This document shows positions 1-64,000 of a stretch of 64,000 bases of DNA, in pieces. The notes beneath the pieces were generated by a model. It was given only the letters and a program-made list of their open reading frames with translations, had not been told where the DNA came from and did no database searches. The stretch is from Lama guanicoe (lineage: Eukaryota), in the NCBI GenBank assembly GCA_013239625.1, contig MU053513.1, positions 1,724,927-1,788,926 of the forward strand. Reading direction: 5' to 3'. Position numbers and translations under genes: made by a program. Numbering within the stretch: position 1 is the first letter of the stretch; each line of letters opens with the position of its first letter.

Positions 1-354
1 ATTCCGGCTGCAGGGCCTTTGCACAAGCTGTCCCCTCCGCATAAAATTCTCTTTCCCCTAACTCTTCACCTAACTTCAACATATGCTTTTGCTGTCCACT
101 TATGTGTTGCTTTCTCAGAGAAGCCTTCCTTTCACCCCAGTCTCTCTTGGTCCTCCCTGTGATAAATTCTCATTCCACCCATTTCCTCCCTACATTTATC
201 AATTTATAATTATACATTTATTCTTATGACTTAAAGAAGTGAGTAGAGGCTCTCTTAACTGATTTCTACTCGACAGTTTCACCAGATACAATATCTCCAT
301 TCTTCCTACTTAACTCTGAAAGTTACCCACAGCATGCAACGCCTACTTCTGTCC

Positions 355-1290
355 TCAATTCATCATTCATTCATTCAACAAATATTCATTTCTAGACACT
401 GAGTGCTATACAGCCATCACAAAACAAAAAGCCCTGCCACCATGAGACATACGTTTGAGTAGAAGAGGCCGGACAATAAGCAAATAAATGAACTAGCAGT
501 ACTTAGTGATCAGCAGTATAGATAAACCAGAGCAGAAAAAGTAGGAAATGCCGGAAATGGAGTGCGTGGCTGTTGTGCTTTCAGGTAGAATTTAAAGTCT
601 TATATGAGTAAAAGTCTTGAGGAAAGTGATGCAGTGAGCCATGGAAATATCTGGAGATGCATGCACATATGAGCTCTGGAAATTCCTGGGGCTGTGTGGG
701 AGAAGAGTGGTACAGGAGGAGGTACAAAGGCCCCAAGAAGGTCCCTGTCTGACATGTTCTAGGAAGCGCAGGCAAAGGGGAAAGGAATATGAAGTGGACT
801 GGGGCAGAAGGCTGACTGTGAGGAACCTTTTCACACATTGTAAGGACTTTGGCTTTTACTCTTGAATATGATGGATGGCCGCTGGTGGATTCTGAACAAA
901 GCAGGACATGATGTGACATATTTTTAACGTGTTCACTCTGGCTGTTGTGCTGCAAACGCACTAAATGAAGCAGGGAGACCAGTTAGGAGGCTTCCAAAAT
1001 AATCAGGATGACAGGTTATGGGAGTTTGGGCCAAGGTGATAGCTCTGAAGTAGTGAGAAATGCTTAGCACATTTTTTTTTATTAGTACACTTTTTTTTTA
1101 AAGTAGAACTGCTAGGATTCTGGTTACAGACTACATGTGAGATATGAGGAAAAGAAGTTCTTGGTCTGAGGAACTGGAAAATGGAGTTGTCATTCACTGG
1201 GATGAGAAAGTCTGGAGGGAGAAGGTTTGGGCAGGTGTGGTCAGGAGCTCCGTTTTAGACATACTAAATTTGAGAAGACTATGAGAAATC
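355..1290 (-). mobile_element. Ancient L2 fragment
   Basis: (cattcatt)n caacaaatatt L2 tail followed by degenerate L2-type sequence. Confidence 0.65.
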
Positions 1291-1794
1291 CACGAGTTGC
1301 CAATTTGTGCAAATATTCCTTGTGTATTTATCATGAATCAATTGTTCTCAAACTTGTATATCAGTTGTATGTTATTGAAATGACATAAACATTACAAAAA
1401 GGAAGAAATACAAAAGCAAAAATAGTTTTTAGAAAATCTACACTGAATGCTTTGAAGAATTGATAAAGGCAAATAGCTTATAAAAATTACCACTAAGCTA
1501 GGTGTAGGGAAGACAAATGTGAAAGAGTGGGTAGAAAATTATGAAACCCTACAGGGATTTGGCACTCATTGCTTTTCATATACATTTTTTCTCCTTCAAA
1601 AGTAAGGGAAATTGGAAATCTCAGATGACTGTTTAGAGGTATAGTTTATGCAAAAAAGATCTCAGAATAGGGAGTAGATCCAGACTCCAAGTAGACCTTT
1701 ACCCCACATCAAAAGATTGGCCAAAGAATGTGCATGAATTCATTTAAAATTAAAATGTCTATATTATCTATGTTCAATTTATTATGATTCCCTG

Positions 1795-2278
1795 CTGTGA
1801 TATCCAGCCACCAAGATGACCCCAAATGATCCCACCTCTTGGTATTTCTGCCCTTGCGTAATCTCCTCCCCATTGTGTCAAGGTTGGTCTGTGTGACTAA
1901 GAGAATATGGCACAAGTGATGGTATGTCCCTTTCAAGTCTAGGTTATAAAATATACTGTGTCTTTTGCCTTGATGTCTCTCAGACTGCTCACTTTGGGGG
2001 AAGCCAGCTGCCATGTTCTAAGTACGCAGGCAGCTCTGTTAGGAGGCCCACGTGGCAAGGACCTAAAGCCCCTGACAGAACCGTGTGAGTGAGCAAATCT
2101 TGGAAGCAAATCTTCCAGCCCGAGTCAAGCCTTTAGATGACTGCAGTCTCAGGAGAGACCCTAAGCCAGGACCCCCAGAGCCAGCCATTCCTAAATTCCC
2201 AATCCTCAGAAACTATCTGAGATGATGTGCATTGCTTCAAGCTGCTAAATTTGGGGATAGTTAGCAAAGATCACAAAT
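1795..2278 (+). mobile_element. MaLR (MLT1-like) solo LTR
   Basis: ccaagatgaccccaaatgatcccacctcttggtatt...cttcaagctgctaaatttgggg. Confidence 0.75.
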
Positions 2279-3239
2279 GCACCTGCTTTAACCTACTTTT
2301 TTTTTTTTCATTATCCATCTACCATATTAAGCACTCAGTCCTTTTTAAAGTCCCGGGGCTGATTCTCTGACAGAGGTTATTAAATAAAAGAATTAGCAAA
2401 GTTCTAGAAGTCTTACATTTCAAGTGCTTTCTAATGTCAAAGTTCTTTATATTCAAGTATTACGGTGTTTTTCAAGCAGCAAATTACAAAGGTTCTGAAA
2501 TGTCCTATATATAAGTATACTTTGTGAAAGGCTTTTGTGGCACACATAGGGGACAGTTAAAAGCAAATCGCTGAGGTGGTATTTGATGTACCAGTTGCCT
2601 TGCTGTGGCTTTTAAGTAAAGAATAAAAAAGCATCATAGAAGGAAGGTTTGCTTTTTTTTTTTTTTTTCCTGTACTGGAATTCAGTCCTTTCCTGCCCAA
2701 ATGATAAAGGTTACTTAAGGGTTTTCACCATTCAAAGGTAGGAAAAAAAAAAAACAAAAAAAGAACCTCAGCAGACAAAAGAGCCGTGCGGCCTGATCAA
2801 AGATGTCAGTAGCTTAAGGAGAGAGAGATTAAAGGAGAAGAAGTAGCAGGGTGAGGTATCACAGCATACAGGGCACAGGAAGAAACGCTCCATAAAAAAC
2901 AGAAGTCAAAGCAGCAAAAGAACTGTGAGAAAGACAGTGGATAAACCAAGTAAGTTCACAAAAATTTCCAGCAAAGCCCTACAAAGAGTGTAACAATAGG
3001 ACACTGAAATGCTTGCAGAGGAGTATTTTAAACACACATAAAAATTCAAAGAGATCTGTTTAAACTGCAAAATATTAAGTTCATGTAGCAGGGTCAAAGA
3101 GGATGGCAGATGACAAAGGAAACAGAAGATGAGACTGGGATGCAGGTCTGGTTACCCACTCCATCTCCAAGCCTGCATCCTTGCTGGGAAAAGATTTAAC
3201 TCATATTTGTGTGGTCTGCTTATTGAGTATTATATTTAA

Positions 3240-6200
3240 GTTTATGTTTAATAGTTTTAAAATATAATCAGGTACATTTATCTATACTGTGCATGTTTAA
3301 TTATTCGAAAATAAATCTCTTCAATGGAAGTCCCAAATCAAGAATTTTTATACGCAGGGAAGCCCTTCCCGCTATCTGGTGTCTTCATCCCTCTCTGTGG
3401 CTCAGTGCATCTGAGCCCTCGCCAGGAAGTGGTGGGCAAGGGGTATGTCTGAACAGGGACAGATGCACGTACGTCGGAACGATACATCTGTACTGTGTTC
3501 AACCAGAAGGCTTTCTGTGATTAATAAAAACACAAATATTTTGACTTTACTCATCACAAAACTGTTCTCTCTCGCAGTCAGTACAGAAAGAAAACATACA
3601 CTTTTACACTTGGTTTCCAGGCCTCTGCAGTTGTCTGTGTTCTCAGTGCAGATACATGTGGTCTTAAAGGAGACTGACAGCTCCCAGTGAGCAGGGTCTG
3701 ACGGGACAAGTGGGACCTTGTAAGCGTTGTATAAAACAGGCAATCCAGCAGCAAGATGCACCATCACTCTTTTATTTGGCAGCAGTAGACATACATCCGG
3801 GTCACAGCGCTCACTCTGGCTAACGAGCCAGCGCTCTTCTCTTCCGCCACTGTAGTGTTTCACTTTTACAGAACAAGTGCAGTCCTTACATTTAGGACAC
3901 AGACACATCTACTGATACCAGCCAGGTAAAGCTAATATGTGGTTGTCCTCAAACTAAGCAAAACAATAACATAACATAATCATTAGGAACAAAGAATGTA
4001 TGCCCTCATTTCAGTTAATCACAGATCAAATTCTTGAGTCTCACATACAGAGATATTTCTAAATTTGATTAATCCAAGCAAAAAAAAAAGATTTTAATTC
4101 AGCCTAATTCTTATCACTTTGAAATGTATATTCCAAATAATTTCCTAATATGCATTCACATTAAAATAAAAGCAAATTATGTTATGAACATAATTTAAAT
4201 TTTTTGATTATGAAAAGTCACAGAGAAGTATATTAAATGTTACTTTGGCATTCCTATCTCACAGGTTTAAAGGAATGATAAACAAAAGAATTCTTTTTAA
4301 TGCAAATAATCCCCCCTTAGGTAATCATTTAAATAGAACATCTAACATCTTAAGGCAAGAAAAAGCTTGTAAATATTTTTTATAAAGTCAGTTAATTCAG
4401 CAAATTAATAGAAACATAATAAATGGATGCAAATAAAAAATACTTCTTTATGAGAGAGAAAGTTCTTTGGAGCTGACTATAACAGTACGAAAAACTTGCC
4501 TTTTTTAAAAAAACCCATTTTGACACTTAATAAACATACCATAAAGCCTTCAAGAATCAATAACTAGGCTTTCAGTTTAACAAAAATGTAGAGAAACCAA
4601 AATAGAAAAAAAAAATCACCAAATATAAATCACCTGAACACTTATCTTTTTCCTTCCAGAAAATAGGAGGAAAAAAAGCCATTTTCTGAGGACTCATTCA
4701 AGGCTCTTATAATTTATACAGGGAAGCAGATGGTAGGACTCATGGTAACAGTGGCAATTTTCTGATAATACTACCATGAAAGTGCTAAACAGGATTTTAT
4801 CCTAAAAGGCCCTAGACTAGTTTACTTCTTTTTTATTTTTTAAAACATTGCTTTAGCTGTTAAACCCATTTCTAGGCAAACTGAAATTGGTCCATATGCC
4901 TTAAGTACTCTTCTGTGCTCAGAAACATTTTTCTCTTTCATTCTTTCTCTTTCGAGAAACATTTTTAAGAGAGGTTTCTTTAGAAAGGTCAAGTTTCTCC
5001 CCTTACAACAGAGAGGGATTTTTTTTCTGTACTTACTACCCTGAAAGTCTATTTGGTCACTCTTGTCTCTTGTCAAAGGCCACAAAGAAAGCATCTTACT
5101 AAAGCGCTGCTTCTGAACTGACCTGAAACTCAAGCACTGAATTCGACAAACCAATCTCTTAAATATGGGCAACTTTTTTTTCAAGGTGAAGTGTAAAGGA
5201 GGAAAAAAACACCTTTTGGAAGGTCATTCATCTTATCTGATGAAATTCCCCAGGTTATTTCATAGTAGCAGCATTATTAAATAGTGCAATTCTTCAAAAC
5301 AGACTTCAAACAGTATCTTCCTCAAATAAAAGAAGTAATTAAGTTTCCTTATAGGTTTGTTTATAAAACCACAGCCTAAAACATGAATTAAAACCATCAG
5401 CCCCCCCCAACCAGGAAAATTAACGTAAGCAATAACTATCTTGCTTACACAATAAAGGGACGGGTGTGCGTGCACGTGTGGGTATGTGTGTGAATCATTC
5501 AAGGCCAGTGGCACCTCAACAAGAAGCTAAAATACAGGAAAAATTAAGAATTCTGAACAGCCAATTGTTAAATTAAGAATATAGGTAAGAAAAGTCAAGG
5601 AGCTATATAGTCAAAAAATATTAGAGCAATGTTTCATATTGTTTAATGCTGTAACCTATACATTACAGAACACAGTACGTGCAAACAGCACAAGGATTCT
5701 GAACCTCCTATTTTGTAACTAATATTACATACATAAACTTAAAACCTTAAAAGATTATGCTTTTCCTCCACTTTTCATTTTCTATTCATTAATCAGAAAC
5801 TAGGCACTTTAATCTAAAAATACATTTTAAAAAAATATATTTTAGATCCTTCTTGGTAACTCACTCCTAAAATGAGTAAAGCCTACTTTAGGAGCAAAAT
5901 CAACAAATCCAATCCACTGATGATATACTGAGTCAGCCACTCTAAATAGTGGCATACGATTTAGACACAAAATTAATACAACTCTGAAAATATCTAATAT
6001 ACTCTGAAGAACCTTACTCATGTGAATACCTCATTATATACCTCATAGATACACATCTATGTATCCTGAAGGACAGGAAATACACTTCTATACCATTAAA
6101 AAATATTCTGTTCTATATTCAGGGCAGAAAAAACCTTCTTTAAGACCTCTGTAAGATTCAATGTATGAATATTTCTAAAATATGGGCATAATATGACAAA

Positions 6201-7112
6201 TTCCCAGTGTGCTAAGTTCTCTGTGGAAATAATTAAAAGCCAGTTTTGTAGAAAGAGAAAGAAGAAATGATTTTACTGTATCAAGATTCATACCTTCAGT
6301 GGTTGGGAGATAGTTTCAAAACTACAATAACTGCCTGTCATAGTTAATAAATGTTCTATTTTTAACCATTATTTATTGAAGGGAAATGCTCTCATGTATA
6401 CCAAGATAAAAGAAAAAGTCTTCAGTCTAACTTATAGGATCAACAGTAATATATTTTGGGAACTGCAGTAAATCTAATATAAACTTATAAACTTCTCAGT
6501 GGCAATTCATTTAAATGTTTTATAACGATACTCAGCCATTACGGTGTCTTTGATTCAAATACTCAAGCACATGCACAAGCAGGAACGTCAGCAGCACATG
6601 TTCAACGCCACTACTGCCTGACCGTGATTAAACAATGAATGACATCACAAGTAAAACTACATCTCCAGGCAAAGTTACGTTTGTTGACACTACACGCAAT
6701 ATATTCTTGCATGTGTGGGCCACAAAAGTCTTGGCTAAAGTATCTATCTTTACGGTATAAAGCACGAAAACAAAGCTTTTGAGAGTGAAACTGGACATTT
6801 CAGACAGCTTCAAGACGACAAATCCATTAATTCCCAAGTACTGGTTTCAATTCAAGCAATATTTCTGTAAAATATACAACATTTCACAACGATTATTACC
6901 TAAAGATTATAAAAAGACACTTTGGATACACTACACAGGGATTCAATGACAGAACTTCTGTGTAAGTACAGTACAGTCACTCATCCTTTACTAGATTTTT
7001 TTTTTTCCCTCCCTGAGTCCAGGTCGACCAATTCTGTGTCACATATGTAACAAATCAATAGTTACCTTGAGATATTTCATAGCACACTCAAATTGTCTGA
7101 CTTTTACGGTAC
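3240..7112 (-). other. MIGA1: Probable long MIGA1 3'UTR (distal end uncertain)
   Basis: AT-rich stretch with no recognisable repeats downstream of the stop; minus-strand AATAAA near 3771-3776 and ATTAAA near 3248-3253; the true cleavage site cannot be determined from sequence. Confidence 0.45.
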
Positions 7113-7331
7113 TTATTGTACTTTGGCTTCCAGCAGGCCACTGGACATAACATGACCATGAGTACTTAGACAACTACTCGTGTGCCTCAGGGCATCGGCT
7201 CCAAGGTAGGCCATTAGGAGTTCGGTGCGGCGGATCAGTAACTGCATGAGGTCTTCAGTCAAAGTCTCTATACTGGAATAGCGCACCTTCTCGAAATCAA
7301 AAATGTCTTTGAGGAAGAAAAGAACTTGATT
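7113..7331 (-). CDS. MIGA1: MIGA1 last coding exon (to TAA)
   Basis: 219 nt; NQVLFFLKDIFDFEKVRYSS...GLLEAKVQ*; acceptor ttccAG at 7332-7333. Confidence 0.95.
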   Translation of the reverse strand, partial: NQVLFFLKDIFDFEKVRYSSIETLTEDLMQLLIRRTELLMAYLGADALRHTSSCLSTHGHVMSSGLLEAKVQ

Positions 7332-9708
7332 CTGGAAAAGGAACACAAAAACAAATTGGCACTTATTAGATCAAAATTACATGAAATCTAAATAGTTACC
7401 AATACTGTAACAGACACTGAATTAGGAGTCAGAAGGCCTGCGTTCCATTGCTCATTTTATATCTCACTGGATAAGGAACCCTGAACAAGTTAAATCTTTT
7501 TGGGTCTCATTTTCTTTTTCTGCAAAATAAGGGATAACACTACTTGTCATTTTACTTCTCAGGGCTGATGTAACTGATGTAAAACCGATGTAACGATCAA
7601 AAAAAATTATCCCCCTCTCCAGTCTCACTCCACTGACTGCTGCAGCAAAGGAGGCAACCAAGAACAATCACTGAAACTACATCACCCCAGCCTCATTGTG
7701 CCAAGCCTTCTGTGAAATAAATGCTCATTTCGGAAATTCCAACCCCTGATGCCCTCTCTTCCTTGTTGTGCTCCTCCCATTTTCTGGTCTAGTGCTCTCA
7801 AGGCTTTGGTCTTTGAACACCATGTGTCCAGCATTGAAGAGAACTGCAATTGAATAATCAGAATATGGACATTTAAAAATAAGGAATTTGCTCCCAATTT
7901 GTGGATATAAGGATGATTTATAATTGAGCGTTTATATGAATAAACCCTTGAACTCTGATTTCTATATAGCAGAATCCCTCTCCCCAATCAATTCTTGACT
8001 ATGTAAATTTTTGGCTTTATAATATTATCAATTTGCAATCAGTTCAGATTTCTTCAGTGCTTGCTTTTTGGTTACAAAACTTCCAAACACCTTATTGCAC
8101 TGAAAATTGAAACATCTTGAGAAAAGCCATGGAGATTGATAATCTGCCAAGGATATGAAATGGCTCTTCTTCCTGGACCATGACTGTGGTACAACTGATC
8201 CTGATACAGGAGAGAGACCTACCACAATTTTCTTTGTGTGTGCTTCTTGCAGCTCTTTGGGAGGATCTTGACCCAATAGTGTTCCCTACGCTATTTCTTG
8301 TGAAATGGTCTTGGCTATGTAGCAGCTTTTGATTCCGTAAATCCCCTAGGCTGCTGCCCCCATTCTGTCCTTATTTAGAACATTAAAAAGTTTCCTAGGG
8401 CACATGCTAGGTGAGAGCAGCATGAGAAGTCAGGGAAGAAAATTTAGCTGCTTTTAAAATAAGGCTGGACACATCAGCACCTGTCCAGCTATACCTACAT
8501 GATGTTTCAAGAAATCAGCCTCTTTTTTCCATCTGGTATAAGGAGCTGGAAGACTAATTCAGATCTTCTGATGGCCTGAATCTTTGGGTCAAAGGGAAAG
8601 ATCTCCAAATCTGAGACTATGTGTTAATTTTAGATGGATTTGTCAGCCTGAGATGACACTCTGCCAGCTTTGAGGAGACCCTGTTTTTATGATGCATGGC
8701 CAAGCTCTCTGCAAATGGAAATGCTTGCACTAGGTGTTGGGGATGTTTGCTACCTCCTTCTATCTTTGTGGTTTTGGTCCTCCCACTGTGGTAAGACCCC
8801 TGGCCATCATTGTGGCTTGTCATGTCAGCCCAGTGTCCACCTGGTCATGCTCTGAGGTACCATTGCCTCTGCAGCACAAGTTTTATTTCCTTCAATAAAA
8901 GAAGTTGAAAATATTTTACTTGGAAAAAAAAAAAGCCTGTAAACACTGAAGCACTATGTAAATGTAAGGGGCTATTATTATTCTTTTCCCAGTAACTGAA
9001 GTTTTCAGTGTTTCCTCTGAGCACTAGTACTAGTTTGAGACAAAAGAGTAAATGATTTCCAAAAACTGCAACTTATAAATTTCAAATGTATATTTTTCTG
9101 TACCAAAAAAACCCCTTATGATACATGAAAAATAAAAATAATTTCAGGTTTCAACTCAGTAGAAGATTGTGAAGGAAATGTCATTCTGGTAACCTAATAC
9201 TTATGCTGAAACTCATTTTATGCAAGCTGTATACTACTAAGTATTAAGTCTCACGCCGCTATGCCGTGATGGAAAAACAAAAAGTAATTCCAAACAACAA
9301 GAAACAGGAATATTTCATTTGTATCCTACAGAAACCAATTGTCAAGAATCACTAAGAAGGCATACTTCACAGATTTCACTGGGTTTTATATCTGGAAGGG
9401 TACTGGCAATCATGCTGTCTAGTCCCCTCACTTTATAGATGAAGAAAAGGAGGACACAGCATGATTTGCCCGCAGTCAGACTGCTCAACAATGGTAGCCT
9501 TAATTCCCAGTCAAACTCTCCCACTAAACACACACCTTACGTTTGGGAGGTCAAGTAAATTTATCAAAAATTAGTGAGTTTTAAATGACAATAAAATAAA
9601 CATTTCCTAAAGTGCTACATTAACAGCACATAAACAAAACAATTTAATTTTTAAATGAAGGACATAGTGAAACATCCAAACTTGCAAACATCAAAAACTT
9701 CCAAATTC

Positions 9709-9829
9709 GGGGGGGAGGACATAGCTCAAGTGGTAGAGGGCATGCTTAGCGTGCACGAGGTCCTGAGTTCAATCCCCAGCACCTCCCTCTAATTAATAAA
9801 TAAATAAGTAAACCTAATTACCCCCCTGA
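9709..9829 (+). mobile_element. Vic-1-type tRNA-derived SINE
   Basis: A box TAGCTCAAGTGG, B box GAGTTCAATCC, AAAT tail; 16-bp TSD aaaaactt(c/t)caaattc at 9693-9708 and 9830-9845. Confidence 0.9.
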
Positions 9830-10410
9830 AAAAACTTTCAAATTCATCTTTGATTATGTTTACTTTTATTTGCTCCTTGAAACTCAGCCTAAACTCAAGA
9901 CTATTAAATACTGAGATTTTTCTTGGCAGCGTGCCAGGCAGAAACTTCTGCAGCATGCTATAATTTGTGTTTTGATAAACTTCAGCTGCTGACACTGAGA
10001 TTCAGTTTTAAACTCCCATGTTATTTCTCACAACTAGGATTTTATCATTCATATTACCTTGAACCAGAGCTTATTTCCAAATTGCCACATATGTGATAAA
10101 GACAGATATTATGTGTTTTATAAATTTCACAAGTGTCCAGGCATGATGAACTGTCTACAGCAGCTTGTGTTATTCTGTAACACATTTGAGAACACAGACC
10201 ACTGCAGAAGGAAGACACAAGGCGGGGGGACTTGTTCAATTTTCTCCAGGATAAAGAATCAAGTCGATAAAATACTGTTCTACTGGCATGGGTGACTTTT
10301 ATAACTTTACCTTTAAATAACATTCTTTTTTCTGCAAAAGCGAAAACAGAATAAAACCTTATCTATTTTTTCAATTTAGAAAAGAGAAATGATTAAATGA
10401 CTGAACATAC

Positions 10411-10527
10411 CTTAAAGAAGCAACATAAATCATAGAGAGAATTTCTAGGACCCAAAAAGCCCCAGGCTAGGACAGGGCTGATGTGCTCACAGATGGCATA
10501 AAAATGGGCAAAAAATCCATCCGGGAT
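10411..10527 (-). CDS. MIGA1: MIGA1 coding exon
   Basis: 117 nt; IPDGFFAHFYAICEHISPVLAWGFLGPRNSLYDLCCFFK. Confidence 0.95.
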
Positions 10528-11264
10528 CTGCTGGGACATAAAGGAGAATAGAGTTATTTTTATCTTCTTGCGTTTGCTTTCTTATTGATCATATGAACAG
10601 CTCCTTTTGAGGACAGACCAAGGGTTGATGATAAGCCAGCCTAATAAGAAAGTTAACAGACTTACAAGTAACTTTTAGAGTCACAGAATTCTTTGTGTAA
10701 ATTTCATATCCTAGCCAACACTTTCATGTACTGAAAACATTATTTCTTCAAGGCATTTTCAACTCATGAAATACTTCATAAAAAAGCAAGCACATAAGTG
10801 CTATAATCAAGCAATAACAAGAATGCTACAATGTTCCTTAGCAGTATAATTTTTAGGATTAATGAGACTACCATGGTTTCAGCTAGCTTAGTAGAATTTA
10901 AGAAATTCTACTCAATTACTTCATTAGATTATCTGAAAAAGACTAAAATGAATTTTAAATGATTAAGCACAAAAATACACTTGCTAGAATCCTAACTTTT
11001 AGTTAAGGAACCAGATGTTACTGAAGCATTTAATTATATAATTGCCCCTTCTTGTGAAAGAGTAATACATACAGTTATGATTTAGAAAACTCATAGCTTA
11101 TTAATAACTTTCTTAATTCCCCTTGTTAAATAGCATTCTGAGGGGCCTGTTGTATACTGTGTACTGGGGATAAGTGCGCCTTAAGATTCTGACTCTCGGA
11201 GGGGTTATTTTCTATTTTACAAGCTCCAAGACATCTTCTAAACCTCAATTAAAACATACATTAT

Positions 11265-11390
11265 GGGGGAGAGGGGATAGCTCAGGGGTAGAGCACATGC
11301 TTAGCATGCATGAGGTCCTGGGTTCAATCCCCAGTCTCTCCATTAAAAACAAATAAATAAAAACCTAATTATCTACCCCCCCGAAACAAA
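11265..11390 (+). mobile_element. Vic-1-type SINE
   Basis: gatagctcaggggtagagcacatgcttagcatgcatgaggtcctgggttcaatcccc plus tail. Confidence 0.88.
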
Positions 11391-11474
11391 ATGCCTACAA
11401 GTCTGTTCCTTAGCCCTAAACCACTTGTTCCCTAGTGTTTGTCCAACGTCAGAGTTTCTAATCATCATCTGAGG

Positions 11475-11815
11475 ATTTATTTATTTATTTTACTGAAGTA
11501 TAGCCAGTTTACAATGTTGTGTCAGTTTTCTGGTGTACAGTATAATGTTTCAATCATACATGTACATACACATACTCCTTTTCATATTCTTTTCCATTAT
11601 AAGTTACCACAAGATATTGAATACAGTTCCGTGTGCTATACAGCAGAAACTTTCGTTTATCTATTTTATATATAGTAATTAGTATCTGCAAATCCCAAAC
11701 TCCCAATTTATCCCTTCCCACCCTCTTCCCTTGGTAACCATAAGTTTCTCTTCTATGTCTGTGAGTGTGTTTCTGTTTTATAAGTAAGTTCATTTGTATC
11801 ATTTATTTAGATTCT
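11475..11815 (-). mobile_element. 5'-truncated L1 3'UTR
   Basis: Similar to the 3'UTR of the full-length L1 (tacaatgttgtgtca..., tatcccttcccaccc..ggtaacca). Confidence 0.8.
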
Positions 11816-12465
11816 TGGGGAGCTTGTTTAAAACACAGGGTCCTTGGAATCATTTTTTAATACAATTTTTAAAGGTTCCATTCCATTTACAGTTATTACA
11901 AATATTGGCTATATTCCCTGTGTTGTACAATCCATTTTTGTGTAACATCTTTTAAACAAGAATTATTCAAATATATGGCCTTCAGAATTGTATTTAACAA
12001 GCACCTTCTGCAGATGCTGTGAGGACTATGCTGGGGAAACACTGCACTGGGCAATACTATCTCGAAGTAATAAGGATAAGACTTAGAAATATGGATATGA
12101 TAACATACTATAGGTCAGTGGGCAAAAAATAATAACAACATTTGCATAATACACTATGCCAAGCACAGTCCTAAACATCTTATGTTTAATCCTCTAAAAA
12201 CCCCATGAGGCAGGTATTATGCTCTTTTTTAGAGATGAGGAAACTAAAGCATAGAGAGGTTAAGGAACTTGCCCAAGGGCATGGCTGGTACGTGGCATGT
12301 GAAATCAGACAGTCTCACTCCAGAGTCCATGCCCCTTACCATAGGAGTGCACGGTGAGAGCAGGGTGCAGTGGGTGAGATAGGCCGGAGGGTCTGGAGCC
12401 TGGGGGCAGGACACAAACTCTGAGATGTTTTTTGGTAGGTGCTTGCAGTTGAATAAAGCAGCTAA

Positions 12466-12566
12466 GGTGGGAGGGTATAGCTCAAATGGTAGAGCATATG
12501 CCTAGCATGAATGAGGTCCTGGGTTCAGTTCCCAGTACCTCCAGTAAAAAAAAAAAATCTAATAAT
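12466..12566 (+). mobile_element. Vic-1-type SINE
   Basis: tRNA-like head, A tail, TSD gaata(a/g)agcagcta. Confidence 0.85.
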
Positions 12567-12968
12567 GAATAGAGCAGCTATAAGAATCAAATCATCATTT
12601 TTCAGTTGGGTTACATGAAGTGGAATCCACTATATTAAACAATTTTTTAATCTTAAAATATCATTAAATTAAAAAAAAAAGAACACCTCTACTAGAGCTG
12701 GTTCCAACTGCAGCCCACTCCCTTGTAGCAGGGAGCAGCAGAGCTCCCATGCATGCTCAGTACCTGTTACACTGAACTCTATAAAATGTCAAGAAGAGGG
12801 AGAAGGACTTCAAAACCAAGAAGCCACGCCAGTTCCAAGCAGGTCACTCATCTAGCTCAAGGTCGTGTGCTTGTGGGCTGTGTCTCCACCTGAGAATGGA
12901 CTCGGATGTTTCTTTGACAGGAGCCTCAAATTACTCTACAAGGACGCCCAACACATAATGAATTTTAC

Positions 12969-13022
12969 CTTCATCTGTTGCCTTTTCTGTTTCAACACTG
13001 ACCAACAACTTGAAGCCACAGC
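12969..13022 (-). CDS. MIGA1: MIGA1 coding exon
   Basis: 54 nt; AVASSCWSVLKQKRQQMK; tttAG|GCT...AAG|GTAAA. Confidence 0.93.
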
Positions 13023-14335
13023 CTAAATGTATACAGAAGAGAAAAAGCAAGATTTAAATTTATTAACTATATAAACTTCCCATTTAGAAAACAGCGATTT
13101 TTATTAGAAAGTCAACATTTAAAGGTCTAAAATGTGTAAGACATTAACTACTAAAAAGAACTAGTCTATGTTCCTTCTGTTGTTTGTAAGCATTAATGAA
13201 AAGGTGTTTATAAATTTTAAAATTAAATACAAAGCCATTAGAAGAAAAAGGCTGAACTCTGGTGCCAAGAACTTGGTGATTATAGTTCAAACAGTATTTT
13301 TCTTCAGTAACAGTCCTGCTGGAAATAGTTGTGAGTAGACCCAATAGTTTCACTCAAATTAAGAAACACAACCATAATGACAGGGACAAAAACACCCAAG
13401 CAGATTCTGAAGAAACCTGACCCCACTCTAGCAGGACCCAACTTTGATCAGGTCACTTTCCCAAATCAGTTACAGAAATGGAGAACATGTATCTTTTATG
13501 GTTAAAACATACTTTGAGGGAGAAGTGGATTTATTAAAAATGCTTCAAAGTACAATAGCAGGAATTTCCAAAGTAACTGTGAAATAGCAGACTGGAACAT
13601 TTTTTAAACAGGCATTCAAACTTCATAATGAATCCCACCTACTCTGAGGTACACATTTCAGCCAAACAACAACAACAAAAGTTAGATTTGAACGTGAAAC
13701 ACAACAGAAGCTGAAAACATTCAAAATACAGAATATCGTTTACTCCTGTTTTATTTTCGCACATGCCCCTATTTTTTTCTGCCCTAATTTTTGGTAGTAT
13801 TTGGGAATAAGAATCTGTATTTTCCTCCAAAAATAAGTATCGTTCTTTTCATTGAAACTGCTATATTGCAGTGTAGTCACAGAGCCATTTCAGTTACAGA
13901 CAGTTTTTGGTTAGGCCTGAACTGGTACGAAGCCTGAGGGTTTTCTTCTGAAGAAATACTGGGTCCTTGGGGTGAAGGCAGGGACTGACAGAAGAGCCAA
14001 AAGGGAATTTTTTTTTTTACATTGTTTATTGATTCATAATCATTTTACAGTGTTGTGTCAAATTCCACTGTTCAGCATGTTCAGCACAATTTTTCAGTCA
14101 TTCATGGACATATACACACTCATTGTCACATTTTTTTCTCTGTGATTTATCATAACATTTTGTGTATATTTCCCTGTGCTATACAGTGTAATCTTGTTTA
14201 TCTATTCTACAATTTTGAAATCCCAGTCTATCCCTTCCCACCCTCTACCCCCCTGGTAACCACAAGTCTGTATTCTCTGTCCATGAGTCTATTTCTGTCC
14301 TGTATTTATGCTTTGTTTTTGTTTGTTTTTGTTTT

Positions 14336-17300
14336 TTAGATTCCACATATGAGCGATCTCATATGGTATTTTTCTTTCTCTTTCTGGCTTACTTCACTTA
14401 GAATGACATTCTCTAGGATCATCCATGTTGCTGCAAATGGCATTATGTTGTTGGTTTTTATGGCTGAGTAGTATTCCATTGTATAAATATACCACTTCTT
14501 TATCCAGTCACCTGTTGATGGACATTTAGGTTGTTTCCATGTTTTGGCTATTGTAAATAGTGCTGCTATGAACATTGGGGTGCAGGTGTCATCCTGAAGT
14601 AGATTTCCTTCTGGGTACAAGCCCAGGAGTGGGATTCCTGGGTCATATGGTAAGTCTATTCCTAGTCTTTTGAGGAATCTCCACACTGTTTTCCATAGTG
14701 GCTGCACCAAACTGCATTCCCACCAGCAGTGTAGGAGGGTTCCCCTTTCTCCACAGCCTCTCCAGCATTTGTCATTTTTGGATTTTTGAATGACGGCCAT
14801 TCTGACTGGTGTGAGGTGATACCTCATTGTAGTTTTGATTTGCATTTCTCTGATAATTAGTGATATTGAACATTTTTTCATGTGCTTTTTGATCATTTGT
14901 ATGTCTTCCTTGGAGAATTGCTTGTTTAGGTCTTCTGCCCATTTTTGGATTGGGTTGTTTATTTTTTTCTTATTGAGTCGTATGAGCTGCTTATATATTT
15001 TGGAGATCAAGCCTTTGTCGGTTTCACTTGCAAAAATTTTCTCCCATTCCGTAGGTTTTCTTCTTGTTTTATTTCTGGTTTCCTTTGCTCTGCAGAAGCT
15101 TGTAAGTTTCATTAGGTCCCATTTGTTTATTCTTGCTTTTATTTCTTCTAGGAGAAAATTTTTGAAATGTATGTCAGATAATGTTTTGCCTATGTTTTCC
15201 TCTAGGAGGTTTATTGTATCTTGTCTTATGTTTAAGTCTTTAATCCATTTTGAGTTGATTTTTGTATATGGTGTAAGGGTGTGTTCTAGCTTCATTGTTT
15301 TACATGCTGCTGTCCAGTTTTCCCAACACCATTTGCTGAAGAGACTGTCTTTATTCCATTGTATATTCTTGCCTCCTTTGTCGAAGATGAGTTGACCAAA
15401 AGTTTGTGGGTTCATTTCTGGGCTCTCTATTCTGTTCCATTGGTCTATATGTCTGTTTTGGTACCAATACCATGCTGTCTTGATGACTGTAGCTCTATAG
15501 TATTGTCTGAAGTCTGGGAGAGTTATTCCTCCAGCCTCTTTCTTTCTCTTCAGTAATGCTTTAGCAATTCTAGGTCTTTGATGGTTCCATATAAATTTTA
15601 TTATGATTTGTTCTAGTTCTGTGAAATATGTCCTGGGTAATTGGATAGGGATTGCATTAAATCTGTAGATTGCCTTGGGCAGTGTGACCATTTTAACAAT
15701 ATTGATTCTTCCAATCCAAGAGCATGGAATATCTTTCCATTTTTTAAAGTCTTCTTTAATTTCCTTCATCAATGGTTTATAGTTTTCTGTGTATAATTCT
15801 TTCACCTCCTTGGTTAGATTTATTCCCAGATATTTTATTACTTTGGGTGCTATTTTAAAGGGGATTGTTTCTTTACTTTCTTTTTCTGTTGATTTATCGT
15901 TAGTGTAAAGAAAGGCAACTGATTTTTGAACATTAATTTTGTAACCTGCTACCTTGCTGAATTCTTCGATCAGCTCTAGTAGCTTTTTTGTGGACCTTTT
16001 AGGGTTTTCTATATATAGTAACATGTCGTCAGCATATAATGACACTTTTACCTCTTCTTTTCCAATTTGGATCCCTTTTATTTCTTTCTCTTGCCTGATT
16101 GCTGTGGCTAGGACTTCCAGGACTATATTGAATAGGAGTGGTGATAGTGGGCATCCTTGTCTTGTCCCAGATTTTAGTGGGAAGCTTTTGAGTTTTTCAC
16201 CGTTGAGAACTATGCTGGCTATAGGTTTGTCATATATAGCTTTTATTATGTTGAGATATGTTCCCTCTATACCCACTTTGGCGAGAGTTTTTATCATAAA
16301 TGGGTGTTGAATTTTATCAAATGCTTTTTCTGCATCGATTGAGATGATCATGTGGTTTTTGTCCTTTCTCTTGTTGATGTGATGTATTACATTGATTGAT
16401 TTGCGTATGTTGAACCAGCCTTGTGTCCCTGGGATGAACCCCACTTGGTCATGATGTATAATCTTTTTTATGTGTTGTTGGATTCTATTTGCTAAAATTT
16501 TGGTGAGGATTTTGGCGTCTATGTTCATCAGTGATATTGGCCTATAATTCTCTTTTTTTGTAGTGTCTTTGCCTGGTTTTGGTATCAGGGTGATGGTGGC
16601 TTCATAGAATGAGTTTGGGAGTATTCCCTCCTTTTCAATCGTCTGGAAGAGTTTGAGAAGGACTGGTATGAGTTCTTCTTTGTATGTTTGGTAGAATTCC
16701 CCGGTGAAGCCATCCGGTCCTGGACTTTTATTTGTAGGGAGGTTTTTAATTGCTATTTCTATTTCCTTTCTAGTGATCGGATTGTTCAAGTGTTCAGTTT
16801 CTTCTTGATTCAGTTTTGGTGGACAGTATGTTTCCAGAAACTTGTCCATCTCCTCTAGGTTATCCAGTTTGGTTCCATATAGTTTTTCATAATATTCTCG
16901 TATGATATTCTGTATTTCTATTTTGTTTGTTGTAATTTCTCCATTTTCCTTTCTTATTTTGCTAATTTGTGCTCTCTCTTTTTTCTTCTTTGTGAGTTTG
17001 GCCAGAGGTTTGTCGATTTTATTTACTTTTTCAAAAAACCAGCTTTTGGTTTGGTTGATTTTTTCTATGGTCTTGTTAATCTCTATTGTATTTAATTCCT
17101 CTCTGATCTTTATTATTTCCTTCCTTCTGCTGCTTTTTGGGGCTTTTTGTTCTTCTTTTTCTAATTGATTCAGGTGGTGGGTTAACTTGTTTATTTGAGA
17201 TTGTTCTTCTTTTTTGAGGAAGGCCTGTATCGCTATAAACTTCCCTCTTAGCACTGCCTTTGCTGTGTCCCATAGGTTTTGAGTGGTTGTGCTTTCATTA

Positions 17301-18130
17301 TCATTTGTCTCAAGGTATTTTTTAATTTCAGCTTTGATTTCCTCATTGATCCATTGTTTTTTCAATAACATATTGTTTAATCTCCATGCTTTTCTTTTTT
17401 TCTCCTTTGTTTCTCTGTTGTTGATTTCCAGTTTCATGGCATTGTGGTCAGTAAAGATGCTTGAGATAATTTCTATCTTCTTAAATTTGTTGAGGTTTCT
17501 TTTGTGTCCAAGTACATGATCGATCCTGGAAAATGTTCCATGTGCACTTGAAAAGAATGTATATTCTATTTTTTGGGGGTGTAATGCTCTGAAAATATCC
17601 ACCAAATCTAGTTTTTCTATTGTAGTATTTAATTTCTCTGTTGCCTTGTTTATTTTCTGTCTGGAAGATCTGTCTAGTGATGTTAATGCAGTGTTAAAAT
17701 CTCCAACTATGATTGTATTCCCATCAATATCCCCCTTTATCTCTGTTAGTAATTCTTGTATGTACTTAGGTGCTCCTATATTGGGTGCATATATATTAAC
17801 GAGTGTAATATCTTCATCTTGTATCACTCCTTTAATCATTATAAAATGTCCTTCTTTATCTTTCTTTATGGCCTTTGTTTTAAAGTCTATTTTGTCTGAA
17901 ATCAGTACTGCAACACCTGCTTTTTTGGCTTTTCCATTTGCATGGAATATCCTTTTCCATCCTTTCACTCTCAATCTATATGTGTCCTTCTCCCTAAAGT
18001 GGGTCTCTTGTATGCAGCATATTGAAGGTTCTTGCTTTATTATCCAGTCTGCCACTCTATGTCTTTTGACTGGAGCATTTAGTCCATTAACATTTACAGT
18101 AATTAATGATAGATGTGTGTTTATTGCCAT
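14336..18130 (-). CDS. L1 ORF2p endonuclease/reverse transcriptase (1264 aa)
   Basis: APE endonuclease motifs NVNGL, IQETH, GDFNT, RIDH, TDH; RT QGCPLSP and YADD; C-terminal CWRGC..HCWWEC. Confidence 0.98.
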
Positions 18131-18528
18131 TTTGAACTTATCTTTGCAGTTGAATTGGTATATCCTCTTTGTTCCTTTCTTCTTCCTTTTGTGGTTTGGT
18201 AATTTTCCTTTGTATTATCATGGATTTTATTTAATTTTTGTGACTCCCTTGTAAATTTTTGACTTGTGGTTACCCTTTTTTGTAAATCTATTAACCTATA
18301 CCCGTTTTTAATAAACTGATAATAACATGATCTCAAACCCATCCTACTGTTAAAAAAATTTAAAAAAAGAAAGAAAAAAAATTCTATATTTCCCTGCCTC
18401 CCTCTCCCACTCTCAGTGATTTGTATGTCTTCTTTTATAATTTCGTGTTTTCTTTATTTGTAATTCATGAGTTATCACCTTTCCAGTTGTACGTTTCTCA
18501 TTTCTGTAGCATCCTGCTGCTTTTCTAT

Positions 18529-19431
18529 TTAGAATAGCCCTTTCAATATTTCTTTTAGCATGGGTTTAGTGTTGCTAAACTCCTGCAGCTTTTTTTTGTC
18601 TGTGAAACTCTTTATTTCTCCTTCTATCCTAAAGGATAGCCTTGCTGGATAAAGTATCCTAGGCTGCATCTTTTTTTCATTCAGGGCTTTGAATATATCT
18701 TGCCACTCCCTTCTGGCCTGTAGTGTTTGTGTAGAGAAATCAGCTGAGAGCCTTATGGGGGTTCCCTTGTAGTTCACTCTTTGCTTTTCTCTTGCTGCCT
18801 TTAGAATCATTTCTTTATCCTTGACTCTGGCCATCTTGATTATGATATGTCTTGGTGTGGGTCTATTTGGGTTCTTCCTGTTTGGGACCCTCTGAGCTTC
18901 CTGTACTTGGATATCTGATTCCTTCTTTAAGTTTGGGAAGTTTTCAGTCATGATTTCTTCAAAAACCTTTTCAATCCCCTTTGATCCTTCTTCCCCTTCT
19001 GGGACCCCTATTATGCGAAGATTGGGACGCTTTATATTATCCCATAGGTCCCTTATGCTATTATCATTATTTTTTATTTGCTTATCTTGTAGTTCTTCTG
19101 AATGGGTGCTTTCTGTTGCCCTGTCTTCTAGATCACTAATTCGTTCCTCTGCATTAACTAGTCGGCTTTGCACAGCTGTTAGATCATTCCTCATCTCTGT
19201 CAATGAGTTTTCCCATTTTGCTTGGCTCTTCTTTATAGCTTCAATTTCATTTTTGACATATTTTATTTCTCTAAGCATTATCTCTTTTAATTCCTTCAGC
19301 AATTTGATCACTCCTTTTTTGAAATCTTGATCTAGTAGGCTATCGATGTCTATTTCATTGAGCTTTCTTTCAGGGGATTCCTCTTGTTCTTTTAATTGGG
19401 AAAGGTTTCTCTGCTTCTTCATCTTGCTCAT
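18529..19431 (-). CDS. L1 ORF1p RNA-binding chaperone (300 aa)
   Basis: Coiled coil; RRM LWDNIKRPNLRIIGVPE; AREKQ, QARREW and YPARLSF motifs. Confidence 0.96.
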   Translation of the reverse strand: MSKMKKQRNLSQLKEQEESPERKLNEIDIDSLLDQDFKKGVIKLLKELKEIMLREIKYVKNEIEAIKKSQAKWENSLTEMRNDLTAVQSRLVNAEERISDLEDRATESTHSEELQDKQIKNNDNSIRDLWDNIKRPNLRIIGVPEGEEGSKGIEKVFEEIMTENFPNLKKESDIQVQEAQRVPNRKNPNRPTPRHIIIKMARVKDKEMILKAAREKQRVNYKGTPIRLSADFSTQTLQARREWQDIFKALNEKKMQPRILYPARLSFRIEGEIKSFTDKKKLQEFSNTKPMLKEILKGLF

Positions 19432-19979
19432 ACCTCTCTGGCACTGTGGTTTATGGAGTATCAGTTGTCTATTTTGGATCTTAAGGATTTTATCTATCTA
19501 ATGCCTATTTAGGAATAGAACTTAGGAAAAAAAAAAAAAAAAAAAAAAAAAGAAAAGAATAAGAGAGAGAGAAAGATTTTTAAAAGAAGGGAGAAAGAGG
19601 GTTTGAAAACAATGTATAATGAATAATAGAAGAGCGGGTTGAAGCAGAGTATTAATCGGGTGGAGACGTCCTTTTAAAACCTTTAAAAAAAAAGGGGGGG
19701 GGGGAGATGAATATATGTGTTTGAAGCCTGTGTCTAATCAATAACAGGACATCAAAACCCAAGAGAAATAGAAATGAATTAAGAAGTAAAAATTAAGAGA
19801 GTAATTGAAAATAGAACAGGTAAAAACATTAAAAACAAAACAAAAACAAAAACAAACAAACAAACAAACAAACAAAAAAAAGGGGGGTTGTCGGTGTTCT
19901 CCTGGAGTGTGTGTGCTTTTAATGTGATGTCCTTCTGTCTTCGTCCTGTTTTGGAAGCTCAGCTTGTTTTCATAGGCCC

Positions 19980-21158
19980 TCCGTTGGCCCCCTCTTCTGT
20001 GCTGCTCCCAGCACCTGTCGGCAAGCAGATCGCGCCTCCTCCTAACACGGGGTCAGATGCAGCTCTCCTCTGCTGCGGGCGGGCGGGTCACTGCCCCTCC
20101 GGATGCCGCAGTCAGATGTTGCAGACTGGCCAGGCAGGAGGGCGGGTCGTGCCCCCTCCCAGCACCTCGGTCAGGGGTTGTGTTCCTGCCCGACAGGCGG
20201 GGGGGCCGCTCTCCCCCTGCCTGCGCTGCTGGTAGCTCCGCTGCTCTGCGCGGCTGCGCGCTCTGCGCCGGCGCTCCGCCCTGGTCGCGCTCCACGGGTG
20301 GGCTCGGGGAAGACCAAGGGGCAGCCTCATCCCTGCTCCGAGCCAAGACCCAGCTGCTTGTTTGTCTTTGTGGAGCAAGTTCTCTGGGGGACCAGAATGG
20401 AAGGATCCTATCTGCCCCGGGCTGTAGGCCCGTCTCAGTCTGGCCCTTGAGGCTGCTAAGCCCTTCGGTGCGGACGCAGGTTTCGCCTCTGCCCCCGCCT
20501 GGGTGCTAAGCGCTGGAGAATATGGCGGCTCTGCCTGGGCCCCGCCCCTCTTCCCCTGAAAAGTTTCCGCGGGTTTTCAGAGATGGGGGTGTGCACCCTT
20601 CCCCCGAGAGCACATCAACCTTGCTGTTTTATGGAGGGCCCAGGTTGTTCTGTCCTGTACACCCACAGCCACAGCGCCCAGCCCCTTGCAGTCCCCTGGA
20701 GCTGCCTCCATGCAGCCGCCCCCGTCCTCCACCCGGCTTGTGCAGCCTGGCCCTGCCCGCCGCTGCCGGCCCGCGTCTCAGGCTGGGTGTCGGGGGGACG
20801 CTCTGTGCCCGTTTAACTTAGTTCTGTCAGACAAGGGCTGCTCTGTACAGATCCGAGCCTCGGAGGCTCCCCCTCCGTCCCGCTGGCCTCTCAGTTGGAG
20901 AGGGGAGACCCAGCGAGCGAGCGCCAGTCCTCCTTTGCCGCTCCCTCCCCGCGGGACCCGTCCCGCGCTGCTTTGCCTTTTGTTCTTTCTTTTTTCCTTT
21001 TCTCCTACCAGATTTTTGGCGTCTTTATCTTCTGAAGAGGGCGATGTTCTGTCGGAGTTCCGCAGGTGCTCTGGTTGGCTGAGTGGGTCTGTAGATGTGG
21101 GTCTTGGTGTATTTGTGGGAGAGGGTGACTTACAAGCGTCCTTCTACTCCGCCATCTT
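19980..21158 (-). promoter_or_regulatory. L1 internal promoter / CpG island
   Basis: GC- and CpG-rich segment in AT-rich surroundings; YY1 site at the 5' end; GC boxes. Confidence 0.85.
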
Positions 21159-21346
21159 CAAAAGGGAAATTTCATCTGAAGATGTTACGTATCATATACA
21201 TCTGATCGCAGTATCAAAGAATGAGCTCAGTTTCCACTCAGGTCATTCTATGGACCATATATATATATATAAATCTTATTTATCTTTCCAATTCTGACTA
21301 TTTCTCATCAAATTTAAATGGTTGAGAAAGGTAAACCACCACTTAC

Positions 21347-21481
21347 GGTTTCTTTGAAGGAGGAGTTTAGCCAGCGATTATTTACTACATTCTGTATGGA
21401 TGTGGGTGGGTTTTCTAAATCTTCAAAGGAATCCATCAATATAAAATCCAGAACAACATCATAAAAATTGAGATTTTTCAC
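21347..21481 (-). CDS. MIGA1: MIGA1 coding exon
   Basis: 135 nt; VKNLNFYDVVLDFILMDSFEDLENPPTSIQNVVNNRWLNSSFKET (lipid-transfer domain); donor ACC|GTAAGT. Confidence 0.96.
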
Positions 21482-22359
21482 CTGCATTAAATTATGAGTT
21501 AAAACAGAAATTAATACTACATAGAGTTGAAATAAAGTCTGAGTTAAGGCTTCACACATTATAAGAGCAGGGTGTTTTCAGTGGAATCAGATTGTCTCTC
21601 CGACCAAAAAAGAGGAAGGGAAGAGGCAACTATGGAAACAACGCACCACCAGAAGCTACAATTTACCTGACGGCTGCTCCTTCCCAGACGCCATCAGGTG
21701 AAGTGAACCTCTCCCCCAACTCTATCCTGGGAGTCCGCTGTTCGTGCTTTTATTATGGTATCCACAATGCTCACTGTGCGCTGTCACTTAGTTACTGGTC
21801 TATCTGCCTGTCTTCCCCACCACATCACGACCCTCTTGCCCTTCCATTCATTCACGCATTCGCGTAGTCCAGTACCGCATTCATGCATGCTGTGCTGGAC
21901 GACATGCTGTACCGGGTGCTCAGGCTTCCCCAGTAAGCAAACTAGATGCTTAGAGTTTAGTGGGGAAAACAGACAGCAATAAATAATCCCACAAATACAC
22001 AATTACAAACTGTGATAAGCACAGTAAAAGCAAGAGTACAGGGTATCATGAGAGTTTATAATGGAGCTTCCAATCTAGACTGAATGTCAGTGAGGGCGTT
22101 CTTCAGGGAGTGAGGCACGCCAGGTACAAGAAATATGTCGTCACAGACTGTATGGTGAAAAAGAACACAGTGGCGTTGAACCAAAGGTCACTGGAAGTGT
22201 GCTGGAGCTCTCTGCAGCAGGGAGCAGGGCCAGCAGCTGGAGACAGGGAGGAAGGGCCCGCTCCTGCAGAGTTTATGGCCCACGTTAATGCTTTTGGATT
22301 TTCTCCTCACTGTAGTAAGGGGGGGTAGTGGTGGTGGTGGGGATGGATGATCAGATCTG

Positions 22360-23215
22360 TTTTATTTTACATTTTCTTCTGGTTTTAATGAGATACAATT
22401 GACATACGGCACTGTATAAGCTTAAGGTGTACAACATCAAGATCTGATTTACAAACATCACGAAATGATTATCACAGTAAGTTCAGTGAACATCATTTCA
22501 TATCGATACAACATTAAAGAACTAGAAAAAACCTTTTTCCTTGTGACGAGAACTCAGAATTTACTCTTAACAACTTTCATAATATCATACAGCAGTGTTA
22601 ACTACCTTTACCATGTTCTACATTACATCTCTAGTACTTATTTATCTTATAAGTGGACATTTATACTTTATGCCCACTTTCATCTAAGTCCCCCTCCCCC
22701 ACCCTCTCTGGTAGCCACAAATCTGATTTCTTTTTCTATGAACTTGTTTGTTTTTGAAGTATAATTGACATACAACACTATGTTAGTTCCTGGTATACAA
22801 CATAGCAATCCCATATTTCCATACATTTCAAAATCATCAACATGAGAAGTCTTGTTGCCATCTGTCACCATATAAAGACACTAATTATTGACTATATTCC
22901 CCACACTGTATATTATACATGTATTTTATTTATTTTGTAAGTGAAAGTCTATACCTCTTAATCGCCCTCACCTATTCTCCTCCCTCACCCCCCTCACCTC
23001 TGGCAACCACCTGTCTGTTCTCTGTGTTTATGACACTGTTTTTGTTTAGTTACGTTTGTTCATTTGTTTTGTTTTTTAGATTCTATACATAAGTGAAATT
23101 ACACAGTATTTGTCTTTCTCTGATTTATTTCACTTAGCATAATACCCTCTAGGTCCATCAATGTTCTCACAAATGGCCAGATTTCATTCTTTTTTATGGC
23201 TGAGTAATATTCAGA
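22360..23215 (-). mobile_element. Older L1 (L1MA-like) 3' end
   Basis: Typical L1MA 3'UTR and ORF2 end (atttcacttagcataataccctctaggtccatc). Confidence 0.8.
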
Positions 23216-24356
23216 TTTGTGCTTTTTAAAGACCGTTCGGCAGGGATATGGCATAGAGAGCAGGAAGGGGGAATGCAGGCGGGCAGCGGTGGCAAGGAAT
23301 CAGGGATGCAAACCCCCTGAGGCAGTCCAGGGAAAGACAACAGTTACTCAGACTACGTTGGGGCTGGCATGAATAAAGAAAAAACTGAGAGATATTTAGG
23401 AGTTAAATTAACAGAACTTGGGGATGAATATGATAAGGTGGGCGAGGACCAGGAAGGTGTAAAGGATGAGTCCCAGGTTTCTGGCCTGCACAGTGGAGCC
23501 GGTGCCACTTCCTTCACCGACTGAGTGTACACCAGAGAAGGAAAGATTACGCCTCTGTTTCCATATCTACTGTCTTCTCTGTCTAGAAAGACTTTCAGCC
23601 CCTTGCAAACTCATTCTTTAAACTTCCGTTAAGACAAAATATCCCAGGCTCATCATGTACCTCTGCTCTCCCAGTGTGAAATCAGCCATTTTCCCAAGGA
23701 GCCCTAGTTCCTCCAGTGGAGAGTGGTACTCAGAAGCCAAGATATGTGTGCGAGAATCATTTCTTTTGAGGTGTTGCTGCTCCCAGACCCTCTCAGTGAA
23801 TAGAGCCAGGAAGTATATGTATGTCTACGTATATACAAACTTGTATTTATTTCTGTATCTGCTCATCTATCCAGCTATCTATCTACCGTACGATACTGTC
23901 AACTATGAATTCACACTGACAGCTTCAATTCCAATCCCAGCTTTTTATACCTCCCTCACCTGACAGTGAAAAACCTGGCTCTGATTATTCTCAACATACT
24001 TGGTTATTGTTTGACCCTGTGTATGGAGCCAATCTCCCAGCCCCACTGAGTTGCTGCTGTCCTGTTTGAAACCAGCTGTGCACAGGCTACCACTACCGCC
24101 CCGCTAGGGCCTGTTCATTGACTTGTGGACAGAAGACAGGAGGGAGGGAAGGAATGAAGGGCTTTTTAAAAAAACATTATTTTCAACTATTGCCCCAATG
24201 TATAAAGACTGCGGTTGCTGTGACTGTGTCATAATGACCACCACACAACTGGTTTCACTGTCATTTAACAAGGACAAGGAAACAGTGGCCTCAAATTATG
24301 TAAATATCATGTGTAAATAACTAAGGGGAATAAATACTATAACAATTTGAACTTAC

Positions 24357-24455
24357 TCCTCTAGCAGCAAGTTCCATTTCAGTACTATCCCAGTGATCAG
24401 TCTGCTCTAAAAAATAGATCATTTCATCAAAAACATCTTCAAACTTCTTCGGATT
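24357..24455 (-). CDS. MIGA1: MIGA1 coding exon
   Basis: 99 nt; NPKKFEDVFDEMIYFLEQTDHWDSTEMELAARG; donor GGA|GTAAGT. Confidence 0.95.
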
Positions 24456-25340
24456 CTGCAGAAGAAAACACACTTTAATCTTAAACGCAACTTTAAAACA
24501 AGGCTCAATACTACAAAGTAAATAAGCTACTCTTCAAGTAAGTTTATTAGATCTTCATGCTGGAGGTAACTGAACCAAAACACATTTTCAGTGTATGCCA
24601 CATTCATCTGGTTTCATTTTGTTGATCCAACTTCTGAAGAAGCCAAGACTAAGAATGTAAGTAAAATGTTTCATGAGCAAAATGCTTACTATTCAAATAT
24701 ATATGCCTATGTAGGTCAGTCCTTAGGGTGAACAGATACTATGTGATGCTTTTGATGTAGTTCTACGCCTTTTGGAAGAATTCTAGTTCAAATCAGTGGG
24801 TTTATCTGCCTTGGGAAGGCCAAGAAAGTAACATAAGAGTTACACTGGGAATTGCAATTGGTTAATATCACCCTACATTTATTTTGCACTTAAAAAAATT
24901 GCTTTCCCATTTATCATATATTGAATCACTATAAGAACTCTTTGAAATAAGATACCATAAACATAATTCCATTATACAAATGAGAGAACTGAGGTTGAAA
25001 GGTTGGGTCTGAAAACCAGGTGTTCAAATGGCTCAATGGCCTGTTTAGTTTTGTTTTTTCTCATCGTCTGGACACACCCTGCACAAAGGAAAGTGGTTCC
25101 TTACAGTCTTTATCAAGTTCTTGCCATTGCTTCTGCCTCATTCATTCCCATGAAGATGAGTAAGAGTAAGAGGCAGCTAGCTCACTTTGTATTTCCATAT
25201 TTCTGAGATCTACACTATTTCCTGGAACTTTTTTACTAAACAGGATTGAGGGAGGTAAGAGAAGAGGTTATTAGAAATAATAATAGTGGTGGCTGTAGTA
25301 GCAGATCTGATGATAATTCTCACCATGACATTCACACATT

Positions 25341-25465
25341 TCATAGCAAATTGGGAATCTTTTTTTTTTAATTTTTAATTTTATTTCATTTTCTTCCCCC
25401 CTTAATGGAGTCACTGGGGATTGAACCCAGGACCTCATGCATGCCATGAGCTATACCCCCCCAGC
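25341..25465 (-). mobile_element. Vic-1-type SINE, internally deleted
   Basis: ggggattgaacccaggacctcatgcatgc..tgagctatacccc with T-rich tail. Confidence 0.75.
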
Positions 25466-25755
25466 CCCAGGAATAATTTATCAACTTGATCAAAACAGCG
25501 TGAACTTTATACCTAGAAAATAAATCAACCCAAGTAGAAATCAATGGTCTTCGGGTTATTTATTTGCTTATTTATTTATTTATTTGGGGGGAGTTATTTA
25601 TTTTTTCTTTTTTTTTTAATCTTTTAAAAAATTTTAATATATGAACCTTCGCAACTACCTGCAAAACATTCTCTCCTATTAAAAGTGTAATATATTTTAA
25701 TCTTCAGTTCAACTGAAACAACAATAAAAAAAACTTGCCAACAAAACAAGTTTAC

Positions 25756-25842
25756 CTTTCGTGCTCTCACAATTAATGCTGATAAAATTTTCCTTCCACT
25801 TTCAGCAAGGAATATCCTGTTGGCTGTTTCTGAAAGAATTAC
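25756..25842 (-). CDS. MIGA1: MIGA1 coding exon
   Basis: 87 nt; VILSETANRIFLAESGRKILSALIVRARK. Confidence 0.95.
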
Positions 25843-26538
25843 CTGAAAAAATGTCCACCCACAAACAAAGAAAAAAAGAGACTTGTAATTAATTTGAATG
25901 GACATTTGACATTACAGCACATCTATGCATAAATAACCCTAATATAGTCAATGTATTGTATGTGACACTATTTCAGCAAGAAAACCACAGAAAAAGTCCA
26001 AATTTACTAAAATAAAAAGAGTTCTTGAACCTATACTAATAAGAGAGTAAAGGGAGATAGATCTGAACTTAAATCCTGTTCAATATTAGAAAATCCAAAA
26101 TAAACATTATATAGCTTCAAAACATAGAAAAATAAAGATAATTTTATTGTTAAATGACCCTATTTCATTTTAGGAAACCAATGATTTCACAACTGATTCA
26201 AATGAAAAATGTTAGAACACATAGTAATTTATAAGAAAGAGGACTTCTATTTTAAGCAGCCATTTGAACACACACATCTCTAGCATCAAAATGTCCTGTT
26301 TGGCAGAATGTGGCAGACCTGGGAAGTCACAGGAGAAGACAATGACAAATGAACACAAATGAAGGGAGAAAGCAGGCAAGAAAAATAAACTTGGAAGACT
26401 TTTTATTTGCCATTAGGAATAAGGATAATAGAAAGTAGAGAGCTGCTCTGCTTATATGCAGCTGGACTCTACAGCATGAGGGTGGGGATGAGTGGCTGGG
26501 TGAAGTCACTTAATGTAAAAAAAAAAAAAAAAAAATAC

Positions 26539-26611
26539 CTGAAAAGCCTGTCGAATACAGTGAAGTTTGGCAAGAAAATCGCTGTCTCCTAGGCACTCCA
26601 ACATTTCAGTT
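26539..26611 (-). CDS. MIGA1: MIGA1 coding exon
   Basis: 73 nt; TEMLECLGDSDFLAKLHCIRQAFQ. Confidence 0.95.
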
Positions 26612-26848
26612 CTAAGTAATAAATGGGAAACAACTGTTAAACTGCATTCAGGATCAAGCAAGCCTACTACATATTTGGGCTCAGGACCTTCATAAAAAAC
26701 ACATGTTTTTTCAATACTGATAAAATACGTCAAAAAAATTTTTTGAGCCTAAAAACATATTTCCCCTTTTTTCATAAACATTTTAAATAAATATCAGACC
26801 AACAAAGCAATAGTACCTTAATCATTTTCATAAAGACAAACATGGTAC

Positions 26849-26967
26849 CTAAGCACTCTTGAGTAAATTTTTCCTTCTTCAACTAAATGCATGGCTTCCT
26901 CGTAAAAAGGGCAGTGGCAAAGAGACTCCAGACTGTAGGCATGCCGCACTTCTCTGTGTTCTGCAAG
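26849..26967 (-). CDS. MIGA1: MIGA1 coding exon
   Basis: 119 nt; LAEHREVRHAYSLESLCHCPFYEEAMHLVEEGKIYSRVL(R); AG/GT bounded. Confidence 0.93.
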
Positions 26968-27269
26968 CTAAAAATACAGTGGGTTAAAACAGACTACACT
27001 GATATAAGGAGAAAAACTAAAAGACAGAAAATAGGATCTTGCTATATTACTATCTGGCTAATAGACTCACTTTGATTAAACTGTGAAAGTAATTCAGTAA
27101 GATTTTATGGCTCATAAGATCTGAGTTCATTTTATTTCACTTTATTTAGTTGTCAAAAAAAAAAAAGAGTAAAACTTCATTAACAAGCTTAATTCATTTA
27201 GGATCCAACTACTTCAATTCACAGGATGCACAGACAAGCAGTATCTTACAGTTCACCAACAAAAATAAC

Positions 27270-28350
27270 TGTCTATCCTTTTTATTACAGCTACCCTAGT
27301 GGGTGTGAAGTGGCTTAAATTTCTCTAACAACTAATAATGCTGAACATCTTTCATTTCCTTATTGGCCCTTGTATATCTTCTTTGAAAAAATATATATAT
27401 TCAAATCCTTGGCTCATTTTTAGTTGGTTTATTTGTCCATGTATTGTTGGGTTGTAAGAGTTCTTTATATAGCCTGGATATAGGACCTTTATCAGATACA
27501 TGATTTATAAATATTTTCTCCCATCCACAGTCTTTTTACGTTTTTGTTGGTATCCTCTGAAGCACAAAAGTTTCTACTTTTGATAAATGACAATTAATCA
27601 TTTTCCTCTTTTGTCTGTCTTAACTTTTTATTTTGTGCAGAACATCAAGGTCAGCCAGAGGTGAGAGGTTAGGGACTTCTAAGGTCTTTCCTGGACAGGT
27701 ATATAACCCGGAACATGCTTCTGGCTCTTCTAGATTCCCAAGAATATGCTGGAGCTTTCCAAGCTCCCTATAAACACCTCATTGCCCAGTTTTTCCTTTT
27801 AAGTTTTGTGGTCAGCCCATCTTGTTAGCCCCACTGGTAACCCCAACCTCGGGCAGCTGCACTGTTAAACAATTAGCACTAGCTGTTTTCAACGAAAGCT
27901 CCAGGGATAGAAATTTTGCACAGAAGCAAGCTCTAAGTCAGGTCAAATAAACACAAGTCCTGAGAATGGAGCTTTGCAGGGACCTGCCATACAGGTCAAA
28001 TAGTGACAATTCTCTAGTGATGGGAATTTTGGGAAGCTCCAAAGCCATTAATTTTCTGCCAGGGGCGGCTGGTCCCCTGATTTTGACAGTTACCACAGCT
28101 GTGAGGCTGTTGGTTTTCAAGACTAACTGTGGAGAGAGGGATGGAATAGAACAAACTAAAAATTCACAAAGTTCACTGCTCTTACAGAGATTCAACCATT
28201 TTCTGAATAAATGCTCCTTGAATTTTTGCAAATGTTTAATTTTCAGAGTTCTGAAAATTCTGATTTCGATGATCTTTGCCAGTGTTTTCCTTGCTTTTGT
28301 GGAGATCTCCGGAGGTTTTTACTCTACTATTCTGGAAGTGTTTCTCCATG
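27270..28350 (-). mobile_element. Old L1 fragments (ORF2 piece + L1MC-like 3' region)
   Basis: ctagtgggtgtgaagtgg..aaatattttctcccat..gaagcacaaaagttt; family assignment from recollection. Confidence 0.55.
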
Positions 28351-30024
28351 CTGTAGTTCTGATCCTTCACGTGTACCCAGTGCTGTGCTAAAGCTTTAAC
28401 TTGATTATCTCATTTCTTTACAATCACTCATAAAGTAGGTGGTCTTATTAACCACATTTTACAGATAAAGGAACAGAGATGTAGAGTAGCAGGAACTTGC
28501 CCCAAGTCCCACAGCTAAATGGTAGAATTTAAAATTTATTCCAGAGCTTTTATGCACTTTTAAATACCAAACTATACATACCCTCCCATCAGCCTTATCC
28601 AAAAGTCCAAAGGAGAAGAAGTTTAAGCATTAGAACTATTTAGGATAGTATAAATATGCCTATTCATCTACAGGCAAAAAAAAAAAAAAGGTAAACAAAA
28701 ATGACAGTATCTGACATTATATATTACCTGCTTTAAATAACATTTCCCCTCATATATTAAGAAAAATATATTACACTAAAGATAAAGTGTTTTTGAGGTA
28801 AAAAAAAAAAGGTAACACTTTAAAAAATTACTTAGAATGGAAATTCTTTAGATATTAAATAGTTTAAAGTTCTGTACCACTGTCAAAACAAACAGAATCT
28901 ATGGACACCTACCAGCAGAGAAAAATTCTGAGGAGGAAACTCTCTACACAAAATAATTTATACTAATAAGAAGTGAACAAATTCAGTAATGAGAGATTCC
29001 GAGTCAGGTCTTGATTCATTAGTCTACCTTGCTCATTTGTTGATTTGGCTTCAGTGATCACCAAACAAGTCTCTTGAAATAAGCCTGCAGCTGAGAAAAT
29101 ACACCACACAGAAGGTCTGCTGCTAGCCAGCATCACCAACTCTCCCCGAGACAATGACAGCTCAGAAACATTTATTTAAACCATCAGTCTGAGAATTTTT
29201 AAAATAAAAAGCAAACCACTAAAATGACGGCTTAAATTCTCATTTTAGAATATACATATAGGAAGAATTTTTTTTTCCACAAAATTCTCGAAAGCTTTTA
29301 AAAAGCTATCAGAAAAATATTAACATTTTACCAGAGCAGAGATGTTACTTGAGAAGCAGAAGTCAGTAACAGTTTAATCCCAGCATATGGAAACATGCAA
29401 TTTACCGTGAAAAAGGGTTCTTTTCTTTGCTAACTGAAAAATGAAATGTCCTTTATTTCTAAATCATTCTTTTCCTAAAAGGGCATATTTCAAAAACTCT
29501 TTTTAATATTTTCAAAAAGAGAAGTAACACGAGTCTCAAGCACCATAAAAATGACCATGTAAGAAATCAAACAAGTTAACAACAATAGGAACAATAGAAA
29601 CAGACAAAATAGATAAAACCCATCGATGAACCAATCAGTGAAAACAACGTTCTGGGATTAGCTGAAGATGTCAAACATCCTAAATTACTTCCTCCTTGCC
29701 CTCCACAAGGGGCAAGAGGGACTGGGCCTTATCTCTTTCGGGAAGTAATGACTTTGCTGAATGTGAAATAATATTTGTAAAAGCCTTATTATTAAAAGCC
29801 TCTAAACAACCATAAAAGAAATGACCAAAGTCCTAAAACGACTATAAGTTGGGTCATAAAAAAAGGTTAAGTTCGATTTTAATATGGACTATTTTTTCAC
29901 ATTTACATTTTCCTTTCAAAATAACCACCTAAATTACAAATAGGACTTAACAGTTAAAGAAATCAGGCTGAATACATCTCTTATCACACTAATAGAAAAG
30001 AAATTAAACAGGAAATAAACCCAT

Positions 30025-31445
30025 AATAACCACCTTCTAAAATGGCCCTCAAGGACTCTCTCCTCCCGGTACTTCATGCTTCATTCCATGCTGAAGCGGG
30101 CTAACCTGCAGAACCAATAACATACTGTGGAAATGATGGAGTGTGGTTTCTGTGGCTAGATCATGACACTCACTGCTTCTGTCCCACTCTCTCGGGGAAG
30201 CCAGGTGCTATGCTGTGGAGAGGCTCAAGCAGTCCTATTGAAAAGTCTATAAAACCATAAAAACTTAGGTTTTCTACCAATAAGGTAGCATCAATCTACC
30301 ATTCATCTAAGTGAGGCTGGGAGCAGATTCTCCAGCTCCAATCAAATCTTCAGATGACTGTGGCCCCAGCCAACGTACCTGACTACAACTTCGCAAAAGA
30401 CCTCAAGCCAGAGCTACCTGATAAGCCACTTCCAAATTCTCGGCCCTCAGAACAATGAGACAAAAATGTTTACTCTTTTGTTGAATGGGGAACAATGCTT
30501 TGTTTGGGGCAATGGGCAGGTGTTTCAGTCTCAGAATTTCTGGAATCACTTCTTTGTGCCAACAACTTCGGTGACCTTGAGCACACTGAACTCATACAGT
30601 CTTGCCCAGGGGCGAGCACCTGCCCACTGTGACAATGGCACCAACCTGGATGTCCCTGAAGCAGGGGCACAGTGTATGGACATGTTCTTATAGCACTTCT
30701 AGAAGCGGCTGTACTTCTGGATGTAGTGGAGGTTGTCTCAGCAGACGACAACAGTCCTCTGCATCTACATCTTGGTCACCATGCCAGACAGGACCTGCCC
30801 TCAGATGGAGATTATGCCCGTAAAAGGGCATTTCTACTGCCTTCAGTGGCCTCCCCAGGTGCCCTGAAGCCCAGATCAATGTTCTTGTGTTGTGGGAGCT
30901 TCTCCTTGACAGTTTCTCCAAGGAGGACCCTCTTTTTACTTTGAATGAAGGTGTCTGCTGCTTGTGGTAGGCATGCTCAGTCCAGGAGTCACTCCTTATC
31001 TGATACATGCAGCTTCAAAATTAAATACCAAAATGACAGTCTCCCTGGATATTAGCCCTTAGGACCCAGTTCTCATAGGACTAACCCCAAGGCCCAAGAC
31101 CTCCAGAAAAGCACCCCATAAACCTTGAATTTTAAGAAGGTGACTCCTAAAATTCTTGAGCCTCTACTTAACTCCAAGTGTGGAACCCCCAGGATTCAGA
31201 AGGCTCCACCCTAGATTAACACAAAGACACATGCCCTTTACCTTATTTAACCCCTAGGAAATTGAGGACACCAGGAATTAACCCCCAAACTGGGACAAGG
31301 AGTCCCGCTCTCCGGGACACACCTCTGAAGATCAGGACAGAATCTACAGCCTTGGCACCAGTCCCCAACCCACACCTGAATTTTATTGGTTTTAGGACAC
31401 CAAGTTTGGGGTAACTTATTACACAGCAACAGATAACTAATGTAA
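30025..31445 (+). mobile_element. MLT1-like LTR split by the RPS11 retrocopy (30025-30470 and 31385-31445)
   Basis: LTR body up to aacaatgagacaaaaatgttt; resumes ttttagg..ccaagtttggggtaacttattacacagcaacagataactaat. Confidence 0.72.
30475..31381 (-). pseudogene. RPS11: RPS11 (uS17) processed pseudogene, decayed, with ~390 nt of extra 5' sequence
   Basis: Minus-strand fragments match RPS11 ([52 protein letters not shown] with TGA at 30531-30533); frameshifts; spliced across downstream exons. Confidence 0.88.
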
Positions 31446-33047
31446 CAGTGGGAACAATACTAACAGCAAAAGAAAGATACATATATTTCCAAAAACTGGA
31501 AAGCAACTGGAAGTGTGTGGTCAGATGAAATAGATGAGGAAGCCATGGACCAGAATAAGTTGACGGGGAGATATGGTCAAGAGGGAGACATTTGCTAAGC
31601 AGAGCCTCAAAGAGCACCAGGCTTACAGAGGGCAGGTACGAGGGCAGGTACAAGGGCAGGACTGAAGAAGGAGGATTGAAAAATGGGAGCTTTTAAATGA
31701 AAAGTCTGTGTCCAAACAACTGTAGTAGTCCTGTATCTTATTCTACTGTCTGCCCCTGAATAGGAAGGCAGCTTACAGAAAAACAAATTTGCAACCAAAG
31801 AACATTTGTCTTTAAAAATTACTTAAACTACCTAAGGAAAGTAAGTCTGGTAGGGTGGGTGATGAGCCTCCCAAAGTAAGGCCCTCATTCTGTACCCAGG
31901 TGTGTCCTGACCATTAGTCTATTTCCAGACCATTCATCCTAAAGAAAAGCCTGCCAATCAACACAGCTCAAAGAAGCCCCGTTAGCTTTCCCATTCCCCT
32001 ATTCAAGGGAGAGGCAAACATAAAACAGTACTGCAAACCCACACAATCTACCTAAGAAAATCAATCCAGTCACCAAGTAAGTTCTCCAATTTGAAAAGAA
32101 AACGATCAACACAAGAATAAAAGCCCCAGATAGAGAGACAAAATTGACCCTAGAGGAAGTAAGATAATTCTGGATTGCTACAAACAACTGCTATCAAGTC
32201 AGCGAGGTGCAGATACAGCAAAAGCTTTCCAAGCTTCCTTTTAGAGTACGAGCAGAGGTATTTGAATTGTAAGAAATAAAATCTGCTCTTTAAAGAGCAC
32301 CCTACAATTTATATATTAAACATACAGACCCACAATGCAGAGGGGTATCATTCTAAGAAAAAGTGAATACAGCTAAAAATGGTCTCTCTGCAGTATTAGC
32401 TTCTACCTATTAAATGACAATCTCCTTTAGAGATGGAAAAGTTAGGGCAGTACTCAATGCAGTGGTATCCTAACATTAAAAAGACTTCTCAGAACTTGAA
32501 AATTATGCTAAGTCAAAGGACATCCAACACAAAAGACCATGCATTGTTTGACTCTATATGAAATGTCCAGGAGAGACAGAAGGCACAGGAGTAGCTGCCT
32601 AGGGCCGGGGGTAGGAGGGGAAGGGGTGTGATTACCAATAGGCAGGGGCTTCTTTCTGGAGTGATAGTTCTGGAATTAGAAAGCTCGCATAACTCCGTGA
32701 ATATACCAAAAACCACTGCACTGTACACATTAAAAGAGTGAATTTTACAGTATGTGCATTATATCTCACCAAGGCTATTTAAAAAAGACTTTTCAGGGGA
32801 GAAAGGCTGTGGTTCCAAGCCAATGTCTGGTAAAGCATGCACAAGAAAATCTTGTTAATCACTTTCACAAATAACTGACCAAGCTTAGAGAAAAGCCTAT
32901 GCCAGGACTTGCTTTTACCTAAATAGGCAAAAATTCTTCCTGGTAATTCTGAATAAAGCTTTTGAATGATCACAAACTGTTTAACTTCCCAAGGAGTTCT
33001 GATCTTATTTTCTTAATAACTTTCTGTTGGAGGACACAGCAGGCCAG

Positions 33048-33511
33048 TGTCGTGGGCTGTAAAAGAATTTACCGAAAACAAAGGAAAGGTTTAAGAGGTA
33101 CGCTGCTGCAGGCAACAGCGGGCCACACTAGTGAGAGGTGCCTCTGTGAGAGCCAAGGGTGAATGTGCAGGGTCTTTTATCAGCAAGGGGTTGTGCACAC
33201 AAGGAGAAGGGGCTGCGTGATTAGCTCGTGCACAGGTACTTGACTGGTTACAAGTGAGGTAAGACTTGTCAGGGGTTATTTTAAGTAATGGGATTTATGG
33301 CCCCATTAAGGGCAAGATGTGTAGTGAGACCTGTCCACCTGGGGTACTGTGAGATAAGCCATTTCTTGTGGTGGTTAGTTCTGCTGGAGCAAGCACACAC
33401 CAAGCACACACCAAACAAAAATGTTCCGCATCCTCTTGTGAAAGAATGCAGGCACATGAAGGGTCCAGGAGTGGGGGTTAAGGGCCTCATCAGGCACCAG
33501 CTGGCACCACA
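33048..33511 (-). mobile_element. Possible ERV solo LTR
   Basis: TG...CA ends; minus-strand CCAATC-like box and GATAAAAGACCC TATA-like box; no TSD recognised. Confidence 0.45.
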
Positions 33512-33707
33512 TTTTCTTCATTAAATAGCCTTTCCTAAGTTATCTTTAAGTGTTTGGCATATAGTAAATGCAATTAAAAATAATTTAACAAACATTTCTT
33601 AGAAAGGAATCTACCCTGGAACATTCAGATTCTGAGATCACACATTTATACCCTAGAAGCATCTCAGACAGTGAGCCCTTCATGTGGTATTCATGCATTT
33701 TGTTTTG

Positions 33708-33848
33708 TTTTCAAGAATTTTATTTACTTACTTACTCACTCACTTACTCACTTATTCATTTATTTAATGGAGGTACTGGGGATTGAACCCAGGACCTTGT
33801 GCATGTTAAGCATGTGTTCTACCATTGAGCTATAACCCCCAACTCCCC
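33708..33848 (-). mobile_element. Vic-1-type SINE
   Basis: Reverse-complement head; TSD tgcattttgttt. Confidence 0.85.
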
Positions 33849-34663
33849 TGCATTTTGTTTTCCAAAGGGATTTTTTTAAAATTTATCAAATCTTTGTAAC
33901 TTAAACCACAAATTTAAGTGAGTACAATGAATACCTTGCAAAATACTTTTTACAGTTGTATATTATAAAGAAACTTCAGAGCAATACATACGCTTTTCTT
34001 CACAGTGGAAAAAATGCAAAGTGACTAGCAATTCTCCTTACAAACCATTTAGGACTAAGTGTCTACAGAAAGAAAGATAAAAAGCTTTTGACAAAATACA
34101 ACATCTTTTTATGATAAAAACTCTCAACAAATTGGTATAGAAGGAATGTACCTCAACATAACAAAGGCCATATATCACAAGCCATAGCTAACATCATACA
34201 CAAAAGTGAAAGGTTGAAAGCTTTCTAAGATCAGGAACAAGACAAGGGTGTCCACTCTCATCACTCCTATTTAACATAGAATTAGCAATCCTAGCCAGAG
34301 CAATTAGGCAAGAAAAATAAACCAAAAAAAAGCATCCAAATCAGAAAGAAAGAAGTAAAACTGTGTTTGTACATGATATGATCTTACATACAGAAAGTCC
34401 TAAAGATTCTCCCAAAAACCATTAAAACTAATAAACAAATTCAGTAAAGTTGCAGGCACAAAAGTCAGTTCCATTTCTATACACTAAAGCAAACTATCAA
34501 AAACAAGAGAAATTAAGAAAACTCTCATTTACAACAGCATGAAAATAATAAAATACTTCAGAATAAATTTAACCAAGGACACGAAAAATCTGTATAGTGA
34601 AAACTATAAGACTGATGAAGAAACTGAAGTAGACACAAATAAATGAAAAGATATCTGTGATGC

Positions 34664-34775
34664 AGGGAGGGTATATATAGCTCAGTAGCAGAGTGCATTG
34701 CAGCTTAGCATGTGCAAGGTCCTGGGTTCAATCCCCAGTACTTCCATTAAAAAAAATAATAATAATGATAATAAT
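34664..34775 (+). mobile_element. Vic-1-type SINE nested in old L1
   Basis: Head plus (AAT)n tail; aaaagatatc repeated on both sides. Confidence 0.85.
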
Positions 34776-36181
34776 TAGTGCTTTTAAAAAAAGATATCCA
34801 TGTTCATGAATCAAAAAAATTAATATTGTTAAAATGTCCATACTACCTAGAGCCATCTTTAGATTCACTGCAATGAATCTAGATTCAAAATTCCAATGGC
34901 ATTTTTCATAGAAACAAACAAACAAAAATCCTAAAATTTGTATGGAATCACAAAAGACCCCAAATAAACCAAAGCAATCCTGAGAAAGAACAAAACTAGA
35001 GGTCACACTTCCTGAATTCACACACTAATACAAAGCCAAAGTAATCACAAAAGACATAGACCGATAGAAGAGAGTCAAGAGACCAGAAATAAACTCTTGG
35101 GTATAAACGGTCAACCAGTATCTGACAAGGGGCCAAGATTACTCAGAGGGGAATGGACAGTCTCTTTAATAAATGGTAGTAGGAAAACTGCTAACCATAT
35201 GCAGAAGAATGAAACTGGATCTCTATTTTGTAACACTCACAATAATCAATTCAAAATGGATTAAAGACTTAACCATAAGACTTGAAATCATAAAACTCCT
35301 GAAAGAAAATATAGGGAGAAAAAGCTCCTTGACATCTGTCTTGACAACATTTTTTTGGATATGACACCAAAAGCACAAGCCACAAGGCAAAAATAAACAA
35401 ATGGGACTGAATTAAACTAAAAAGCTTCTGTACAGCAAAAGAAACAATCAACAAAATGAAAAAGCAACATACAAGAAGGGAAAAAATATTTGCAAACCAT
35501 CTATCTGATAAGGGGTTAGTATCTAAAATATATGAGGAACCCACATAACTCAAAAGTAAAAACAAAAAAAGACAAATCCAACTGAAAAATGGACAGAGGA
35601 CCTGAACAGACATTTTCCCAAAGAAGACACAAATGGCCAACAGGGACGTAAAAAGGTGCTCAACATCACTAATCACCAGGGAAATGCAGACAAAAATTAT
35701 AATGAGATATCACATCACACCTGTTAGAGTAGCTATTATCAAAAAGACTAGAGATAACAAACACTGGTGAGTATGTGGACAAAAGGAAACCCTAATGCAC
35801 TGATGGTGGAGATTTAAATTGGTAGAGCTACTATGGAAAAAAATATGGAAGTTTCTCAAAAAATTAAAAACAGAACTACCATATGACCCAGCAATCCTAC
35901 TTCTGGGTATATATCAAAAGGAACTGAAATCACTACCTTGAGATATCTGCATTCCCATGTTCACCGTAGCATTATTCACAATAGCCAAGAAATGGAAACA
36001 ACTCAAGTGTCCATGGATGGATGATGGACAAAGAAGATGTGGTATACATGTATTTATACATACACAATGGAGTATCATTCACCCATGAGAAAGAAGGAAA
36101 TCCTGCCACCTGCGACAATACGGACTGCACAGGACTTTGAAGGCATTATGTTAAGTGAAGTAAGTCAGAGAAAGACAAATA

Positions 36182-36453
36182 CAGTTCACCCTTGAACAAC
36201 ATGGGGGTTAAGGTGGCCGACCCCTGTGCAGTTGAAAATAGTCATCTCTCAGTTTCCTCAGGAGATTGGGTCCAAGACCTGCTGGGATACAAAAATCCTC
36301 AGATGCTCAAGTCCCATAGTTGGCGCTTAGCATTCACAGTTCCACATCCTCAGATTCAACCAAGTGCAGATAATGTAGTATGTATTTATTTTTAAAAATC
36401 CACATATAAGTGGACCTGCACAGTTCAAACTCATGTTGTTCAAGGCTCAACTG
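36182..36453. mobile_element. Tigger/MER8-like MITE (TcMar)
   Basis: TIRs cagttcacccttgaacaaca / tgttgttcaaggctcaactg with TA duplication, interrupting the L1. Confidence 0.85.
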
Positions 36454-38052
36454 TACTGTATGGCATCAAATGTGGCATCTCAAAATGCCAAACCCACAGA
36501 AATAGAGAGTAGAATAGTGGTTGAATCTTGGTGGCCTGGGGTGGGGGTGGGGGAGATGGGGAGATGCTGGTCAAAGGATACAAACTACCAGTTAGAAGAT
36601 GAGTAAGTTCTGGGGATCTAATATACAGCATGGAAACTAGAGTTAGCAGTACTATATTATATGCTTGAAAGTTGCCAAGAGAGTAAAACTTAAATGTTTG
36701 TACCAAAAAAGAAAAAAAGAGGTAATCATGTGAGGTGACAGAAGTTTTAACTAATCTTATTGTGGTAATTATTTCATAATATATCTGTATCAAATCATCA
36801 CTTTGTATACCCTAAACTTACACAATGTTATATGTCAATTATATCTCAATAAAGCTGGGGAAAAAAGAACAGAAAGATAAGCCTGTCTATATCAAATAGT
36901 AGAAAGAAGAGGAAACAGCTTTTCAATAAAACAAGTAGATATATTCTATGTGTTGCAAACTTACAAGTATTAAAATATAAGGAAAAATATAAACAATTCA
37001 GGAGAGGATACTGTAAGCAATAGCTAAAATATACAGAAAAATCCTGAGAGGATGGAAAATTATGATCAGTACAGCTTTAAAAAATGTAGACTCAAGGCTT
37101 AGGGTACAGGGTGTTGGAATACCTAAAGCTTTCCACAGTAGAGTGTGAATTTACACATCAGTTACAGATGTGTGATACTATTTATATGAAAGAGGGCAGC
37201 ATTAATATACAAAATCTACATAAAAATGAAATAATTCTAAGATAAAATTGGCCATATGTGATTTTGAAAGTTGTTTCAAGTAGAAAACATTATGAAAAGA
37301 TGACTACTTTGCAAGCAGTTCTTTTGGATACAACATTTCAATTTCAGCAGAAAACAAATGATCCACAAATCCATCATTCAGCGATCCCCACTGCTTGCAC
37401 ATTAGTGTATTTATATCTAGCCTTTTTTCCCTCAGCCTAAACATTTACATAATATACCGTATAGCATATTTTTCTTAATACAAAATTACAATCACACTCT
37501 TTATAAAGCTTTACGAACTACTCTTTTCCCTTAATATACGTTCCCATGTCATTAAAAATTATTGGAAACATGTTTATGGCACTATAATATTTCAAGTTAC
37601 GGATGTTCCATAACTTGACATAAGATTGTTTCCAGTTTTTCATTTTAATTAAAAACATCACAGTGAATGTTTTTATATATAAATCTTTGAATCTCATCAC
37701 TTGGAAAAAATACCTAGAAGTATGATTTCTGAGCTAAACAATCTGGATATTTGTAAGACTCCTGATATAAAGTGAACTGTTTTCCATTAAGACACTTAAA
37801 TGCTTCACGCATAGTCCACAGTATATGAGAGTGCCCACCTAAAGTCTGTGTTTACATGTCCACCTCTCTAAAGAGACTCCAAGTTCCTGTGGGAACTTAC
37901 ATTCATGGTACATTCATCTTTGTATCCTGGTATCTACCACATAGTAGATACTAAATAAATGGCTACTGAATTGAATTACTGCACAACGGCAAAACTGTAT
38001 TCCCCAGCTGAGAAAGAATAAGGAATCCTCACTAGGAACATACATGTCCTAC

Positions 38053-38153
38053 CTCTGCTGCTGAAGCAAAAGAATCGGTTGATGCAACACTCAAGGTGTC
38101 CCGCAGGCCAAAGTCATCCACGTTCCCCTTCATGGTGATATCTGTATCTTTAT
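38053..38153 (-). CDS. MIGA1: MIGA1 coding exon with FFAT-like segment
   Basis: 101 nt; (D)KDTDITMKGNVDDFGLRDTLSVASTDSFASAAE; the STDSFASAAE stretch corresponds to the VAP-binding FFAT region of mitoguardins. Confidence 0.92.
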
Positions 38154-39397
38154 CTTAAAAGTAAAAGATGGAAAGTTTAGAAACTGACATTCCTTGTCAT
38201 TGCCATATTTCATATTCTATAGCTCGTTTTTCTTTTTCTTTTCTTTTTTTTTTTTACTTCAGTCTCTATTTAGGATACTGGAATCTAAAAGGAAAACAAT
38301 ACAAATCAATGGGATATAATCTGACAAGACTCTCAAAGTGATTCAAACTGATTCTGAACACTGCCAAGCCAAGGAGAAAATGCTGTAAAGAAGACATTTT
38401 TATTTTAAAAAGGGATTAACTATTTCAGATTTTAAAAACTTTTGAGTATAATATAATTTAAGCTGATATATAATAACGGAGTTGAATTATACATGGTAAA
38501 ATCAGTATATACCAAAGATAGCCTGAAACAGAGCAATTTAAGTTGCAAGTGGCCTTGCCCAAATTGGGAGAACTGGTAGGTTCATTCAAATTGGATGAAT
38601 CATTAGCATAACATGTCTGGCCAGTCACCTGTGATAAACAGATCAATTAACATAATTCAAAAAGACCTGATTTCTTTGGTCTTTAAGACCTACTTTAAAA
38701 CACTGAAAGGCCCCAAATGATCAGGTTTAGGTTCCTCATGTTCATTCTGCTTACCTGACAGTCAAATATAACTGCCCCAATGATTTTAAAAGGCTGAAAA
38801 AGTTTAAATGCATTTGCAAATGGTTAATCTGACCCTACCAAGACAGGATACCTATTAACAGTACGCAGTATTCTGAATGTGGATGTCAGTATCTTCACAT
38901 ACCACCATCAGGGATCTAACTGTTAACATTAAATTTTCAAAAATTGAGTATTTGCTTATAGCTGTGACTGCATTGTAGCAAACAAATGATATTCTCCAAA
39001 TCTTATCACAAGTATGAAAAAGCAAAGGACAAAATACATACAGATTTTTGTTTTGATTCTCAATCTGCTAAATTTGTCAGATACTGTACTTTCTTTAAAA
39101 AGACACCAGAAATTTTTTTTGCTTTCATTCATTCAGATTTCTATTCCATCATTTTTTCCAAAATAAACTTCATTATTTTTACCAGAAGTATACCAAGTCC
39201 TGTTTAAAAAATTCAACTACCAGAAAACAGACATTTTGTGATTCTCTACAAGAAGTGTAAAGTTTTTAAAAATCCTAACCATTAATTTAGTTGAAACTCA
39301 CAAGTTTTGCAACCAATTTATATTCCAAGCTCTAATCCAAGCAGAGGAATGAACTGGTACAAAGCTCATTCGTATTAAGTATAAAAATAACCATACA

Positions 39398-39948
39398 AGA
39401 GCAGCCAAGATGGTGGAGTAGAAGGATACTATTAGCTCACCCTCTCCCATGAATACACCAAGAGAGACGTCCATGGACCCACCCATTCTTAAAAACACCT
39501 GCTGAACTTTGACAGAACATCGCCTTCTTCAAAAGACAAAATTCCTCCCAAATGCTGGATCCCAAGAGAAGCTACTTCATCCTAGTTGCTGGGGAGCCAT
39601 TAATAGAATCAGTTGTTCAACATGGTCCATTTGTGATGAACACAGATGAAGAGATTTCTCAGGCCATTCTTGATTTCAGAAATGCAAAGAATGGGTTTGT
39701 AAGAGCCAAAAGTTAGAAATCAAAGACTAGAGACTAGCGACAACCCCAAGGGCAGGTCTGGCTGACTTCTAGAATTTTGCCATTGATGGCATCCACCCAT
39801 TCAGTGCATCCAATTTCCAGAGCTGACTTCGCCAGTGCTTCTAAAGAATTCCACACTAAAGTGATAATGTGGTTTTAACAGCAATGTCTGTGAGATAGTT
39901 TCTGACACACAAAAATAAACTGCATTGTTGCTTCTTTAAAAAACAAAA
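39398..39948 (+). pseudogene. PIR: Chimeric retrocopy: L1 5'UTR leader (39398-39557) + pirin C-terminal coding part and 3'UTR
   Basis: 39558-39737 reads DPKRSYFILVAGEPLIESVVQHGPFVMNTDEEISQAILDFRNAKNGFVRAKS*KSKTRD* (pirin C-terminus with one premature stop); AATAAA 39914-39919, A-rich tail, TSD ..AACCATACA ending at 39397 and 39963. Confidence 0.9.
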
Positions 39949-41059
39949 AAACAAAACCATACACGTAGCATATATTTTTCTACTTTACATTTGGTGGGAC
40001 CATAGTTGACATTTTAAGCACACATCTTTCAACATTAAATTATAATTTTTTTCAAATAAAGCTTACATCAATCCTTTTAAAGTAACTAACTTGTCAGTTT
40101 AAAATCCTACTACTAAATGATTATTAATAGAACAAAATCTGAGGTTAAATTATTTTCAAAAGGACATGTTCCTTTAGAAATTTAAATTTTTTCATCAAAC
40201 TTAAGATCAACATAACTTTTACACTTATAAATAGTTATAAAACTGGTATTTTGGGATACTGAATTATCCAGAAAAATTTGCAGTATTCTCTTTTCAGCAC
40301 ATACATGATTTTCAAAAATGCATATATACAAACTTTGACAGATCAATTAACTACAGAATTGAATCAACATTTACAACTTTCAAGCTCTTATCTTCTTAAT
40401 TATATTCCATTATTAGTATTAATCCTGCAAAAAAGAAATGATAGTACAGTTTTCATTATGTCAAAGCACATTTAAAGTGGGGTAAGTTACAAGTGAATTA
40501 AGTTAAATCTAGGTTCCATATGCCTTTTGCTATTTTCAGAGTGGAACACAGACATTTATCTTGGGTCTCTTTACCTTTCAGACATTACACATGAGCTGTT
40601 AAAAGTCTGTTTTACTTCATTCAACAGGAATCAGTCATTCAATGTCATCTAGATCAGTTACCCTGCTTGTACTTAACTTAAAAAAAAAACTAACAAAGAA
40701 AAACAGCTTGGAGGAACTGGAAAGTTTTATTCATTAAACCCAACTTTATAAGCGAAAGACCATGCCTCTCATTTCAGTAATTGTTATGATTCCTGGAATG
40801 GCAGCTTAAGAATTAAGAAGAGAAATAATACCATCTGTTTTTTAGATAAGCCAGTAAGTATAAAGAAAGAATACTGGACAATATCTCAAATTAACTGCTT
40901 TCATGCACCCAATTAAAATTTAAAATACTCTTTCTAAAAGTATTATCAACTCTTGATTATTATTCAAAGACATGGACAGCACAGCCAATTGAAATCCAAA
41001 GGCTTTATCTTAGTCAATATTTCCAGAAATTGCTAACAAATTTTTCTTAGCAGGAAAAA

Positions 41060-41760
41060 AAAATGCTAAAACCACAATGAGATACCATTACACACCTACC
41101 AGAATGATCAAATTGGGGGAAAATGGCCATTTTTTAAAGAGTGTGCAGCAATGGAAATTCTCACACATCACTGGTAAAAATGTCAATTGGTAAAAAACAC
41201 TGTGGAAAGTTTGGCGTTATCTACGAAAGTTCAAGACCGCATTCTTATGACCTTGCAATTCTATTCCTCTGGTGTGTTTTACAGAAATGCATGCTTACGT
41301 GCATAAGAATGTTCATAATAGCACTGGTTATAGTAGCTCCAAACTAGAAAGAAAACAATTGTCCATCTACCACAGAATACACAAAGTGTGGTATATTCAT
41401 ACAACGAAATACTGTACAACAGTAAAACTGAATAAACTGTTGCTATGTCCAGGAATATGAACAAACCTCATGATACGCTGAGTGAAAAATTATATGTATG
41501 ATTTCATTCACATCAAATTTAAAAGCAGGCAAAACTAAACTACAGTGATCAGGACTATTCACTTAGTTGGTAAAACTATAAAGAAAAACCAGGAATTAAG
41601 CAAGAACACCAGGACAGCGGTTAATATGGGGGGTAGGCAGTAAGGGTATTGACTGGGAGCAGGTACAAAATAATCTTTTAGGGAGTTAGCAATGCTTCAT
41701 TTTTTAATCTATATAATAGACAAGAAGATGTGATAAATCACTGTACTTTTTTGTTTTGTG
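41060..41760 (+). mobile_element. Ancient L1ME-like 3' fragment
   Basis: aaaaccacaatgagataccattacacacctaccagaatg..gtggtatattcatacaa. Confidence 0.7.
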
Positions 41761-42464
41761 TACTGTTCCTCTAAGGATTTTAAATAGAAGGAAAGAAAAA
41801 AACCAATATATCTACATATCTTGGCCCCAAATGGCTGAGAGGAGAAAAGACAAAAAAAAAAAACTTTCTGTAATTCAATGTTGGCAGTCAAGCTGTGAAT
41901 TATTATTAGATGTGAATTTTATTTCCTGATAGAGGAAGCACCTATAATGACTCAAAAGTCAAAAGATCTGAGAAGTCTGTTAAGCACAACAGCAAACTGA
42001 AAATAATTAATCTGAACCCTAGGAAATACCAGTAGCAGTAGGAGAGTCTAATGCAATGCATATATACCACTCATAAACTTTCTTCTCCCAGCTCATCATT
42101 CTTTGCTATTTACTGAATGGTTTACAATTTTAAGTGAGAACCTTTGGCTGCAGATAATCAACTATTTGCAGGAAGAAGACATGGAAACTACGAGATGCTT
42201 GTTATCTAATGACAATAAAAGTGTGATTAATAAACACTTATTTTGCACTTACTACTTGTCAGAAACCAAATTACGTGCTTCACATACATTATCTCGTAAT
42301 CCTCACAATAATCCTTTAAGGTAGGCAATTTTTAAAAAATTTACATATATAAAAAAAGCTAAAGAGCAGAAAAGTTGCATAACTGGTCCATACCCACATA
42401 GTTAAGAAATGGAATGACAAGATTCAAACCCAGCTCATCTGACACCAGATTCCATGCTGTGAGA

Positions 42465-42715
42465 CAATGGGGCTGTGGTGTTCAGTGTGGTAGCCACATG
42501 TGCCTATCCACAGCACACAAAATGTGGCTAGACAGAATGGGGATGTGCTGCAAGTGTAAAACACACAATGGATTTCGAGAACTTTGTACCCCAAAATATA
42601 AAATATCCTATTAATATACACTGAGTTTAAGAAAATACATTATTAAAATTAATTTCACCTGTCTCATTTTTCATGTGGCTACTAGAAAATTTCAAGTTTC
42701 TATTGGCCAGCACTG
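42465..42715. mobile_element. MER3/MER33-like hAT remnant next to a MIR
   Basis: tagccacatgtg..aaatgtggcta..attaaaattaatttcacctg..gtggctactagaaaattt..tattggccagcactg. Confidence 0.65.
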
Positions 42716-43665
42716 TTGGAGCATTTCTTTCTCATATCTTATCTACTGTGCAAAGAGCTTACAAGTTCTTTAAAGGATTCAGATTCAACTCACATTTTTT
42801 GAGTGACTATTACACGCCCAAGGCATTCTGTTAAGTGCTTTCTTTCACAGACTATTTATTTCATTTAATATGTATAACTATTAGACAGGAATAGGCTAAT
42901 TATTATGTACAAGAACACTTTATTGTAACTAAGAAAAAAATTTTTAATAAAAAATTTCACTGGTTCCTTATCCGGTTTTCAAAGCTTTCCATAATCTCTG
43001 ACCATACTACGTATCTTTCATTCATCACTAGAACACCCCTCAGCTGTAGGTGAGTACATTCACAATACTCCCAAGTGCCATAGAGTAATGCAGTGGGGGA
43101 AAGCGTGGGCTTTGGAGTCAGCCAGCCAGCATCTGGATCCTAGTTTCAGCTTTGCTATTAACTACCTGAGTAAACTGGGGATAATAACACTGATTTCACA
43201 GAGTTGCCCTAAGGATTACATGAGAGATTTGTGAAGGCACAGTCCTTGGCACTCAGTAAGTGCTAAACAATTCTTCTCTGCTATTAATATTGCCACAGGT
43301 ATTCTTTACTCACGCATTTGGCTCCTCCTGCATCTTCTCCAACACAAAAACTTCTCTCCTTCTGCTCCCTTGCCCCATGCTACCCAGGAGCACATATTGT
43401 TTTATAATATGCAGCTCAAGTACTATTCTCTGCATGCATCCTCCAAAAATTACCTAATTTTTTGCTTCTAGGTAAAGCAGTACAGAAAAAGTATTAAAAT
43501 TACAGGTTCTGGAGCCATCCAGCTTGGATTCAAATTCTGACTCTGCTACTTACTTGCTATGTAGCCTTGAGTAAGCTGACCTTCTCCATTCCTCAGTGTT
43601 CTTATTTATAACACGGAATAAAATCTACCTCCCAGAGTTTTAAGATGAGGATTAAACAAGTTAAT

Positions 43666-44053
43666 ACAGTTGGACCTTCATAACTGTTGGTTCCACATCT
43701 GAGGATCCAATCAACCGCAGATGGAATTTTTTTTTTTAGTTCCAGAACGTTCCAAAAAGCAAAGCCTGAATTTGCTGAGTGCCAGCAACTATTTACATAG
43801 CATTTACATTGTACATGCAACTTACGTAATATTTACATTGTATTAGGTATTATAAGTAATCTAGAAATGATTTAAAGTATATGGGAGGAGGCACAACATT
43901 GTAAAATGACTATCACTCAATAAAAAAATATAAAAAAAATAAATAAAGTATATGGGAGGATGTCATAGGTTATATGCAAATACTGCACCACTTTCTATAA
44001 GGAACTTGAGCATCCATGGATTTTGGTATCCACAGGGAGCAGGGACGACAGTG
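43666..44053 (-). mobile_element. MER2/Tigger-like DNA transposon remnant
   Basis: acttgagcatccatggattttggtatcc, gtattaggtattataagtaatctaga; TA-flanked CAG..(C/G)TG ends. Confidence 0.75.
43890..43944 (+). mobile_element. Micro L1 insertion (extreme 3' end plus tail)
   Basis: cacaacattgtaaaatgactat..caataaa; perfect 16-bp TSD aaagtatatgggagga at 43874-43889 and 43945-43960. Confidence 0.9.
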
Positions 44054-45524
44054 TATTTAAAATAAGCATTGGATAAATGTTAACTATTCAAATTATTACA
44101 CAAAAGATAAGAACGCACCCTTTAATACACTACCTGAATTTTTATTTATTTGTTGCCTGAATATATAACCTGTCTGTCTACCGGGACTGAAATAACTGAA
44201 GTGCATGAACTTTCTAAGTTTTCCCTTTTCCTTTTCTTTCATTTTTTTTTTTCTGATGGTTCCTACAGTTCTCAATAGAGCATGGAACAAACTGTAAACT
44301 TAACTATTTATTTATATAAATTAAATAAAACTTGTTATTATAAACTGACCATTCACATATGAAAATCTCTATTTTAAAACCTCCCATGTATTTCCCCTGG
44401 GTCATTTTGCCTGTTATATGACTTTAACTTGTTTTCAGGGCACTGTTAAAATTCTCAGTTTTCCAATACCCAGCCCTAAATTAATTAAACTTATGATACT
44501 ATCTTGTAAACCTGAGATATGCAGCTTACGCCCCTTAAGGATTCATCGTTAATCTCAGAAGTGCCTAAAAGAAAGCTTTCCATGTAAATGGCTGATTAAA
44601 TATAAAAAATGCACCATCATACATTACCTCCTTGACTCTCAGTGGGCCAGCTTTTTTTCTAACCTTCTTAAACAGTAAATCCAAAATTTTTAAAAACATT
44701 TTTTTACCCATCTCAATCACCCAGAACTTTAAAAACATTCATGTGTAGACATAAACTATGTTCTTCTTTGGAAGAACATTGCAAGTGTAATGTTTACTTT
44801 TAACCAAACAGTCATATATTTTAGGCCAAAAATCTGACTGGAGTCAAGCCTTCCTCCTTCTTTCACAATCTCATAACTCACATACTACTTAAGTTTCTTC
44901 CAAAGCAAAATTTGCTTGAAAGTTATAAAAAGAAAAAGAAAAAACTAGAAGACACTTCAACTCTTGGAAACTCAGGCCTGGATCTAATTCTTTAAACCAG
45001 TCCAACTGGGTTTTTCGCATGTCTCACTTTGCCATCCCCAGGCACATTCTATTTTCTGTCACTTAGAAGGCATCAGGTCTATTTTAACTTCAGCAGATTC
45101 TAGTGGAGATTCCAAAGATGCCACTCTTCTTTTAAAATCCAGGCTGTCCACTGTGGATTTTACAACACCAGCAAGAAGAGGAAGCCTGCCAAATGTCTCA
45201 ATGTCATCTGACTTCTATGTCAGCAGCTATTCTCCAGACGATTTTTAGCAGTTTAAATATGACCTGGAACCTTGTCTTTTCTATGGTTTTATTAAAAATG
45301 GAAAAGTTCCTGCTGCTAACAAGACAAGCTATTTTCCAGAGTCTGCTGTAATCTGTTAAAACAATTAAGAAATTTAGAAAATTACTGCTGCCCTCTGTTT
45401 ATCTTCTGACTTATCTGTTCCATCCATACTGTGAATAATTTTTTATTTTCACTTATTTTAATGCTAAAAAATACTTTGAGAGAAAAAACAAAGTTGAACA
45501 CAAAAACCAAGAACAACGTAAGGG

Positions 45525-45840
45525 AGGGGCAACTGGCTTAAGGTAATCAAAGGTACAAACTTCCAGTTATAGATAAGTAAGTACTAGGGATGTAACATAC
45601 AACATGGTAAATATAACGAACACTGCTGTACGTCACACATGAAAATTGTGAAGAGAGTAAATCCTAAGAGTTTGCATCACTTTAATTTTGTATCTGTATG
45701 AAATGATGGATGTTCACGGAACTTACTGAGGTAATCATTTCATGATGTAGGTTAGTCAAATCATTATGCTGTCTGTACACCTTAAACTTACACAGTGCTA
45801 CATGTCAATTATAGCTCAATAAAACTGAAAGAAAAAAAAA
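45525..45840 (+). mobile_element. Old L1 3'UTR end
   Basis: aaaggtacaaacttccagttat..tacaccttaaacttacacagtgc..ctcaataaaactg(A)n. Confidence 0.75.
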
Positions 45841-48554
45841 CATAATTTCAGAAAGTGAAAGAACTAGGTGAGCCAAGAGATGTACTGTGCCTCAATGCAC
45901 CTTAACACTGAAAAGAGCAACAGTGAAATCCACTGAAAGAAAAGAAAGGACATCTGATTAGTTCTTGTGCTGTAACTTACACAGTTTTGTCTATGGGAAA
46001 TAGTACACGAAAAACAGCCCGATACGGCAGTACCCAAAAGGAGAGCTCCCCAACAGTTGTCTCTGGCTTTCCCTATTTATCAAAACTTCCTATATGCCAG
46101 GACTGGCCAACAATTGTGATTCCTAACTGGGAAATACAGCTCCCAATGCAACATGTGTAATAAGAAAGAAAGAGAAAGGAGTAACAATATTTTCTACCTT
46201 GTCTTAGTAGAAGACAGAAGTAACTGGATAACCCAAAGTGATGCAAAAAGTAACTTAAGAGCAGGTCTGCAGTTTTAGAGACTTTAACGGGGCCACTAGG
46301 ACAGCAGGTCACTCTGTACACTACACAAAGGCCCCTGGCCAATGGGACAAGTCGGGGCAGAACTCCAGCCCACATCCTGGGCCTGCATCTTCCTGGAAGA
46401 AGGTAAACCTTCTTCTCATTACAAAGATGCCCTTCCCAATGGGCTACATGGTCCTGTATCTAAATCAAACAAAGGCCTTGGATGGGCTAGTGCAGGTCCT
46501 AGACTTAGAAATCCAAGGGGATAAGATATAACTTGAACACAAAAAAGGCGAAGGCGAGCAGCAGGAATTTTCCTTGTATCTGGCACCCTCCCAATTTTCA
46601 TTACTGCTTTCATCTTTGAACTTACTTTGACTTGCATATATAACACCAGTTAGACTTCATTTTGTAGTATTATTAAACACTTTGAAATTAAGACTATGAG
46701 TCTTAAGCATTGAGAGGAAATTACAGGGCAAATTTCTCATATGCTCTGCAATTTGCACTCCGTATATTTAGAGGTCTGAGTATACAAGTTAAGCCTGTAA
46801 TTCATGTCACTCCCTAAAAATAAACCCTCAGGGAGTTTATCCTCTGACCACAGTGATTCTGCAGGAAAAGAAAAGGACAAGGGCTTAGAGCATCAACTCT
46901 AGGCTGTCTGACATTTGACTCAAGATGGTAAGTTAAGGTTATTTCCTCTCACTGCCGAGCTCTTTCAAAACTGCCAAATGTTCTAGCTGGCTGCTTACCA
47001 AAAAAGAAGAAAAATGTCTCTAAAGTGGTCAGGAGATCTCACTTTACACCTTTTCATGTTCTCTGCCAGCGAATTTGTACAGTCAGTACTAGGCTGGAAA
47101 AAACTCTAATTTTCCCTTACAGGATGTCTCACTGTCTCAATGAAATTCTATGCATAAGAGAGCAGAAAGAAAGATGGATAAAGTATTTAAACTAGACCAG
47201 TCAACCCTTCCAGGATCTCCTGCAAACACATAAAATTTGATCATGAATTTTTATAACTCTCAGTGGCTCCCTTTAACCTAAAGATATAAAACAAGGACCT
47301 TCATGATTTATCTCCTGCCCATCTTTCTAGATGCATTTCCCTCCATATTCCTACACATACTGTTTCCAAGACATATCGAATAACCTACCGTTCCCTAAAC
47401 AGGCTCCACTCTAAACCTTGACCCACACTGTTCCCTCCACTGGGAATGCCCTTTCCTCAATCATGCTCCTGTTGGGCCATCTTTCCTCAAGTGTCACGCT
47501 TTTCTTTGGTGTTTCCATAGCACCTTCTAATAAACACATTATGCACTTACTCTACTGTGCTATATGATTTTTTAATGCCTATCTCCAAAACTAGACTCTG
47601 CCTAAAAGCAAGAATGAAATAGTCTTCATCCTCGTCTTTCTAGTGCCTTATGCCATGTTTGACATGTAGTAGGCAATCACACGTTTGCCAAATAAATATT
47701 CGAGATCTAATATTCTACGAGTTCATTCTGTTCAAAAATAAATTATAAAGAGGCCTCAACACATATCTGAAATATGCAAAGCAATGCTGTTAGGCTACAA
47801 AAATTCCTGGTTTGTTTTTAAGGGCTAAATTTGTTCCTACACATCAGTATAAAAGAATCTCAAAGTCCTTTGCTTCAGCCAAAAAAACAACATTTATCAA
47901 ACTTATGGCTGCAGAGTTGCCTGCTAATACTGCTGTTGCAAATACATACTATTCTTTCCAGAAAATGTAAGCTCACAAACTACAAAGCCCAATTAGTTTC
48001 AGAAGAAATCTAATTAAAGTGTAGATTAACACCCTTGAACTTTATTCATGTAAATCATATCAACTAAATAATGTACCCAAGAAACTGTGAGTAAATGTCA
48101 TTTGCTGTTAATCAGGTTTATTTTTACACTAACAATAAATTCAGCAATTTGGTCCTGCCCTAACAGCATAACCAAAGTGAGTAAAGAATAATCTTAACTC
48201 CTGAATGTACTGTTACCGGGATAAACTACCAAACCACGCAATGATGTATACTCTGCCTGATACAGTGGTAACAGAAATCTCCTAAAGTATAAACCATCCC
48301 TTGGTGTTAGGTTTTAATACCAGAGTCTATCAATCTCTCATTAGTTGTGACCAACTAAAGTCTAATTTTTTCGAAAATAATTCAAATAACATAAATTCCT
48401 GTCTAACATGAAAGATATGTATACTTTTATTATATGATTTGACATGTACAAAAAGTATATATATATGGCACAGAAGTGCATTTTGAATCAAAATACTAAA
48501 ATAAACATTTGTGAATCTATTACCCATTTACAGCCACTTTTTTAAATTTACAAA

Positions 48555-48690
48555 AAAATTTTTGAGGGAGGGGTAATTAGGTTTATTTATTTATTTATTT
48601 TTTGAAGAGATCCTGGGTTCAATCGATTGAACCCAGGATCTTCTGCACGCTAAGCATGTGCTGTACCAGTTGAGCTATACCCTCCCCTAC
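48555..48690 (-). mobile_element. Vic-1-type SINE containing a 34-bp palindrome
   Basis: ggtaattaggtttatttattt tail and gctaagcatgtgctgtaccagttgagctataccctcccc head. Confidence 0.85.
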
Positions 48691-49399
48691 ATAATTATTT
48701 TATTAAGGAAAAACAATGTAATCATGCAGAAAATAGTACTGTACATATCTTCTTCTTACCTGATAACTCATGAAATAAGTCTCCAAATGAACTTCCCAGA
48801 TACTCAGATATTCAGCAAAAAACAGCACCAGATAACCAAAGATAACCACATGTTCCAAACCAGATCGGTTTACTTTTAAGATCTTATCTTATGTTCTTAA
48901 ACAGGCTGCGGCACTTCAGTTGGGAAGTGTGGGAAAGAATGGAGGTGGGAAAGAAGAGTTAAGAAGGCTCTTCTGCTTCTTGGAGGGAGCTTAGGCTCCA
49001 AGTTTCACAAAACAGCTCAGCACTGAGGTATACACTAACCGGCATGGTATTGCTTTCTAACTGCTTCATAAAAGTAAGTCTTAATTGGCCAATCAGACCA
49101 CAAGTAACCTGAAAACAGACATGTTAGCCCTTATTTCATCTAAATGTCATCACGTATAAGGCATAAAGCAAACAGTAAATACTTGCAAGCTGACTTTGAA
49201 GCTATATTTTGCCTTAGCAGTCTTCATGAGTCCCTGTCATCAACACTGTCGCGCCTCACTGGAAGGCCAGTGTAGTGGGCCATCTAACTCATGGTCCTCC
49301 TTTCTACACAGCTCTCTTAAGAGGCAAAAAGACTCCAAGAATCCTTCCAGAACAGTAAGATAGGAGAAAAAAGGAAGAAAGAAAGCATAAGGTTTGGGA

Positions 49400-50130
49400 A
49401 GAAAGAAATAAAAATAAACGTTATCATTCATAGATATGTGGCCTAGATAAAAATTCCAAAAGAACCTCTGACAAATTACTGGTGTCAGAACTAACAAGAG
49501 TTAATAAGGATTGTTGATAATATTGAAATGCAAATATCAACATTTTAGACACCAGCAACAAAAAAGTAGAAAATGTAAATTTTAAAAAGGTACCATGTGC
49601 AATGACAACAAAACTCTAAGGGACCTAGCAATAAAGATATATAAGACCTCCACGGAGAAAATTATTTAAAGATTATGAAAAACAAAGATTTAAATAAATG
49701 AAGAGCCATATTATATCTGTAGACAGAAACATTAATATTATGAAGATGCAAATTCTCCCACAAACTGACCTATAAATGCAATGTAATAATCAAAATCCCA
49801 AGAGGGGTTTTCATGAAACCTGACAAACTCCTAAACTTCGCATGGAAAAGCAAAGGGCTAAGAATAGCCAAGGCAATTCCTAAAAAGAACACAGTGAACA
49901 GACTCACCCTGTCAGGTGTCAAGACTCATTATAAAACTATATAAAGCTACAGTAATCAAGACACTTGAAACCAACGCAGGAACAAACAGACTAACAGAAC
50001 AAAACAGAAAGTCCAGAAAAGACACACATATAAGATAGTCATTTGACATATGACAGGGGGCATTTCAAATCAGTGAGAAAAGGATACATTATTCAATGAA
50101 TAATGCTGAGGCAACTAGTTATCCAAATGT
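49400..50130 (+). mobile_element. Ancient L1 ORF2 fragment
   Basis: Degenerate ORF2 motifs (agaatagccaaggcaattcctaaaaagaa, aaagctacagtaatcaagac). Confidence 0.65.
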
Positions 50131-50762
50131 TTTTTTTAAAAAAGAGTAATAACATACATTTTTAAAAATCACCTTAGATTCCACTATAGGCAGAAAAAAA
50201 TGATTCACAGCATGTTGAATTATTCAAAGGAACAGCATCAGCAATATAACAAACAAACCAAAAAACCCAGAAAAGAAAAACAAAATTTACTAAAAACCTG
50301 GGATAGTTATTATAAAACTAAAATCTTAGAGAGGAATTTCAGTTCTGGAAGAGACTTAGTTTGGCTGGAATATATGGGAAACAGTAAAACAAACAAGTCA
50401 GAAAAGTGACCTGAGAATCTGGGCTGATAAAATGAGAGACCTCAGCACCAAGAAGATAACTCCGGAAACATGGTGCAGATCTACCAGTGGGGAGAGAGAC
50501 TGGAGGCAGGAACCTAATTAGGGGATTATTAAATCCAAGAGAAGTATAACAAGGGTGCAGAGAAAAAGGAGAACGAATGAAAGTTATACTATGGAGGCAG
50601 AATTGACAGAACTTACCAGGTAATTGGATGTGCTGGCAAAGAGTATATCCATTTATCATTTTTTGTTTTCCTCCTATGCATATGGCAAGATCAGGGATGA
50701 AGGGAAGTCAGTAATCTCAGTTATGTCTAGAATAAATACTTTTACAAAGTATTTGTCCTTCA

Positions 50763-51556
50763 CAAATGCTGGAGAGGCTGTGGAGAAAAGGGACCCTCCT
50801 ATACTGCTGGTGGGAATGCAGTTTGGTGCAGTCACTGTGGAAAACAGTATGAGATTCCTCAAAAGACTTGGAATAGACTTACCATATGACCCAGGATTCC
50901 CGCTCCTGGGCATATATCCAGAAGGAAGCCTACTTCAGAAACACACCTGCACCCCAATGTTCATAGCAGCACTATTTACAATAGCCAAGACATGGAAACA
51001 GCCTAAATGTCCATCAACAGATGACTGGATAAAGATGTGGTATATTTATACAATGGAATACTATTCAGCCATAAAACCCGACAACATTATGCCATTTGCG
51101 GCAACATGGATGTTCCTGGAGAATGTCAAAGTGAAATAAGCCAGAAAGAAAAAGAAAAATACCATATGAGATCGCTCATATGTGGAATCTAAAAAAAAAA
51201 AAAAAAAAGCATAAATACAAAACAGAAATAGACTAACAGACATAGAATACAGACTTGTGGTTGCTGGGGGGAGGCGGGGGGGAAGAGAGAGACTGGGATT
51301 TCAAAATTGTAGAATAGATAAACAAGATTATGCTGTATAGCACAGGGAAATATATACAAGATCTTATGGTAGCTCACAGAGAAAAAAATGTGACAATGAA
51401 TATATGTACGTTCATGTATAACTGAAAAATTGTGCTCTACACTGGAATTTGACACAACATTGTAAAATGACTGTAACTCAATAAAAAAAAAGTAAAACAA
51501 ACAAAAAAAAGAAGTAAACTTCTGTTATCTAAAACACAAAACAAAACAAACAAAAC
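50763..51556 (+). mobile_element. Young 5'-truncated L1 (ORF2 C-terminus + 3'UTR) with short extra 3' segment
   Basis: Highly similar to 14008-14770; TSD agtatttgtccttca at 50748-50762 and 51557-51571. Confidence 0.92.
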
Positions 51557-54500
51557 AGTATTTGTCCTTCAGGTGGCAGTTTACTAACACAGAGAAAAAG
51601 TAGATTTACAAAGAGCATCTTTTTTTTACTTTCCCAAATGAGTAACTCTGAACATGGCTTAAATACCTTGTTTTAGGAAATGCAAATTTATGCTATTATT
51701 GTAATGTTAGAAAAATCAAATTCCCAGAAAAAAAGATGCTGTCTGGAGCATATATTTGAACAATATCTTTGTAAAACAAGGTATGAACATGTGACATTCA
51801 TCTACCTGTAACCATACAGTTTTTAAACAACCTTAGAAGAGGCCTCATAAAAATGCTAGAATATATATGAATGGATAATGAGTGTTTACACGTATTACAC
51901 GTTACCTCATTTCATCTTCACCATTCTATGAAGGTGATCCTAATATAGTCCTCCAGCTTACAGATGAAGATGAGTCTAAGAAAGGTCAGAACTTGCTTAG
52001 GTTTTACAGTAAGAGTGGTAGAGCCAGATTTGAACCCATGTGTTTAACTCCAAAGCATGTGTTCTTAACCACTAAGTTATACTGTCAAATCATATTAGAG
52101 TTTTTGGGTTGAGCCTTCAAAAATTACAATTACAAAGTTATAATTTAGCAATTAGAATTTTACAATTATCTGAAAAACAGAAACTACAAATAAACATAAT
52201 AACACTTCTAGATGCTGTTAGCCAGAACGTGCAGGTGAATGGAAACGCACACTAATGTTACTTCAAGTCTCTGTGCATAACTTCCGTGTTCTGTCTCACT
52301 CTGAGTTACAGGAGCAGGTGTATACAAAGCATGCCAGAAAAATAGTGGTGACCTAAATTTAACTCCCCGTGCTAGGAGCAGCACAGAATGGCATTTATGA
52401 GTCACAGACATCCCGTATGCAGATAAAATGTGCTGCCCTCTAGTGATTTCAACACCTTGCATTTAACATCAAACAGTCATGTAAGTGAAAAAGAAAATGT
52501 GTTTTTTTGATTAGAGAACTAATTCAAATCTTCATTTCATTTAAAAATAAGAATAGAACAAATAACTATCGTTTAAGCCAGGAGTAAACTTTTGATGTTT
52601 AAGAGCAAATACAGAACTACATTAATTAATAATTCACTAATTTATAATGGTTAATGAAATATAAGTACAGAACATGATAAAAGATGAATTAAAGAATACA
52701 GAGTGATTACATTTTATACAAGGAATTCATGCCTTAAAACATAATTCAAATTCTGCCTAATTTAAAGCTACTTTCCTATAAAAGTAAAGACATACTGACA
52801 GACAACTACTGTACTATATTTCTTTTCTCAAGCATAGTTTCAAACCACAATAAATGACTATAATAAGGTTTGTTTCTAAGAATGCTTTAAAACATGAAGC
52901 ATTTGTAGTAAAGTTTTTTTTGTATCACTATTACTTCCTTCTCAGATATCAAAAATATTTCCTATTTTAACACAGATGATATTGGCTTAGGAATGCATTA
53001 GAGTGGTTGTGACTTCAGAGCCAGGCTGCCAGAAGTTTTTAAAACAAAAGGGCTCCGGGTTCAATTCTGCTCTTTTATCTTCTCAGCATTAGTTCTAATA
53101 TTTCCAGCGTGCTCTGTACTAAATTAGCAACAGGAGCATCAGCAGTTATTTGAGCTTCTTTTCAGTACTTATCACATTTAATGTAATGACCACTTGGATG
53201 ACAATACTACAGAATATAAAAAGCATTCTAAATTTGACAATAGAAATAAAACTAACAGCACAACCATCACCAAAACCACGTGCAGAAGTTCCCATGGATG
53301 TAAATAATCATATGGTTCAGAGAACACTGACATAGGATATTCAGTATTTCTGATTACCAGCTGAAGGGGTACTACCTAGAGTAAACATGGTTTACAATTC
53401 ACCAGGCTCATCAATTTTGAAACTAAGAGATTCTTACTCAATTAAAAAAATGTTTTTGACATTTGCATTATTTAACATTTTTAGTAATAAAGTGTTATTT
53501 TACATTGCTTCAAACTAGATCAAAATAAACAAACTAGAAAGTGAGAGAAAATTGAAAGGGAAATTAAATCAAAATCTAAAACTATCAATTCAGAATGATG
53601 ACTGAATGACAATTTAGTAGGAATAATAAGTATAATCTAAACCTTGGGCCAGAAAAAACAACTGCACAGGAACAAATGAGGGAGGATGTGGCTTAACAAT
53701 AACAAATCTAACAATAACAACAAAGAACTTAAAAGTTTTAGTTAACCATTAGCTCAGCATTAGCAATGTTACAAAAGTTAATGTAGTCCTCAGGCTCTGT
53801 AATGATAATGTCCAGAATTTTTAGTTCAAAATGGTAGACAGAGCATAAGTATCTATTTTCTTTTCTAAAAGCCTATTAAAAATTACAAGAAAAAATTTTA
53901 ATGAGGAAAATTATAGCATCACTGGAAAACATGGAAAGGGTATCAACAGACCAGAAATTTCAAAGAATTCCTTTAAATTAGCAAATACAGGGTCAGGCAG
54001 GTCCTACAAAACCACAGTCTAATATCTCACAGATAAAATGATGGTCTTCCTCAGAGTGTCCCAGAGAAGTCCCACAATTCCAAGCCAATAAACACTGTTA
54101 CTCTGTTCCTAGCACTTTATTATTTAATTTAATCATCATAATTATTTTGTCAAATAGGTACTATATTGCCCATTTTTCAGATGAAGAAGCTGAGGCTTAG
54201 ACAAGTTATATAATCACACAGAGAATACAAGGTAAAGCTAGATTTTAAACCCAGTTAGTCTGAATCTTGAGTCTGTACTTTTAGTTATTACACAGATATA
54301 GGCCAAAGGGTAATCCATCAGAGTAACTCATTAAAGCACTAAATTCAGCTGGCACAGCTGGGCCCTCTCCTCTACTTCCCTCTGGTAAGTAAAGTAGTTC
54401 ACTTCTTTGGTTCTTGGATTAAACCTTGATAAGTTCCTTCTACAAAATGAGTGAAATCTGTCTAGCCTGCTTGGAGGGCCTGAGAGAGAAGGAAAGATGC

Positions 54501-56580
54501 ATGAGTTAACTGCAGATCCCTACCTAGATACAGAGGAAGGTAAAAATTGCAAAGGAAAGGAAAATCCACACTAAATAAACTATACCACCACCAGAAACAA
54601 GGTTCCTTACTTCAGCAGCTGTAGGGATTCCAGGCTACATTTCCTACAGGGAACTTTGTCACAAAGAGTCAACCCTCCCATTCAAAAAACATGTCTGTCT
54701 TCTAAGTGGTGAGGAAATACAGCATGGTGGTTAAGAACATGGACCCCAAAGCCAGCTGCCTGGGTCCAAATCTAAGTTCTGTCACTTAACAGCTAAGTAA
54801 CTCTGTACCTCTCTCCTCATCAGAAAAATGAGGATGATAACTCTATTTATCTCATAAAAGTTGTTGTAAGGATTGAGATATTTTTACTCAGAATAGTACA
54901 CAGCCCAGAGAAGAAACAGCCTTAGCAAAGGGCTGGGAACATGATAACATTCAAACAATGGTAGCTGTTAGATATTAAGTCCAAGGGGAAAGGAGATAAA
55001 GTAGACGACTGCTAAGAAATCTCCCAACCTTGAAAATCTATTAAATTCTTAGGAGAAAAAAAATTAATTTTATCTAATAAGACAAGGCAAATTCCAAAAC
55101 AATAAAGTAATCAATCAAGTCAGATCAATACTTGGTTAAAGTTCACTCTAGCCTTTTTAGCCTCTCTTTATTTATAACTGCTAATTATAAGTTGCCTCTC
55201 CCTAATACAAATTAAATGTGTGAAATAAATTTGGATTTAGAGAATGAGAAGAGTTAACTGATTTCTAAGCAGTTTTGATAGTATCAAATAATAGATATAA
55301 CAGAGCTACTCCCCTACTAGAGTCTTGGCCATAGATTCAGCTCTGTGCATCCAGAAGTTCCAAAATGGAAACTTGCAATAACAGAACAAATTCCAAACAA
55401 TTCCCAAGAAGGAACTAAATATAACAGATTCACGTCAACTGGAGTCTCCAATAATAAGCCAAGGCACTGCTGGGCTGCATGGAAAAGCCAGCCAGGCTGG
55501 TAGCCAGTGACAGCTCATGTTAAGACATGGGAGGGGCCAGGAACTTATTATAAATCTGAACTAGCCAAATGTATGGACTGATCATGGGTCTCACCAAAGA
55601 AATCCTATCCGAGTTTCTAGAAATCCTATCCATTTAGAGTTCCAAATTAACAACAATTTCCTCAGAAACAACTTGAAGACCCCAGAAATTAAGCCATCTG
55701 CCTAGAGCAGAGAAACTATTAAAAACACTCAAGTCTAATGAATAATTTTTAGTGCAAATAATAGTATGAAAATGCAAAGCCCAAAATTAATACCAAGAGG
55801 TTTCACATTATCACGATAACGTACAGACAGTAATTCACAATTCTAATACAAGTGAGATATTTTACCTAAATTCAAAACACAGATATGTAAACATCTCAAA
55901 ACACAGCCATTTTCAGTACTTCTTGTTCAGAAATCAATGTGGAAAAATTAAAGTATTTTTTTCTTTATTGGAAAACAGTCCTCCTCAAATAAAAAGATAT
56001 GTAATATAATTTTATTTTATTCTTTGTATTATTTAAAGAAGTCAAGGAAGCAATTTTAATCATTCTTTCCTTGCGAGACTTCACTTAAGAAGTCTCTTCT
56101 GAGTACTTTTTTTTTTAAAGTAGGAAACAAAGGTAATAGAATAATGCATGTATTGACTACTCACATCAAAATCTAGCCTGCAATTGAAATATGGTCAAGA
56201 AACAGAAATATTTAAAACATTTTAAATGTATGCCATGAGCTACACATACATTTCTGAGGTAGTGTGTCTGTCCCATTTTTATATTATTGTTTATATTTTT
56301 CCCTCCCTCTAACAGTTTAACTGGGATTCTTTCACTTAGAATGTAATTTTAAAATAATATCATAATCCTATTTATGACAAATACTTGAATTATATCAGTA
56401 AGTTCACTTGAAAAATTAAACTGAAAGAGAAAACCAATAAATACGATAGAACTATTTTTCCTCTTCACCATTTTCTAAAAAGTATGTAACCATATTAATA
56501 AACTTAAGCAAATGATTCCAACAATATAAAAGAAGAAAATCACACATTTCAAAAAAAATCACATAAAACATCCATCTTAC

Positions 56581-56704
56581 CAATATCATTAGCAAGGGAA
56601 TTAGGATCAGCTGCTCCCAGGGTGGCTTCAAATTCCTCCTGGAGACGATAGGCTCTCTGCAGCAGAGCTTCAAGTTTATGGATAAATTCAGTACTAATAA
56701 TATC
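56581..56704 (-). CDS. MIGA1: MIGA1 coding exon
   Basis: 124 nt; DIISTEFIHKLEALLQRAYRLQEEFEATLGAADPNSLANDI; AG/GT bounded. Confidence 0.95.
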
Positions 56705-56761
56705 CTATAAGGAGAGAAAAAGTGTACACAGCAAATATTAGATTCTAATGTTAAAAGTCTT

Positions 56762-56931
56762 TTTTTTATTTTATTTATTTATTATTGTATTATTTAATTA
56801 TTTAATTTTGGTGGGGGTCAGGTAGGTAATTAGATTCGTTTGGGTTTTTTTAGAGGAGGTACTGGGAATTGAACCCAGGACTTCATGCATGCTAAGCGTG
56901 TGCTCTACTATTTGAGCTACACCCTCCCCCC
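56762..56931 (-). mobile_element. Vic-1-type SINE
   Basis: 18-bp TSD tctaatgttaaaa(g/t)tctt at 56744-56761 and 56932-56949. Confidence 0.9.
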
Positions 56932-57132
56932 TCTAATGTTAAAATTCTTAACATTTTCCACTCTTAAATGAAAGGCAGAGAAAGTGAGGGATTTATTATT
57001 AAAAAGCTACTGTCGGGTGGTGGAATACTGTGATAGAAGTCAGGAAGCCTGGCTTGTAGTTGTGCCTTTGGCAAAATCATCTCAGGCCTCAGGGATTGTT
57101 TCCTTATCTGTAAAATTAAGGAGCTGGACTAG

Positions 57133-57305
57133 ATCAGGGGTTTTCAAAGTAAGATCCCTGGACCAGCAGCATCAATATCACCTAGAAACTCATTAGAAAG
57201 GCAAGTTAGAAATGAATTAGAAACCCTGGGGGTGAGGCTCCCAAATCCGTGTTTTAAGAAGCCTTTCAGAGGTTTCTGATTCACCCTCAAATTTGAGAAT
57301 CACTA
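57133..57305. mobile_element. MER5A-like hAT-Charlie element
   Basis: caggggttttcaaagt..ggaccagcagcatcaatatcacc..aaatttgagaatcact. Confidence 0.75.
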
Positions 57306-57662
57306 ACCTAGATGATCAATTAATTCCAGTCTAGCTCTAACTCTATGCGATTTTTATCAATACAATGGGACTTAATTAAACCCAAAGCACAAAAACAGAC
57401 TTTTAAAAATTCCATTAGAAATCATATCTGCTTAATTCTATATATTCTTGGAGAATCAGGAAACTTAATAATGAATTGCAAATTCAGGATTTAACAAATA
57501 ATTGAACAGAAAAGGCCCCAAAAGAAATATCCCATTACAATCCCAAAGGAAGAAAAAAAAATTCTATTAAATGCCACAGAAATCAAGTACATTGAATCAA
57601 CATTAAAAATAGTGCAATTCTTCCAATATTATGAAGACCACTCCCAAGTAAATCACCCTTAC

Positions 57663-57796
57663 ATCTACACTTTCTTCTGCAATGGCATCTCCTGCACCCA
57701 ATTTAATGGAACCACAGGCTTCATCTTCAGCCTGTCTATTTCGAAAGGTTAGAGCTTGTTCCCATCGACGCAATGCCTCTTCAAACAATTCCATGC
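57663..57796 (-). CDS. MIGA1: MIGA1 coding exon
   Basis: 134 nt; MELFEEALRRWEQALTFRNRQAEDEACGSIKLGAGDAIAEESVD (mitoguardin motif); donor GAT|GTAAGG. Confidence 0.95.
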
Positions 57797-58056
57797 CTAA
57801 AAATTAAGAACAGAACAATTTTAAATAAGCAAAACCAATGCCAAAATAAAATAATTTGGGGTCTGAAGTGTTTTTCATACAGTTAGCACCAATGGCACAG
57901 TCTGACTGTAATTTTGGCACTATAGAATAATTTTATGTTCACATCATTTCATAGTAGAACCTTAACATCCCAAAATATTCCTAGTCTACACTTCTAATCA
58001 CCCAACAATAAGAGAGAAATGATGAATACATTTCATTTCTTAAAAAATGTAACTCA

Positions 58057-58271
58057 GCTGGGAATTCAAAATTTGTAGACACTGACAGGCATATGCAGAA
58101 TAGATAATACTGTATAGCGTAGGGAAATATATACAAGATCTTGTGGCTCACAGCGAAAAACAAATGTGACAATGAATGTATGTATGTTCATGTATAACTG
58201 AAAAATTGTGCTCTACACTGGAATTTGACACAACATTGTAAAATGACTATGTCAAAAAAAAAAGTTACGAA
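58057..58271 (+). mobile_element. 5'-truncated young L1 3'UTR
   Basis: TSD aaaaaatg(t/c)aactca at 58042-58056 and 58272-58286, preceded by TT. Confidence 0.88.
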
Positions 58272-60055
58272 AAAAAATGCAACTCAAATGTATATGCTCA
58301 AAAATTTTCAGAACAATATCACGAATTCATCAAAAGCCCCAACAATAATGGCTAATTTTTATAGTCACACAACTATCTTTCAGAATACCCCCCTAAATTA
58401 AAAAGAAAACTGATAGGTAAACAGAAGAAACTAGTTGATAAGAAACTACTCAGTTTATAAAAGGTTCTCAGAAGGAGAGAGTAAAGCTGGGAGGAAAGAT
58501 AATAGCACAGAAATCGAGAATAAAATTGGGCTTTGGTTTTGTGTGTTAGTTAGTTTCTATCTTTTTTTTCCACCAAAAGGTCATCTTAAACTATTATGAT
58601 ATCAGCTTGCTAATTTGGATGGATAAAACGCTGGCCCAGAGTTAAAAATCTACAAGAAGCAGCCACGAAGGGTTACAGTCCAAGGAGGAATTTCTGATCC
58701 CTGCTGACAGAAAGCCTTTGTGGGAAAATAGGTGAATATGTGCTCTTTTTCTCCAAATTAAAAAAAAAGAAAAAGAAAGAAAAAAGCTTACCAAAATAAT
58801 TAGGTACTTCAAACAAAACCAAAATATTTCAAAACCTTAATTTTTCTAGACATATAAAAGTAAAAGATCTTTAAAAGCTGCTTAAGAATCTGGCCAAGTC
58901 ATTCTCAAGAAGTTTTTAAGTTATGCCTATCCTCAAAAATCAATTCTTCAATTATCTGAAGAACCTACAGCTCTAAACAAATAACATGTCCTTTAAATGA
59001 AATGTAGGCCTTTTCTTCTTATTTAATTTTTGGCAGCAAAGAATCGTTGCCTGGGTCTTCCTTCTAAAAAATTTATGCACTTTAAAGGAACAATGAAATC
59101 ACTATCTACTCTCCTTTTTCCAAGCCATACAATTCTAATTCCTTCATCCTTTTCTCACTCCTTCCACTCTCTATCCATCTGACTATTTTGGTTAAACATA
59201 AGGAAGAACTAGCTAACAGCAGAGCTGTCCAAAGATAAAAACTGCCTCTGAGGAAGTACTGTGTCTCACCTCACTGCAGAACATGATCCAAACTGTCACC
59301 TATCAGCAGTTTTGTAACAGGAATTCAAACATACGTTAACGATACTTTTTCTTCAACGTCACCAATATTGTAAAGGGAACTGAAACAACAGGTGGCAACT
59401 GAAACAACTCCTACCGACCCTAATTCTATGACACCGAGACTCCCTGCAGCTTCTCTAGTTTTGCTCTATTTCTCTTCAATTCTAACTCTCAATATTTCAA
59501 CAGAAGTTATGAGTGTAGATTTACTAGGCACAGTTAATCTAGAAGCAAAGTGAACTTAATTCTCTGAAGACCTTAGAAAAAGCAGCAGAAGAACTACTCC
59601 TATATTTTTCCCCACAGGCAGGAGTACCTACTGTGCCACCACTGGAGAAGATACAGTCTTTAACTATTTAGAGCATGGGAAAGCATTCCTTCTGCCGATT
59701 CATCATCCCCTTTACTGCTCTTTGGCCAGAGCTACAACACGACTTGATGGTTTTGTTTTTCAGTTAGCATGCATTTCCATGAAAAGGAATATAGCATGAA
59801 ATAGAGTAGAGAAGAACAGGAAAAAGGATTTGAAAAAGTATCTGAATCTGACTGAGTGTTAAGTTCTCTGGTTCTCATCCTGGGCTTCAGTGAGACTTTC
59901 TAGACATGTTCAAGGTCAAGCTGTAAAACACAGACTTTCTTTCTATTTAAAATCTTTTCTAGGTATAAGAAGAATAAAAATGATAGCTAAACAGAAAAAT
60001 TAAGTAAGATGGATTCTGATAGATTGATTACAGAAGAATCAACAGGTTAGGTAAG

Positions 60056-60515
60056 TGTACTGGATTGAACACTGACCACCCAAAGATATCAGGTCTCTTG
60101 TAAATGTTACTTTATAAGAAAAAGGGATCTTTGCAGATAGGATTAAATTATAGATTTTAACATGTGGAGATTATTCTAGATTACCTGGTAGGCCCTAGAT
60201 CCAGTCACAACTATTCTTATAAAAGAGAAGCAGAGGGAGATTTGACACACACAGAGGAGAAGGTGGATACGAAGAGAAGACAGAGACTGTAGTTACGTGG
60301 CCACAGGCCCAAAGGCAGCAGAAGCTGGAAAAGGCAAGAAATGAATTCTCCCTCAAGCCTCCAGAGGGAGCAAGGCCCAAATGACACCTTGATTTCAGCC
60401 CAGTGATAATGACTTCAGACTTCAGGCTGCCTGAACTCTGAAAAAATCTATTTCTGTTGTTTTCAGCCACTAAGTTTGTGGTAACTTGTTACAGCAGCCT
60501 CAGGAAACTAATACA
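60056..60515 (+). mobile_element. MLT1-like solo LTR
   Basis: TG start; ttctccctcaagcctccagaggg; end gttacagcagcctcaggaaactaataca. Confidence 0.82.
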
Positions 60516-60651
60516 ACACGTTATGTTTTGTGGACTAGATTCAACAGGTATGAGAACATTTTAAAATTATAGCTGCTTCCCTTAGAACAATTCATCATTC
60601 TTCAGTTTCACATTAAGTACGAGTACAATGTCTTTATTATGTTATTCCTAC

Positions 60652-60778
60652 CCATCAAGTATAAGTTCTCAGGAGTGGTCACAGGAATATTAACAAGTTT
60701 AATATCATCCTCATCTGCTTTGTCCCAGGAGTTAGAATTGCCGCAAGCACAGCTATGACAAGAATTGACACTCTGGAC
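60652..60778 (-). CDS. MIGA1: MIGA1 coding exon
   Basis: 127 nt, AG/GT bounded; VQSVNSCHSCACGNSNSWDKADEDDIKLVNIPVTTPENLYLM(G). Confidence 0.92.
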
Positions 60779-62666
60779 CTAAAATTAAGACAGACAGAAG
60801 TTACTTCAAAATCTCTTCTGTGATAGTATTTTGTGATCTTTTATATTTATAAATTATTTATATAAATCTTATTTCTGGTTATAAAAGAACCCATGTAATT
60901 TTTACCTGAAGAAATAAATCTGATTATATTTAATCAAATTTAGGAGTCATAAGGCCCTTAAATATCCTGAATGCTTGTTTGCTCAAAAATACACAAGTAA
61001 AACAATAGTTTGAACATAAATTAGTTATTTTCCTCAAAAATCGAAGTTATTTTTATAGTTTACTGTTTCACTAAGTATTTACCTATAAACTTTACCTACA
61101 TCTATTTTAATTTTAGGTAACTGGCTTATTTTCCTTTTAGAATTCATTACAATGCTGATTCTCTGCTAGATAATAACAAAAACTAAAAAGCCTCTATCAT
61201 CTTCCCTTCTCTAGCAAGGTCCCCTGAGCTAATCATTTCAGTCAGCTCTATGCAAATGACTCCCAGATCTTGAAGTTCCATCCTATTTTGAAAGATATGC
61301 CCCCAAATTTCTATCTGCCTGTTTGATGACTCCTTTCTGCTGGCATCTCAAACTGACTATGTAGGAAAAAGAGCACTGTGTCTTCCCACAACAAAAGCTT
61401 CCTCCTCCCAAGTTCACTAACGGTACTTTCAGCTCAATGATTTCTCAAACTAGAGAAGTAGAAAACAGGAAGTCATCTTCAGCATCTCTTCCCACACTTC
61501 TCACATCCAGTTACCAAGTTTCGTGAATGAACCGTGTCTCCCCTTTTCCATTCCTGCTGTCATGACCCTCACTTAGGCACTCATTAAGAGGCGGAAATCT
61601 GGGTTCACAGCCCTGGCAGGAGAATGACCAGGTCAGCTGAGGCACCTACAATAAAGTGATTCGGCAGACTCCCTACTTCCACTATTATCATGAAATGCCC
61701 TTTCTCTACTTCTAGTCGAGGACAGCTTCAATTCTCAATTGAGAGAATTCAAAACTGAGGCACTCCTCTGACACAGAGGACGTCCAGATTATAGAATGAG
61801 TATGCACTTCATTATCCTGCTCAGTTTCATAGAGGAACTGAAAGTCTGCATGCATTTGATCTAGATGTTCCTAGAGTAAAACTATCAAGTTTTAAAGTAA
61901 ACTTTAAAAATTTAGTATATTTTTAGGCATTTAAGAATGGGGCAGCTATATATTCCAACGAAATATAGAAGCAAGATATGGAGCAGAGTATGGTGTTCTA
62001 CTAACTATTTTTAAAAACTGAGTACATATGAAGGTAGAGGCATACACTCCCTGAAAGCATACACATAAGAAACTGTCAAAGTTCATCTCTAAAGAGGGGA
62101 ATTGAAAGGATCAGGAGCACATTTTTCACTGTCCATTTTTTTGCTTCTTCTTTATTTAGTAGCAAGTGCACACCCTACCTATTTTTAAAAGCAATTTTTA
62201 AACTATATTAGATTTAAATAAATATTAACTTCATTCCTTACCTGTCAACCAACAGTATATTAATGGTCAAAAGAAAGAGGTAAAGAACTCCACAGTTGGC
62301 TTCAGCAAGCCAAACACTGTGATCTAAGCACGCTCAGCAAGTGACTTCTGGAAACTAATAGAACGTCTGCCCGCATCTTCCAGCCTTTTGCAGAATATCT
62401 AGCTTTGAAGCAACACTTCCATACTAACGTCAGTCTCACAGGACCCCATGGGACCATATCACTTAACTCAAAAAACCTGGAACCAAACTGGCTGAATATT
62501 TAGCAAAAGGATAATTTTACTTTCCTGAGGAAAACAGGGTCAACCAGATTTCTTAAGGTTCTTAAAGAGCTATCTGTAATTGTATGACATTTAAACCAAC
62601 AGATAATAATAGATATATAAATAAAGTTAAAAAGGAAAAAATTAGTCAAATTTTTTCTTTACTTAC

Positions 62667-62803
62667 AGAGGCTAAACTCTGTGCAGAACCTGAGTATTTA
62701 CTGAAGAGTCCTCCATTAGCATAGTTACAACACTGAGATCCTTTGTCTTTGGCAGAACTTAAAGATAATGTCAAATTCTGTCTGCTACTGGAACAACTTG
62801 AAC
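62667..62803 (-). CDS. MIGA1: MIGA1 coding exon (first in window; probably exon 4)
   Basis: 137 nt, tcattAG|GT...TCT|GTAAGT; encodes (G)SSCSSSRQNLTLSLSSAKDKGSQCCNYANGGLFSKYSGSAQSLAS; phase fits next exon. Confidence 0.9.
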
Positions 62804-64000
62804 CTAATGAAAACAAACATATTAATATTAAAAGTATCATTAACTCCAATGCCAAATTTCAGATAAAATTTCAAAGTTTATATATTCATTCAGAGGGCTG
62901 ATTTCCCTCAAATGTGTAAATTATTAAATGTATACCATTATTAAAATCTGTATCTCTGTATAATATTTTTAACAATGCTAAAATCTGCTTCTGAAATGAA
63001 GATTAAAACATTCGTCTAATTAATCAAGGCAGTATTTGAATGATCTATTGCAATTGTTATAAAAATATTGGCAACTATGAACATTCAAATACAAATTTAA
63101 CAAAATGTAATCACTTCTTTCCTGAATTACATCTAAGCTTTTTTTTTCATCTAAACTTTATCAGCTTCACATTATATTGTAATTAGTCTTTTATAAGTCT
63201 GTCTCCCCCTAACCATTGACCTGTTCATCTAGGGCAGACAATGTGCCTTAGTTTATCTTATTATAGGAGTTAAGACACTCCTCAATTCAAATCCTGGTAC
63301 TTATTAGTTATATGAACTTGAGCAAGTCACTTAACTTTTCCATATCTCAATTTTCTTTGGGTATAAAATATGAACAATAAGAGAGGATTATAGTCCTAAT
63401 TCATAGGGTTGTTATAAAGGTTCAATTAAGAGTAAATACATAGAATGTAGCATGAATATGCTGCACCTGAGATCTAATAAAACCTCAGTGAGAGGCATCA
63501 TTGTTTATTACACTTGGCACAAAACAGTTATTCATTAATTATTTGCTGGGCAAACAAATCACAAAAGCATGATACACTAAATTTAAAATAGCTTAAAGTT
63601 CAAAAAATAAGACATCCAGCATGCTCAAGAAATTATTTTTATTGATACAACTTGACAATATGTACCATATCTCTAACAAAAAGCTACAGATCCTATAAAG
63701 GCTAGTAATTTTACTTCTAGAACTTCATATACTTAGGGAATAATCACAAGTATATGCAAAGCAAGAAAAACAACTTAAAGGAAACAAGAGGGAACTGGTA
63801 AATAATTAGAGTAATTTACACAGTAAATTGAACACTATGTACATATTAAAAATGATAGCACAGAGATAATATTTGTTGACCTGGAAAGACATTCTTACCT
63901 AATGTCAAATATTCTAAAAGCAGGTTATAAAAGGTATGAATTTTATTTAAAATACATAAGTCACTTACTTGTCTATAATAACAAAATGTTGTATCTCAAC

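Follow-up and report, generated by a model that had tools for sequence, protein, structure and literature searches.

An insertion of about 550 bases on the plus strand of the window (the 64,000-nt stretch of Lama guanicoe DNA analysed here, C1064:1724927-1788926) joins an L1 5'UTR leader to the last exons of the pirin gene, PIR. At the joint, the host side is an exon acceptor and the L1 side is a position normally followed by GT. Splice sites on both sides of a joint are what spliceosomal joining is expected to leave. The interpretation of the insert as a splice chimera is supported, and a spliced L1/PIR fusion RNA, whether formed by cis- or by trans-splicing, very probably served as its template. 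The preliminary description had read the locus as an L1 5'UTR donor spliced onto the last PIR exons and then retrotransposed. That reading agrees with the splice sites at the joint and with the use of the same donor elsewhere in the genome.

In the proposed mechanism, RNA synthesis would be driven by the promoter inside a full-length L1. The spliceosome would then join the L1 5'UTR donor to the penultimate PIR exon at its acceptor, with normal splicing to the last PIR exon and polyadenylation at the PIR site. Finally, the L1 machinery would copy the chimeric mRNA of ca 540 nt into the chromosome by target-primed reverse transcription, leaving target-site duplications (TSDs). The most likely route would be cis-splicing from a sense full-length L1 once located in the intron preceding the penultimate PIR exon, an insertion that either failed to reach fixation or has since disappeared. 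We consider such cis-splicing from a lost intronic L1 to be likely. The location of the source L1 and the firing of its own promoter are what we infer. No L1 body is present in the PIR copy, so that copying of the RNA must have occurred in trans, as for a processed pseudogene.

Anatomy of the insertion and its PIR part

The composite occupies positions 39398-39948 (plus strand) as a single insertion. It is bounded by a 5' TSD, AAAAATAACCATACA (39383-39397, plus strand), and a 3' TSD, AAACAAAACCATACA (39949-39963, plus strand), the latter defined by sequence reading and match statistics. The two copies match at 13 of 15 positions, and an exact 9-mer adjoins the insert. Only 39 out of 20000 random 15-mers from the window (0.2%) reach 13/15 anywhere in the A-rich 48-nt 3' flank. 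A single TSD-bounded insertion with these limits had been claimed before, and the match statistics argue for it. The 5' TSD is preceded by AT, corresponding to a nicked bottom strand TTTTT/AT. The L1 endonuclease prefers TTTT/AA, and the nick site fits this preference. Direct reading of the sequence shows that one TSD pair encloses both the L1 and the PIR parts, and that neither an A run nor a second TSD is present at the internal joint (39540-39575).

At its 3' end, the insert carries a short A-rich tail (39938-39948, plus strand). The tail begins where the parent 3'UTR ends (gcttcttt), 18 nt after AATAAA, at the point where the parent sequence diverges. All hallmarks of a processed pseudogene are therefore found together: an intronless exon joint, an A tail at the parent poly(A) site, TSDs and a T-rich nick. 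In the 2.05 Gb of genome searched, the composite is the sole PIR-type retrocopy; the one other such locus is the PIR gene itself, on contig C3385.

The PIR part starts with a copy of the 67-nt penultimate exon, from the first base of that exon (39558-39624, plus strand, by comparison with the C3385 gene). It continues through an intronless joint into the last exon (39625-39937, plus strand), which comprises the coding end and the 3'UTR with AATAAA at 39914-39919. The coding portion corresponds to the last 59 pirin codons. The translation of 39558-39713 (DPKRSYF...RAKS) aligns to residues 232-282 of 290 in the human pirin chain 1j1l_A (E=2.3e-24). The intronless pirin C-terminus, 3'UTR, AATAAA and poly(A) described earlier were all found.

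The parent gene is on the minus strand of C3385. Its last exon (1308201-1308515) is 88% identical to the copy. Its 67-nt penultimate exon begins near 1313603 and ends at 1313537, with a BLAST match over 1313537-1313598 (89% identity). This exon is bordered by cctgactttag/GATC and ATATG/gtaagc, and the last exon follows ctgctctag. Position 39558 corresponds to the first base of the penultimate exon, after the pyrimidine-rich ctttag. The preliminary description had placed DPKRS at the start of the penultimate coding exon, and the borders of the parent exon agree with this; a junction in the middle of a PIR exon, which would have spoken against splicing, is not what is seen. The internal joint of the copy (39624/39625) is equivalent to ATG/gtaagc ... 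ctctag/GCC in the parent, where the two exons are ca 5 kb apart. Matches to the N-terminal (cupin) domain of pirin lie upstream of the captured exons, at C3385:1374728-1392873, and the match of the Pirin_C profile is confined to the last two parent exons. Overall, the PIR part shares 325 of 369 aligned bases with the parent (88% identity, K2P 0.13), and its 3' end is the end of the parent 3'UTR. At 39558-39572 the copy encodes D-P-K-R-S, as does human pirin, and the parent gene of this genome (L003) encodes D-L-E-R-S. Judging from these sequences, two residues of the parent PIR were apparently replaced once the copy had formed.

An ATG at 39552 is in frame with the pirin C-terminus, as the preliminary description had noticed. 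This ATG depends on an extra G that is missing from 26 of 27 unspliced L1 copies, and the frame is closed by a premature TAG at 39714-39716, where the parent reads TGG. A functional retrogene would have an intact frame comparable to that of its parent; the copy has 59 C-terminal codons and this TAG. The frame linking the ATG to pirin arose by accident in this copy and carries no weight; the L1/PIR composite is not a gene but an old, dead pseudogene. A Pirin_C profile match reaching back to 39513, inside the leader, was taken as an over-extended alignment and not as coding sequence.

L1 leader and its splice donor

The L1 part (39398-39557, plus strand) was delimited by alignments to genomic L1 copies. 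It represents the first ca 157-160 nt of the L1 5'UTR: the L1 5' terminus is marked by GAGCAGCCAAGATGG, and the last bases on the exonic side of the donor are AAATGCTG. All 40 matches that were scored, from at least 2155 first-look candidates in the genome, are 86-100% identical to the leader. This agrees with the start of an L1 5'UTR, ca 160 nt long, recognized earlier in the insert. Toward 29 L1 loci that were fetched, identity is 86.6-91.4% (mean 88.6%); toward the long L1 of the window itself (21158-21006, minus strand), it is lower than toward these fetched copies.

The 5' end of the leader coincides with that of L1. In 16 of the 29 loci the alignment starts at leader base 1 or 2, and the sequences preceding that point vary between loci. 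The likeness among the 29 loci begins at G(G/A)AGCAGCCAAGATGG and the insert begins at AGAGCAGCCAAGATGG, within 1-2 nt of the start of the L1 copies. This coincidence indicates that the RNA began at the normal L1 5' end. A 5' end at the L1 transcription start, here marked by GAGCAGCCAAGATGG, is also a feature of hybrids formed from L1 sense donors.

Downstream of the leader, 27 of the 29 loci run on into the L1 5'UTR, and two (L014 and L030) do not. Among the 27 unspliced copies, a count that includes L012 and L013, apparently the same sequence filed twice, the dinucleotide following AAATCTG is GT in 19 cases, AT in two, TT in two, and TC, CT and GC once each, with one deletion. Leader-like matches of a genome pattern scan mostly read CTGGTAGG at the donor. 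The reference leader, from the long L1 of the window (21004-21165, minus strand), has CTG/GTAGGA with the GT at 21008-21007, as the preliminary description had it. An L1 subfamily devoid of GT at the junction would have contradicted splicing; the 19 copies with GT show that this is not so. The donor, AAATCTG/GTAGGA at about +157 of the L1 5'UTR, is of moderate strength, matching the consensus MAG/GTRAGT at 6 of 9 positions. The leader of the insert carries an extra G (AAATGCTG instead of AAATCTG). L1 homology ends at CTG or at CTGG, and the one shared G leaves a 1-base ambiguity in the position of the joint. Since everything but the leader lies downstream of the donor at +157, spliced products retain the 5'-terminal part of the 5'UTR, which may contain the promoter.

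The leader, with 86.6-91.4% identity to sister L1 copies, appears to be about as old as the PIR part, which is 88% identical to its parent; a single event predicts such equal ages. The insert might otherwise combine a 5'-truncated PIR pseudogene with a separate L1 5' fragment that came to lie beside it in an unrelated event, or be the outcome of a rearrangement at the DNA level. The adjacency itself, and nothing else, speaks for this. Besides the equal divergence, the single TSD pair spanning both parts and the lack of an A run or a second TSD at 39540-39575 argue against it. L1 insertions keep their 3' ends, so that a lone 160-nt 5' piece devoid of a tail does not look like an L1 insertion product. 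We regard this possibility as extremely improbable.

Template switching has also to be considered. Buzdin et al. reportedly described, in 2002, chimeric retrogenes of the U6/L1 type that arise in this way. Here, the reverse transcriptase would have left the PIR mRNA for an L1 RNA at about +157 and continued to the 5' end of the latter. The insert resembles such chimeras as a bipartite retrocopy within one TSD pair, with both parts in the same orientation, and the shared G at the joint could be read as microhomology. However, a template switch would need a chance break both at the first base of a PIR exon and at the L1 position preceding GT, which other elements also use as a donor. In template-switch chimeras the second template is joined at its 3' end, whereas in the insert the joint is at an internal point of L1. 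Moreover, U6/L1-type break points are arbitrary and unrelated to splice sites, unlike the joint observed here, where both sides are splice sites. Template switching is thus very improbable, although slightly less so than two separate events.

Reuse of the donor and search for the source L1

The same donor was found in a family of mini-L1 elements of ca 330 nt, in which the leader is joined to an AG acceptor located ca 180 nt before the L1 3' end. In L014 and L030, the leader extends to AAATCTG and is followed by ATAAACAAG and the last ca 180 nt of the L1 3' end. The unspliced acceptor GAATAG/ATAAACAAG is seen at 3/3 places where the window has such an L1 3' end: at 51316/51317 in the reference 3' end (51301-51497, plus strand), and at 14203/14202 and 11662/11661 on the minus strand. 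These unspliced AATAG/ATAAACAAG ends show that the mini-L1 joint links the donor to an AG acceptor. This junction is intramolecular, in cis. L014 is flanked by a TSD of its own.

A 345-nt mini-L1 query matched 40 further places, 39 of which span the joint; the remaining one is a partial match beside another match. The joint was present in all 30 loci that were fetched. A 24-nt joint pattern (up to 3 mismatches) gave at least 73 matches in the genome versus 2 for a backwards control. The family (L014, L030 and L046-L075, for example G000:C9228:155172-155516, minus strand) includes two leader variants. Its joints often read CCG or CCA instead of CTG, a variation that, from the sequences, looks like CpG decay.

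A second type of product associates the same donor with an LTR-like repeat (L076, G000:C5396:4316150-4316680, minus strand). The leader is followed by this high-copy repeat (3450 first-look candidates), entered at an internal TTTCAG acceptor, just after GGTTTCAG of the repeat. The chimera ends at the AATAAA of the repeat with an A-rich tail; three other copies of the repeat run on. L077, which had been considered as another chimera, proved to be an ordinary L1 5'UTR.

The L1 expected to have donated the leader was looked for in the parent gene. The scan covered 80 kb of the present assembly devoid of N (C3385:1313400-1393399), starting at the penultimate exon and extending past the N-terminal cupin exons. 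The L1 leader was not found there in either orientation (blastn, word size 7, E<=1e-3). In blastn comparisons of this region with three queries (the leader, the complete insert and the 5'-most 1.17 kb of the window L1), only the captured exon was matched. The full 7.1-kb window L1 matched truncated or antisense pieces only, among them several short ones besides the two described next. The earlier prediction of a sense L1 5'UTR in the preceding PIR intron is therefore contradicted in the scanned region. The only sense L1 piece near the captured exon (C3385:1313768-1314994, 79% identical to the window L1) is located ca 170 nt upstream of it. In its present form it is not the source: it is 5'-truncated, covers L1 positions 5571-6781 and has no 5'UTR. 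A PIR intron also harbors a 4.4-kb antisense L1 (C3385:1318487-1322894) with 98.6% identity to the window L1 (14022-21165, minus strand), a degree of identity showing that the L1 family was active recently.

Since the leader is absent from the scanned part of PIR, either the source L1 was a lost allele or the leader derives from an L1 transcribed elsewhere in the genome. In the second case, trans-splicing from this same donor would have linked the leader to the acceptor of a separate PIR pre-mRNA, with subsequent retrotransposition of the spliced RNA. The predicted junction is identical, and the lack of a source L1 in 80 kb of PIR is directly accounted for. Trans-splicing has been proposed in a preprint for human mRNA/L1 chimeras whose host gene has no L1 (10.1101/2025.02.02.635956). 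On the other hand, it is nothing unusual for a sense full-length intronic L1 to be lost or to remain unfixed, mini-L1 elements are joined in cis, and the L076 LTR chimera fits cis-splicing equally well. Trans-splicing is, moreover, rare in mammals. We consider it unlikely here and favour the loss of the source L1, with cis-splicing of its leader onto the PIR exons.

Relation to known L1 chimeras

Hybrid transcripts linking an L1 5'UTR splice donor to cellular genes were reportedly described by Belancio, Hedges and Deininger in 2006 (NAR 34:1512). According to a later article that cites these authors, the L1 5'UTR contains splice donors and low-level hybrid RNAs between L1 and cellular genes occur (PMC2896524). 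The PIR copy is similar in that an L1 donor on the sense strand joins a leader to host exons (PMC2896524). As in the hybrid transcripts, a GT donor closes the L1 part and the host part follows an exon acceptor. Such transcripts also call for a sense L1, complete with 5'UTR, in the intron that precedes the captured exon; none is seen in the scanned 80 kb of the present assembly. The hybrids, as presented there, are RNAs or ESTs from human cells, whereas the PIR copy is germline DNA of another mammal, with a different 5'UTR and a donor at about +157.

SpIREs (spliced integrated retrotransposed elements) provide a second comparison. Larson et al. 2018 found 116 human SpIRE97/622 copies (PMC5860796). 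There too, an L1 RNA spliced from a 5'UTR donor was retrotransposed and left its splice joint in DNA. The SpIRE acceptor is inside L1 and the L1 body is kept, whereas in the PIR copy the acceptor and all 3' sequence come from the host (PMC5860796). The mini-L1 family, with its acceptor and 3' portion within L1, is SpIRE-like, but nearly the whole element has been removed (PMC5860796).

A third comparison is with mRNA/LINE-1 chimeric insertions (5' transductions). These are TSD-flanked with joints at splice sites, 6/17 of them ending at exon donors; the source L1 is sometimes missing from the gene, and both cis- and trans-splicing are discussed (10.1101/2025.02.02.635956). The PIR copy shares with them the TSDs, the association of gene exons with L1 and the joints at splice sites. 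The order is reversed, however: those chimeras have host 5' exons followed by the L1 body, whereas the PIR copy has the leader followed by host 3' exons and, unlike them, is devoid of L1 coding or 3' sequence (10.1101/2025.02.02.635956). Our searches of open-access text listed no description of an L1-leader/host-3'-exon retrocopy.

The L1/PIR copy is best viewed as a rare fossil of L1 capturing host exons, extending known processes of L1 splicing and retrocopying. A germline fossil of an L1-leader/host-3'-exon mRNA would show that hybrids of this kind entered the germline, received their poly(A) tail at the host site and were taken up in trans by the L1 machinery. It would also mark an L1 insertion, or a trans-splicing event, no longer visible in the parent gene. 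Taken with the mini-L1 elements and the L076 chimera, it defines a donor in a non-primate L1 that could be studied in splicing and promoter assays.

More speculatively, the leader might be a portable 5' module, transcribing itself, that repeatedly captured host and LTR exons and, through splicing to the L1 3' end, founded a self-spreading, non-autonomous mini-L1 family of ca 330 nt; the PIR copy might even record trans-splicing. We hold this broader scheme to be possible but rather doubtful. Human SpIREs, in contrast to such a module, are described as promoter-defective by Larson et al. (PMC5860796).

The donor could also serve as a probe to count L1 exon capture genome-wide. The preliminary description had suggested a scan for other fusions of the leader to host exons. 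Two pattern scans for further chimeras gave 10 matches (control 0) and 85 matches (control 13), mostly decayed L1 or mini-L1 copies. Nine candidates were chosen by eye and three of them, L081, L082 and L083, were examined. L081 and L082 were chance matches with no leader. L083 (G000:C4389:18508340-18508640) has an L1 leader ending in CAAGCCTG, followed by low-copy DNA in which bases 1-43 match C6970 or C5475 and bases 45-203 match C5673. L083 may be a third exon-capture retrocopy.
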